Source: Gammaproteobacteria bacterium
Lineage (GTDB): Bacteria > Pseudomonadota > Gammaproteobacteria > GCA-002705445 > GCA-002716945
Assembly: GCA_038142325.1 (NCBI GenBank)
Contig: JAYQJW010000002.1
Location: forward strand, 715,328 to 779,327
Reading direction: 5' to 3'
Length of the DNA stretch: 64,000 nt
Shown here: positions 1 through 64,000 of the stretch, one piece after another
Numbering within the stretch: position 1 is the first letter of the stretch
Layout: each line of letters starts with the position of its first letter
Notes under the pieces: generated by a model
Seen by the model: the letters and a program-made list of their open reading frames with translations, nothing else
What the model was told of the DNA's origin: nothing
Databases searched by the model: none
Translations under genes and position numbers: made by a program

Positions 1-600
1 AACAAAACCTTTTGTAACATTACCTTCAGCATATTTTTCTTTGATCTCTTCACTGCTTGAATTTTGATCCAACAAAACAGCTTTTCTTGATAAAACGATA
101 TTGTTTCTTACTTTGTCCATTTTAATTATTTTAAAATCAAGAGTTTTCCCTTCAAGGTAGTCCGTCTCTTTAGTTGGTCTAACATCAACCAATGATCCAG
201 GTAGGAAAGCCTTTACATCCATTAATTCAACAGTGAACCCACCTTTAACTTTGCCGCAAACTTTCCCAGATATTATTTCTTGATTATCAAGATAATTTTC
301 AAGAGTCGACCATACTTTGATTCTTTTTGCTTTTTCTCGTGAAAGTATGGTTTCTCCATAACCATCCTCTACAAGATCAAGTGTTACTTCCACAGTATCA
401 CCTATGGAGACTTCAAGCTCGCCATCGGAGTTCATGAACTGTTGTTTTGGAATAATTCCTTCTGATTTAAGACCAGCGCTTGTGATTACAAAATCATTTT
501 TGATGTCTATTACTTTAGCAGGGATTATTTCACCCGGAGTCATGTTAAGCTTAGATATATTAGATTCTAATAATTCTTCAAATTCTGTTAACGTTGCCAT
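1..600 (-). CDS. rpsA: 30S ribosomal protein S1 (5' part; runs off window)
   Basis: Manual translation from ATG at 600: MATLTEFEELL...VITSAGLKSEGIIP...KVKGGFTVELMDVKAFLPGSLVDVRP; follows cmk. Confidence 0.95.
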   Translation of the reverse strand, partial: MATLTEFEELLESNISKLNMTPGEIIPAKVIDIKNDFVITSAGLKSEGIIPKQQFMNSDGELEVSIGDTVEVTLDLVEDGYGETILSREKAKRIKVWSTLENYLDNQEIISGKVCGKVKGGFTVELMDVKAFLPGSLVDVRPTKETDYLEGKTLDFKIIKMDKVRNNIVLSRKAVLLDQNSSSEEIKEKYAEGNVTKGFV

Positions 601-612
601 ATATAATAGTAA

Positions 613-1290
613 TTAATTTTTAGATATAGTATACAAATTTAATATTTTATCAACAATTGCATCAGGATTAAGGTGAGAAGAATCAAGTATCACAGCATTA
701 TCAGGCACTTTTAGTGGTGAAATTGCCCTATTCTTATCACTTTCATCTCTTTTTTTTAATAATTCTAAAATATTCTCCAAACTAACAGATTCGCCTTTAT
801 CACATAATTCCTTATGTCGTCTTTGTGCTCGTATCTCAAGAGATGCACTAATGAAGAGTTTAAGTTGTGCATTCGGATAGACTTCCGTACCCATATCTCT
901 CCCGTTTGCTATTAATCCTTCACCTTGTATACATGAATGTTGAATGTGTAACATTTGACTTCTTACTTCAGGAATTTTGGAAACTTTGGATGCGCTTTTT
1001 CCAACTTCCTCAGTATATAGCAGATGGTCAATTTTAGTATTATCTGCATATACCTCATACTCAGAATTATTATTTAATTTAAGGTTTATGCTTGAAATAA
1101 GTTCCATTATTTTAGGAATATTATTAACTGAAAAATCAGATTGTGATAAAAGATATCCTGCAGATCTATAAAGTTTTCCGCTATCTAATAAACTAAAATT
1201 AAGTTTTTTAGCAAGTATGCGAGATATAGTTGTCTTTCCAGAACCGCTTGTACCATCCATAGTGATAATATATGTAGAACTATACTTCAA
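613..1290 (-). CDS. cmk: cytidylate kinase
   Basis: P-loop DGTSGSGKTT, LDSGKLYR, GRDMGT motifs; aroA-cmk-rpsA order. Confidence 0.95.
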   Translation of the reverse strand: MKYSSTYIITMDGTSGSGKTTISRILAKKLNFSLLDSGKLYRSAGYLLSQSDFSVNNIPKIMELISSINLKLNNNSEYEVYADNTKIDHLLYTEEVGKSASKVSKIPEVRSQMLHIQHSCIQGEGLIANGRDMGTEVYPNAQLKLFISASLEIRAQRRHKELCDKGESVSLENILELLKKRDESDKNRAISPLKVPDNAVILDSSHLNPDAIVDKILNLYTISKN

Positions 1291-2585
1291 AGATTTCTAC
1301 TCCTTGCTCTCTCAATAAAGAGATAAATGTCGGAAAAGATGTGGCAATATTTTTTGTATCAATAATTGTTATTGATTTTTTAGCTACAAGTCCAGCTACT
1401 GCAAATGACATAGCAATACGATGATCGCCATAGCTTTTTATTTTTCCACCCGATATTTTACCTCCAGTTATTTCGATAGAGTCTTTGGTAGAGTTAACAT
1501 CTATCCCAATAGATTTTAATCCTTCTTCCATAGACTTAATTCTGTCACTTTCTTTATGTCTTAATTCTTCAATTCCGGATATTGTAGATTTTCCCGCTGC
1601 TAATGCACATGCAATGAAGAGTATAGGTAACTCATCAATTAGAGACGGAATGATATCTCCATCAATATGAATAGATTTAAGATTAGAGCACTTAACTCTT
1701 ATATCACCAATAAGTTCATTTGAAATTAAGTTTTGTATTGGTAATAGAAATATTGCCTCCCATGTTTTTTAAAACAGTAATGAGTCCAGTTCTGTAAATA
1801 TTAATATTAATATTTCGAAAAAGTAATTCAGATCCATCTACAATCAAGGCAGCCACGATGAAAAAAGCTGCCGATGAAATATCTGATCCAATTTCAATAT
1901 CTTTTGCTATTAATGTTTGTCTCCCTTTGAATGATAATGAATTTTCACTTCTATCAATTTTATAATTAAAATGTTGAAGTAAATTTTCAGTATGATCTCT
2001 AGTTGGAATTGTTTCATAAAATGTTGATTCTCCCTCAATGAACAACGCTGCTAGAATTAGACATGATTTAACTTGTGCACTTGCTATAGACTGATTATAT
2101 CTTATAGGTGAAAGGCCAGTACATTTATCAATAACAATAGGTGCTTTATGATTATTAGATGATATTTGGGCACCAGAATTTACTAGAGGCTCTATTATTC
2201 TTGCCATTGGTCTTTTTCTCAATGAATCATCTCCAGTCAATGTAGATGTAAAATTTTGTGATACGAGGATGCCTGACAATAATCTTATCAAAGTTCCAGA
2301 ATTACCAGCGTCAATCATAACGTCAGGTTGTTTAAGTCCATCTAATCCTATGCCGTTGATTATAATTTCATCTTCAACAAATGAAATATCAGCACCTAAT
2401 AATTTCATTGCTGAGACAGTCGCAAGACAGTCATTAGAATTTAGGAAGTTTTTAATTTTAAGTGTTCCAGATGATATTGAACCTAGAATGATGCTTCGAT
2501 GAGATATCGATTTATCACCAGGAATTCTTACCAGCCCAATAAGGGGTTTTGATTTATTTACGATAAGATTATTTGACAAATTCAT
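1280..2585 (-). CDS. aroA: 3-phosphoshikimate 1-carboxyvinyltransferase (split by apparent frameshift near 1720)
   Basis: PGDKSISHR, GNSGT, SAQVKS, RDHTE in 1716..2585; KESDRI and GDHRIAMSF in downstream frame. Confidence 0.92.
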
Positions 2586-3432
2586 CGAGTTTTCTGTCCA
2601 ATTTCCTCTAAAAGTTTATGTATCTTATCGTAACTCGATGAATCAAGAAGGCTCTTGAAGTTTTCTAATATTTTTTTGAATACGATCTAATGATTCAGAT
2701 ATATTTTTACTATTATTAAAAAATATATCTGACCACATAGTGGGGTCGCTTTTGCTTAATCTTACATGTTCTTTGATCCCGCCGCCAAGCAATAAAGGAA
2801 GATGATTATCTAGAATAGATTGTGGTAGTGCCTGAATGAAGATGTAAGCCATTAAATGTGCAACATGACTTGTCTGAGACATTAATGAATCATGAACAGT
2901 ATGGCTTATGTTGTGTGTTTGCGCTCCAATAGATTCCCAAAATTTTTTCAATTTAAGATATTGGGTTTTTGATGAATTATTATTATCAATTAAAAAGACT
3001 ACTTTATCCTTATACATATCATTTTTACTGTTTGAAAACGAGGTCTTTTCAGAGCCTACCATTGGGTGTGAACTAATAAAGTTACTCCCGCTCTTCTTTA
3101 TAAGGTCAGCAGTTTTAAGATAAGTTTTACCTTTGGAGCTGCCTATGTCAGTTATTAATGTATTCTTATTAATGTACGGAATTATTTTTTTGATTAGCAG
3201 CTCATAAGCACTCAATGGCGTACAAAGAGATTATAATATCAGGTCTAGTAATCGCTGAAAAATCATCGATTGCAAAATCGATAATTTTATTTTTAAGACA
3301 ATACTCTATTGATTTATGATTCAGATCGTAAGCAGATATATTATAATTCAGGTTATACTTTTTAATGGACTTACACAATGATGTGCCCATCATGCCTAAT
3401 CCAATTATATATATTTTTTTAAGTCTCTTCAT
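2582..3432 (-). CDS. tyrA: prephenate dehydrogenase (apparent frameshifts near 3220 and 2655)
   Basis: IGLGMMG Rossmann motif, TDIGSSK, HPMVGSE, HD..TSHVAH; reading resumes to a TGA at 2582-2584. Confidence 0.85.
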
Positions 3433-4521
3433 GATAGAAAGATACTAACGCTTTCGAAAATTTTTTCATATCATTTTGAGTGCCAATGGAGACTCTGAGA
3501 TAGTTTGGGAGTTTGTAATTATCAAGTGGACGCAAAACGATACTCTTTTTAAGCATGTAATCAAACAATTTTTTTGAGTTTGGGCCAACATTAAACGTTA
3601 TAAAATTACAGTATGTACCTAAATAGCTTATAGAAAGTTTATCAAATAGATTTGTTATTTGAGAAACAGCACTAAAATTATTTGTTTTGCTTATTTTAAT
3701 AAATTTCTTATCTTTTATTGCAATTTCTGCACATTTTTGTGCGAAAAGGTTAGTATTAAAAGGTTGCTTGTAAAGCGTAAGGTTTTCTATATTTTTGTAA
3801 TTAGAAACTCCATAGCCAATCCGTAATGAGGCTAATCCAAATATTTTAGAAAAGGATCTTGTGACATATAAATTATTATATTTTCTTAAAAGAGTCACGG
3901 CGCTAGGATTGATAGAAGAATTCAAATATTCATAATATGCTTCATCAATGACAATCGAAATATTTTTAGGTATAGATCTTATAAACTCATCAATTTTAGA
4001 TATTTTAATATATGTTCCAGTTGGATTAGCTGGATTAGCAATGAAAATTAATTTAGTTTTTTTAGATATTTTTTGTTTAACAGATTCTAAATCTATGCCT
4101 AAATAATTATCAGTATTTATATTTCTATCGGGTTTACTGGTAATAACTTTCGCTTTTTGAAGTTTAGATATAATCTCATAAACAAGGAAAGAGTGTTTGG
4201 GAATTATTACTTCAGATGAACTGTCTAACAATGAGCGTGAGATGAATTCAAGAATCTCATTACTGCCATTACCTAGAATAATATTTTTTGCTGAAATGTT
4301 AGATCCAAGTGATTGTGCAATAGAGTCTTGCAAGATTGAGAGGTTTACTCTCTGGATATAGATTGATTTGATGTTTATATTTAGTTATATATCTGGCAAC
4401 TTTATCTGATATAAATGGATTCTCATTGGATGAAAGCTTGATGATTCGATTAACATTATATTTCTTACGAACATCGTTTATATTAAATCCAGGTGTATAT
4501 TGAATAATTTTTTTCTGCCAC
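3419..4521 (-). CDS. hisC: histidinol-phosphate / aromatic aminotransferase (frameshifted 5' part)
   Basis: Upstream frame YTPG...IKLSSNENPF; GNGSNE, NPANPTG, DEAYYEY, RSFSKIFGLASLRIGY. Confidence 0.9.
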
Positions 4522-5590
4522 TAGTCTATACTCTTTGGATAAGACCCTAGTATCTGAAAATATCTTGCTTTTGATGCTATTCTGTTCAAAGCATCAGATA
4601 TTTTTTTGTCATTAATATGACCAGAGATATCTACTATGAAAAGGTATTCCCAATTTTTATCTTTTGTAGGTATGGATTCAATTTTAGTCATAGAAATCTT
4701 GCTTTTAGCTAATATTTCAAGTGAACTGGATAGAGCTCCTGCTTTATTATCCAAAGACATGACAAAGGTTGTTTTGTCATTTCCTGATTTATCTACATCA
4801 GTGTTACCAATGATTAAAAAGCGAGTTGTATTATTGTGTATATCATGAATATTTTCAGCATTTAATTTTTAGATTATAAATTTTTGAACAGACTCTACTA
4901 CCAATGCATGCTGAATTTTTATATTTTTTAACAAGCAAAGCAGCTTGGGCATTACTATCAGAAGAAATATATTGTGCATTTGGTAAATTTTTTGATAACC
5001 ATGAATCACACTGAGAGAGAGTTTGGTTATGAGCATATACTTTGTTGATTTTACTTAATGATGATGTATTTGACATTAAACAATGTTTTATTGCTATATT
5101 CTGTTCACCACATATATTAATTTGATACTTAATTAGAAAATCAAGTGTCTTTTTTATACTTCCCTGATTAGAGTTTTCAACAGGCACAACACCATAGTCA
5201 CTAATATTGTTTTTAATATCATTAAAGACATCGAAAATAGTATTTTTACTATTCTTTATTACACTTTTACCAAAAAATTTATTTGTAGCAATCTCACTGT
5301 AAGTTCCCTCTGGTCCAAGATATGAAACATTTAGTTTAGTCTCCAAGGATAAACATGAAGAAATTATTTCTCTATAAATCGTAGTAACATGTTTAGATGT
5401 GAGGGGGCCATTATTAAGCTGTCGAAGCTTACGAATTATCTGTGACTCTCTTTCTGGTCTAAATATAGTTTTATTAGTTGATGATTGTTTATGTTTTGCA
5501 ACATTTTTAGCAATTTCTGCACGTTGATTTAGGATTTCCAGTATTTTTCTTATCCAATCTATCTATCTTATTTCGAAATTTTTTTAGCAT
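4521..5590 (-). CDS. pheA: chorismate mutase/prephenate dehydratase (P-protein), frameshifted
   Basis: FRPERESQII chorismate mutase segment, YLGPEGTYS, VPVENS, NTTRF, ACT domain ending LGSYP. Confidence 0.9.
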
Positions 5591-5592
5591 TT

Positions 5593-8118
5593 TTAGTTAT
5601 CTATATGTTCAGATGATATTGTTGTGATTTTCTCGTCGTCAGACATATCTTGCAGTCTAACTCCTTGAGTATTTCTATTTATTGTACTCATATCAGATGC
5701 TGAGATTTTAATAGTTTTCCTTTGTTTGTTATAAGTATAATAAAATCATTTTCATTTACATTTACTGAACCAACAACATTGCCGTTACGTTCTGAAGTTT
5801 TAATAGATATAACACCTTGTCCTCCTCTATTTTGAGCGTTGTATGAATCTATTGATACCTTGTTGCCAAATCCGTTCTCAGTAACAAATATCAACTGGCT
5901 ATTTTTGACATTAATTGATGATATCAGTTTATGTTGTTGATTGAATTTGATGCCTAAAACTCCTTGAGTGCCTCTGGATCTCTCTCTTATTTGCGTTTCT
6001 TCAAATAGTATTGATTTTCCTGAGGATGATGTTAACAAAATATTGTCTGAGCCACTTGTATGAATCGCATTAAATAAATAATCATCCTCTTTTAAAAGAA
6101 TAGCTTTAAGACCACTGTTTCTAACTTTCTTAAATGATGATAAAGACAATCTGTTAACCATACCATTTCTGGTGGTTAAAAATAAAAATCCTTCCTGATC
6201 AAAACTTTTTATAGCAACAATTGCTGATATAGTCTCATCAGAATCTAGTGGCAGAATATTATTAATAGATTTTCCTCGAGCCTGTCTGCTATTGTCTGGA
6301 ATGTCAAAAACTCGAATTGAAAAAGCCTTACCTTTTGTTGAAAAACATAAAATAGTATCATGGGTATGAGCACAAACTAATAATTTAGCTTTATCGCCTT
6401 CTTTAAAGTTAGCTGCATTAACTCCTCTTCCGCCTCGTTTCTGACTTTTGAATTCGCTATTGGGCATACGTTTTACATAATTTGCTTCAGTGAGTACAAC
6501 TATCACGTCTTCCTTTTTAATCATGTCTTCACGATTTAAAAGCCCTTCATCTTGAGAGATAGTTGATAATCGACTTTCACCATATTCGCTTTTAATATCA
6601 TCTAGCTCATCAAGCATGAGTTTATCCAACTCTGCAGTATTCGAGAGTATATTTAAAAATTTTTCAATAGATTTGATTGCATCATTGTAATCGTTGAGAA
6701 TAGAATCCTGTTCTAAATTGGTAAGTTTATTTAACTTCATATCAAGAATAGCTTGAGCTTGATCTTGACTTATCTTGTATGCCTCATTAATTAGTCCTAC
6801 TGAATCATCTATAGATATAAACTGTGAACATTCATTCATTAACTTAGATAAGTTCCACGACATGTTTGATGTCGACCATGATTTATTGATAATTTTATTT
6901 CTAGCCTCTTCTGTAGATTTTGATGTTTTGATAAGTTCTATCATCTCATCTATATTTTTCAAAGCTACGCTAAGTCCTTCAAGTAGGTGACCTTTTGTAT
7001 AAGTTTTATTTAATAGATAAAGCGTTCTTCTTGTTATTACTTCTCTTCTATGTTTAATAAATTCTGATAACGCCCTTGGAATGTTAATTGTGCATGGTTC
7101 TCCATCAACTAGACAAACCATGTTCGCAGAGAACGAAGTTTGTAAATTAGTCTGTTTATAAAGACTGCTTAAAATCACATCAGATTGTTCACCTTTTTAA
7201 GTTCTATAACGACACGCATACCATCGCGGTCTGATTCATCTCTTAAATGGCTAATTCCAGATACTTTTTTTCTTTTACTAGAGTTGCAATAGATTCAATA
7301 AGTTTAGCTTTATTAACCTGATATGGAAGTTCTGTAATTATGATTGATGTTTTATCCTTTTTTTCTTCAAGTTTATGTTTTGCTCTAATTTTAAATGATC
7401 CTCTACCTGTTTTAATCATTTCATATATGCCACCGTTATCTTTAATTTCGGCTCCAGTTGGAAAATCTGGTCCAGTAAACCAAGATTGCTCAATGAAACG
7501 ATCTATTTCTTCATCTGAGGCAAGTGAAGGGTCTTTGATTAAAACTTTTACAGAGTCAATAATTTCATTTAAGTTATGTGGCGGAATATTTGTAGCCATA
7601 CCAACAGCAATCCCTGAAGCTCCATTTATTAGAAGATTGGGTAATCGCGTTGGAAGAACTGTAGGTTCATTTTCAGAACCATCATAGTTTGGATTAAAAT
7701 CTACTGTATTCTTATCAATGTCAGAGAGAAGTTCATGAGAAAGTTTAGACATTCTTACTTCTGTATATCTCATTGCCGCAGGTGAGTCTCCATCAACTGA
7801 ACCAAAATTACCTTGGCCATCAACCAGTGGATAACGCATGGAAAAAGGCTGTGCTAGTCTTACTATAGTATCGTAGACTGCAGTATCTCCGTGAGGGTGA
7901 TATTTACCAATTACATCGCCAACTATTCTTGCTGATTTTTTATAAGCCTTGTTATGCCCGTTATTCAGTTCGTGCATTGAATAAAGCACACGCCTATGAA
8001 CAGGTTTTAGACCATCTCTCACATCTGGAAGTGCCCTACCAACAATAACAGACATGGCATACTCGATGTAGGAATGACGCATCTCATCATCAAGCTTAAT
8101 CTGTGAAATTTCAGACAT
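5593..8118 (-). CDS. gyrA: DNA gyrase subunit A (split by apparent frameshifts near 7260, 7200 and 5705)
   Basis: [32 protein letters not shown], GyrA-box QKRGGRG, C-terminal RNTQGVRL. Confidence 0.96.
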
Positions 8119-8211
8119 TAAAAAAGGTTTGTAAGTGCCATATTTATCGACTTATTTTAGCATAAATTAGTCTTATAAACGATATAAATTAACTGTGTAA
8201 AAGTATAGAAT

Positions 8212-9295
8212 TTGAAGATGATTATCTTGTCTCCCAAATGGATATATCTTGATAATAAAAGTTTAGCTAGTGATAGATCAATTCTTGTTGACGGTGGAAA
8301 AATTGTAAATGTACTTAGTGAAAATGATATTAATAAGAATTTTAATCGAGTGAAACGTATATACTATAAAAACCATATCATGATGCCCTCATTCACAGAT
8401 ACATATATCAATTTCGATGATTGCACCAGCATGTTTCAATATGAGCAGAAAATAAAAAATATTTTACATAATGGTGTTACTAAGATACAAATCGTTACAA
8501 AAGATTATAAAAAGTTATTAAAGCTTAAGCATGATGATTATATGGATATAAGCTTCATGATTACACTTGATGGCTGCAAAGTGTACTCAGACTGATATTA
8601 ATAATATGATCAAAACTCTTGATTTTTATAAATCAAATCCTAATCAATTATTTAATATCAATATCATAAATATTTTAAAGTTTGATAATCAGATAATTGA
8701 GAAAGTAGCTTCAATAGCGAATGAAATACAGTTTAATATACATATACATCTCAATGACCTAACACGTTTAACTAATAAAGAAATAGAGACTAAGATTAAA
8801 TACTTCGATGATATTAATATTTTAAATAATTGCGCTGTCCATGATGCAATCATGAATAGAGATTACGTTTTTGAACATTTTAATAAAAAGAATACATCAA
8901 TATGTGTAAAGTATTGTGAGTTAAATACTTTTGAGAATATAAATTACTTTATATCTCTAATTAAGGATGGATATAATTGTATTTTAATATCTGATAAAGA
9001 GAAATCTTTTAGATTTTATGACTTAATTAAAATTACAGATATTCTGAGTAGAAATACCGAAACATTTGATGCAAATAAAATTATAAATTGTGTTACAGAG
9101 AATACTGAAAGATATCTATCAAATTCATCTCATAAAAATATTTTAAATAAAGGCGCAACTGCATCATTTAATCTTTATGATCAATCGAAAAAGCTTTTGT
9201 TAAATAATCAATATAAACCTAAATTAGTCTATATTGACAATGAAAGCTTAACTAATGTATGGTCGAATGGTAAAGAAGTATATGGAAAATATTAA
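8212..9295 (+). CDS. degenerate amidohydrolase (TRZ/ATZ, MtaD-like), two ORFs joined by frameshift
   Basis: N-terminal ILVDGGKIV..IMMPSF strand, HIHL, C-terminal LNKGATASF and LTNVWSNGK; occupies the usual slot between gyrA and ubiG. Confidence 0.6.
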
Positions 9296-9972
9296 AAAAA
9301 AATAATCAAGAAGAACATTTTGATCAGTATGCATATGATTGGTGGAACAAAACTGGTCATTATAAAATATTACATAAACTTAATCCTCTAAGATTAGAAT
9401 ACATAACATCGCGTTGCGAAGTAAAAGATAAAAAAATATTAGATATTGGTTGTGGAGGAGGACTCTTAGCAGAAGAGCTTTGTAAAAAAGGTGCATCTGT
9501 TACTGGGCTTGATTCATCTGAAAAGTCTATAAAGATAGCCAAAAAACATGCTGAAGAAAATAAATTAGATATTAACTATATACACGGATCAATATTAAGT
9601 TTAAAAGATGTACAATCATATGATTGTATAGTTTGCTTTGAAATGATAGAGCACATGAATCATCCAAGTAAAATTGTAGATAAAATATTTGATATCTCAA
9701 AAGAAAAGGCGGATATATTTTTCTCAACTATAAATCGTAATTTAAAGTCATTTATATTTGCTAAAATATTCGCAGAGTATGTACTAGGTATTGTTCCTAA
9801 AGGAACTCATCAATATGCTAAATTTATTTCTCCTTATGAACTTAGTACAATGTTAGAAAAAAAATCTATTAAAACAAAAAAGATTGATGGTATATTTTTT
9901 AACCCTTTGAATGAATCATTTAAATTATCAAGTGATATAGATATTAACTACTTTTTATATGCAGAAAAATAA
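9282..9972 (+). CDS. ubiG: ubiquinone biosynthesis O-methyltransferase (frameshift in A-run 9294-9302)
   Basis: WW..G..K.LHKLNPLR, LDIGCGGGLL, EMIEH, STINR, AEYVLGIVPKGTH. Confidence 0.92.
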
Positions 9973-10620
9973 CCTTGATATTAAGTCTGTTCTATTTGAT
10001 TTAGATGGAACTTTAGCTGATACATCTATAGATATGTGTAACTCGCTCAATCGAGTATTAGAAACTAGAAATCTTAAACAAGTCAATTGCTCTGACTTAA
10101 AAAATATATTTCTAGAGGCGCTGTAGGTATTATTGAGTATGCATCAATTGTCAATGATAGAGAAATAGACTCATCTTTACTTAGAGCTGAATTTCTTGAA
10201 GATTACAAACATAACTGTTTCATAGAAACTAAACTCAATATGAATATTCAAGATCTTCTTAATTTTCTTGTTGAGAAAAATATTAAGGTTGGCATAGTTA
10301 CAAACAAGCACTCTAGGTATGTTGATAAAATAATAGAAGGTCTTGGTATATCAAAAATTTTAAGTTGCGTTGTGACAGGTGATATGGTGTTACATGCAAA
10401 ACCTGCTTGTGATGGTCTTTTGAAGGCATCTGAACTTATAAATTGTTCTAACGAGAATACTATATATGTAGGTGATGATGAGCGAGACATTATTGCTGGC
10501 AAAGATGCTGGAATGACAACAGTAGCTGCAAATTTTGGTTTTATACATCATGATATGAATATTAATTCATGGAGAGGCAGACTTAATCATAGACGATCCT
10601 ATGGAGCTTAGAGACTACCT
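9959..10620 (+). CDS. HAD hydrolase, phosphoglycolate / MurNAc-6-P phosphatase family (frameshifted; end approximate)
   Basis: LFDLDGTLADTS, VTNK, KP, YVGDDERDIIAGKDAGM; downstream of ubiG like gph/mupP. Confidence 0.85.
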
Positions 10621-11080
10621 AATCAATAAATACTAGAGTTCCAACATCAACCTGATTAAAAAGTTCCACAATATCTTCATCACACATTCTTATACAACCA
10701 TGTGATTTTGAAAGCCCCAGTTTATCTTTATGCGGAGTACCATGAATATAGATATATCTCTTGTAAGAGTCAACGTTATCATTTTGATTGAAACCATTTT
10801 CAAGTCCCCCTAATCTAATTATTCTTGTTGTAATATAATCCTCATCATCACTAGGGATGTAGTCAATAATTTTGTTTGTAGGTCTTCTATGCTTAAATAG
10901 AGTACCAGGTGCTAATCCTTCACCTATTTTAGAAGTAATTGTATGCAAGCCTATCGGCGTCTGAAATGAGCCTTCTCTGCAGCCCATACCGTTGCATGAT
11001 GTGGAGATTTTGCTCTCAAATTGAATGGAATTTTGTTTTAATAAATATAAAGTTTGATTAGACGAATTAATGAAAATCAT
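10619..11080 (-). CDS. L,D-transpeptidase (YkuD) family protein
   Basis: TPIG, YIYIHGT...SHGCIRM catalytic motif. Confidence 0.9.
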   Translation of the reverse strand: MIFINSSNQTLYLLKQNSIQFESKISTSCNGMGCREGSFQTPIGLHTITSKIGEGLAPGTLFKHRRPTNKIIDYIPSDDEDYITTRIIRLGGLENGFNQNDNVDSYKRYIYIHGTPHKDKLGLSKSHGCIRMCDEDIVELFNQVDVGTLVFID

Positions 11081-11094
11081 AAGTTATAATGTAG

Positions 11095-12606
11095 TTAATA
11101 TACAATTACTTCATCAAATGAATCACTTGTTTGTGCATTTTTTCTTTTTTCTGAATCGTTTCTTAGAGCGTCTAATTCTATTAAGTAATTTTCATCAACA
11201 TCACCCGTTACATATTTGCCATCAAAACATGATGAGTCAAAATTAGAGACATTTTTACTGTTACTCTTAACCGATTCAATCAAATCGCTTAGATCTTGAT
11301 AAAATAACTTGTCACATCCTATAAATTTAGCTATTTCATCAATAGATCTATTGTCTGCAATAAACTCTTTACTTGCAGGCATGTCAATGCCATAAACATT
11401 GGGAAATTTGACTGGAGGGGCAGCAGAAGCCATATATACTTTTTTAGCGCCTGCCTCTCTTGCCATTTCAACAATTTGTTTTGATGTTGTTCCTCTGACG
11501 ATTGAATCATCTACAAGAAGGACATTTTTATTTTCAAATTCAGAATTAATAGCATTTAATTTTCTTTTGACAGATTTAGATCTTTCATTTTGCTCTGACA
11601 TTATGAATGTACGACCAATATATCTATTCTTAATAAAACCTTCTCTAAAAGGAATTTTTAATTCTGTAGAGAGTTCTAATGCTGAAATTCTACTTGTATC
11701 TGGAATAGGAATAACAACATCAATATCATGTTTAGGAAAATTTTTTATAATATTATTCGCAAGAAATTTTCCCATTGCCATTCTAGCTTTATATACAGAA
11801 ATTCCATCTATGATTGAATCAGGTCTAGCAAAATAGACATATTCGAAGATACAAGGAGTATGATTATTAATTTCAGAGCATTGTCTTGTGTGAACATCAC
11901 CATTTAAATCCACAAAGATTGCCTCGCCTGGATTTAAATCACGCTCTAATTTAAAGCCGGATGAATCTAATGCTACAGATTCTGAGGCAATCATAGTTTC
12001 AGTTTTACCCTCGTTTTTACGAGTACCATAACATAATGGTCTTATTCCATATGGATCTCTAAATGCAACAATGCCTCTATCCGTAATAAGAGAAACAACA
12101 GCATATGCGCCTTTAACTCTTCTATGAACACCTGCTACAGCATAAAAAATACTGTCAGGTGTAAAAGCCTCTTTGCTGTGCAAGTAAAGTTCATGTGCAA
12201 AAATGTTTAATAAAATTTCAGAATCAGATTTTGTATTAATGTGCCTTAAATCTTCTTTAAATAAATCAGATTTTAACTTATCGGAATTAATTAAATTACC
12301 GTTATGAGCTAAAGCAATTCCATACGGAGAATTGACATAGAAAGGTTGAGCTTCAGATGAATTTTCAGCATGACCTGCTGTCGGATAGCGGACATGACCT
12401 ATGCCAATTGGGCCCTTTAATCTTTCAATATGTTTTTTTGAAAAACCATCTCTTACAAGGCCAAGTGATTTTCTAAGGGTTATTTTACCATTACTGTTTG
12501 TTAAGATCCCGGAGGCATCCTGACCACGATGTTGAAGTACAGTAAGAGATTCATAAATATCATGAATAACATCTTGATTACCTGATACAGCTACTATGCC
12601 ACACAT
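11095..12606 (-). CDS. purF: amidophosphoribosyltransferase
   Basis: MCGIV N-terminus, QHRGQD, HVRYPTAG, VDDSIVRGTT. Confidence 0.97.
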   Translation of the reverse strand: MCGIVAVSGNQDVIHDIYESLTVLQHRGQDASGILTNSNGKITLRKSLGLVRDGFSKKHIERLKGPIGIGHVRYPTAGHAENSSEAQPFYVNSPYGIALAHNGNLINSDKLKSDLFKEDLRHINTKSDSEILLNIFAHELYLHSKEAFTPDSIFYAVAGVHRRVKGAYAVVSLITDRGIVAFRDPYGIRPLCYGTRKNEGKTETMIASESVALDSSGFKLERDLNPGEAIFVDLNGDVHTRQCSEINNHTPCIFEYVYFARPDSIIDGISVYKARMAMGKFLANNIIKNFPKHDIDVVIPIPDTSRISALELSTELKIPFREGFIKNRYIGRTFIMSEQNERSKSVKRKLNAINSEFENKNVLLVDDSIVRGTTSKQIVEMAREAGAKKVYMASAAPPVKFPNVYGIDMPASKEFIADNRSIDEIAKFIGCDKLFYQDLSDLIESVKSNSKNVSNFDSSCFDGKYVTGDVDENYLIELDALRNDSEKRKNAQTSDSFDEVIVY

Positions 12607-12621
12607 ATATGCTCATTATAT

Positions 12622-13107
12622 TTATATTTGTAAACTATTAAAGAGAGAATCATCATAATTGGAAATATAATCTATCATTTCAAGATAATACGGTAAAAAA
12701 AATGAACTCTTGAAAATATCTTCTTGAAAGGGCGTATTTATAACTAACAAGATGAAGATGAATATATAAATTTGTGATTTCATCAAAGCCACGATGAATC
12801 CAAACAATCTATTAGATTGTTGAAATACAGTTGCTGCCAATAATTTCCCCAGAGTTACATTTAAAATTAAAATCAATAAGAACGTAGCTATCACCATTGA
12901 TATTATTGTGATGATTCTGATGTAAGTATAATCAATTGATATGTATTCAGAAAATATATCTGTAAAGAACTTCAAGTGAAAGAATAAAATAAATATAAAT
13001 AAAGACCATGAAATAAAAGAAATTAATTGACTGGAAAACCCTCTCATCATACCCATCATGGAATATGCAAGAGCAACAAATAAAAATATATAATCTATCG
13101 TTACCAT
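12622..13107 (-). CDS. cvpA: CvpA family membrane protein
   Basis: IDYI...GMMRGF, hydrophobic helices, NRLFG; directly upstream of purF. Confidence 0.85.
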   Translation of the reverse strand: MVTIDYIFLFVALAYSMMGMMRGFSSQLISFISWSLFIFILFFHLKFFTDIFSEYISIDYTYIRIITIISMVIATFLLILILNVTLGKLLAATVFQQSNRLFGFIVALMKSQIYIFIFILLVINTPFQEDIFKSSFFLPYYLEMIDYISNYDDSLFNSLQI

Positions 13108-13510
13108 TAAAATACGAAACTTGATATTGTATTTTCAATATTATAAATCTTTTTCATTTTTGTTGATTCCTCTCTAGCTTGTGACAGATCAGCAAATGGA
13201 CCTATGATAAAATGTTTTTTATTTTTATTATTTTCAAATGAATAACCACTATTAAGAAGTTTATCCCTAGTTTTATTATAATTTTCTTTATTATATTCAA
13301 CTGTTATTAACCATGCGTTAACTTTTTTGTCGATGATAGTAATATCATCTAGAGACTTCCTGTTAAACACATCCACTTCATTTTTATTGATATAAATTTC
13401 TTCTTGAGAGCTAATGTAGTACTGGCCGTTATTTTCTGTAAAAAAATTAATAAATGAGCCTGTAAAGATATATGAAAATAAAATTATGATTATTATAACT
13501 TTATATGGCA
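13107..13510 (-). CDS. SPOR-domain protein (DedD-like); probable start MPYKVIII
   Basis: N-terminal TM helix, C-terminal IIGPF..A SPOR-like motif; folC-dedD-cvpA position. Confidence 0.65.
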
Positions 13511-14794
13511 TTTTTTTTTGAAGCAGACGATATATCTGCTTGAAGCGCTTCTGAAACCGTATAAAAAGAGCCATATATAAGTAAGAGTGACCCTTTTGTA
13601 TAACTACTCTTTGCAGATAGAAATGCAGATTTAATTGATGAATATGTGTTTATAGACAATGTATTTTTTTGTATTGAATTCATTCGATATTTAATCTCCT
13701 GCGAGTTCATACCTCTTTCGCTATTGATAGTGCCTACGTACCAGTTATTTATTGATGACAAAAATGGACCAACTATGCTATATATATCTTTATCTGATAG
13801 AACACCAAGTACTGCATCAACTTTATCATATCCAAGTTTGTTGATGTTATCTGCTAAACTTTTAGCAGCATCTTCGTTGTGTGCAACATCGAGCAAAATA
13901 TCAGGAGAGCGTGATAGATATTGAAAGCGTCCTGAAATTTTTGTTGATGAAATTGCTTGTTTTACGGAGTTACCATTATTAATCTCTGGTAAAATTGATT
14001 TCAATGCTAGTAAAGAGGCTGCTGCATAATTATATTGATAGTCACCAATCATTTTAAGATTAGGAATATCTTGAACAGTATAATTTTTTGATTTTAATGA
14101 CCAGGTATCTTTATGTTTGATTACAGAATAATCATTATTATGAATCAATAAGTTAACAGATTGATTTTTTGCATATTTCATTAACGCCATAGGTGGATTT
14201 GATTGAGTAAAAATACATTTTTTAAATGGTCTCATTACTCCAGCTTTTTCAAGTGCTATGCTATCAATTGTATTGCCTAAAAATTCAGTATGATCTATTC
14301 CTATGGAGGTTATTATTGATACGTCAGAGTCTACAATATTTGTTGCATCTAATCTTCCGCCTAAGCCAACTTCAAGAACTACAACATCCAAATTTGCCTT
14401 ATTGAAGAGATAAAAAGCTGACAAGGTTGCAAATTCAAAATAAGTTAAAGTTGTGTCTCCTCTAATGTCATCAATCAGACTAAATGCTTCTAACAAAGAC
14501 TGATCATCGATTTCAATTCCATTGATTTTTATTCTTTCGTTGTATCTAAGAATGTGGGGTGATGTAAAGGTACCAACTTTGTAGTTCTCTTTAATAAGAA
14601 CAGACTCTAAAAAAGAAACAGTTGAACCTTTACCATTAGTTCCTGCAACAGTTATGATCTTTTCTAGCAATTTTTGAAACATTAAGTTTTTTGTAAACGC
14701 TTAATATTCTCTCAAGTTTGAAATCTATATTGAGTGGATGAACAGTCTGTTGCCATTCAAGCCATTGATTGACAGTGTCAAATTTTTTTGCCAT
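13501..14794 (-). CDS. folC: folylpolyglutamate synthase/dihydrofolate synthase (frameshift near 14665)
   Basis: Upstream frame [30 protein letters not shown]; [34 protein letters not shown]. Confidence 0.93.
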
Positions 14795-15644
14795 CAGCAA
14801 AACCAAGTATTTGAAGAATTGAGGCTATTTTATCAGGTTGACTCTTACGTTCAACTATCATGTCTATCGTGCCATGTTCTTGAAGGAATTCACTACGCTG
14901 GAAACCTTTTGGTAATTTTTCCCTGACTGTTTGTTCTATCACGCGTGGTCCAGCAAAACCTATCAGAGCATTTGGTTCTGCAATATTGATATCCCCTAAC
15001 ACAGCCAAGCTTGCTGACACTCCTCCCATGGTTGGGTCGGTTAAAACAGATATATATGGAATACCCTCATCAGATAATCTAGCCAATGCAGCACTAGTTT
15101 TTGACATTTGAAATAAAGAGAACAAAGACTCTTGCATTCTTGCTCCACCACTTGCAGAAAAACAGATCAGAGGACGTCTCTGTTCTATAGATAAATTAAC
15201 AGCTCTGCAGAATTTTTCTCCAACAACGGATCCCATTGAACCTCCAAAAAAAGAATATTCAAAAACACAAGTAACCACTGGTATTGATTTCAATGATCCA
15301 GTAAAAACCAAAAGAGCGTCTTTTTCACCTGTTTTCTCTTGTGTTTGTTTGAATTTATCTTGATATTTTTGTTTATCTTTAAACTTAAGCATATCTTTTG
15401 GTGACAAATTGTTGAACATTTCAGTCACGTTGTCTTTGTCTAGAAAAATACTTATTCTTTTCCTTGCTGAAATTCGCTCATGATGATTGCATTTGGGGCA
15501 AACATGATTATTTTTATCAAATTCTGCAGCGTATAAAACTGCGCCACAATTAGAACATTTATGCCATAGCCCTTCAGGTACTGATCCTTTTTCGTCTTTG
15601 GTTGCCCTTATTCGAGACGGCAATATTTTATCTAACCCGCTCAC
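14778..15644 (-). CDS. accD: acetyl-CoA carboxylase carboxyltransferase beta subunit
   Basis: PEGLWHKC..C...CPKC zinc finger, [24 protein letters not shown]. Confidence 0.96.
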
Positions 15645-16450
15645 TATATTGCTTTGGACACAGATTTAAGAAATGAGGATAACTTACTATTCATGATTTT
15701 TTTATTATGCGAATATTTATGTATTAATTCTACTATAGAACTACCTATTATAATACCATCTGAAAAAGCTGCCATTTTACGTGCAGATTGCGCATCTTTA
15801 ATTCCAAACCCAACTGCTACAGGAAGAGATTCTCTAGAAAATCCTTTAATTTTATTAACATTTTTTTTAATGCTACTTAGATTTGAAATTTTTGACCCCG
15901 TAATTCCTTTGATAGTCACGTAATAAACATAACCTGAAGACATTGCAGTGATACTTTTCATTCTGCTGTCAGTAGTAGTTGGTGAAGCTAGATAAATATG
16001 TGATTTTTTATACTTATTGAGATATTTGTTTAAATGTTGTGATTCTTCAGGTGGCGAATCAACTACCAAGACACCATCAACATCTATATCATTTATATAT
16101 TTTGTGAACTTAGGGATACCCATTTTATGAATTGGGTTCATATAGCCCATTAATACAACAGCAGTTTCACGATTTTTTTTTCTAAATTCTTTGACGACAG
16201 ACATTACATCCATCAAAGATATATTTTTTTTAAGAGCTCGATCAATGCTTCTTTGAATTGTAGGTCCATCTGCAATAGGATCTGTAAATGGTATACCTAG
16301 TTCTATTATATCTACACCTGAACTTGCCATAGTATGCATTGCAGATAACGTATAGTCTTTTGATGGATCGCCGCAAACTAAATAACTTATAAATGTTTTT
16401 TTATGATTACTTTTGTTATCTTTAAATATTTGTGAAATACGAGAAGTCAT
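15644..16450 (-). CDS. trpA: tryptophan synthase alpha
   Basis: [28 protein letters not shown]. Confidence 0.96.
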
Positions 16451-17652
16451 AAATTAATGTTTTTTAATTTTGCAATTGTATCTATATCTTTGTCACCACG
16501 TCCAGATAGATTAAGTAAAAGTTTTTTATTTTTAAGTTTTCTTGCTAATTTAAATGCATAGGCAAGTGCATGAGCGGTTTCAAGCGCCGGTATGATACCC
16601 TCTTTTTGTGTAAGCATAAAAAATGCATCTAACGCCTCTTTATCTGTTACAGCAGTATACTCAACTCTTTTCATATCCTTTAGCCAAGAATGTTCAGGTC
16701 CTACTCCTGGGTAATCTAAGCCTGCGGATATGGAATGTGTATTTTTGATTTGACCATTTTTATCTTCCATTACATATGTTTTATTTCCATGAAGAATACC
16801 TGGCGTACCAGCGCTTAGTGGTGCAGCGTGCTTACCAGATTTAAGTCCAGAGCCTCCAGCTTCTACACCAACAATTTTAATTTTATCATTTAGAAAAGGA
16901 TGAAATAGTCCAATAGCATTAGAACCTCCACCTACGCAGGCAATGAGATAATCAGGTAAACATTTATAATCTTTTTTAAATTGATCTCTGGCTTCATGCC
17001 CAATCACGGATTGAAAATCTCTTACAATCATAGGATAAGGATGGGGTCCTGCAACAGAACCAATGATGTAGTGTGTGTCATCAACATTTGTTACCCAATC
17101 TCTAAGTGCTTCATTAAGTGCATCTTTAAGTGTCTTTGTTCCAGAGTCTACAGAAATAACCTCAGCTCCAAGGAGTTTCATTCTATAAACATTAACTGAC
17201 TGTCTTTTTATATCTTCTTCTCCCATATACACTACACATTTAAGATTCAGTCTTGCGCAAGCTGTAGCAGTTGCTACACCATGTTGACCAGCACCAGTCT
17301 CAGCTATTATTCTTGTCTTTCCCATTTTTTTTGCGAGCATGGCCTGACCTAGTGCATTATTTATTTTATGTGCGCCAGTATGATTTAAATCCTCTCTTTT
17401 TAAATAGATATGAGAGCTACCTAAATATTTACTCAAAGACTCAGCATAATAAATAGGCGTTGGCCGTCCAACATAATCTTTTAATTCATTATTAAGTTTT
17501 CTTTTGAATGATGCTGAGGTTGCAATTTTCTTATATGCCTTAAAAAGCTCTTCTAAAGGGTGAATAAGAGTTTCTGAAACATAAACTCCACCAAATTCAT
17601 CAAAATGTCCTGTTTTGCTGGGATAATTCTTTAGATTAATTTTACTTTTCAT
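16447..17652 (-). CDS. trpB: tryptophan synthase beta
   Basis: [39 protein letters not shown]. Confidence 0.98.
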
Positions 17653-18269
17653 TTATATGCTCTTATTTTCGCGACAAAATCTTTCATAAGGCTTTTATCT
17701 TTATGACCAATACTTTTCTCAATTCCACTACTAACATCAAGGCATTTAGGTCTGCTAATGTTTAGTAAGTCTAATATATTATCAGGTTTCAACCCGCCAG
17801 CAATAAATAACTTCTCTGATGGTATAGTTTCTAGGATTTTCCAATCAAATGACATTCCTGTGCCTCCCATCATTTGTTTATTGGAAGTATCTAGAAGATA
17901 ATCAATATCATCAAAGTTTAATGTATTAATTTTTTCATAAATATTATCTGTAACATGAATAGTTTTAATAATTTCTTTACCAAGCTTTTTATATACATCT
18001 ACATTTTCATTGCCATGTAGTTGAATTACGTCTAAGTCAACTGAACTTAAAACAGACTCTATCGCTGACACATCTTGATTCAAGAATACGCCAACAGATT
18101 TAATCTTATGTTTTTTACAAATATTTACTGCTTCTTGTGCTGTTGTAATATCGATAGTTCTTGGGAGATTTTCTACAAAAATCATACCTAGATAATTAAT
18201 ATCAAGAGATGCTGCAAAGGAGATATCATCAATATGTTTAAAACCACATAGTTTAATAAGTGTGTTCAT
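17649..18269 (-). CDS. trpF: phosphoribosylanthranilate isomerase
   Basis: [32 protein letters not shown]. Confidence 0.95.
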
Positions 18270-18278
18270 ATACGCATA

Positions 18279-19061
18279 CTATAATAAGATAGATTCATTG
18301 TTATATTTAATTTGATATTTTTGTGGGTAAGTCGTACGCCATAAAAATAAAGCATTTGCTGGTGCCATTTTGCTGCAGTACTTTCTATTCTTTTCATTCA
18401 TTATTTTATTGATATCACTAGGTTTAAGTTTTGATGTTCCAACATCTAAAATACTACCTACTATATTTCTAACCATATGGTAAAGGAATGCATTTGCTGT
18501 GATAGTAAATACAATCAATTTATTCTCTTTCTCCAGGGACAATGACAGAACATTTCTTTCAGGGCTATTTGCCTGACAACCAGAAGATCTAAAACTCGTA
18601 AAATCATGCTTACCTTTAATATATTTCAATGAAGATTTCATTTTTGTCAAAGATAGTTTGTCTCTAACGATGCAAGTAAATGACCTATTAAAAATTGAAA
18701 GTGAATCATCATTACTTATAAAATATTTATAAGTCCTAGAGACAGCTGAAAACCTAGCATGAAAATCTTTGGGTACTTTATAAATATTTTTTACTCTAAT
18801 ATCTTCTGGCAAATTAGAGTTTGCTCCATCTATCCAATTTTTCTCCGATCGTTTAGAGGAAGTATCAAAGTGAATAATTTGATTTAATGCATTTACTTTT
18901 GTATCGGTTCGCCCAGAACAAATTGATTTAATTTTATGGTTAGCTATTTTTGATAAAGCGTTATCTACAAAATATTGGACAGTGTTATTGGAATCGATAT
19001 TTTGTCTCTGCCATCCATAATATTTTTTCCCGATATACTCAATGGATAAAGCAAGGCGCAT
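18279..19061 (-). CDS. truA: tRNA pseudouridine(38-40) synthase
   Basis: YYGWQRQ, SGRTD, FHARFSA, NAFLYHMVRNIVG. Confidence 0.95.
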   Translation of the reverse strand: MRLALSIEYIGKKYYGWQRQNIDSNNTVQYFVDNALSKIANHKIKSICSGRTDTKVNALNQIIHFDTSSKRSEKNWIDGANSNLPEDIRVKNIYKVPKDFHARFSAVSRTYKYFISNDDSLSIFNRSFTCIVRDKLSLTKMKSSLKYIKGKHDFTSFRSSGCQANSPERNVLSLSLEKENKLIVFTITANAFLYHMVRNIVGSILDVGTSKLKPSDINKIMNEKNRKYCSKMAPANALFLWRTTYPQKYQIKYNNESILL

Positions 19062-19834
19062 TAATTTATCTGTAGATTAAGAATTTTAGCCTCATGAGCT
19101 TCATCGGATGTTCCTTTTTTTATTATATCCATAATAATTTCTCTTGCTCTATCCTTCTCTCCACTTTCTATAAGAGCACGTGCAAGGTCAATTTTTGACA
19201 TATTATCATCGATTTCAGTTTCTGAACTATTATCTGATTCAGTATCTTCACTGAGTTGATCACCTTGATTTAACTCCTCATCAATATGTGTGCTATTGGA
19301 TTGCTCATCTGTTATTGAAACATCTTCAGGTTGATCAATAGTATTTGAAGAATCAATTGCTACATTTTCCGCAGCAACTCTTCTTATTTTTTTTGATCTT
19401 ACAGGAACTGAAGGATTAACAGTTACAGATTCAGCTAACTTAGAGAGAAATGCTCTAATATCCTCGGCAATTTCTTTCATTTCATTGTCTTTTTTATTAT
19501 CTTCATTCTCAACATTTGTATGTGACGCATTAATAGCTTCTTTAAGTTTTTGAATTCTCTTCACAAGATCAATATTATTTTGCTCTAGAGTTCTGAATCT
19601 CTCTAATACATAACCCACAACGAAGAGGATTAATAATGTAGTTAAAATACCAGACGTAGTAAAAGTAATATTTGGAATAATCAAATAATAGCTATGAATA
19701 TTAAGTGACTTAATAAATGCTGCAATCATACTCAGTGTACTTAATACACCGAAAGAGGTTGAAGGAATAATAGATTTGGATTCTAAGATGCCCAAAATAG
19801 TTAATATTATTATTACTAAAATGAAGATTCTCAT
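19061..19834 (-). CDS. short FimV/HubP-like protein (TM region, acidic linker, FimV C-terminal domain)
   Basis: C-terminal KIDLARALIESGEKDRAREII...G matches FimV_C; asd-fimV-truA position. Confidence 0.75.
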   Translation of the reverse strand: MRIFILVIIILTILGILESKSIIPSTSFGVLSTLSMIAAFIKSLNIHSYYLIIPNITFTTSGILTTLLILFVVGYVLERFRTLEQNNIDLVKRIQKLKEAINASHTNVENEDNKKDNEMKEIAEDIRAFLSKLAESVTVNPSVPVRSKKIRRVAAENVAIDSSNTIDQPEDVSITDEQSNSTHIDEELNQGDQLSEDTESDNSSETEIDDNMSKIDLARALIESGEKDRAREIIMDIIKKGTSDEAHEAKILNLQIN

Positions 19835-19838
19835 ATGT

Positions 19839-20861
19839 TTACTCCTCTATAAGATGCTCAGCTATTTGTATACTATTTAAAGCAGCTCCTTTTCTTACAT
19901 TATCAGCTACAACCCATAAATTTAAAGAATTTTTTTTATCAAGTCCGTTTCTCAATCTGCCAACATACACATCATCAGTCCCATGACCATGTTCAAATGA
20001 AGTTGGAAAATCAATTGTTGACACATCATCAATTATTTGAATGCCACTGAAGTTTTCAAGGCATTTTCTGGCATGATTAATATTAATATCTTTTTCAGTC
20101 TCTATGTATACACTTTCAGCATGACCAATCAAAACCGGTACCCTGACTGCAGTTGGATTGATAGTAATTTTCTCATCCATAATTTTATGAGTCTCCCAAA
20201 CCATCTTCATTTCTTCTCTTGTATAATCATTATCAAGAAAACAATCTACAAAAGGAATTGTATTAAAAGCAATTTGTTTTGGATAAACTTTCATATCCAT
20301 TGACCTTTGATCAATATATGCAGATGATTGTTGAAGTAACTCTTCTACTCCATCTTTTCCTGAACCAGACACAGCCTGATAAGTACTGACATTAATATGT
20401 TGAATATTAAATTCATCATGAAGAGGTTTTAATGCAACCAACATCTGAATGGTTGAACAATTAGGATTAGCTATTATGTTTGTCTCTTTATATTTAGATA
20501 TATCTTCAGGATTAACCTCAGGTACAACTAAAGGTATATTATCAACATATCTAAATTCAGATGTATTATCTATTATAATACAATCTTCTTTTGCAGCTTT
20601 GGTTGCATACTCTTTTGAGATAGAGCCTCCAGCGCTAAAAAAAGCAATATCGATATTTGTAAAACTAAATTCATCAAGTGCTTCAACTGTAATAAGTTCA
20701 TCACCAAATTTTGCTTTAGAACCTTTAGATTTTTGACTAGCAACTGCATGGAGCTTTTCGATAGGAAATTTTCGACTGTGTAGGATATCAAGTAACGACT
20801 CACCAACTATTCCTGTTGCGCCAACAACTGCAACATTATATCTTTCTTTTTTAGTTAGCAT
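19839..20861 (-). CDS. asd: aspartate-semialdehyde dehydrogenase
   Basis: VVGATGIVG, IIANPNCSTIQM, QAVSGSG, DNVRKGAALN. Confidence 0.97.
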   Translation of the reverse strand: MLTKKERYNVAVVGATGIVGESLLDILHSRKFPIEKLHAVASQKSKGSKAKFGDELITVEALDEFSFTNIDIAFFSAGGSISKEYATKAAKEDCIIIDNTSEFRYVDNIPLVVPEVNPEDISKYKETNIIANPNCSTIQMLVALKPLHDEFNIQHINVSTYQAVSGSGKDGVEELLQQSSAYIDQRSMDMKVYPKQIAFNTIPFVDCFLDNDYTREEMKMVWETHKIMDEKITINPTAVRVPVLIGHAESVYIETEKDININHARKCLENFSGIQIIDDVSTIDFPTSFEHGHGTDDVYVGRLRNGLDKKNSLNLWVVADNVRKGAALNSIQIAEHLIEE

Positions 20862-21931
20862 AGTTTTTTTATCATATCTAAAACTTTATCGCCCATTTCT
20901 GATGTTGAAATATAATCTTTAGACGATAAATCTTTTGTAAAGTAGCCTGATTGTAATACATCATTAACAGATTGCTTAACAATCTTTGCTAAATCTTGTC
21001 TATCTAGTGTGTAGTCAAACATCATACCTAAAGATAAAATCATAGCTAATGGATTGACAATACCTTGGCCAGCTATATCAGGGGCTGATCCATGAATAGG
21101 CTCAAACATACCGGTATCATCAGACAGTGATGCTGAAGGTAAAAGACCAATTGAACCCGTAAGCATAGAGGCTGCATCAGATAATATATCACCAAATAAA
21201 TTTGGTGAGAGAATGACATCAAATTGTTTTGGATTTTTAATGATTTGCATTGCAGCATTATCAACATACATATGTTGTAACTCAATGTCATCATGTCCTG
21301 ACATCATTCGGTCAACAGTCTGTCTCCATAACTGTGAACATTCAAGGACATTTGCCTTATCAACCGATGTAATTTTTTTATCTCTTTTTTTTGCAGTCTC
21401 TATAGCAAACTTAGTGATTCTTTGTACTTCAGATTCAGAATAAAGCATTGTATTGTAACCAACTCTATCTCCATTTACATCTTTGAATCCTCTAGGTTCG
21501 CCAAAATAGACATCACCTATCAATTCTCTGATAATCACAATATCAAGATCATTTATTAAATCAGCTTTAAGAGATGAATATTTAGATAGCGTATTGAATA
21601 CAAAAATTGGTCGTATATTGATATATAGGTTTAAATGTTTTCTTAATGCAAGTAATCCATATTCAGGTTTAAGTTCTCGAGGATTGTTATCATATTTTGG
21701 AGTACCAACTGATGCTAACAATACAGCGTCGCAATCCCTGGCTCTTTCTAGCGTTTCATTGGTGATAGGTTTATTACATTTATCTAAAGATGCTCCACCT
21801 ATGTCTGCAAATTCATAAGATATATTAGTTAATTTAGATTCATTGAAGTAATCAATGATCTTTAAAGCCTCTGTAGTGATTTCAGGTCCAATCTCATCTC
21901 CAGGAAGTATTAAGATATTCTTTTTATTCAT
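20855..21931 (-). CDS. leuB: 3-isopropylmalate dehydrogenase
   Basis: LPGDEIGPE, VDKANVL, NLFGDILSD, EPIHGSAPDIAG. Confidence 0.97.
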   Translation of the reverse strand: MNKKNILILPGDEIGPEITTEALKIIDYFNESKLTNISYEFADIGGASLDKCNKPITNETLERARDCDAVLLASVGTPKYDNNPRELKPEYGLLALRKHLNLYINIRPIFVFNTLSKYSSLKADLINDLDIVIIRELIGDVYFGEPRGFKDVNGDRVGYNTMLYSESEVQRITKFAIETAKKRDKKITSVDKANVLECSQLWRQTVDRMMSGHDDIELQHMYVDNAAMQIIKNPKQFDVILSPNLFGDILSDAASMLTGSIGLLPSASLSDDTGMFEPIHGSAPDIAGQGIVNPLAMILSLGMMFDYTLDRQDLAKIVKQSVNDVLQSGYFTKDLSSKDYISTSEMGDKVLDMIKKLC

Positions 21932-22562
21932 TACCGAACAACCAAGGTTTATTTTGCCTCATTTTACTCTCATAAGATTTAATTTCATCTTTAAACCTCA
22001 AAGTTAACTCAATATCGTCCAAATTATTAATAATGCGATCTTTATAAGAGTCATCGATGGAAAAGCTAATTTGTTCACCATTTGGCTTAGTAATGTTTTC
22101 ACTTTCAAGATCTATGCTTAAAATATATTCGCTTTCCTTTAGAGTAGTATTGATAATGTCTTCTATAACTTGTGCATCTAGCGAAATTAACAATAATCCA
22201 TTTTTAAAACTGTTACGTGAGAATATATCAGCAAAGCTTTCGGCAATAACAACATCAATGCCATAATTTTGAATTGCCCATACTGCATGTTCACGTGATG
22301 AGCCGCAACCGAAGTTTGCTTTAGCAATTAAAATTTTTCCATTTCTATATGGTGTTTTATTTAATATGAAACTAGAATCTTCTTCTCTTTCTTTAGTACT
22401 ATCAAGAGTAGCTGTTTCGTTATATCTCAAAGAGTCAAACAAATACGGTCCAAAGCCAGATTTTTTAATAGATTTTAAGTATTGTTTTGGGATGATTAAA
22501 TCTGTATCAACATTATCCCTATTAATAGGAATTACTTGGCCTGAAAATAATTTATTTTTCAT
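21924..22562 (-). CDS. leuD: 3-isopropylmalate dehydratase small subunit
   Basis: [24 protein letters not shown]. Confidence 0.97.
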
Positions 22563-23955
22563 TCATAAAATCCTTTACGTTATAGAAATGTCCTTTAATA
22601 GCTGCAGCAGCTGCCATGCTTGGACTCACTAAATGTGTTCTTCCTTTATCGCCTTGTCTTCCTTGGAAGTTTCGATTAGAAGTAGATGCACATCTTTCAT
22701 ATGGCTCCAAAAAGTCATCATTCATACCCAAACACATCGAGCATCCGGGGTCTCTCCATTCAAATCCCGCTTGTAAAAATATTTTATCAAGACCTTCGTT
22801 TTCTGCCTGTGCTTTAACAAGACCTGAACCTGGTACTATGATAGCTTGTTTGATATTTGATGAAACTTTTTCCCCTTTAACCACATCAGCGGCTTGGCGA
22901 AGATCTTCAATTCTGGAATTTGTACAAGATCCTATAAATATTTTATCCAAATGAATCGCTTTAATTTCAGTGACTGGCTCTAACCCCATATATTTAAGAG
23001 TGTCTAAATACTCTTCTTGATTATTAATACTGTCTGCATTAGGAATTTTATCATCGACCGAGACTACCATCTCTGGTGATGTTCCCCAGGTAACTTGCGG
23101 ATCAATATTACTTGCATCAAATTTTTCAACTCTATCAAATACAGCATTATCATCACTTTTAAGTGTTTCCCAATATTTGAGTGCTTGATCATAATGCTTA
23201 GCTGATGGTAAAAATTCTCGATCTTTTAAATAATCATGAGTTGTTTGATCAAAAGACATTAAACCTGACTTTGCTCCTGCCTCAATCGTCATATTACAAA
23301 TTGTCATACGCGACTCTATACTTAGATCAGCAATTGTTGATCCGGCATACTCTATTGTATAACCTGTCCCACCTGATGTTCCAATTTTACCAATTATATG
23401 TAGTATTAAATCTTTTGATGTTATGTGAGGATTTAAGCTTCCATTAACTTCAATTTTAAAATTTTTTTCTTTTTTCAAATTGAGACATTGAGTTGCAAGT
23501 ACATGTTCTACATCACTTGTACCAATCCCAAAAGCTAGCGATGCAAGAGCTCCGTGTGTAGAAGTATGTGAATCACCACATACTAATGTCATACCAGGTT
23601 GAGTCATTGCTAATTCTGGTCGAATTACATGGACGATACCTTGTTTGACGTTACCTAAATCATAAAATTGTAAATTATGCTTTTTGCAGTTGTTGCGTAG
23701 TGTTTCTATTTGAAGTTTTGAAACAGGATCCGCTATTCCTTTATCTCTATTAATAGTTGGGACATTATGATCTGTTGTAGCAAGTATAGAATGCTGATTC
23801 CATATATCTCTTTGTTTGATATCAAGTCCGTCAAAAGCTTGAGGTGATGTTACTTCATGTATTAAATGACGATCAATATATATCAAGGATGTTTTATCAT
23901 CATTATTGCGTATGCAATGTTCATCCCATATTTTATCGTACAAAGTATTATTCAT
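22552..23955 (-). CDS. leuC: 3-isopropylmalate dehydratase large subunit
   Basis: [35 protein letters not shown]. Confidence 0.98.
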
Positions 23956-23966
23956 ATTTTAAGAGT

Positions 23967-25025
23967 TTATTTGTTTTGAGCTTTATGCCTTAGATATAAA
24001 TCACATAAAGTTAATGCCATCATTGCTTCTGCTATTGGAACAGCTCTTATACCTACGCATGGGTCATGTCTTCCCTTGGTTCTTACAGTAGTAGGTTTAT
24101 TTTTTTCATCAATAGTTTTACCTGGAATCAAAATACTTGATGTAGGTTTCAAAGCAATATTCACTTTTAAATCTTGGCCGGTCGAGATTCCACCAAGCGT
24201 ACCTCCTGAAAAATTACTCAAGAAACCTTTGGGCGTAATTTCATCTCTAGCTTCAGATCCTTTTTGATTTACCACATCAAACCCAGCGCCTATTTCAACG
24301 CCCTTAACAGCATTAATTGACATCATAGCTTGCGCAAGGAGCGCATCAAGTTTATCAAAAACTGGCTCACCTAATCCTACAGGTATATTCTTACCAACAA
24401 TTGTCACCTTTGCACCAATAGAGTCTCCAGCTTTTCTAATACTTGTTATATATTTTTCTAATTCAGGAACTTTTTTATTATCTGGAAAAAAGAACGGATT
24501 AGTTTCAATATCTTTTGTTTTTATCACGCTCGGTGTAATCTCGCCTAATTGAGATACATATCCAAATATTTTTGTTCTATTAACTTTTTGTAAATATTTT
24601 TTTGCTATGGCACCTGCAGCTACACGAGCAACAGTCTCTCTTGCAGACGATCTACCGGCGCCTCTGTAATCTCTTATTCCATATTTTTTTTGATATGTAA
24701 AATCTGCGTGACCTGGTCTGAATTTACTCTTAATTTCTGAGTAGTCCTTAGACTTTTGGTCTTTATTAAAAATTAAAAGTGCTATCGGTGTTCCTGTTGT
24801 AACGCCGTTAAAAACACCTGATAGGATCTCTACTTTATCGTCTTCTTTTCTCTGAGTAGTATATTTTGATTGTCCAGGCTTTCTTCGATCAAGATCTTTT
24901 TGTATATCAGATTCATCAATTTTAATATTAGGTGGACATCCATCAATAACACAACCAAGGGCTTTTCCATGGCTTTCGCCAAAGGTTGTTACTCTAAAGA
25001 TCTTACCGAATGTGTTGCCAGACAT
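23967..25025 (-). CDS. aroC: chorismate synthase
   Basis: [27 protein letters not shown]. Confidence 0.98.
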
Positions 25026-25120
25026 AATTAATATTTTTATTGCATTATAGACAAAATATCATATATTTGCTGATAAATTTCATGGGTCAGCTGTAAATAG
25101 TTAACACATGAAGATAAGAT

Positions 25121-25996
25121 ATGAATTCAATGGTCAATTTCATTATAAGACTGAAAAAAATCATACTCTCTTACTGGCTATATTTTATTCCTCATCATTT
25201 GGTATCTCGCTTTACGTATATAATAACTAGAACTCACCACCCGCTTACTCATTACTTAATTAAGCTGTATATAAAAATGTTCAAGATTAATATCAGTGAG
25301 TGCGAAGAGGAAAATATCGAAAAATATAATACATTCTGCGACTTCTTCACAAGAAAACTCAAAAAAGGCATACATGTCGTAGATAAGAATAATAAATCAG
25401 TAGTCTCATCGTGTGATGGGAGAATTTTACAGTTTGGGAAAATTGAAGATAAATCAATTCTTCAAGTCAAAGGTATCAAGACTTCTGTTCAATCGCTCTT
25501 GTGTAACGATAAAGAATTATCATCTATTTATAGTAAAGGTTCATTTTTAACTATTTATTTATCTCCAAAAGATTATCATCGTGTTCATAGCCCTGCTAAT
25601 GACAAACTTATGAAGACACTACATATTCCTGGAAGACTGTTTAGTGTCGCAGATCATGCTGTAGAATGTATCAAAGATTTATATGCAAAAAATGAGAGAT
25701 TAGTTTGTCACTTCAAGGATGATAGTATTAATTTTTCAGTAATTTTTGTAGGCGCTATTAATGTCTCGTCAATTGAAACTCAATGGAAAGGCGAAGTCTC
25801 ACCTCCAATGCCAAAAAAACTAATTTCTACTAAATATGGAAATAAAAATATTGTAATTAATAAAGGTGATGAGGTAGGAATGTTTAAATCAGGATCAACT
25901 GTTGTTTTGCTTTTTACAGAAAATGTTAAGTTATCCGATAAGATTAAAGTTAATCAAGCAATAAGAGTTGGTCAGAAAATTGGCATGATTCATTAA
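25121..25996 (+). CDS. psd: phosphatidylserine decarboxylase
   Basis: FFTRKLK, YLSPKDYHRVH, NER, VGAINV, GSTV self-cleavage motif. Confidence 0.95.
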   Translation: MNSMVNFIIRLKKIILSYWLYFIPHHLVSRFTYIITRTHHPLTHYLIKLYIKMFKINISECEEENIEKYNTFCDFFTRKLKKGIHVVDKNNKSVVSSCDGRILQFGKIEDKSILQVKGIKTSVQSLLCNDKELSSIYSKGSFLTIYLSPKDYHRVHSPANDKLMKTLHIPGRLFSVADHAVECIKDLYAKNERLVCHFKDDSINFSVIFVGAINVSSIETQWKGEVSPPMPKKLISTKYGNKNIVINKGDEVGMFKSGSTVVLLFTENVKLSDKIKVNQAIRVGQKIGMIH

Positions 25997-26628
25997 ATAG
26001 TATGTCCTGCATAACTCGGTAAAGCATCTTTATAATCAAAACTCTCTTTCAAACTACAATATGTTTTGTAATATTCAATTAATAATTCTGAATTAATATA
26101 ATCATCTATTAAAATATGATTAGATATTTCTTCATTGATAATATCTTGTGAATCAGTAGCAATCGTATAGTCAGTTAAAGGTTTGACATCTGAGAATATC
26201 ATTGTAGTACATGGCTCTTCCATAATGCATTCATTTAAATTTATTTTGATAAGACCATGGAAGATTTGATTGCCAAAGGCTTTTTTTATAATTTGTAAAT
26301 TCTCTATTTGATGTTTTTTATAAATAGAATATGCATCTAAATTGAGTGAATTAATTCCATAGACAGGACAGTCATTGCTATAACCAATTGCTTGGACTAT
26401 TGCAGATGACACTCTTACACCTGTAAAACTTCCAGGGCCACTGTTGAAAATAACTGAATCAATTTGATTAGGACTTATTTCACATTTTGAAACAAGATTA
26501 TCAATTTCAACTAAAATACTTTCACTGGATACAGATTCAGATGTATCTTGAAATGTTTTAACCTCATTATCCTTAGATAAACTTAGAGAAAAAGATTTTC
26601 CAGATGAATCAATAGCAAGTATATTCAT
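25993..26628 (-). CDS. tsaB: tRNA threonylcarbamoyladenosine biosynthesis protein TsaB
   Basis: ILAIDSS, GPGSFTGVR. Confidence 0.9.
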   Translation of the reverse strand: MNILAIDSSGKSFSLSLSKDNEVKTFQDTSESVSSESILVEIDNLVSKCEISPNQIDSVIFNSGPGSFTGVRVSSAIVQAIGYSNDCPVYGINSLNLDAYSIYKKHQIENLQIIKKAFGNQIFHGLIKINLNECIMEEPCTTMIFSDVKPLTDYTIATDSQDIINEEISNHILIDDYINSELLIEYYKTYCSLKESFDYKDALPSYAGHTI

Positions 26629-26663
26629 ATGTCATACTATACTATAGAATATACAAAAATTAT

Positions 26664-26734
26664 CTCCCCGTAGTTAAACTGGATATAACAAGACCCTCCT
26701 AAGGTTTAGTTCCTGGTTCGAGTCCGGGGGGAGG
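26664..26734 (+). tRNA. tRNA-Arg(CCT)
   Basis: 5' CTCCCCG-TA-GTTA..TGGATA-TAAC D arm; AGACC-CT CCT AA-GGTTT anticodon arm; CCTGG-TTCGAGT-CCGGG T arm; 3' acceptor strand appears 2 nt short in the G-run. Confidence 0.9.
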
Positions 26735-26773
26735 AAAGCTAAGTCATAATCATCAATGCTTAAAATAATTGCT

Positions 26774-27232
26774 TTATAGACCTCTATAAATACACTGGAG
26801 ACTAGCTACTTCAGTAACAATTATATTACCTGAACTTTTAGATTTGCTAACTGCCCTAACTGGACAAATCTTCATAATATTATATTGGGTGCCTCTGTAT
26901 ATACCTGCTGTTTCCATTACTACACCGCACAAATTATCAAATACCCCTACAGTTGTATTTACACCATTAGCTTTTGCTAAAGCTTCGAAAGCAGGTGCTG
27001 TATCGTAGGGATATGCTACAAGTTTAGTTACGCCAAATTCATTTGAAGATTGACAGATATTATTTAAATCCTCTTTACTTACACATTTCCTGTTAGCACT
27101 TTCAGTACATGAGCCGTCAGCATAATGTATATAGGCTACACCAGGCTCCATATCATCTGCTGGATTAGAAGAACACGAGGTTATGATAATACTAATACAA
27201 AAAATAAATAAATACTTACTAAGTTCTCTCAT
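26774..27232 (-). CDS. hypothetical Cys-rich lipoprotein
   Basis: Lipobox IITSC after hydrophobic signal; six further Cys; AAGAGAGG RBS upstream. Confidence 0.7.
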   Translation of the reverse strand: MRELSKYLFIFCISIIITSCSSNPADDMEPGVAYIHYADGSCTESANRKCVSKEDLNNICQSSNEFGVTKLVAYPYDTAPAFEALAKANGVNTTVGVFDNLCGVVMETAGIYRGTQYNIMKICPVRAVSKSKSSGNIIVTEVASLQCIYRGL

Positions 27233-27360
27233 GACAATCCTCTCTTATATTATGAATATTCTTCTACTTAAATTCATAGTAACTTAGATTCAAAGCCTGA
27301 TTTCAATAAGAGTTAGGAATGATGTATTAAATTTATATAAATTATTGATATAATTAATTA

Positions 27361-29180
27361 ATGAAAAATCTTTCACTCATAGCTTTGTTTCTTATAAGTT
27401 CTTTAATTACAGTTACAGCTTTGTCTGATGATACACTCTCGGCTTTATCAATAGAAAATTATGAAAAATCTAATATAAGTTTTAATTCAATTTATACTGG
27501 TACTAAAGAAGGGGTTTTGTATAAGAATACTAAAAACACCAACAATAACTTGTCCATTTTCATATCAAAAAATTCAAATTATTATCTTATGACAGACTTT
27601 GATAAATTAGGCAAAGAGACTGGTCTATGGTATCAACAAAGAGGAAATAATAGAGATGATCCCGATACAATAAGATCAGGTATATTCAAGAATAATCAAT
27701 TTATTGGGCATATTAAATGTAAATCGGGATGTAGCGATAACTACTTCTCAAGATCTAAGAGCGATCGTAAAGGTAATTCAAGAAATATTATTTGGTCAAA
27801 TGATAAAGGCATAATGTATTTATCGAATTCAGATTATGAAGAAGCGATCTACTACATAGAATTTGAAAAAAAAATACAAAGTTATGGTCAGGAGATTTCT
27901 TAAACCTGAATATGATGGAATAGTTGATGTCTATGCCATGCAAGACAAAAAACGTGTTGGAATAATCTTAGTTTTAAAATCAAAAGAAAAGAGTCATTGA
28001 GAAAACATATAATTTTTATACTAATTTAGATACATCTAAAAAATATCCGTCACAAATGATGAAAAGTGAAGATGCAATTGAACCCACCTATCCTATTGTA
28101 AGAGGTAATAAGATAAATGATGTATCTGCAGAAGCATATGATATAGCGGTGGCACTAATAGACTATATAGATGGTAATTTTAAAACAATTAAAGACATGG
28201 TGTTTAATGATAAAGAGTTTGAAACAAATCAATCATCATTTAAAAAACTTTATAATATGATTGTAGCATATGAGAAAGACATCGAGGATAAGAAATTGCT
28301 TGCTATCAAAAACAAACAAGATGAAATAAGCGCTTTGTTTGAGAGAAAAAAAGAGATTCTTAAAGATGTATATTTTGGTGATAGGGTACTAATTAGAAAT
28401 GCCGCAGTCAGTCCATATAAAGGCTTAGCAAGTCAAAAAAATATAAAACATTTTGATTCATGCGAAAATATTAAAGATGGTTTAATTAATTATATGCAAA
28501 TTAAAACAGACTCAAATGGAGTGAAGACGCTTTATCAAGGAAAATTGCTACTTAAAGATAGTAGTGTAAGTGAACTCACTGATATATTATTTGTAAAAAC
28601 TAAAAAGGAAGCATCAAACTATTCATTGCCTGAACAATCTGTCGAAGACAAGATTTCTACAGAATATATAAAAGAATCTGCATCGCACGAGAAAATTTAT
28701 TATATAAACCCTACTCATCTCGCATATGGAAACAGTACATGGACTGTTGATGCGAAACAATCTGAGAGAAAAATTGATCATAATAGTAAAATTTTTAAAT
28801 CTGATGCCCTTATTTTATTACAGGTAGACAAAGCATTAGAAGACGATAAACATAAAAAATCAGCATCAAAGAGACAGGCTGATATAGATTTATCGAAAAA
28901 GGAAATCGGCGGCCTTATGTTTGGTTCGTGTCCTGCAGATGATTTTGAAAAATTACAAGCAAGATTATCTAAAAAAATATAGATCAAACATTATTAGCAA
29001 AGGAATTAAGCAGTTCAAAAAAGAGATGGAATCGAGCAGTTGAGAATGAAAAACAAAGACAATTACAACAAGCAAAAAATGCTGATCAATGTAATAGATA
29101 TCAACGTTTTATATGGGATACATGGGGTTCAAGTAAAATATATATTTCCAATTTATTGCTGGTGGCGTATACAGAAATGA
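27361..29180 (+). CDS. hypothetical secreted protein, probably one ~600 aa gene split by frameshifts (ORFs 27361..27903 and 28056..28982 plus flanks)
   Basis: Signal peptide MKNLSLIALFLISSLITVTALS; open frames bridge the gaps around A-runs. Confidence 0.55.
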
Positions 29181-29184
29181 ATGG

Positions 29185-29577
29185 CTACCATTTATAAGAA
29201 GTAATTGTAATATTACAGTTCCGCATACCGGTGGAAATGGATAGTAATAAAAGAATTATTCTTTTTCGATTTTTAAATATATGTGTGACGCAGACCAGGC
29301 AATCATGATTAGTCCAAAAATAAGCTTGTATACCTGAAACAATTCTAGCACTACCATAAAAATGAATATCTCCGATTCCCAAAGTCGTATATGTGCTAAT
29401 TGAGTAATAAATTAAATCAATATAAGAATTGTCATGACTTCCCTGCATGTTATCAATTTCAATGAAATAGATAAATGAAAATAGAAGAACATGAAATAAG
29501 TGAGAAAATAATACAAGGATAATTGAAAAACTAAGGTTTGATGATAACTTTAAAAAAAGTGATGTGATCTTACACAT
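29185..29577 (-). CDS. small 2-TM potassium-channel-family (Ion_trans_2) protein; ends uncertain
   Basis: TM - YYSISTYTTLGIGDI pore loop - TM. Confidence 0.75.
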   Translation of the reverse strand: MCKITSLFLKLSSNLSFSIILVLFSHLFHVLLFSFIYFIEIDNMQGSHDNSYIDLIYYSISTYTTLGIGDIHFYGSARIVSGIQAYFWTNHDCLVCVTHIFKNRKRIILLLLSISTGMRNCNITITSYKW

Positions 29578-29643
29578 ACCAGAATTATTAATATTGTTAA
29601 AATAAAAACCATTTAAATAAATTATATAAGATAATATTAAGTT

Positions 29644-30724
29644 ATGAGAAATATTATATTTATCCTTATAGCATTTATATATCTACCCAATGTTTATGCA
29701 TCAGAAAACACTTAGTGTCTTTGATATATCCAATAATCTTAATGAGCCATGGGGAATGACATTTATAAATAATAAAACATTACTTATTACAGAAAAAACA
29801 GGAGCGATTATTAATGTTGATAGCACAACAGGTGATAAATATGAAATTGAGCATGATTTAGATTTTTATTATTACGGTCAAGGAGGATTGCTAGATATTT
29901 TATATCATGATGGCTATGTGTATGTTAGCTACTCTGAAGATAGAGGTGATGGGAAGTCATCAACATCTATTGCAAGAGGATTATATGATGATACAAAAAT
30001 AAATTTTCAAAATATTTTTAGAGCAGAACCACCTATCAATAGTGGTTATCATTTTGGATCTAGAATCGTTATCAAAGATAATCACTTGTATGCAACAGTG
30101 GGTGAACGTGGTAGAGGTATGATTGCACAAGATGTAACAAACCATCCAGGAAGTATAATAAGAATACATTTAGATGGATCAATACCAATAGATAATCCAA
30201 AGTTTATTGACAAACCAGATTGGCTACCTGAGGTCTATCAAATTGGTGTAAGAAATCCTCAAGGAATGTTCCTCTCCCCTTTTGATAATAAAATTTATAT
30301 TTCTAATCATGGAGCAAGAGGCGGTGATTTTTTTGGAGAAGTGAAAAAAGGAGAAAATTATGGGTGGAAGATTATTGGTTGGGGTGGAACGAACTATATA
30401 GGAACTAAAATTGGAGATGGAAGTGACTGGAAGCCAGGCTTTACAAAGCCATTATGGACATGGGTACCTTCAATTGCGCCAAGTAATATACTTATATATA
30501 GCGGTGATAAGTTTCCCGAATGGAATGGTGATGTGTTAGTAACTTCTCTTAAAAGCAAAACTTTGTTTAGACTTGATTTTGAAAATGGAGTTGTAAAGGA
30601 TCAATATATAGTTTTTGAAGACCTTATAGGAAGAATTAGAGATATTGAAATAAATAATAATGGAGAAATTTTCTTAATAGATTCAGGTAGTTCTGCAAGT
30701 CTATGGAAATTGAAAAATAAATAG
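29644..30724 (+). CDS. PQQ-dependent (aldose) sugar dehydrogenase, YliI/sGDH family (signal peptide frameshifted)
   Basis: EPWGMTF, GQGGLLD, HFGSRI, GVRNPQG, NYGW, SIAPS, GRIRDI. Confidence 0.9.
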
Positions 30725-30733
30725 GAGAGATAA

Positions 30734-31102
30734 ATGTATAGAATAGTTCAATTCTTGTTGATATATATTTTTATAGTACCTGCCTCAAGTGCAGAGACAT
30801 ATTTAGCAACGAGACAAGAATTATGGTTTCATGATTCAAGCTACTACAAAACATCGCATCATATTAAATTAGGAAAAAGTATGATGTTCAATGAATATAA
30901 GGTTTTTGGAGAAGTTGGTGTAGGAGAGGATATTCTAGAGGGTACGCCTGTTGGCTCAGGGGCTTCATATGATTATTTAAGATTTGGCTTTACCAAAACA
31001 TTTTATGATACTTTGAGGCTAAACATAAACTATAGAAGTAAAATGAAATCAGTCGGTAGAGATTTGAACTGGATTGTCATAAATACAAAATATAAATTCT
31101 AA
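30734..31102 (+). CDS. small secreted beta-rich protein, putative outer-membrane protein
   Basis: AGGAG RBS, signal peptide ending ASSA, amphipathic strands, C-terminal TKYKF beta-signal-like end. Confidence 0.6.
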   Translation: MYRIVQFLLIYIFIVPASSAETYLATRQELWFHDSSYYKTSHHIKLGKSMMFNEYKVFGEVGVGEDILEGTPVGSGASYDYLRFGFTKTFYDTLRLNINYRSKMKSVGRDLNWIVINTKYKF

Positions 31103-31154
31103 ACTATATTGTATTTAATACGAGTATCTAATCATAAGTTTGCTACAATAAATC

Positions 31155-31247
31155 ATGAGTTATGCGTTTTACATAATCACATTCTTTTTCCTTGCTATAG
31201 CTTATGCGGTTGTAATGATGTGTTTGGATGATAATACTGATATTTAG
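31155..31247 (+). CDS. putative 30-aa single-TM micropeptide (MSYAFYIITFFFLAIAYAVVMMCLDDNTDI)
   Basis: Manual translation; extended -10 TGCTACAAT (31141-31149) just upstream of ATG. Confidence 0.45.
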   Translation: MSYAFYIITFFFLAIAYAVVMMCLDDNTDI

Positions 31248-31269
31248 TAGTTCCAGTCATTAATAAATT

Positions 31270-31711
31270 ATGGTTAAAAAAGAAGACATAATTAATTTCG
31301 TCTCCTCATGGAAAAACGGAATTTTAAATATTGGAGAATATTTATAAAAAAGGTGGCGACTATAAAAAAGAAGCTGATCTTTTTTTAAAAAGACATTACC
31401 TTTTTGATAGTGAAGATGTTTTATTTAAGCCAACTTTAACTAGTGAAATAATATTCCGTAACTCGTTTGAAGGCGCTAAGTCCTATTTTGTCAAAGGTGA
31501 AATAGATGAAGATAAGGGGTTTGCAATTCAGAATTGGCAATCAATAGAACTACTTGAACTAAATACCATAATTGAAGAAAATTTAACTATAGCAATGGGT
31601 AAGATATGCTTTAAATCAGACCAAGTTACCAATGTCGCATTTACATTTGTTTTAAAGAACATAGATAATGAGCTTAAAATTAAAGTCCATCATTCGTCAC
31701 TTATACAATAA
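31270..31711 (+). CDS. COG4337-type (iota-class) carbonic anhydrase-like protein, 1-nt frameshift near 31335
   Basis: LFKPTL, FR..FEGAKSYF, EDKGFA..W, AMG, C-terminal KIKVHHSSL; N-terminal helix MVKKEDIINFVSSWKNGILNIG in adjacent frame. Confidence 0.75.
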
Positions 31712-31724
31712 TATTTAAAAATAT

Positions 31725-32027
31725 ATGAAAGAAAATAATTTAGAAAAATTAATAGGACAATGGCATAGAGACAGAAATCTCATTGATGGTAGTACAGACA
31801 AAGATCAGTTTATGAAACTATTGCAAGAAGTTGGAGAGTTATCAGACAGTCTGTGTAAGGGAAAAGACTTTAGAGACGATGTAGGTGATATTATGGTTGT
31901 TCTTATTAACATACTAGTAAGAAATGGAGTAACCATAGATGAATGTTTAGAGATTGCTTATAATTATATTAAGTATAGTAAAGGAAAAATGGTTGATGGA
32001 GTTTTTATCAAGGAAGGTGATGACTAA
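31725..32027 (+). CDS. single-domain MazG-like NTP pyrophosphohydrolase
   Basis: W..DRNL, QFMKLLQEVGEL, DDVGD, AY..IK..KGKMVDGVFIKE. Confidence 0.85.
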   Translation: MKENNLEKLIGQWHRDRNLIDGSTDKDQFMKLLQEVGELSDSLCKGKDFRDDVGDIMVVLINILVRNGVTIDECLEIAYNYIKYSKGKMVDGVFIKEGDD

Positions 32028-32060
32028 TCTAGACAATGATATGAATATACAGGAGATACT

Positions 32061-32609
32061 ATGACAAAGTTTAACTTACATACAATAGAGACAGCACCAG
32101 CTGAATCAAAAGATATCTTACAAAAAATCAGTGATAAATGGGGCTTTATACCAAATTTCATGGCTGTTATAGCAGAATCTCCAGCTATGCTAGAAAGTTA
32201 CATGGCATTGAATGATATCTTTGACAAAACATCATTAACAGAAACCGAAAGACAGATTATCCTCATGACCAATGCAAATAAACACGAGTGTACCTATTGC
32301 ATGGCTGCACATACAACTGTATCACAAATGGCAAAAGTTCCTGATGATGTAATTGAGTCTTTAAGGGACAATAAGCCGATTAAAGATAAAAAATTAGAAG
32401 CTTTGCGTAAATTTACTTCTATCATAAATGAAACTCGAGGCTGGCCAAGTGAAAATGAAGTAAATGATTTTCTTGCTGCTGGTTATAGCAAAGAAGTAAT
32501 ATTAGATATTATTGTAGGAACTTCAATGAAAGTTATGTCTAATTATACTAACCATATAACAAATACAAAGGTTGATGAAGTATTTGAAACAAATGCATGG
32601 AGTAAATAA
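32061..32609 (+). CDS. carboxymuconolactone decarboxylase / AhpD-like peroxidase family protein
   Basis: HTIETAP, GFIPN, CTYCMAAH, SNYTNH; AGGAG RBS. Confidence 0.9.
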   Translation: MTKFNLHTIETAPAESKDILQKISDKWGFIPNFMAVIAESPAMLESYMALNDIFDKTSLTETERQIILMTNANKHECTYCMAAHTTVSQMAKVPDDVIESLRDNKPIKDKKLEALRKFTSIINETRGWPSENEVNDFLAAGYSKEVILDIIVGTSMKVMSNYTNHITNTKVDEVFETNAWSK

Positions 32610-32710
32610 TTATTTTACAAGAAGACTATAGTCTGATACTTTTTAAATAACGTTAGTTGTATCACATTATTGCGTAATATCTCTAGCAGATTAACCTACT
32701 GGAGATAATT

Positions 32711-32788
32711 ATGAAATCTATGAAAGATATAGCTGTAACAGTGATTATATTAGTTGCTTTTCTAGCATTTATAAAATATTTCGCTTAA
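32711..32788 (+). CDS. putative 25-aa single-TM micropeptide (MKSMKDIAVTVIILVAFLAFIKYFA)
   Basis: Strong GGAGA RBS at 32701-32705; clean hydrophobic helix. Confidence 0.55.
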   Translation: MKSMKDIAVTVIILVAFLAFIKYFA

Positions 32789-32866
32789 TAAAGTAAAAGC
32801 ACATGTCTACTTGAACGTTATTTGTAATTAGCAAACAAATTCTATTATTGCTTTATTTATAAAACG

Positions 32867-33025
32867 ATGCGTAATAAAAAAATAGTAAATTTTTGGAAAG
32901 ATACGAATACTTGGCGTGACGAACCAGATTTTTGGAGAAAAGGTATAATGAAAAAATTACCCGTACTTGCCTCCTTATCATTTGTATTATTCTCCGGTAT
33001 CATCTTAACTCTACTGCTAAAGTAA
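32867..33025 (+). CDS. putative 52-aa tail-anchored small protein
   Basis: Manual translation MRNKKIVNFWKDTNTWRDEPDFWRKGIMKKLPVLASLSFVLFSGIILTLLLK. Confidence 0.5.
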   Translation: MRNKKIVNFWKDTNTWRDEPDFWRKGIMKKLPVLASLSFVLFSGIILTLLLK

Positions 33026-33036
33026 CTTCTTCTGGC

Positions 33037-33495
33037 ATGAGGCTATTTCAAATAATTTTCCTTTCATTTTTTTTATTTAGCTGTACTAGTAAAAATAATA
33101 CTAATGAAGTTAGCGAATTATTATGTACTTTTAAAACATCAACATCAAACAATGTAGACTTTTCTATTAAATTTAATGATGACTATGCAGAAATTAAATC
33201 ATGGTGGATAGATCGAGGCTATAAAGATTTGATTATTGATTATCATGAAGGTGAAAATGATATATTTCGTAAATATGAAATTAAAGAAAATATTAAAATC
33301 TTCGATAAATCTAATAATAAAAAAGTATTTATAAAAATAAATAGAAAAACTCTAGATGGGACAATATTAGATGAATCAATCACAAGATCAAAACTTAAAT
33401 GTAATCTTGATCCAAAAGCTACCTATAAAATGAGTTTAAAAATTGCTATTGGTAAAAAGAATTATGAGGCTTATAGAAAACAAAAAGGTTATTGA
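33037..33495 (+). CDS. hypothetical lipoprotein
   Basis: In-frame ATG at 33037 gives MRLFQIIFLSFFLFSC lipobox. Confidence 0.65.
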   Translation: MRLFQIIFLSFFLFSCTSKNNTNEVSELLCTFKTSTSNNVDFSIKFNDDYAEIKSWWIDRGYKDLIIDYHEGENDIFRKYEIKENIKIFDKSNNKKVFIKINRKTLDGTILDESITRSKLKCNLDPKATYKMSLKIAIGKKNYEAYRKQKGY

Positions 33496-33496
33496 G

Positions 33497-34638
33497 CTAA
33501 GAAAATAAATCCTTAGTATTATTAATTTTTTTGATTATATCTGGAATATTTTTCTTAAAGTTAAAAAAGCCTTTTTTTGAAAATTGCCAACAGGTTAAGT
33601 CATGTTCATGATAGATAAAATTAATATCACCAGTTTTAGAATGAGAATTGATGTAAGTGAGATTATCACCAATATTAGGATAAATTATATCGATAGATTT
33701 ACTATCTAAGAGAGAAATACACTCATGACCATCAAGTATTACAGATCCTTCGAACTTTGATGAGATATCATCTATTATTGATTTTTTAAATGATATGACA
33801 TTTTCAGATAAAGAAATACTACGATGATCGTTTGATAAAAAAATAAAATATAATTTGTCATAATTATTTTTTATATCATTGATGAATTGATAATCTAGAT
33901 TATCGTCAAAAATAAGAAGAGTATTATTATCTGACTTTTGATTTGAAAAATATATTTCATTAATATCATATGTTTTTTGTACTGGAATTGGTTCTGCATC
34001 TTCTATTAAATTATTAGGTCTAAGTCTTCCACTAGTATATTTTGCGATATTCGCACTGGTAGCAAGATAGTTTTTACCAATAGTTTGTAGTCCAGCTACC
34101 CAACGCCAACTTAAGGTGTTAGATGCTGAATCACCATCATATAAGTGATGCAAAAAAAAGTTTGCGCCTAATTGCCAAGGTAATTTTAAAGTAAAAATCC
34201 AGACGCTCGCAAACCACATTCTAGTATGATTATGTAAGTAGTTTGTTGTTTTAAGTTCACTGACCCAATCGTTAAAACAATCTATATCTGTACAACCTGA
34301 ATATGCTTTTTCTAAATCATCTTTATTTACATTTGAGTTATCATAACGTACGTAGTCATGCCATACGTCTGGTCTATGTTCTAGCCATCCTTTCCAATAG
34401 ACTCTCCAAAATACTTCCTGAATAAATTTTTCTACTTTATTGAATTTATGTTTCTCTAGAACTTTTTTACAACATCATATTCATTTAATACCCTGTGTGA
34501 GATATATTTCGATAACATAGAGACATTTTTGCGATTTTGTGGACCAAAATCATAGTTTCTATCTTTTGAATATGAGGAAAGGTCTTTGTCTATATATTCA
34601 TCTAATTCATTTAAGGCTGTATCGTAATAATTATCCAT
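33497..34638 (-). CDS. DNA photolyase/cryptochrome FAD-binding domain protein (frameshift near 34460)
   Basis: RNYDFGP..VSMLSKYISHR, KFIQEVFWRVYWKGWLE, YLHNHTRMWFASVWIFTL, DGDSASNTLSWRWVAGLQT. Confidence 0.85.
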
Positions 34639-34712
34639 AGAATTACATTATAAGTATTAAAAAGTAATTATAACTTAAATATTAAAGTAAATTATAAATG
34701 GTACTGATACAC

Positions 34713-35009
34713 CTAGGCTGATACCACCGAAAAAGAAAAAGCAAAATGAGATACCCATACTGCTGAGATAAATTTTCTAAAGATAGGGCTCGAGTCTTTG
34801 AGCTTATCGTCAACAGATTCTTTTCCAAAAATATACTCGTAATTTGAATTTACATATTTACAATAATAAACATAGATAATTGATACTATTGAAAATATAA
34901 ATAAATTCAAAAAAAGTAAATCATTAAAAAAGGATAACCAATACAAAGTAGAAACAAGTATTGGTAATAGAATATCTCTTAAAAAAACTGGCATTGGACT
35001 ATCATACAT
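34713..35009 (-). CDS. hypothetical membrane protein
   Basis: ORF with 2-3 hydrophobic segments; boundaries uncertain. Confidence 0.4.
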   Translation of the reverse strand: MYDSPMPVFLRDILLPILVSTLYWLSFFNDLLFLNLFIFSIVSIIYVYYCKYVNSNYEYIFGKESVDDKLKDSSPIFRKFISAVWVSHFAFSFSVVSA

Positions 35010-35058
35010 GAATATAAAATTGAAAGAAGAATAATATTAGTTATTTATTAAATTAATA

Positions 35059-35440
35059 TTAAATAACTGTTTGAAGCAGTTCTGCAAACTTAAATATTAT
35101 TATAAACATTGCAACTAATGCACAAAAGAAAAGAAATGAAATTACAGGAAGAACAAGATGTTGTGCGTTATTTCCAAGAAAAGCCATCACTCCTTTCTCT
35201 ATGATCTTTTGGAGAAAAAACATGATATTGCCGAATATAATTGAGGCCACAACAGGTCCCACTATAAAGTAAATAAATGGTTTTAGAGAATATACATCAG
35301 AAAAGCCTGCATCATTAGAATAAATATATAGGCTTGATAAGAACCAAAAAACTGCGGCAATAATATATTTATTTTTTTTTAGCCTTATGCTCTTGAATTT
35401 CTTGCTGTGCCGCTTTTCTTCTTTCTTCTGCTTTACTCAT
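35059..35440 (-). CDS. hypothetical membrane protein (frameshift in A-run near 35375)
   Basis: MSKAEERRKAAQQEIQEHKAKK joins KYIIAAVFWFL...GPVVASIIFG; starts 1 nt after efp stop. Confidence 0.6.
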
Positions 35441-35441
35441 T

Positions 35442-35999
35442 TTATGCTCTCGATGAATATTCACCTGTAGTTGGGTTAACCTTAATTTCCTCATCCTGTT
35501 TAATAAAAGCTGGAACTTTAATAGTAATTCCATTATCAAGTTCAGCATCTTTAAGAGTTGTAGATACAGTATCACCTTTTGCAACACTTTCAGTAGACGT
35601 TACCTTGCAAGTAATAAGATTTGGTAGAGTTACGTCTATTATTGCATCATTCCAAAGAGTAACATCACACTCATCACCATCATTGAGCCATCTAGGGTCA
35701 AAATCAACTGAAGATGCAGCTAACTCTAATTGTTCATAAGATTCTAAATTCATAAAAAAAAGATTATTTGACTCTTGATATAGGAACTGCATTGATGTGT
35801 TTAAGACATCAGCTTCGTCTACCTCCTCTCCAATCTTTATAGTTTTTTCAATTGTTTTTTTATTTAGTAGATTTTTAATTTTAATTTTAGTAAAGGCCTG
35901 CCCTTTACCAGGATTAACAAAATCTGTTTCAATTATCAGATAAGGCTGTTTGTCGACAAGTATCTTGTTGCCGCTTTTAAGTAGCGAATGATCTACCAT
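35442..35999 (-). CDS. efp: elongation factor P
   Basis: VNPGKGQAF, MQFLY, KGDT, VPAFI, TTGEYSSRA. Confidence 0.95.
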   Translation of the reverse strand: MVDHSLLKSGNKILVDKQPYLIIETDFVNPGKGQAFTKIKIKNLLNKKTIEKTIKIGEEVDEADVLNTSMQFLYQESNNLFFMNLESYEQLELAASSVDFDPRWLNDGDECDVTLWNDAIIDVTLPNLITCKVTSTESVAKGDTVSTTLKDAELDNGITIKVPAFIKQDEEIKVNPTTGEYSSRA

Positions 36000-36913
36000 T
36001 AACTTAGCTGTTCTTGACTAGAAGATTCAATTTGCGCATTTTCTAGTGCTTCAATTCTCTTTCTAAGTGGCGGATGAGTTGAAAACAATTTTTGTAATGT
36101 GCTAGATTGTCCTTTATTTGATATTCCAAAAGCGAGCATTTGATCTGGAAGAGGTGCAGCTACTTGTCTTTCAAGTGCTTTTAGTGCATCAATCATTTTA
36201 GCTTTGGAAGTTAATTGAGCACCGCCTATATCTGCTCTGAATTCTCTCATTCTAGAGAACCAGCAGACTATAGTTGAAGCTAATATGCCAAGGATCACTT
36301 GTGCAAATATTACTGTGAAGAAATATCCAATACCAAAACCTATTTCATTTTTTCAAATAACACGGGCAACGACATGTCCAATTACTCGAGAGAAAAATAT
36401 AACAAAAGCATTTACAATACCTTGTATCAAAGTAAGTGTGACCATATCACCATTTGCAACATGACTCATCTCATGCCCAATTACAGCTTCAATTTCATCT
36501 CTATTCATTGCACTGATAAGACCTGTACTTAATGCAACAAGAGAACTATTTTTAGAAGAACCGGTAGCAAAAGCGTTTGGTTGAGGTGAGTTGAAAATAC
36601 CTACCTCTGGCATTTTAAGACCTAGCTGGTCTGATTGTTTTTTAACTATATCAAGATACCATCTTTCAAATTCATTCGATGGAGAGTTAATTAATTTAAC
36701 ACCAGCCATAGATTTAGCCATCCATTTTGACATGTATAGCGAAATGAATGAGCCGCCCATACCAAAGACTAGAGAAAATAGCATTAAGGAATCATAATCG
36801 AGATCAACACCGTTTGATTGAAGTATTCCTGTAAAACCTGTAAGAGATAAAAATATGCTCAGTACGAAGAGTATGGCTATGTTTACAACGATAAAATAGA
36901 AAATTCTTTTCAT
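35999..36913 (-). CDS. htpX: zinc metalloprotease HtpX (frameshift near 36350)
   Basis: [33 protein letters not shown]. Confidence 0.95.
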
Positions 36914-39168
36914 TTTGTACCTATATTATAAGTTAATTTCTCATTCTTGTGGATAAATTTGTTTTCGATTTTCTTTCCACGCCTTGTTCTATTCATAATA
37001 TATGGTTCCAAATCATCAAATTCAATGAATTTTGACCTTTTATTTTTCGCGCTTACTTCAATGCGCTCACCTTTTTTAATTACCCCAATAAAAATAATTT
37101 TTTCATTATTTTCAGATTTTGGGATATTTATTAATTTAACACCTTTGCCTTTACTTAAAACCGGAGCGTCTGAAACTGAAGATAGAATCATATAGTGGTT
37201 ACTTGTAATAATAATGTAGTAATCATATTCATTTGTATTTACTGATATTGGTTTTATCAAGTTTGATGCTTTATTTTTAAATATGGATTTACCGTTCTTG
37301 TTAGATGAATTTAAATCATCATTTGAACAAAGAAAACCATAACCAGATTCTGAACAAAGTAATGTATGAATAGGTTCAGACGGATTAATCATTCCGACGG
37401 CATGCACTCCATCATTTATATTAAAATATTTTTTTAGAGATTCTCCATATCCTCTGCCAGATGGAATATCATTTACTGCCATTGTATAAACAAAACCTTT
37501 TTGATCAAACAAAGCAATATCTTTGTTGTTATCAATATTTAAATGATCTAAATATGAATCACCTGATTTAAAATTTAAATTATCTAGCGATTCTAATATT
37601 CCCTTATTTGATTTTATCCATCCATTGGCAGATAAAATAACTGACATAGGGTCATTAGATATTTTAATTTCTTTTTTAATTTGTTTTGATGATGATGCTT
37701 GTTCAACTATGCTCGTTTTTCTATCTACAGCATATTCCTCGCTAATAGAATCTAGTTCATCTGAGATAATATTATTAAGTTTTGTTTTTGATTTAAGAAT
37801 TGAATTAATTTCTTTATTTCTTAAGGAAAGTTCTTTGAACTCGCTTTTGATTTTATTTTCCTCAAGTTTAGCAATATTTCGTAATCTCATATTAATGATT
37901 GCTTCATATTGAGCTTGTGTAAACTTACCTATTTTCATAATTTTAGGTTTAGGATTATCTTCATTTCTAAGAATATTTATTATTTTATCAAGGTGCTGGT
38001 AAACTACTAAGAAACCTTCAAGAATATGTAGTCGTTCTAATATTTGAGTGTTTTCGTAATTAAGTTTTCTTTTAACAGTTTCAATTCTAAAATCTAGCCA
38101 TTGCGATAAAATATCTTTAAGATTCATGACGCATGGCTTACCATCAGCTGTAATCATGTTTAGATTGACCCTATAGCTTCTCTCTAAGTCTGTTGTAAAA
38201 TATAGATGATTCATTACATCATCAGAGCTGTGCGTTGTTCCTTTTATTTTAATTAATATTTTAACGGGATTATTTTCATCTGACTGATCTTCAATAGAAC
38301 TGATAAAACCAATTTTCTTATCAATCATCTGGGATTGAATTTGATCAATAATTTTTGTTGTAGAAGCCTGATATGGTAATGTGTAAATAAGAATCTGTTT
38401 ATTTTTAGAAGAATACTCAGCTCTTAATTTTATATTCCCAGTACCTTCATTATAGATAGTTTCAATATCTGATTCATTTTTTAAGAGAGTACCGCCCGTT
38501 GGATAATCAGGGGCAGGAATAAAATCCATCAATTCATCAACATTACATTTAGGTTTTTTAATGAGATGTTGAACTGCAAGAATTACTTCGCCTAAATTAT
38601 GTGGCGGAATGTCAGTTGACATTCCAACAGCAATACCAGAACTTCCATTTACTAATATATTAGGTATTAAGGAGGATAGAAACTTAGGTTCTTTAAGAGA
38701 GCCATCAAAATTGTCTATCCATTCAACTGTACCATTTTTTAAATCTTGTAATAGAAGATCAGAATATTTAGTTAGTTTTGATTCGGTGTACCTCATGGCT
38801 GCAAAAGATTTAGGATCATCTTGTGTGCCCCAATTACCCTGTCCGTCAATCAATGGTGCGTTGTAATTGAATGATTGAGCCATCATTACCATAGCTTCAT
38901 AACAGGCTGAATCACCATGAGGATGAAACTTACCCAAGACATCACCAACAGTTCTTGCAGATTTTTTATACTTTGAATTATATTTCAAACCTAACTCACT
39001 CATAGCATAAATGATTCTTCTTTGAACGGGTTTTAGACCATCTAAAAGACTCGGGAGGGCCCGATCAAGGATTACATACATAGAATAATTTAGATATGCA
39101 TCTTCACTGAATCTTCCGATGGATACTCTATCTATACTTGATGAAAATAAATCTTTATTATTTGACAT
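36910..39168 (-). CDS. parC: DNA topoisomerase IV subunit A
   Basis: [34 protein letters not shown]. Confidence 0.96.
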
Positions 39169-41062
39169 TAGTTTGTTTGAGCAAGATTACCTTTTTTTCT
39201 AACCATTTTTTTCTATCCAGTGATGTTTTCTTTGATAACATCATATCCAATATTTTCATATCTTTAGCTTTGTTCTCAAGTGACAACAATAGTAGCTTGC
39301 GAGAAACAGGGCTCAATGTTGTCTCACGCAATTGAGATGGGTTCATCTCTCCTAAACCCTTAAATCTAGTTATGCTTACACCTGTATCAGTATTTTTAAT
39401 TTTATTTTTTTTAAATACATCATTCATGTTTTCTTCTGAAATTGCATAAAAGATATCTTTCTTATAATCAATTCGATACAGAGGCGGTAATGCAACGTAT
39501 ATGTGCTCATTGATTACAAGATCTGGATAATGTTTAACGAATAATGCAATCAGAAGTGTAGCAATGTGCAGACCATCTGAATCGGCATCCGCTAATATAC
39601 AAATTTTACCGTAGCGTAAATTAGAAATATCTGAGTTACCAGGTTGAACACCAATAGAGGTACTGATATCTTGAACTTCTTTTGATTCTAAAATTTTGCT
39701 TGATGTGACTTCCCAGGTATTAAGAATTTTTCCACGTAGGGGAAGAATTGCTTGAAAGTTTCTATCTCGTGCTTTTTTTGCTGAACCTCCAGCAGAATCG
39801 CCCTCAACTAAAAAAAGTTCATTATTAAGTACATCTTTACTTGAGCAGTCAGATAAGCGGCTGGGCATGATTACATTCTTAGAGATTGTTTTTGTTTTTT
39901 TTGATGTTGAAGACAATCTAGATTGCGCATTACTTATAGCAATGTTACAAATTTCTTCTGATATCTCAGTATGGTTGTTTAACCATATTTCTAAACGATC
40001 CTTGAGTTGACTGGTAAGTTTTGATGCAATAGATGTTGATTGCAATTTATTTTTTGTTTGTCCTACAAATTGTGGATCCGATATTTTTAGCGAGATAAGA
40101 TATGAAGTATTTCTCCAAACATCATCAGGTATTATTTTAATATTTTTAGGTACGATATTATGGGAAGTCATGAAATCACGCACTGATTCAGTTACAGCTG
40201 ATTTCAAAGAATTTACATGCGTTCCACCATCTGAAGTTGGTATAAGATTCACATAACTGTCTTGGATTACAAAATCAGATTCTTTTGTCCAAGAAAGTGC
40301 TGATGATACCTCAAACAAATCTGTCTCTAACTCAATTAGGATAGGTTGTTTTGGTATAAGCTCAGGAGATTCATGTACTGATTTTAAATAATCATCCAGT
40401 GATCCTTTATGACAATATACTTTTTTTATATTATTTTTTTTATCTAAAATCTTAAGTGCTAGTCCTGGTTTAAGAATTGACTTAGCTTCTAAAAGCTTGT
40501 GTAGTCGAGCTGTATCAATATTTGAATTATCAAAGTACTTTGAGTTTGGTTTAAATGTAATCTTCGTCCCATGAGAATTCTTTGTAGACTTTGATATCGT
40601 TTTTAATTTGTCTTTTACGAGACCATTTTTAAAAGTAATTCGATGTACATCGGTATCTCCGTTGCGCTCAATATCAACTGTTAAATATTCTGAAAGCGCA
40701 CTGACTACAGATACACCAACACCATGCAGGCCTCCCGAGTACTTATAATTTTTATTACTAAATTTTGCTCCAGAATGTAAATTAGTCATAATTACTTCTA
40801 CACCAGATTTTTTATACTCAGGATGAATATCTACAGGCATCCCTCTTCCATCATCTTTAACCGTAAATGATTCATCTTCATTGAGAGTAATGTCAATATT
40901 GTTACAATATCCTGCAATTGATTCGTCAACACAGTTATCTATCACCTCTTGAAGCAAATGATTCGGGTTAGTTGTATCTGTATACATGCCAGGTCTTTTT
41001 TGAACAGGCTCGATACCTTTTAAGATTTCAATATCTGATGCAGTGTATGTTTTTTTTACCAT
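39158..41062 (-). CDS. parE: DNA topoisomerase IV subunit B
   Basis: [43 protein letters not shown]. Confidence 0.96.
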
Positions 41063-41104
41063 CGTTGTGTATAATAAGATTACACTATCCCGCAGTTAAT
41101 ATAA

Positions 41105-42523
41105 ATGAATTATGTATTTTATGATTTTGAAACATCCGGATTAAATTTTTATTTTGATCAACCTATTCAGCTCGCAGCTAAATTAGTTGATGATCAATTC
41201 AACGTACTAGATCAAATAAATGAAAAGTGTAGATTGAGAGATGGTGTAATTCCCTCTCCTGCTGCCATGCTTATTACAAAAACAGATCTTGAGGATTTAG
41301 ATAATAGGCAATCATTTTATGAATTTATGGATAAAGTCCATAATAAATTTTCATCATGGTCGCCTGCAGTGTTTATAGGCTACAATAATATTAATTTTGA
41401 TGAAAAGTTTTTAAGATCTAGTTTTTTTCAATCTTTACACGCACCATATTTAACCAATACAAACAATAATTCGCGATCAGATTTATTTAAAATAATTCTA
41501 GCAATTTGTAATTTAGAAAAGCCTTATTTAAATATACCTATTGATGGTGAAAAAGGTCGTAAAATCTTAAAACTTGAAAATTTAGCAGCGAATAACAACA
41601 TTAGTCATGAATTTGCACATGATGCAATGAGTGATGTAGATGCAACTATTGGTATAGCTGAAATTATCAAGAAAAATGATGATGATTTATGGAAACATTT
41701 GATGACATTTACAAATCATAAAGACGTAAGTAAATTCATTGGCGATAATAAAATTTTTATTATACCTCCAACAACCTCACATGGTGATTACACCCCAGTT
41801 TGTTACTTGACAAGTAACCCAGATAATCAAAAGGAGATGATATTTTTTAACTTAAAAGAAGAGGTAACAGATGAAATTATTAACTCTAGAACAAGAAATA
41901 TTGGGGCATTGTTTAAGAATAAAACATTAAAAAAGATAAAAAGTAATGACTATCCTGTTCTATTGCTTCAAGAAAACTTATCTGGTGATATTAAAGATGA
42001 TTTCGATAAGAATTTAAATCTATATGAGAGTAAATCAAATTTAATAACCTCATCAAGTAATTTTGTCATGAATGTGAATCAATACTTAGTTGACCAACTT
42101 GCAGACTATCAGGTTGACAGCAGAGACTATATCTCTGCATCTGAGCATGTAGATGAAATGTTATATAGTGGATTCACAGGTCCAAGTGACTGGAAGATAT
42201 TGGAAGAAATTAAAATACTAGATGATTCAAATAATATTTTAACAAATCTTGAAAGATTAGAGGATAAAAGACTAATTGAGTTATATAAAAGAAAATTGTA
42301 TTCCGATAATAAAAATCTTTTGACAGAAGGGATAATTGAAAATCAAAAAAAATATATACGTGAAAAAATATTCAATGAATCAGAAAAAGTAACATGGACA
42401 ACTCTTGCTAAGGCTAGATCTGAGCTTAATAAAATCTCACAAGATGAGAGATTTAAAAGCATGGGCAATGAGATTAAAAAAATTGAGAAATATTTAGATA
42501 AAATCGAGAAGAATTTTAGTTAG
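41105..42523 (+). CDS. sbcB: exodeoxyribonuclease I
   Basis: DEDDh motifs YDFETSG, GYN..FDE, LENLA..N, AHDAMSDV. Confidence 0.85.
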   Translation: MNYVFYDFETSGLNFYFDQPIQLAAKLVDDQFNVLDQINEKCRLRDGVIPSPAAMLITKTDLEDLDNRQSFYEFMDKVHNKFSSWSPAVFIGYNNINFDEKFLRSSFFQSLHAPYLTNTNNNSRSDLFKIILAICNLEKPYLNIPIDGEKGRKILKLENLAANNNISHEFAHDAMSDVDATIGIAEIIKKNDDDLWKHLMTFTNHKDVSKFIGDNKIFIIPPTTSHGDYTPVCYLTSNPDNQKEMIFFNLKEEVTDEIINSRTRNIGALFKNKTLKKIKSNDYPVLLLQENLSGDIKDDFDKNLNLYESKSNLITSSSNFVMNVNQYLVDQLADYQVDSRDYISASEHVDEMLYSGFTGPSDWKILEEIKILDDSNNILTNLERLEDKRLIELYKRKLYSDNKNLLTEGIIENQKKYIREKIFNESEKVTWTTLAKARSELNKISQDERFKSMGNEIKKIEKYLDKIEKNFS

Positions 42524-43247
42524 CTTGATTGATGAATGCTAATATTTTTTTATAATTTTGATATCCCGGTATTATTCTACCATCATCTAAAAAGATAGTT
42601 GGCGTGCCCTCTACAGATAATATTCCAGCATATTCAAAGTTTTTATCAAGCGGGTTATCACAACCGTTACTTTCATCGAGTAATTCTCCTTGAAACAGAT
42701 CTTCAACAGAACTTACTCTGTCTTCAGAGCACCATGCAGATAGTAACTGCTGATAAGCATCGACAGTATTACCATTTCTAGAGAATAATACATATCTCAC
42801 TTCTACATTGTTTTCCAGCAAATCTGGAATCTCATTATGGAGTTTTTGACAATAAGGACATGATGAATCTGTAAATACAGTCATAATATGATTTGATTTT
42901 TGTGGCTTATAAATAATCATATTATTAGGGTCTATAGATTCTATTACTGCTATTCTTTGTTTCATCTTTGTATTTTCAGTAATGCTTTCTTTTGTATCTA
43001 GATTAATGACGTTTCCTACAATTAAATATTTACCATCATTAGTTGCATAATATATTTGATTGTTGATTATGATTTCATGAAAGTTTTCATCTATTTTTTT
43101 TATATTTTCAATATTTACATTAGGATAAGCTTCAGATACAACTTTTTTAATATCAGCATCTTCTATGCCTTTTTTAATATCAGCATCTTCTTTTTTTGCA
43201 CATGAAAAAAGAACTGACAGAGCTATGAATATAAAAAGATTTTTCAT
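42516..43247 (-). CDS. dsbC: DsbC family disulfide isomerase (lipoprotein-type signal)
   Basis: FTD..CPYCQKLH, GTPT, PGY; xerD-dsbC order; LFSC lipobox. Confidence 0.9.
   Translation of the reverse strand: MKNLFIFIALSVLFSCAKKEDADIKKGIEDADIKKVVSEAYPNVNIENIKKIDENFHEIIINNQIYYATNDGKYLIVGNVINLDTKESITENTKMKQRIAVIESIDPNNMIIYKPQKSNHIMTVFTDSSCPYCQKLHNEIPDLLENNVEVRYVLFSRNGNTVDAYQQLLSAWCSEDRVSSVEDLFQGELLDESNGCDNPLDKNFEYAGILSVEGTPTIFLDDGRIIPGYQNYKKILAFINQAN
43142..43191. repeat. 23-bp direct repeat, period 27 bp, inside dsbC
   Basis: CTTTTTTAATATCAGCATCTTCT at 43142-43164 and 43169-43191 (EDADIKK twice). Confidence 0.9.
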
Positions 43248-43248
43248 A

Positions 43249-44157
43249 TCACCTCCTTGGGTGATATTTTTGATGAAATTTCATCAATCTATCTTTAGCT
43301 ATATGGGTATATATTTGCGTTGTAGATAGACTAGCATGTCCTAATAGCATCTGTACAGTTCTCAAATCAGCTCCATTATTAAGTAAATGTGTTGCAAAAG
43401 CATGTCTTAAATTATGCGGTGATAATTTTTTATCAATCAGAGATAATTTTGCATATTTTTGTATCATCTCCCAGCAGGCTTGTCTTGAAATAACGCTTCC
43501 GTTTGAATTAATAAAAAGAATGTCTGGATGAATAACAGATTTAATGCTTGTGCGATATCCATCAATATATGATATTAATAACTTCATAGCCACAGAGCCA
43601 ATAGGAACTAATCTCTCTTTGTTGCCTTTACCCTTTATTCTCAAGTATGGTTTATCAGTGGCTATCTGATTAATTTTGATTGTAAGTAACTCTGAGATTC
43701 TAAGGCCAGATGAATAGAGTAATTCAAGAATACATTTGTCTCTTAAGCCAGTGGCTGTTTTATCGTCCGGTGCACTTAATAATTTTTCTATCTCACTTTC
43801 AGAAATTATTGTCGGAAGTTTTCTTCTCTTTTTTGGATTTTCTATTAATGTTGAAGGATTATTTTTAATTAACCCATTATCATACAAAAATAAGTAAAAC
43901 GATTTGATACATGTAATAGTTCTCTGAATTGTGCTTACTGATAAACCGCTATCTAATTTGAAAGCAAGATAGTTATTTATAATCTCCCTATCAGCATCAA
44001 GTAGTGAGTATTCATTAGATCTTAACCATTGTAAATAAACCTTTAGATCAGACATATATGCGTCAGTAGTATTTTTTGACAAATTTTTTTTAAATGAGCT
44101 TTCGCTGCAATACTGTCTTATAAAATCAAGTTCTGTTGTATTATCAGATAAAGGCAT
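43249..44157 (-). CDS. xerD: site-specific tyrosine recombinase XerD
   Basis: LYSSGLRISEL, KGKGNKERLVP, SPHNLRHAFATHLL, LGH, TTQIYTH, HPR end. Confidence 0.94.
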   Translation of the reverse strand: MPLSDNTTELDFIRQYCSESSFKKNLSKNTTDAYMSDLKVYLQWLRSNEYSLLDADREIINNYLAFKLDSGLSVSTIQRTITCIKSFYLFLYDNGLIKNNPSTLIENPKKRRKLPTIISESEIEKLLSAPDDKTATGLRDKCILELLYSSGLRISELLTIKINQIATDKPYLRIKGKGNKERLVPIGSVAMKLLISYIDGYRTSIKSVIHPDILFINSNGSVISRQACWEMIQKYAKLSLIDKKLSPHNLRHAFATHLLNNGADLRTVQMLLGHASLSTTQIYTHIAKDRLMKFHQKYHPRR

Positions 44158-44190
44158 AATGTTTGATATAATTAATATAATATAGACTTC

Positions 44191-45452
44191 ATGAAAAAAT
44201 TAAAAGATAACTGTTTTAATGAATTTGATCCCAAATGCTCTAAGTATAGATGAGGCTCTATCGAATATCCTCAAGACAATAAAGGTAAAATCATCAAGTG
44301 AAAATGTACAGCTTAAGAATTCTTGTGATCGCATATTAGCGAAAGATATTCGATCTAAAATTGATGTGCCAAATTATAAAAATTCAGCTATGGATGGGTA
44401 TGCAATTAATATAAAAGATTTCTCAAATCAAAATAAAATCTTCAAGTGTGTAGGAGAATCATTTGCTGGTAATTCTTACACGAAAGCCGTAAAGCCAAAT
44501 CATGCCATAAAAGTTATGACAGGAGGCAATGTACCCAAAAGTTGTAACGCAGTGGTCATGAAGGAGTTAGTTGAAACAAATGAAGATGAAATAAAAGTCT
44601 TAGCGCCTATTGTCAAAGATCAAAACATAAGATTTCCAGGTGAAGATATAAGGAAAAATCAGGTTGTTCTCACCAAAGGAAAGAGGATCAATGAAATTGA
44701 TATAGGAATCTTAGCATCACTGGGCATTGCTACTGTTCCGGTATTTAAGATGCCTTTAATAGGGTTCATATCAACTGGAGACGAATTAGTAAGCATTAAA
44801 AGAAAATTAAAAAGAATCAGGTTTATGACAGTAATAGATATTTACTGCATGGTTTGCTAAGAAAATATCCTGTTGAATTAAAAGATTATGGTGTTGTCAA
44901 AGATAAATTATCGTCTATTGAAAAAAAATTTAGCGATGCATCTCAGAAATGTGATGTTCTCATTACAACAGGAGGTGTGTCAGTAGGTGATGCTGATCAT
45001 GTGAAAACTGCTTTGGATAATCTTGGAAAGATTAAATTTTGGAAGATATCTGTTAAACCTGGAAGACCTCTTGCATATGGTAAAATAAATAAATGTGCAT
45101 TCTTTGGATTGCCAGGAAATCCAGTTTCTGTCATTGTTACATTTAATCTTTTTGTTAATGCTGCAATTAATAAACTATGCGGTAAAAATTATGAGAATCA
45201 TTTATTATTAGAAGCAGAACTTATAGATGATATAAAAAAAGAAAAGGTAGAACGGAATATAAAAGAGGAATATTAATCAACAAAGATAATAAGTTATTTG
45301 TAAAAAAATCAGGTGCGCAAGGGTCTAATATCCTGTCTTCTCTAAAAGATGCAAATTGTTACATTAAGCTTGATTCAGAAATTGATAACTTAAAAAAGGG
45401 AATGAGGGTTAAAGTAATGCCACTAGCCTTATCAAGTAAACATTATGAATAA
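44191..45452 (+). CDS. moeA: molybdopterin molybdotransferase (several frameshifts)
   Basis: NSAMDGYA, STGDEL, TGGVSVGDAD, KPGRP, GLPGNPVS, QGSNILSSL..ANC. Confidence 0.92.
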
Positions 45453-45828
45453 AAAAGTTGGGTTAATAAAAAGATTGTTAGTAAATTTTTATGATTTTAT
45501 ATTACTTTTTGCAGTTTTATACTTTTTTACAATACCGGTAATATTATTAACTGATGGAAATGCAGTACTTAATAGTATCGTCTATCAAATTTATTTAATT
45601 ACTATAATATTTTTTTATTACGCTTGGTTTTGGAAAAAATATAATCAAACTTTGGGTATGAAAATATGGAAAATTAAAATTTATAGTAGATACTCTTTAC
45701 ATGTGAGTTACGTACAATCGATAAAGAGGATTATTATTTCACTACTTGGTGGACATATTTTATTGTTAATTAAAGATGAATCTTTACAAGATATCATATC
45801 AAAAACATATTTAGAAAAAGTAGATTAG
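45445..45828 (+). CDS. RDD family membrane protein
   Basis: KRLL..FYD, QTLGMKIWKI, LQDIISKT. Confidence 0.88.
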   Translation: MNKKVGLIKRLLVNFYDFILLFAVLYFFTIPVILLTDGNAVLNSIVYQIYLITIIFFYYAWFWKKYNQTLGMKIWKIKIYSRYSLHVSYVQSIKRIIISLLGGHILLLIKDESLQDIISKTYLEKVD

Positions 45829-46894
45829 ATTGGGATATTTTTCTTAATTAAATTGTTAAAAAGAATTATTCCCGCAGCAATAAAAACAGCAATAGATAAA
45901 ATAACGCTTAAAAATGCAGGTATCCCAATAATTAAAGCAATATTTGTAATTAGACTAGTAATCACAAAGTAAGTAATACCAAATAAAATACCAAATAATA
46001 GTTTCTGGCTTTGATTAGTCGATCTAGTTTTTTGTAAACAAGAATGGCAAGCCTACAAATACAATCACACAACAGGAAAAAGGAAGGAGAATTTTTTTCC
46101 AAAAGATTACTTTATGATTTTCATATGGCAAAGCCTAAGTTATTATGAAAAATTATATTTTCGTAGAGATTTTCTATAGAGATATAACGTCTTTTAGTAA
46201 ATTGACTTGATAAAATTTCAAATGGTACAAATTCTTCACTAGATAAAAAATAAGTAGACATTTTTTCAAAATTAGAGTCTGCTATATCTAGAATCTCAAC
46301 ATCTTTTAAAATCCACTTATCACTATAATTAGCACTTTTAGCTGATAAAATAGAGGAAATACCGCCATCTCTAATGAAGTATATCTTGATGTTACTTAAT
46401 TGTTTATCAGAGATTACCTCGCCAATGTTTGTAACTTGATTCGATGTTCTGAACCATACACTCTTGTCTGAAACACTTTTATTTAAAGAAACATTTTTCA
46501 GCGTTTGCGCATCATTAGCATATTTTGGAGCAATTGAATTAGAAATTATTGTAAAAAAAGTTGAAATAACAAAAGTTTGCAAAAGAATAATTTTAAATAC
46601 CCTTTTGATTCCTATGCCATAAGAATTAATAGCTGTTAACTCAGAATGATAGGCCATTGATCCAAATGCTGTCATGCTTCCAATTAATAAAGCATAGGGA
46701 AATATGTCTAAGAAATTTTGTGGAATGAGAAATGCTATATAGTTAAATAAGATTGGGTAACTATATTCATGGTTTCCAATGTTTTTTAGTTCAGATAAAA
46801 ATATTATTAGTAAATTTATGCCTAATAAAACAATTATAGCTAAAAAGAAACTAACTAAATAATTTTTCAGCATATATCTTGAAATTCTATTCAT
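45825..46894 (-). CDS. lptG: LPS export ABC transporter permease LptG (frameshifted 3' part)
   Basis: SELTAINSYGI motif, TM pattern, follows lptF. Confidence 0.85.
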
Positions 46895-46903
46895 ACTAAA
46901 GTC

Positions 46904-47935
46904 TTACCTTGATTTACTCGCATACATGTAATAAGCAATAAAAATAAAAAAGGTGTGAGTAATAAATGCGGATATCAATAGAGATATTTCCGTATTAAAT
47001 GATTGTGTCATTATATTGATTAGAACGATATAGCTGAAATATAAAATAGCTCCAATGAAAACGTTTTTATATTTTTCATTTTTTCTAAAAAAACTGCTCA
47101 ATGGAATTGCAATATAAGCAAGTATTATTCCCGAAATAATTACAGAGAATCTATTCAATATTTCTGCAAGTTCAGATAAATTGATACTTCTAAATAATTC
47201 GAATATTGATTTAGATTGTAGATTATTGTTATTTAATTTAGGCATCGTATTAGTAATGAGCATGTTCTGTGATTCATAATCTGTTGAGCTAAAACTTCCA
47301 TCAGAATCAAATGAGTATGCTTTACCATCCTCAAGAATAATTTTTTTATCATCTGAGGATTTAATTCTAGATGATATATCAATTCTAGTTGTTAGATTAG
47401 AAGTAGATTTAATAAATATATTACCTGGCTTAGTTGAATTTTTTTGTGTAATATAAACCACTCTTGAACCATCATTACTAATATTAAAACTTCCCTCGTT
47501 AAGTGTATAAATTTTCTGTTCATGAGTTATTTGATGTTGTACTTGAGTTCTAAGCTCAAGCGCTTTTGGAGATAATATCAATTCTAGTAAACTCATGATA
47601 ATGATAAAAATTAAAATTAGCTTGGTTAATATTTTTGCTAATTCAAAGTTAGAGATACCATTTAACTGCATAATGATCATTTCATTTGATGTGTATAGTC
47701 TGTTAAGAGAGATAATGATTCCAAAAAAAAGACCTAGGGATATTATTAATGGTGAATACTGGACCATTTTTAAAACCAACAATTTGATTAAAAAAATAGA
47801 TGCAATATCTCCATCATTAACATCCTCTACTAATCTCAGACCTGTATTAGCTAGGAGTATTAGAAATAAAATTAAAAATACTGCCAGAGATGTTCTAGCG
47901 CAGTTTTTGTATAAATATTGACTAATTAAATTCAA
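46904..47935 (-). CDS. lptF: LPS export ABC transporter permease LptF
   Basis: RLYTSNEMIIMQLNGIS, divergent from pepA. Confidence 0.85.
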   Translation of the reverse strand: MNLISQYLYKNCARTSLAVFLILFLILLANTGLRLVEDVNDGDIASIFLIKLLVLKMVQYSPLIISLGLFFGIIISLNRLYTSNEMIIMQLNGISNFELAKILTKLILIFIIIMSLLELILSPKALELRTQVQHQITHEQKIYTLNEGSFNISNDGSRVVYITQKNSTKPGNIFIKSTSNLTTRIDISSRIKSSDDKKIILEDGKAYSFDSDGSFSSTDYESQNMLITNTMPKLNNNNLQSKSIFELFRSINLSELAEILNRFSVIISGIILAYIAIPLSSFFRKNEKYKNVFIGAILYFSYIVLINIMTQSFNTEISLLISAFITHTFFIFIAYYMYASKSR

Positions 47936-48011
47936 TGTAGCAATTACATGATTAGATAAAAAATGTTAATCTAAAGCTCTAGTTAGTATAACTTTATTAT
48001 AAGGAAATATC

Positions 48012-49454
48012 ATGAAATACATCAAATTTAACAAGAGTAAAAGCAATGATCTTAATATAATTTTCATCTATCAGGATATGCTTTCTGCATTAGACAAATC
48101 TATAGGTAAAGTACCCGTATTAGATGATATTAAATTATCTATTGCAAATAAAGTAACTACAGGAAAAATGGGAACTTGTGATGTATTCAGCAGTAAAGCT
48201 GGCAACTCAAGCTATTGCCTTATAGGTTTGGGCAGTCAAAAGGATCTAAACATCCAGATTTATGAGAAGTGCCTAAAGAATGCGATGAAAAAAATCAAAG
48301 AATTTAAAATGTCTAGCATGTGTGTGGATTTAACAAACATAAAAATTAAAAATTATGATGTTATCAAAGGCTCTATTATAGAAATTGAGAAATCTCAATA
48401 TTCATACAAACAAGAAATCAAAACTAGTTTAAAACAATGTCAATTGATTGTTAATAAGAGCACTGATACCAGAGAATTTAATAAAACAGTAATTGAATCT
48501 CTTGCAATATCAAATGGTATAAACAAGTCAAGAATGTTAGGTGATACACCTTCAAACATATGTAATCCCACATTTCTTGCAAAAGAAGCAAAAAAATTAG
48601 AGCGCATTAATTCAAATATAAAAGTAGAAGTTTTAGATGAAAAGAAAATGCGTTCTTTAAAAATGGGTTCATTATTATCCGTTTCACAAGGTAGTAAGCA
48701 ACCAGCGAAATTAGTAATAATAAAATATACGCCTCTAAAAAATAAACAGCCTATAGTCCTTGTTGGTAAAGGTATCACATTTGATACTGGCGGAATTTCA
48801 ATCAAACCTTCGGCAAATATGGACGAGATGAAATACGATATGTCAGGTGCGGGTTCTGTAATTGGAACGATGCAAGCATGTGCAGAAATGAAATTGAAAA
48901 ATAATGTTATTGGAATACTTGCTTGTGCTGAAAACATGCCGGGTAGTCAAGCCACTAGACCTGGAGATGTTGTGACAAGTATGTCAGGTATAACTATTGA
49001 GATTCTAAATACAGATGCAGAGGGAAGATTAGTCCTTTGTGATGCTCTAACATTCAGTAAAAAATATAAGCCAAGATACATACTAGATATGGCGACATTA
49101 ACAGGAGCGTGTCTTGTTGGGCTTGGTAAATATCCTTCTGGATTATTTTCTAATAGTGATGAACTCAGTGATAAAATTAAAAAATCATCTGACAGAACCG
49201 GTGATCGTGTCTGGCAACTTCCACTATATCAAGATTATTTTGAGGAACTTAAGACAAACTTTGCAGATATTCAAAATATTGGCGGAAGATATGGTGGCGC
49301 TATCACGGCAGCAGCATTTCTAGCTCATTTTACTAAAGATGAAAAATGGGCTCACTTAGATATTGCCGGAACTGCTTGGGAAGTTGGTCCTGATAAAGGC
49401 TCTACTGGAAGACCTGTGAAGCTACTAACTGATTTCGTAATATCAAATAAATAA
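48012..49454 (+). CDS. pepA: leucyl aminopeptidase
   Basis: GKGITFDTGG, MKYDM, NTDAEGRL, HLDIAG. Confidence 0.96.
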   Translation: MKYIKFNKSKSNDLNIIFIYQDMLSALDKSIGKVPVLDDIKLSIANKVTTGKMGTCDVFSSKAGNSSYCLIGLGSQKDLNIQIYEKCLKNAMKKIKEFKMSSMCVDLTNIKIKNYDVIKGSIIEIEKSQYSYKQEIKTSLKQCQLIVNKSTDTREFNKTVIESLAISNGINKSRMLGDTPSNICNPTFLAKEAKKLERINSNIKVEVLDEKKMRSLKMGSLLSVSQGSKQPAKLVIIKYTPLKNKQPIVLVGKGITFDTGGISIKPSANMDEMKYDMSGAGSVIGTMQACAEMKLKNNVIGILACAENMPGSQATRPGDVVTSMSGITIEILNTDAEGRLVLCDALTFSKKYKPRYILDMATLTGACLVGLGKYPSGLFSNSDELSDKIKKSSDRTGDRVWQLPLYQDYFEELKTNFADIQNIGGRYGGAITAAAFLAHFTKDEKWAHLDIAGTAWEVGPDKGSTGRPVKLLTDFVISNK

Positions 49455-49455
49455 C

Positions 49456-49896
49456 TTGAAAAGCACTGCTAATTTTTATTCGCTGAACAAAAGTCAAAAT
49501 CTTCATTTGTCTGTTTGTTTCCTTGCAAGAAAATTATATAAGACTGGGCGTAAAATCGTAATTATTGATGTTGACGATAATCTAGAAAAAATAGATAAAC
49601 TACTTTGGACTTTTGAACAAAACAGTTTTTTACCCCATAAAATCTATAAGTCAGATACTTGTTTTGATACACCAATTATTCTCGTATCAGCAACATATCC
49701 TGATAAACAATCTATACTAGATAAATACGACTCAATAATAAATATTTATGAAAAGCCAGTCATTGATAAAATTGATGATAAATCAATATATGAATTTGTT
49801 GAGAATATTGAGAATAGAAAAGAAATTAGTAGAAAAAAATATACTTTATATAAAAATAATAACTTTGTATTAAACCATAAAGAGTTCAATGAATAA
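49456..49896 (+). CDS. holC: DNA polymerase III chi subunit
   Basis: FY, LLWTFEQNSFLPH; pepA-holC-valS order. Confidence 0.88.
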   Translation: MKSTANFYSLNKSQNLHLSVCFLARKLYKTGRKIVIIDVDDNLEKIDKLLWTFEQNSFLPHKIYKSDTCFDTPIILVSATYPDKQSILDKYDSIINIYEKPVIDKIDDKSIYEFVENIENRKEISRKKYTLYKNNNFVLNHKEFNE

Positions 49897-52622
49897 ACAA
49901 TATAAACCACAAGAGATAGAACAAGCCATTTATGATGAATGGGAAAAAAATAAATGTTTTTCTCCAAAACAGTCTTCATCTAAATTTTCCATAGTGCTTC
50001 CCCCACCTAATGTGACAGGTACTCTTCACATGGGTCATGCATTTCAACATACAATCATTGATATTCTTGTAAGATATCATCGAATGCTTGGAAAAAGTGT
50101 ATTATGGCAGCCTGGTACTGACCATGCAGGTATAGCTACTCAGCTTGTTGTTGAAAATAGGATTAAAAATACTGGAAGAGATGTTAAAGCTCTCAGCAGA
50201 GAAGAGTTTATTGATGAAGTTTGGGAATGGAAAGAATTATCTGGCAACACAATCATAAATCAAACAAAAAGAATTGGTTCTTCTGCAGATTGGTCAAGAA
50301 ATAGATTCACGATGGATGATGGATTGTCTAAAATCGTGGAAGATGTTTTCATTTCTTTATACGAAGAAAAGCTAATATATAGAGGAAACCGATTAGTAAA
50401 TTGGGATATTAAATTACAGACTGCTGATTCTGATTTAGAAGTTGTTAATAAAGGCCAGGATGGATATTTATACTACCTAAGATATCAATTAAAAGATTCG
50501 AGTGATTCTATTGTAGTAGCTACTACAAGACCAGAGACATTCTTTGGTGATTCTGCAATCTGTATAAATCCTGAGGATACAAGATATAAACATCTTATAG
50601 GTAAAGAAATTGCCCTGCCAATGATCAAAAGATACATACCGGTTATACAAGATGAATTGGTTGATATGGATTTTGGTACTGGATGTCTAAAGATAACTCC
50701 AGCACATGATTTTAATGATTACAAAGTTGGTAAAAAACATAATCTTAATTTTATTAACATCTTGAATAAAGACGGAACATTAAATGAAAATGTTCATGAA
50801 AAATATATAGGTAAAAATATTCATACAGTTCGCGAGGAACTTGTTAATGATTTAGAAAAAGAACAAATATTAGTTAAAAAAGATAAATATCAGAATACTG
50901 TTCCAATAGGTGAGAGAACAGGTGAAATAATTGAACCTTTACTCACAAATCAATGGTTTATGAGCATGAGTTCTCTAGCAGAAAAAGGCGTAAAAGTTGT
51001 TGAAGATAAAAAGGTAAATTTTGTTCCTAAGCATTGGGAAAAAATCTATTTCAATTGGCTTAGAAATATTGAGGATTGGTGTGTAAGTCGACAAATTTTT
51101 TGGGGACATAGAATACCTGCTTGGTATGATGATGATGCTAATATTTACGTCGGTAAGAACGAAAAGGAAATTAGAAATAAATATAAATTAGCTGATAATA
51201 TAAACTTAACACAAGATTCTGATGTTCTTGATACATGGTTTTCATCTTCACTCTGGCCCTTTTCAACACTAGGATGGAAAGATGATGATAGTGTGTTTGA
51301 AAAATATTTTCCTACAAACCTTTTAGTAACAGGTTTTGATATCATTTTCTTTTGGGTTGCAAGAATGATAATGATGAGCATAAAGTTTACGGATAATATT
51401 CCATTTAATAAGGTTTATATTCATGGATTAGTCAGAGATTCAGAAGGTAAAAAAATGTCTAAATCAATTGGTAATGTAATAGATCCCTTAGATGTGATTG
51501 ATGGTATTTCTCTTGATAAACTTCTTGAAAAAAGGACAGCTAGTTTACTCAATGAAAAGCAAAAAGCAGATGTAATAAAAAAAACTAAAAGAGATTTTCC
51601 CTCTGGAATAAGGGAATATGGTGCTGATGCATTGAGATTTAATTTTTGCGCTATGGCTTCTACTGGTAGGGATATAAACTTCGATTTAAATAGAATAGAA
51701 GGGTACAGGAATTTTTGTAATAAAATTTGGAATGCTTCAAGATATATTCTCATGTCTTGTGAAGGTTTTAATTACCAAGAAAAAATTAATCCCAACGACT
51801 CTAGTATCTTTGATAAATGGATTTTATACAGCCTAGATAATGTTGTGAGTGACTTTAAAAAATATACAACAACTTATAGATTTGATTTAATGGCTAATGG
51901 TATCTACGATTTTGTTTGGAATGAATATTGTGACTGGTATCTTGAAATTTCTAAACATAATATGAATGATGTAACAAAAAATCATCTTATTTTTTCAATA
52001 TTAAGAATTATAAAATTATGTCATCCAATTATACCTTTTATAACAGAAAGTATTTGGAAAGAGTTTTATAAATGTAAATTTGTATCTGAGAAAATGCTCA
52101 TTAATAGTAGCTTTCCATCTCAAATAAGAATTTCTAAAGAAGATGATGTTGAGGCTAGAGTAAATCGTATCAAGAGAAATAATAAAAAAAATTAGAAAAA
52201 CAAGAACAGAGTTAGGTATACATCCTAAACAAATCATTAGTATAAATGTACATATTAAAAAATCAGAAATAAAAAATGATGTTACAGAACATCAAAGCCT
52301 AATTGAGTCGATGACTAATACAAATATTGATATCACAGCTGAGCAATCAGATGTAAATGAATATATTGATTTAATCGATGATAACTATACTCTATATTTA
52401 AAAATTAGAAATTTAATTAATGTTCAGGAAGAAATGAAGAGAATAGATAAAAAGCTAATAGAGCTCGAAGCAATCGTTACAAAGATAAATTCTAAGCTGA
52501 ATAATAAGAGTTTTATAGAAAAAGCTCCAAGTGAAATAATAAATCAGAATATTTCTAACAAAAGCAAGATTGAGAACGACATATTATCTCTTAATAATCT
52601 TCGTAAAACTTTATCTAATTAA
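49889..52622 (+). CDS. valS: valine--tRNA ligase (frameshift near 52175)
   Basis: PPPNVTG.LHMGH, DVLDTWFSS, KMSKS; C-terminal coiled coil KLNNKSFIEKAP in 52311..52622. Confidence 0.97.
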
Positions 52623-53579
52623 ACTATATAATCTTTCAAGCGTTAGTCTAAAACTCGTTAAATCATTTGTGATGTTAATATTTAACTGATTCGTTAATTG
52701 CTTATACTCATTGCATTCTGAACCAATAAGAATAATATCCTCTGTCTTATCTGCATTTTCACGAATATGTTTAATTTCATATATCTTTCTGGCAATATCT
52801 CTTGGATTATTTATTGCTAAAACAACTAACTGTGCTCTCACATTTGTCGCCGCATATGTTATCTCATCATGGGGTACTCCATTACCAATATATGTGATAT
52901 CCCAGCCAACATTCTGTGCAACAATCAAATGCATTATTGTGTCTAATGATTCGTGTTCAGAGAGTAAAGATGCCAATACTAGGCGTGGGCAGTCCTCTTT
53001 AGACGATCTTAATTTTAAATACAAATTATTTAAACAAGTTCTTATGCTTAATTTGGACATTTTTTCTTGCGCATATCTAATGCTGCCTCTAGAACATTCG
53101 TCATTAATATAATTGCTCAATGGTTTTATAAACTCAATTAGAAAATCATTAGTGTTTAAAATGGCAACTGCATTAGATAATACATTATCTAATTTCCAGC
53201 TATTCATTTCTTTTATACATGAAATTGATTCATCAAATAATTCCATTACAGTACCTGTGCTAGGCCTTTTGTAACCAACAGAGAAATTAGATTCATCACC
53301 CATTACTAATTCAAACAAATCATCGTATGATAAAGATGCAATATCTCCAATGCGCCTTCCTGCAGCAATTGCTCTTTTAAGTAATGTTAGCTTGTCGATA
53401 TCTTTATCTGAGTATAACCTTCTGTTTGTATCATTACGTTGTGATACCACAGCTTGGTATCTCTTCTCCCACACTCTAATTACATCAGAACTTAAACCCG
53501 TTCTTCGATTGACAACTTGTATGAGATGTCTAGGTTTTGCAGATAAATCTTCTTTCATTTGTGAAATATTCAGGGACAT
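52611..53579 (-). CDS. CarH/LitR-type MerR-family regulator with (degenerate) cobalamin-binding domain; probable start 53579 (or 53558)
   Basis: MerR wHTH RRTGLSSDVIRVWEKRY..RRLYS; helical bundle ..RGSIRYAQE..; Rossmann GWDITYIGNGVP. Confidence 0.85.
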   Translation of the reverse strand: MSLNISQMKEDLSAKPRHLIQVVNRRTGLSSDVIRVWEKRYQAVVSQRNDTNRRLYSDKDIDKLTLLKRAIAAGRRIGDIASLSYDDLFELVMGDESNFSVGYKRPSTGTVMELFDESISCIKEMNSWKLDNVLSNAVAILNTNDFLIEFIKPLSNYINDECSRGSIRYAQEKMSKLSIRTCLNNLYLKLRSSKEDCPRLVLASLLSEHESLDTIMHLIVAQNVGWDITYIGNGVPHDEITYAATNVRAQLVVLAINNPRDIARKIYEIKHIRENADKTEDIILIGSECNEYKQLTNQLNINITNDLTSFRLTLERLYSLIR

Positions 53580-53595
53580 TCCCTTGTTGTTGTTA

Positions 53596-53635
53596 ATTAT
53601 TGCTTTATCCATAGCTTTTGTCAATCCTTTGTCTA
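53596..53635 (-). promoter_or_regulatory. sigma70-like promoter of the regulator overlapped by TnnACA repeats
   Basis: Minus strand TTGACA(53624-53619)-N17-AATAAT(53601-53596); TAGACA(53635-53630) 11 bp upstream of the -35. Confidence 0.65.
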
Positions 53636-53695
53636 TTATTAGACGAACAGTATCACTATTTAATCTGTTTGTATATATTTTGTTCATTTTTTTTA

Positions 53696-53743
53696 TTGAC
53701 ATGTCTATATTATTCAGATATTGTCTTAGACAGGATGTAGACA
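53696..53743 (+). promoter_or_regulatory. sigma70-like promoter for divergent sRNA with operator-like repeats
   Basis: TTGACA(53696-53701)-N17-TATTGT(53719-53724); TAGACA at 53727 and 53738 (11-bp spacing). Confidence 0.7.
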
Positions 53744-53803
53744 ACACGTCATATCCCCACCCCTTTAATGAAAGGCCGAATTTACCCCCTTCGGCCTTTT
53801 TTT
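53731..53803 (+). ncRNA. putative ~72-nt small RNA
   Basis: Lies between promoter and terminator; 5' hairpin GGATGT-A-GAC-AACAC-GTC-ATATCC; C-rich linker; no credible internal ORF; GC-rich against AT-rich background. Confidence 0.6.
53771..53803 (+). terminator. intrinsic terminator (T-tract on + strand; possibly bidirectional for dinB)
   Basis: AAAGGCCGAA-TTTACCCCC-TTCGGCCTTT with a 7-T run ending at 53803. Confidence 0.85.
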
Positions 53804-55016
53804 ATACTGATTTTCTGTAGCCGTTAGGACGCCAAGCGGGCGCAATAACATCAGTGCTCTCATAAAGGTCAAGTTTTAAACGTGCTAACTCAATAGTATC
53901 TTTACCAAATTTTTTATTAATATTGTCTACAACTCTTAAACATTTGTTTTGATTAGTTGCTCTGTCAAAAAAATCACCTTGTATGTTTTTTTGAACAGGA
54001 CGTATTGTCGTTACCTGGACTTGATAAATGCCCACATTTTTATCAAGCATGTTTAAAACATGCTCGCACAATTGAAAGATTTTTCGCTGATCAGATGTAG
54101 CATATTCGAGTTTAATCTTTTTTTGAATCCAGCCAGCTTTTATTTTTATACCAATCATAAATTTTTTTGATTCATGATTACATTCTCTTAATCGCTTGGA
54201 TAGTTTTACAGATATTTTTAAAAATATTTTTTTTATCAGATTTCTATCCTTTGTATTTGGCATTACAACTTTTCCATGACCTAGGCTTTTTGGATACATT
54301 GGATCTAATGTAAGTCCTTCAAAGTCTTCTCCATTTGCCATCAACCATATCTTTTTTCCAATATTTCCAAATCTATTCGAAAGTATACTAATAGGTATTT
54401 TCTTCATATCGGAACATTTATACACTCCATGTTCATTGAGAAATCTCGTTATACCCTTGGATACGCCGCATAGTTTGTCAACATCTGCATTGCTTAAATA
54501 TTGATCACGATTATTTTTATTAATAAAAGTAATACCATCAGGTTTGTTAACTTTGGAGGCAAATTTAGCTAATGATTTGCTATATGAAACTCCTATTGAG
54601 CATTTAAGATTTTCAGACGAATATATCAAGTCCTTAACATGATAGATGATTGTATCTATATTTTTATATATTCTCATACAGTTTGTTAATTCTAAAAAAG
54701 CCTCGTCTACAGAATAAACCTGAATATCAGGAGTGACATTTTTCAAGATATTCATGATGTTAGTAGATACAGCAGTATATATATTTGGTCTTGATGGTCG
54801 CTGAATTAAATAGGGACAGATTCTTTTTGCTTCATAAAGCCTCATGCCTGTTTTTACCCCAAAGGCTCTTGCTTCGTAAGATGAAGTGATAACGCATGAT
54901 CCTTTTATTCCATTAGTTACTGCTATAGGTTTTCCTGCTAGTTCTGGAAAATCTCTCTGTTCTATGGATGCAAAAAAAGCATTCATATCAACATGAAGAT
55001 ATATTTTTGGATTCAT
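53802..55016 (-). CDS. dinB: Y-family DNA polymerase (DinB/Pol IV-like)
   Basis: HVDMNAFFASIEQ, SYEARAFGV, YSVDEAFL, AKFAS..NKPDG, QGDFF clamp-binding-like motif. Confidence 0.88.
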   Translation of the reverse strand: MNPKIYLHVDMNAFFASIEQRDFPELAGKPIAVTNGIKGSCVITSSYEARAFGVKTGMRLYEAKRICPYLIQRPSRPNIYTAVSTNIMNILKNVTPDIQVYSVDEAFLELTNCMRIYKNIDTIIYHVKDLIYSSENLKCSIGVSYSKSLAKFASKVNKPDGITFINKNNRDQYLSNADVDKLCGVSKGITRFLNEHGVYKCSDMKKIPISILSNRFGNIGKKIWLMANGEDFEGLTLDPMYPKSLGHGKVVMPNTKDRNLIKKIFLKISVKLSKRLRECNHESKKFMIGIKIKAGWIQKKIKLEYATSDQRKIFQLCEHVLNMLDKNVGIYQVQVTTIRPVQKNIQGDFFDRATNQNKCLRVVDNINKKFGKDTIELARLKLDLYESTDVIAPAWRPNGYRKSV

Positions 55017-55018
55017 GG

Positions 55019-55618
55019 CTAGTAAATTCTTACTTGCCCAATTACATGACCTTGTATTGAAATTCTTTCAACAGGATAAATTATTTCTTTAAATTTATTA
55101 TTAGCAGGAATGAGCTTTATTTCATCAGAATTAATTTTTTCTATATATTTTAATGTTACATCTTGATTGTCGATTAAGACGACATGAACCTTTGACTTAT
55201 GCGTCTTATTACTTTCTTCAATTATTACCCAATCTCCATCATTAATACCAGCGTCAATCATAGAATCACCTTTAACTTTTAAAGCATATGATTTTTTATT
55301 AGTAAATAAGTACTCGAGCTCAATCTTTTGTTGATCTGTTATTGCTTCTATTGCCCCACCGGCAGCAATTTTTCCTAAAGATTTTAAAAAAATAGGTTCT
55401 TTTTGATGCAGGAGTATCCCTCTATGTTTGTTAGGAATTTTTTTTAACTTGTTGGCCTTCTCAAGAGCTTTTACATATCGATGAGCAACACCCTTTGACT
55501 TGATACCTATTCCTTTTGCAATATCTGTTAATAGAGGATATCTCCCGTATTTTTTAGAATACTTAAGTATAAATTCATAAGCCTTTTGTTCTTTTTCAGT
55601 TAGTACCTGGTAATTCAT
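55019..55618 (-). CDS. lexA: LexA repressor
   Basis: wHTH N-domain, GKIAAG cleavage site, VKGDSM (Ser), VTLK (Lys). Confidence 0.92.
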   Translation of the reverse strand: MNYQVLTEKEQKAYEFILKYSKKYGRYPLLTDIAKGIGIKSKGVAHRYVKALEKANKLKKIPNKHRGILLHQKEPIFLKSLGKIAAGGAIEAITDQQKIELEYLFTNKKSYALKVKGDSMIDAGINDGDWVIIEESNKTHKSKVHVVLIDNQDVTLKYIEKINSDEIKLIPANNKFKEIIYPVERISIQGHVIGQVRIY

Positions 55619-55639
55619 AAGTTCTCATTAAGTTCTCAT
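55618..55639 (-). promoter_or_regulatory. putative LexA operator: exact 11-bp tandem repeat containing GAAC-N7-GAAC
   Basis: TAAGTTCTCAT at 55618-55628 and 55629-55639, between the -10 (TATTAT) and the lexA ATG. Confidence 0.75.
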
Positions 55640-55677
55640 ATAATACATGAACTGCTCGAGCGGAACAAGATTAAATT

Positions 55678-56031
55678 TTATATAATTCTCAGAATATCTT
55701 CAGGAGGACATCCAATAATTGCATTATTATTGTAAACAAGAATTGATCGTTGAAGTAATTTAGGATGCTTAACAATAACCTCAAGAATCTCATCTAGAGT
55801 AAGATTAAGATTGTCTAAGTTATTTTCTTTATACTCCTTTTCATTACTTCTAATAATATCTCTAACCGATAACTCAGATAAATCAAGTATTTGTTTAAGC
55901 ATGTTTTTAGTGAGTTTATCTTTAAGATAAAGTATTACTTTAGTATTAATATTTTGGTTTTCAATTATTTCAAGAGCTTTTCTTGATTTACTACATCTAG
56001 GGTTGTGATAAAAATTCCTTCTGACATTCAA
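55678..56031 (-). CDS. ArsC/Spx family protein (glutaredoxin-type arsenate reductase-like)
   Basis: YHNPRCSKSR, HPKLLQR, PPE. Confidence 0.85.
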   Translation of the reverse strand: MNVRRNFYHNPRCSKSRKALEIIENQNINTKVILYLKDKLTKNMLKQILDLSELSVRDIIRSNEKEYKENNLDNLNLTLDEILEVIVKHPKLLQRSILVYNNNAIIGCPPEDILRII

Positions 56032-56087
56032 TAAGAATAATATTTTCTAACTAATTCTGCAAAAGTTATCATTAACAGTGTTTTATG

Positions 56088-57632
56088 TCACTCCCACTCA
56101 ATCGTACCTGGTGGTTTTGAAGTAATGTCATAAACAACTCTAGCTACACCCTCAACTTCGTTAATAATACGAGTTGATATCATGTTCAAAATATTATGTG
56201 GGATAATACTGGCAGTTGCTGTCATAAAATCTGTTGTATTAACAGCTCTGAGAGCGATTACAAATCCATATTGTCTCTTATCACCTACTACTCCAACTGA
56301 TTTTAATGGTATTAATACTGAGAGAGCTTGATCAACTTTATTATATAAATTGTTAGAGCGAAGTTCTTCAATAAATATATAATCTACTTCTTGTAATATT
56401 TTTATTTTTATATGGTTTACCTCACCAAGTATTCTGACAGCAAGTCCAGGGCCAGGAAATGGATGTCTTTCAATAAGCTTACTAGGCAAACCTAACTGTT
56501 TACCAATTTTCCTAACTTCATCTTTAAAAAGATTTCGAATTGGCTCAACTAAATTAAATTTCATATTTTTTGGAAGTCCTCCAACATTATGATGAGACTT
56601 GATAACATCAGATTTAGATTTTTTTGATGACGACTCAATAACATCTGGATAAATGGTGCCCTGTCCTAGATACTTTACATTTTTGATTTTCTTCGCTTCT
56701 CTATCAAATATTTCTATAAAGCATTTACCGATAATTTTTCGTTTTTTTTTCAGGATCATTTACTCCTCTGAGAGATAAGAGAAATTTTCTTGAAGCATCT
56801 ACCACTTTTAGGTTAATGTTAAGTGCTCTCGTAATATTAATAACCTCTTCAACTTCATTTTTTCTAAGTAGTCCAGTATTAATAAAGATACAAATTAGAT
56901 TTTTGCCAATTGCAGTGTTTAGAATTGCAGCAACCACTGAAGAATCTACACCGCCAGATAATGCTAGGATAACTTTTTCTTCTCTTACTTCATCTCTTAT
57001 TTTGTTTATCATATCTTGGCTGATGTTTTTTGGTGTCCATGTCTTTCTACACCTACATATCTTTGCAAAGTTTTGTAATATTTTTTTTCCAATTTTCGTA
57101 TGTGTTACTTCAGGATGAAATTGAAGTCCATAAATATGTTTCTGTTCATTCTCTAGTGCGGATATTTTTGAATTACTACTATTACCTAATGAAATGAAAT
57201 TGCTAGGTAATTTCTCTACTTTATCAGCATGACTCATCCATACGTCATGTGTATTGTCTTTATCACAACCATCGAATAATTGTGACTTTTTATTTATATT
57301 GAATGTTGAATGACCAAACTCTTTTTTTAATGATTTAACTACTTTCCCACCAAACTCTCTTGCTATAAGTTGCATTCCATAGCATATACCTAATATTGGA
57401 ATACCAAGTGAAAATATTTTTTTATTTGGTTTCAACATTTTTCTTGTGTTGACAGAGTTTGGGCCACCACTAAAAATAATACCTTTTGGCGCTAATCTAA
57501 TAATTTCTGTTATTGAAATATTGTGTGGTTTGACAAGACTATACACTCCAATCTCTCTAATACGTCGTGCAATCAGTTGAGTGTATTGAGAGCCAAAATC
57601 TAAGATTATGATTAAATCTTTAGATGCTTGCA

Positions 57633-57633
<1 letters not shown>
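56088..57633 (-). CDS. guaA: GMP synthase (frameshift near 56745)
   Basis: [53 protein letters not shown]. Confidence 0.97.
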
Positions 57634-59131
<1,498 letters not shown>

Positions 59132-59169
59132 TTATACATATAAAATGCTTTTACTGAAAGTTTTAAAAA

Positions 59170-60507
59170 ATGAAAATATACAATGTATCTGAGCTAAACA
59201 TTGAGGCCAGAGAGGCGATACTAGCTTCTTTTGAATATCCTGTTTCTGTAAAAGGAGAAATTACTGATTACAGAGCATCTAGAGGGCATCAATATTTTAA
59301 GCTAAGAGACCCTTCAAGCGGTTCAACGGTTAGTTGTGTTATATGGAAAAGTAGCACTGCCTCATTAGAAGTATCAACTTATATTAATATGGAAGTTATT
59401 GTTACAGCTAGAGTAGATTTTTATACTGGATTTGGTCAGTTCCAATTAAACGTCATGGAAGTATCAGAATATGGTGATGGCTTTCTTAAAAAAGAAATTG
59501 AAAGGCTAAAAAAGAAATTATCAGAAGAAGGAGTATTTGATAACAAAAAAGAAATACCTAAATTTCCGAAAAATGTAGGTATATTGACAGCAAACAATAG
59601 TCACGCAATGATGGATGTTTGTTCTAAACTTAATGAAAAATATCCATTAGCATGTCTACACGTGTATCCCACATTAGTTCAGGGAAATAATGCTCCAGCA
59701 AATCTTATAAAACAAATAAAAAAAATAAATTCGGATCAAGTGGTTGATGTAATACTAATCGTTAGAGGTGGAGGATCTCTTCAAGATTTGATGGCATTTA
59801 ATGATGAATCATTTGTAAGAGAAATATCAAAATCTTCAATACCAACAATAACTGGAATTGGTCATGAACCAGATATTACCTTATCAGATTATGCCTCTGA
59901 TTTGAAGAAAGAAACTCCTACTGCTGCAGCAATAGCAGCTGTTCCAGATATTCAGGTCATTAAATCAAACTTACTTCAATTAGATTTGTCACTTGGCAGA
60001 GTTATCTCTAAAAAAATTGAGTCTTTGACAGAGAGATTATCTAACCTTTCATCATTAATTAAAGTTAATGCACCATATAAAAAGGTAATTTCGTTTGCTA
60101 GAAACTTCAAACTGTATACTGTGCAATTAAAAAACGCTATGAATTTAACTTTAAAGAAGAACCAAGTTGTCTACGATAATGAATTAAATAATCAAACAAA
60201 AGCCCTAAAGTATATAAAGGTACAAAATATTAACTCAATGAATAATTTAAAAATATACAAAAATATGATTTTTAACACTCTATCAAATAGACTAATTCAA
60301 CTTGAGGAGTTAGTTAAACTAAAATCTCATCATATACAACAAATTAATCCTAAGAATATTCTCAAAAAAGGTTATGCAATCATAAGAGATAAACAAGATA
60401 AAATTATCAAAAATTCAAAGAATGCCAAACATCATAGATCTCTTACCATAGAGATGTTTGATGGACGCATTGAAGTAGAAAGAAAGAAGAAAAAAGGCTT
60501 GCTATAG
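59170..60507 (+). CDS. xseA: exodeoxyribonuclease VII large subunit
   Basis: GHQYFKLRD, VQG, RGGGS..DL.AFNDE, GIGHE.D, TPTAAA, ILKKGYA. Confidence 0.94.
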   Translation: MKIYNVSELNIEAREAILASFEYPVSVKGEITDYRASRGHQYFKLRDPSSGSTVSCVIWKSSTASLEVSTYINMEVIVTARVDFYTGFGQFQLNVMEVSEYGDGFLKKEIERLKKKLSEEGVFDNKKEIPKFPKNVGILTANNSHAMMDVCSKLNEKYPLACLHVYPTLVQGNNAPANLIKQIKKINSDQVVDVILIVRGGGSLQDLMAFNDESFVREISKSSIPTITGIGHEPDITLSDYASDLKKETPTAAAIAAVPDIQVIKSNLLQLDLSLGRVISKKIESLTERLSNLSSLIKVNAPYKKVISFARNFKLYTVQLKNAMNLTLKKNQVVYDNELNNQTKALKYIKVQNINSMNNLKIYKNMIFNTLSNRLIQLEELVKLKSHHIQQINPKNILKKGYAIIRDKQDKIIKNSKNAKHHRSLTIEMFDGRIEVERKKKKGLL

Positions 60508-60539
60508 TAATAAAGTAATTGCAAAATATCTAATCTGAT

Positions 60540-60968
60540 ATGTCATCTAATCTTGAAAAATATCTCGATTTTAAGCCTTATAAACTAAAGAAAGGTGAGG
60601 AGTATATGTCTGCTCCCCAAATTGAACACTTTAAAAATATATTACATTCATGGAAGAAAATGCTTATGGTAGAAGCTGAAAAAACAATGGATCATATGAA
60701 ACAAGATTCATCAAAATTGTCAGATCCCAATGACGCTGCCACACAGGAAGAAGAATTTAGATTGGAGTTAAGAGCCAGAGATAGAGAGAGGAAGTTAATA
60801 ACAAAAATTGACCAAGCTCTCAGCAGAATAGATGATGGGTCATATGGATATTGTGAAGATACTGGTGAGCCTATAGGTATTAAAAGGTTAGAAGCAAGAC
60901 CAATCGCTACTTTGTCTATAGAGGCTCAAGAAAGGCACGAGAGGTTGGAAAAAACTCAAATTGACTAG
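60540..60968 (+). CDS. dksA: RNA polymerase-binding protein DksA (single-Cys type)
   Basis: [40 protein letters not shown]. Confidence 0.95.
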
Positions 60969-63040
60969 CTGTCCTGACTAACCCCTTTCATAGTTAATTT
61001 AACTCTTCCTTGTTTATCTACTTCAAGGACTTTAACTTTTACATTATCACCCTCAGAGAGAACATCTTTTACATCTTTAACTCTGTCTTCGCTTATTTGC
61101 GATATATGAACAAGTCCATCTTTATTTGGAGTTATTGCTACAAATGCACCAAAGTCCATAATTTTTGCAACTTTACCTTCATAAATCTTGTCAACCTGTG
61201 GTCCCATTGTAATTTCTTCTATAATTGATTTTGCATGGTCACTTTTGGATTGATCTGATGCAGCAATTTTAATAATGCCATCATCATTTATATCTATTAC
61301 TGCTCCTGTTTGTTCAACTATAGATTTGATTACTGCGCCACCTTTACCTATTACCTCTGCAATTTTGGATTGATCAACTTTCATGGTTGTATATCTTGGA
61401 GCAAACTCTGAGACATCCTCACGAGGCGCACTCAATTCTTTATTCATCTCATTGAGAATATGTATTCTTGCGTCTTTAGCCTGATTTAAAGCAGTTTCCA
61501 TAATTTCAGATGTTATACCATCAATTTTGATATCCATTTGAAGTGCATTGATACCTGTTGAGGTACCAGCTACTTTAAAATCCATATCACCTAAATGATC
61601 CTCATCACCAAGAATATCAGTTAGTACTACATGTCTATCACCATCTTTAACTAGACCCATTGCAATACCAGCTACTGGCGCTTTTAAAGGCACGCCTGCA
61701 TCCATCATTGATAAGCTTGAACCGCATACAGATGCCATAGAACTAGAACCATTCGATTCAGTTATTTCTGACACCACCCTTACTGTATAGGGGAAATCAT
61801 CTTGTGAGGGCATTACAGCCTGTACGCCTCTTCGAGCCAGTTTACCATGGCCAATTTCTCTTCTCTTGGGCGAACCAATCATTCCAATCTCACCAACAGA
61901 ATATGGAGGAAAATTGTAATGAAAAATAAATGAATCTTCAATTCTTCCTTTCAATGAATCTATAATTTGTGCATCCTTATTAGTTCCAAGTGTAGTTACA
62001 ACTAGCGCTTGTGTCTCACCCCTGGTGAAAAGAGCAGAACCATGAGTACGAGGTAGAACACCTGTTTGTACACTTATAGGTCTGACAGTCATAGTATCTC
62101 TGCCATCTATTCTTTTCTCTCCAGATAGAATCCTCTCTCTCACAATATCTTTTTTAAGAGAATCAAATACTTTTGAGATTTTATCTTCGTTATCTTCTTC
62201 AGTGTTGCATTCTTTGGAAATTACATCATCTTTAAGAGTAGATAATTTCTCATACCTTTCTTGTTTATTTGTTATTTGATATACAGAGGATATTTGATCT
62301 CCATAAGATGATTTTATTAAATTATACAATTCAGAATTGTCTTCTGCTATTGGTGCCTCTTGTTGAGTAATACCAACTTCTGCAACTAGCTCATCGATGG
62401 CATTGATAATGACTTGCATTTTTTGATGTCCATAATTAACAGCATCGAGCATTTGTTCTTCAGTCAACTGATCAGCTTCAGATTCAACCATGAGAACAGC
62501 ATTACTAGTACCAGCTACAGTTAAATCAAGTTTAGATGTTGAAAGTTCACTAGAAGATGGATTCAGGATGTACTGATCATTTATGAAACCAACTTTCACA
62601 GCACCTAGTGTTCCATTAAATGGTAGTCCAGCAAGTTTAACCACTGCAGACGCTGCAATCATTGCAGGGATTTCTGAATCAACTTCCGGGTTGAGAGAAA
62701 CTAATGTAAGAACAATTTGAACCTCCTGATTGTATGTAGATGCAAATAATGGACGTAGAGGTCTATCAATTAGACGGCTTATTAGCGTTTCATTTTCTGT
62801 TGGTCTACCTTCTCGTTTAAAAAATCCTCCAGGAATTTTACCAGCAGCATATGTTTTTTCATTATAATTTACTGTTAATGGGAAAAAATCCCTCTCATTG
62901 GGTTCTGATGATGCAACTAATGTAGCTAAAATAACTGTGCCATCAATATCGACTGTTACTGATGAGTTTGCTTGTTTTGCGATGAGGCCTGTCTCAATTT
63001 TTACAGATTGAGAGCCTAAATCAAATTTTTTTTTGTGCAT
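60965..63040 (-). CDS. pnp: polyribonucleotide nucleotidyltransferase
   Basis: [44 protein letters not shown] and S1 domains. Confidence 0.98.
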
Positions 63041-63309
63041 TATTTTCTGAGTCCTAGTTCTTTGATTAGCGATTCGTATGATTCAATATCAGTTTTTTTA
63101 AGATATTTAATAAGAGATCTTCTTTTCATAATCATTTTAAGCAAACCTTGTCTAGAGTGATTATCTTTTTTATTCTCTTTAAAGTGATTAGTAAGCTTAT
63201 TAATATTTTCTGTAAGAAGAGCTATTTGTACTGCACTTGATCCGCAATCTTTCTCAGAAGTTTTATGTTTTTCTATAATTCCTGCTTTTGTATTACTATC
63301 TAACGCCAT
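63040..63309 (-). CDS. rpsO: 30S ribosomal protein S15
   Basis: [14 protein letters not shown]...[15 protein letters not shown]. Confidence 0.97.
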
Positions 63310-63376
63310 TATATTTTCTTACTTAATTGTTAACGTTGCGATTTTATCATGTCCAACAAGTAATACAAACTAAATA

Positions 63377-64000
63377 TCACCTTTTCATCATTCTTTTAGG
63401 ACATAAATGATCATCTTTAAAAAATCCAACACCATGAAAAATATTTCTACCACAAATAATCTTATAATATTGGTGTATTTTGATATTTTCTTTTCTTACT
63501 ATTAATCCATGGTGTAGTTTTTCAACCTCTTCGTCACTACATATAATTTCAGGTAAATCATCAAGCATTGTTGAAATATCGATTATGTTTTTTTGATTAC
63601 TTAGATTTCCAATATCGTCAATTTCAATTGATTTAAATTTCTGAAACGGCTCAACACTCAATCTTTTAAGATTAAAAAGGCAAGAATGAATTCCCCATTG
63701 GTGACTAATATCCTGTATTAAAGTTCTTATATAAGTCCCAGATGAACATTTTACATTAAATTTTAAAATATCATTATCTAAAGAATTGAACTTAATGTCA
63801 TATAAATACCTCTTCTTTTCATTTCTTTTGACTATTACATTGTTTCTAGCATATACATACAATGGTTTACCTTTATACTTACTTGCACTATACATCGGTG
63901 GCGCTTGAAGATAATCACCAAGGAAATTATTAAGTGTTTTCCTGATGATATCTTTAGTTAGTTTTTTAATTTTTTTTTGCTCATTTCTATACACTTTTGG
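63377..64000 (-). CDS. truB: tRNA pseudouridine(55) synthase (3' part)
   Basis: QAPPMYSA.K..GKPLY.YAR, CSSGTYIRTL; upstream of rpsO. Confidence 0.93.
   Translation of the reverse strand, partial: PKVYRNEQKKIKKLTKDIIRKTLNNFLGDYLQAPPMYSASKYKGKPLYVYARNNVIVKRNEKKRYLYDIKFNSLDNDILKFNVKCSSGTYIRTLIQDISHQWGIHSCLFNLKRLSVEPFQKFKSIEIDDIGNLSNQKNIIDISTMLDDLPEIICSDEEVEKLHHGLIVRKENIKIHQYYKIICGRNIFHGVGFFKDDHLCPKRMMKR

What the first reader, a model, noticed from the sequence alone, without database searches (positions are those of the whole stretch)
53579..53803. Unannotated structured small RNA transcribed divergently from a CarH/LitR-type regulator: candidate new regulator-sRNA module
Seen: the 220-bp gap between the regulator's probable start and the dinB stop holds a complete + strand transcription unit with no credible ORF (only an ATG-TAG start-stop at 53735 and an ATG at 53768 entering the terminator). 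It has a near-consensus promoter TTGACA(53696)-N17-TATTGT(53719) and a predicted start near 53731. A 5' hairpin (GGATGT/ATATCC plus GAC/GTC, 53733-53756) is followed by an unpaired linker CCACCCCTTTAATG and a 10-bp terminator stem with loop TTTACCCCC. The 7-T tract lies on the + strand, opposite to both flanking genes. The motif ACCCC(C)TT occurs twice in unpaired positions. Known: CarH/LitR repressors usually sit beside their protein-coding targets (carotenoid genes, photolyase), and C-rich loops are typical seeds of sRNAs that pair with G-rich ribosome-binding sites. Inference: the divergent target here is a ~72-nt sRNA that relays a light or stress signal post-transcriptionally. The regulator's own leader (ACAAGGGAAUG) has a 5-nt match to CCCUU, which is only suggestive of feedback. 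I do not recognise this RNA as a described family.
Basis: partly seen in the sequence, partly recalled or inferred. Interest (0 to 1): 0.85.

Follow-up and report, generated by a model that had tools for sequence, protein, structure and literature searches.

The report
Conserved small RNA beside CarH-like repressor
A roughly 74-base non-coding RNA gene with its own promoter and terminator sits next to a CarH-like repressor gene in tiny-genome marine bacteria, is far better conserved than its neighbours, and appears to share that repressor with one membrane enzyme gene.

Summary
At 53696-53803 (+) there is a TTGACA-N17-TATTGT promoter, a 5' hairpin, a C-rich linker and a terminator with an ACCCCC loop. 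No Rfam family matches it.

The unit is single-copy. It occurs in 34 of 37 genomes of this gammaproteobacterial order, and it lies divergent to the regulator in 84 of 86 loci that have room for one. Between genera it is 81% identical, while the regulator's fourfold sites are saturated at 35%. It is therefore a selected RNA gene, not merely the dinB terminator.

The regulator belongs to the CarH/LitR family by homology. It lacks the B12 signature residues (Wx9EH is Cx9EK, and there is no conserved axial His), so "light" is unsupported.

CarH-style 11-bp direct repeats (TnnACA) overlap both promoters. The same promoter-operator composite occurs at only one other kind of place: upstream of an AlkB-like desaturase-family gene (17 of 17 type-1 loci; 56 matches in 36 of 37 genomes, one or two each).

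Still open:
- No expression data could be obtained.
- Covariation is weak.
- Comparative target prediction gave no enrichment. csrA and two other genes with GGGGG ribosome-binding sites are leads only.
- Feedback on the regulator's own leader is not supported.

The parts
52611..53579 (-). Regulator gene (322 aa). It has a MerR-type HTH with RVWEKRY (RAWERRY in the other genera). Its C-terminal domain is homologous to the CarH B12-binding module but reads DEC...EK where CarH has Wx9EH, and it has no conserved axial His.
   Evidence: - Pfam MerR_1, E = 1.5e-11.
- Best PDB matches are T. thermophilus LitR/CarH, E = 3e-7.
- NCBIfam CarH scores 65 bits against a cut-off of 400.
- The C-terminal profile finds 1430 proteins at E <= 1e-3. 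Of 10 tested, 7 carry both B12-binding Pfam domains.
- Motif columns are shown.
53596..53624 (-). Probable promoter of the regulator: -35 TTGACA at 53624-53619 and -10 AATAAT at 53601-53596.
   Evidence: 11 of 12 matches. The TTTGTCAA block is invariant or nearly so in the 30 loci. Function is inferred.
53616..53639 (-). Pair of tandem 11-bp direct repeats. TTGT sits at 53618 and 53629 on the + strand, which reads TTGACA / TAGACA (TnnACA) on the - strand. The pair overlaps the regulator's own -35. Candidate autoregulatory operator.
   Evidence: TTGT lies at -78 in 26 of 30 loci and at -67 in 24 of 30, relative to the sRNA -35. A spacing of 11 bp was counted 57 times, against 0 for 10 or 12 bp. 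The CarH operator consensus comes from passages of PMC9304148.
53667..53690 (-). Second pair of 11-bp repeats (TTGT at 53669 and 53680), just upstream of the sRNA -35.
   Evidence: TTGT is at -16 in 26 of 30 loci. It is at -27 in 11 of 30, at -26 in a further 4 (L012, L013, L014, L020, the g4 loci, which are offset by 1 nt), and at neither position in the other 15.
53696..53724 (+). sRNA promoter: -35 TTGACA, 17-nt spacer, -10 TATTGT.
   Evidence: TTGACA and TAnTGT are kept in 30 of 30 loci, with a 17-18 nt spacer whose sequence differs between genera.
53727..53748 (+). Two tandem 11-bp repeats, TAGACAGGATG and TAGACAACACG (TnnACA), covering the predicted start and the 5' arm of the hairpin. 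Candidate operator shared with the AlkB-like gene.
   Evidence: In the own genome, TAnTGT-N2-7-GACA-N7-GACA occurs only here and at C7:52021-52045. Order-wide there are 56 matches in 36 of 37 genomes, against 3 for the reversed control.
53730..53803 (+). Predicted sRNA of about 72-74 nt. The start is inferred at the invariant ACA, 6-8 nt after the -10. The end lies in the U tract.
   Evidence: - Fold.
- Covariance model R1 finds one copy in the own genome, 88.8 bits, and 34 of 37 genomes in the order.
- No Rfam match.
- No RNA-level evidence.
53733..53756 (+). 5' hairpin (GGATGT/ATATCC plus GAC/GTC) with a variable loop.
   Evidence: Column pair 4:29 occurs as GC 24, GU 11, AU 7 and other 3 in 48 distinct sequences, with 3 gaps. 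Loop length and sequence vary.
53757..53770 (+). Unpaired linker. Its core CCACCCCTTTA is invariant or nearly so. Proposed seed.
   Evidence: C28-T36 invariant.
53771..53803 (+). Intrinsic terminator: a 10-bp stem, a loop with invariant ACCCCC, and 7 T (7-9 in relatives). It abuts the dinB stop codon.
   Evidence: The terminator is kept in the 17 of 100 loci where dinB is not the downstream neighbour (examples).
53802..55016 (-). dinB (Y-family polymerase), convergent with the sRNA. lexA follows at 55019-55618.
   Evidence: Pfam IMS, E = 9e-44; Peptidase_S24 / LexA_DNA_bind.

Best explanation
The locus encodes a genuine, lineage-specific small RNA of about 74 nt. It is transcribed on the + strand from a sigma-70-type promoter and ended by its own intrinsic terminator.

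Its transcription is most likely repressed by the divergently encoded CarH/LitR-family protein. That protein would bind tandem 11-bp TnnACA direct repeats that overlap its own -35, the region upstream of the sRNA -35, and the sRNA -10 and start site.

The same promoter-operator composite drives one protein-coding gene elsewhere in the genome: an AlkB-like membrane enzyme of the FA_desaturase family. The sRNA and that enzyme therefore form a two-promoter regulon.

The regulator has lost the residues needed for canonical adenosylcobalamin binding. Its signal is thus probably not B12-mediated light and remains unknown.

Once made, the RNA most likely acts in trans and without Hfq or ProQ. Its two invariant unpaired C-rich motifs (CCACCCCUUUA and ACCCCCUU) resemble the 3' end of 16S rRNA and could occlude G-rich ribosome-binding sites.

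What is shown and what is inferred:
- Shown by sequence comparison: the gene's existence and its selection.
- Inferred from operator architecture: control by the regulator.
- Inferred from anatomy only: the mode of action and the targets.

My confidence in each step is about 0.85 that it is a functional RNA gene, 0.7 that this regulator controls it, and 0.35 that it works by pairing with ribosome-binding sites. The overall figure of 0.55 is for the statement as a whole.
For: Anatomy and fold:
- (z = -7.2).

Not a described family:
- The best Rfam E-value is 0.36, and every score is at most 19.8 bits against gathering scores of 50 or more.

Conservation:
- 30 of 30 loci from six genera keep every element.
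- There is one copy in the own genome, and 34 of 37 genomes of the order have it. Of the three without it, two (81% and 57% complete) fall short of 90% completeness and one is 92% complete; all three also lack the regulator hit.
- It was not found in 150 other genomes of the class. The four weak hits there are terminators or a tRNA end.

Selection:
- Over 79 inter-genus pairs the sRNA is 81% identical. Fourfold sites of the neighbouring regulator are 35% identical and its protein is 70% identical.
- Conservation begins at the predicted start and ends at the T-run. The promoter spacer varies.

Independence from dinB:
- The unit persists in the 17 of 100 loci without dinB downstream.

Linkage to the regulator:
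- A divergent regulator is present in 84 of 86 loci with at least 600 nt of room. The two exceptions are chance pattern hits.

Operators:
- TTGT sits at fixed positions, and 11-bp spacing was counted 57 times against 0 for 10 or 12 bp.
- This matches the published CarH operator, tandem 11-bp repeats nnnnTnnACAn overlapping the -35. The RxWERRY recognition helix is also present (passages of PMC9304148).

Regulon:
- The composite pattern occurs twice in the 1.1-Mb genome.
- It is present at 17 of 17 type-1 AlkB-like loci and 0 of 12 type-2 loci.
- There are 56 matches in 36 of 37 genomes, one or two each, every one at an sRNA or a type-1 AlkB-like promoter (or, in one genome, an orphan leader). 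The reversed control gives 3.
- In three genera no type-1 gene was found, which leaves the sRNA as the only recognisable target there.

Chaperones:
- No Hfq or ProQ match in a 98%-complete genome.
Against: - No transcript evidence. No RNA run holds the stretch. The two short metatranscriptome contigs laid on it cannot show strand, ends or level.
- Covariation is weak. Only 2 of 19 pairs show changes on both sides, and 16 of 500 shuffles reach the covariation score. The terminator stem was partly fixed by the search pattern.
- The 5' arm of the hairpin doubles as a DNA operator, so part of the sequence conservation may be DNA-level.
- Target prediction over 903 ortholog trios from three genera showed no excess of conserved pairing over reversed-seed controls. 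Counts were 10 against 5 at -13 kcal/mol or below, and 2 against 2 at -14 or below.
- Flanking complementarity to csrA is kept in some genera and not in others.
- Binding of the regulator to the repeats was not tested.
Confidence: 0.55

Rival explanations
1. The RNA is made and selected, but it does not work by pairing with ribosome-binding sites. It could bind or titrate a protein, or act on a few targets through other regions. The C-rich motifs would then be protein-recognition or structural elements.
For: - Nearly every position is constrained, not only a seed.
- There is no statistical signal for conserved mRNA targets.
- Hfq and ProQ are absent while CsrA is present.
Against: - There is no GGA-repeat architecture of the CsrB/Rsm type. 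The single GGA at the 5' end becomes AGA or UGA in three genera.
- Two unpaired C-runs next to a terminator are the usual anatomy of base-pairing sRNAs (established knowledge, recalled).
Confidence: 0.2
2. There is no functional RNA. The region would be only a cluster of operators for the regulator plus a terminator that shields dinB and lexA from convergent transcription out of a relic promoter. That promoter would be left over from an ancestral divergent AlkB-like gene.
For: - In five other gammaproteobacterial genomes the related regulator is divergent from an AlkB-like gene.
- The first 22 nt or so of the sRNA match the AlkB-like leader or operator.
- In one genome (G019) an AlkB-type leader is followed by a terminator and no gene.
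- dinB is the convergent neighbour in 83 of 100 loci.
Against: - The invariant CCACCCCTTTA linker and ACCCCC loop are not TnnACA repeats, and neither an operator nor a terminator needs them. Yet they are kept while fourfold sites are saturated.
- The 3' arm of the 5' hairpin is kept complementary to the 5' arm, with GC, GU and AU variants.
- The unit is kept where dinB is absent.
Confidence: 0.08
3. The conserved element works on the - strand, as the dinB 3' end or terminator or as a leader or small ORF upstream of the regulator.
For: - The hairpin directly follows the dinB stop and has an A-run on its 5' side, so it could terminate in both directions.
- On the - strand a G-rich Shine-Dalgarno-like run precedes an ATG at 53753-53751.
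Against: - On the - strand the stem is followed by UUUCAUU only, while the + strand has 7-9 U in all loci.
- The - strand fold is not unusual, z = -0.72.
- The - strand ATG reads ACG in 9 of 30 loci, those with GTCGTATC. The peptides would be 8-12 aa and unrelated (read).
- The -35 and -10 are conserved in the + orientation, with conservation starting at the + strand start.
Confidence: 0.03

Closest known systems
Divergent transcription-factor/sRNA pairs of Gammaproteobacteria (OxyR-OxyS, GcvA-GcvB, SgrR-SgrS, VqmA-VqmR; recalled, not looked up here)
   Same: A small terminator-ended RNA gene lies head-to-head with the gene of the factor that is inferred to control it, and they share an intergenic control region.
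   Different: - The factor here is a CarH/LitR-family repressor with direct-repeat operators.
- The host lacks Hfq and ProQ.
- The RNA has no sequence or Rfam relation to those sRNAs.
CarH / LitR / CarA light-responsive MerR-family repressors (T. thermophilus CarH 5C8D, LitR 3WHP; Myxococcus CarH/CarA)
   Same: - Best PDB matches.
- RxWE(R/K)RY recognition helix.
- The C-terminal domain is homologous to the B12-binding module.
- Tandem 11-bp TnnACA repeats overlap promoters.
   Different: - Wx9EH is Cx9EK, and the axial His is His only in one genus and Tyr or Phe elsewhere.
- Neither Pfam B12 domain is detected in the protein itself.
- The targets are an sRNA and an AlkB-like gene, not carotenoid or photolyase genes.
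C-rich, Hfq-independent sRNAs that pair with G-rich ribosome-binding sites (RsaE/RoxS of Firmicutes, CcsR of Rhodobacter) and cyanobacterial Yfr1 (two hairpins flanking a conserved single strand); all recalled
   Same: Short RNA, unpaired C-runs in a linker and in a loop, and a terminator hairpin. The proposed mode of action is the same.
   Different: - No Rfam match to any family.
- Different phylum.
- The targets here are unproven.

Membership tests
Any Rfam 15 RNA family | Covariance-model score at or above the family's gathering threshold | tested here: not met
   8 matches at E <= 10. The best is 19.8 bits against gathering scores of 50-80, and the best E-value is 0.36.
CarH/LitR family (regulator) | N-terminal MerR-type HTH with an RxWERRY recognition helix | tested here: met
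   Pfam MerR_1. RVWEKRY in genus 1 and RAWERRY in the other genera. The motif is as described in PMC9304148 (passages).
CarH/LitR family (regulator) | C-terminal domain homologous to the four-helix bundle plus Rossmann B12-binding module | tested here: met
   - The profile of the C-terminal 228 residues finds 1430 proteins at E <= 1e-3.
- Most of the 150 best listed hits are about 300-325 aa, with the match in their C-terminal two thirds.
- Of 10 tested, 7 have both PF02607 and PF02310 and 2 have one of them.
- The direct match to the CarH chain over this domain is not significant by itself.
CarH (B12-dependent photoreceptor) | Intact Wx9EH motif | tested here: not met
   Cys162 stands where CarH has the Trp, and Glu172-Lys173 where it has Glu-His. 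Cys162 and Glu172 are invariant in 23 of 23 family members. Lys173 is nearly invariant (at least 90% of them; one search has one ER).
CarH (B12-dependent photoreceptor) | D/ExHxxG motif supplying the lower axial His | tested here: not met
   The sequence is SEHESLD in genus 1 and SE(Y/F)ENLD in the other five genera. There is no Gly.
CarH/LitR family (regulator) | Operator of tandem 11-bp direct repeats nnnnTnnACAn overlapping a promoter | tested here: met
   Sequence pattern only. Binding was not tested.
CarH/LitR family (regulator) | Light- and AdoCbl-dependent DNA binding | not testable with these tools
   Needs protein biochemistry.
Hfq-dependent sRNAs | Host encodes Hfq | tested here: not met
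   No PF17209 match in the 98.5%-complete genome. The control search matched ("rang" in the tool's output) in 5 named genomes. ProQ is likewise absent.
CsrB/Rsm-type CsrA sponges | Several GGA motifs in loops | tested here: not met
   There is at most one GGA, it lies in a stem, and it is lost in three genera. CsrA itself is present.
Divergent TF-sRNA module | sRNA gene head-to-head with its regulator, kept together across relatives | tested here: met
   84 of 86 loci with room; the 2 misses are chance hits. The regulatory link is inferred from operators only.

The most novel reading that the evidence does not exclude
In the most reduced free-living gammaproteobacteria, a CarH-type repressor that has given up B12 keeps a regulon of essentially one enzyme gene and one sRNA. 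In three genera the regulon is the sRNA alone.

The sRNA would have arisen from the leader of the ancestral divergent AlkB-like gene. It would act as a mimic of the 16S anti-Shine-Dalgarno tail, shutting off the few mRNAs with GGGGG-type ribosome-binding sites. The global regulator csrA is among them, so one lipid, redox or light cue would be coupled to genome-wide post-transcriptional control without Hfq.
Probability: 0.15. Interest if true: 0.75.

Novelty: new member of a known kind. Interest (0 to 1): 0.55.

Why it matters
Regulatory RNAs of uncultured, genome-streamlined ocean bacteria are almost unknown. My searches of the held library found no paper that combines SAR86 with sRNA in a relevant way (2 irrelevant papers). 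None combined CarH, MerR and sRNA (0 papers).

Here a 1.1-Mb genome with almost no intergenic space keeps a 220-bp spacer for one small RNA and its control region. It keeps that RNA more faithfully than neighbouring proteins. This marks a function that the cell cannot lose.

The locus also offers:
- a compact, testable system of one repressor, three operator clusters and two outputs;
- a natural example of a CarH-like protein that has replaced its B12 signature, with an invariant Cys where the Trp stands;
- a plausible case of an sRNA born from a gene's leader.

Tried and rejected
- Rfam at a permissive threshold gave only noise.
- Expression: no RNA holder was listed for the stretch. I laid four metatranscriptome runs at 85% likeness. 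One 216-nt contig of a relative covers 53722-53885, and one 159-nt contig ends near 53727. Both are contigs, so strand, ends and level cannot be read. The break near 53720-53727 may simply be an assembly-graph branch at the edge of a conserved block.
- Covariation: only 2 of 19 pairs changed on both sides.
- A genome-wide duplex scan of the own genome found no outstanding site at a start codon. The best non-self hit is a 9-bp match to 16S rRNA (GGUGGGGAU). By my estimate of about 0.4 expected, that is chance.
- Three-genus comparative target prediction over 903 ortholog trios showed no enrichment over reversed seeds.
- csrA ribosome-binding site: a GGAGGGG(G) run is kept in all 27 genomes where csrA was found, so pairing with the ACCCCC loop is always possible. 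Flanking compensation holds in some genera and fails in others. It remains a lead only.
- Feedback on the regulator's leader is at background level.
- A small ORF in the RNA: the + strand ATG at 53768 is absent in other genera, and the - strand ATG is ACG in 9 of 30 loci. Rejected.
- A LexA box in the sRNA promoter: none seen when compared by eye with the repeats upstream of lexA.
- More distant copies: none in 150 other genomes of the class.
- The two pattern hits L110 and L156 are a tRNA end and an unrelated terminator.
- Lineage name: record titles say only uncultured Gammaproteobacteria. My guess that it is SAR86-related or a sister order rests on recall and on passages of PMC11582366. It was not tested.
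- Supplements of papers were not seen. The lists of putative sRNAs from ocean metatranscriptomes may hold this RNA. I know those lists only from a review's passage.
Full report
**What is there**

The 222-nt spacer lies between the regulator's ATG (53579, - strand) and the dinB stop (53802-53804, - strand).
- TTGACA (53696) - N17 - TATTGT (53719);
- a hairpin at 53733-53756;
- the linker CCACCCCTTTAATG;
- a 10-bp GC-rich stem with loop TTTACCCCC;
- seven T on the + strand.

The + strand RNA folds into this shape with -24.6 kcal/mol and z = -7.2. The opposite strand is unremarkable, with z = -0.72.

Promoter-like hexamers are not rare in this AT-rich DNA: 20 were found against 23.4 expected. The case therefore rests on comparison with relatives, not on the consensus match.

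No Rfam family comes near. The best hit scores 19.8 bits, against gathering scores of 50 or more.

**Host**

The genome is 1.10 Mb, 31.8% GC and 98.5% complete. Related public records are titled uncultured (marine) Gammaproteobacteria.

The order as held comprises 37 species genomes in one family and six genera, all about 1 Mb.

By a crude ORF tiling, the median gap between genes on the main contig is 5 nt. Only 100 of 1257 gaps exceed 200 nt.

**Conservation**

The regulator was found in 32 of 36 other genomes of the family.

In all 30 fetched loci the upstream region carries the same unit: -35, -10, hairpin, linker, terminator and 7-9 T. There are 21 distinct RNA sequences among them.

A covariance model built from these loci gave the following:
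- one copy in the own genome;
- 34 of 37 genomes in the order;
- only terminator-like noise in 150 other genomes of the class.

Two hits are cut by contig ends. The three genomes without a hit are 81%, 92% and 57% complete and also lack a regulator hit.

A pattern scan of metagenome contigs added 80 loci. The model matched 98 of 100 sources given to it. The two failures are unrelated hits.

Between genera the RNA is 81% identical, counting gaps as mismatches. Fourfold-degenerate sites of the adjacent regulator are 35% identical, which is saturated, and the regulator protein is 70% identical. These figures come from 79 inter-genus pairs among 14 loci that I chose to represent the genera.

Conservation starts at the predicted transcription start and stops at the T-run. 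The promoter spacer, both loops' 5' parts and the tail of the linker vary. This is the footprint of a transcribed, selected RNA with a conserved promoter.

**Not merely the dinB terminator**

dinB is the convergent neighbour in 83 of 100 loci with room downstream. The unit is intact in the other 17 (examples L020, L021, L026, L027, L029 and L030).

On the - strand the stem is followed only by UUUCAUU.

**Structure**

The consensus fold has two helices. In 48 distinct sequences, 97.4% of cells pair, against 32-57% when the partners are slid.

Only two pairs show changes on both sides:
- 4:29 as GC, GU and AU;
- 50:71 as CG, UG and UA.

The covariation score is reached by 16 of 500 shuffles. The metagenome pattern fixed much of the terminator stem, so that helix could hardly vary. 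Structure is therefore consistent with the data and thermodynamically strong, but it is not proven by covariation.

**The regulator**

Pfam sees only the MerR HTH.

The best PDB matches are T. thermophilus LitR (3WHP) and CarH (5C8D) through the HTH, with a colinear but insignificant extension. NCBIfam's CarH model scores 65 bits against a cut-off of 400.

A word-based search found only close relatives. One of them is named by a source as a light-induced MerR regulator.

A profile of the C-terminal 228 residues, searched against 1.84 billion representatives, found 1430 proteins at E <= 1e-3. Most of the 150 best listed hits are about 300-325 aa and match in their C-terminal two thirds. Of 10 distant hits tested, 7 carry both B12-binding Pfam domains behind a MerR HTH. 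The protein is thus a CarH/LitR homologue.

In the joint alignment the canonical members show W-x9-EH and xHELG. The window's family and a subgroup 34-36% identical to it read DEC...(E)K and have no His there.

Within the family, Cys162 is invariant. The candidate axial position is His only in genus 1 and Tyr or Phe elsewhere.

By the criteria quoted in PMC9304148 (passages read), this is not a B12-dependent CarH. The signal is open.

**Operators**

Relative to the sRNA -35, TTGT occurs at -78 and -67, at -27 and -16, and at +14 and +25. The pair-distance histogram peaks at 11 bp with 57 counts, against 0 at 10 and 0 at 12 (30 loci).

Read on the - strand these are TnnACA units. The first pair overlaps the regulator's own -35.

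On the + strand, two further tandem units, TAGACAGGATG and TAGACAACACG, cover the sRNA start and the hairpin's 5' arm.

CarH proteins bind tandem 11-bp repeats nnnnTnnACAn that overlap promoters (PMC9304148, passages). I did not test binding.

**A second target**

In five other gammaproteobacterial genomes, a regulator of the DEC subgroup lies divergent from a gene of the FA_desaturase family. I call that gene AlkB-like because of its His boxes; the label is from recall.

The own genome has two paralogues, both 68% identical to that protein.

The type-1 copy (contig C7:52131) is preceded by TTGACA-N17-TATTGT-TATGGACAGAAAGTAGACA. This is the same composite as at the sRNA. In the whole genome, on both strands, that composite occurs only at these two places.

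- It is present at 17 of 17 type-1 loci and 0 of 12 type-2 loci.
- Across the order a pattern for it matches 56 times in 36 of 37 genomes, one or two per genome.
- Every match is at an sRNA promoter, a type-1 AlkB-like promoter or, in G019, an AlkB-type leader followed by a terminator and no gene.
- The reversed control pattern matches 3 times.

In genera g3, g4 and g5 no type-1 gene was found with this query. The sRNA is then the only recognisable output there.

This supports control of the sRNA by the regulator. It also suggests that the sRNA descends from the leader of an ancestral divergent AlkB-like gene; that is inference.

**How the RNA may act**

Hfq and ProQ were not found. CsrA is present.

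The invariant unpaired motifs CCACCCCUUUA and ACCCCCUU resemble the anti-Shine-Dalgarno tail of 16S rRNA. That resemblance is recalled; I did not check the 16S 3' end here.

A comparative scan of 903 ortholog trios from three genera gave no excess over reversed seeds.

The few genes with a conserved GGGGG-type ribosome-binding site are:
- csrA;
- a weakly GST-like gene that lies next to the type-2 AlkB-like paralogue;
- a small lipoprotein.

For csrA, pairing of -12 to -20 kcal/mol is possible in all 23 genomes for which I held both the sRNA and csrA. Flank compensation is inconsistent.

Pairing with the regulator's own leader is at background. The mode of action is thus the weakest step.

**Verdict**

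This is a real, new sRNA family in a known kind of arrangement, with a well-defined and unusually small inferred regulon. Its "light" reading and "feedback" idea are not supported. Expression and targets remain to be shown.

Noticed in passing
window 49889-52622 (+): valS is split into a 768-aa ORF and a 103-aa ORF in different frames, with the break between 52195 and 52311. The reading frame is open through the fetched stretch in 27 of 30 related loci and broken in 3, one of which contains an N. This is probably an assembly or sequencing error, or a strain-specific frameshift. The valS stop overlaps the regulator's stop by 12 nt.
   Followed up: partly
window 55619-55640 (- strand), just upstream of lexA: ATGAGAACTTA is repeated in perfect tandem, which gives GAAC-N7-GAAC. 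This resembles the direct-repeat LexA boxes I recall from Alphaproteobacteria rather than the CTGT-N8-ACAG of most Gammaproteobacteria.
   Followed up: no
own genome contig C7:51998-52131 and 52131-53357 (outside the window); L341/L343: Type-1 AlkB-like FA_desaturase-family gene with a leader of about 100 nt. It carries the same promoter-operator composite as the sRNA, plus further GACA units at about +33 and about +75.
   Followed up: yes
G019 contig C1, about 43010-43226 (- strand): An AlkB-type promoter, operator and leader are followed by a hairpin (CCTCCTC...GAGGGGG) with a T-rich tail and no ORF. This is a possible second, leader-derived small RNA in a genus that lacks the type-1 gene.
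   Followed up: partly
own genome contig C2:583255-583437 (L306): csrA is present (Pfam, 84 bits), with a GGAGGGGG ribosome-binding site and GGA motifs in its leader, in a genome where neither Hfq nor ProQ was found. No CsrB/Rsm-like sponge RNA was looked for.
   Followed up: partly
own genome contig C8:16627-16662 (16S rRNA): The sRNA stretch AUCCCCACC is perfectly complementary to GGUGGGGAU of 16S rRNA, with further pairing after a 2-nt bulge. By a rough expectation of about 0.4 such matches, I judge this to be chance.
   Followed up: partly
loci L332, L333, L336-L338 (other Gammaproteobacteria): A subgroup of CarH-like regulators with DEC in place of the Wx9EH Trp and no axial His sits divergent from AlkB-like genes. 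Their shared spacers also contain TTGT repeats 11 bp apart. This may be a wider B12-independent branch with a lipid- or hydrocarbon-related regulon.
   Followed up: partly
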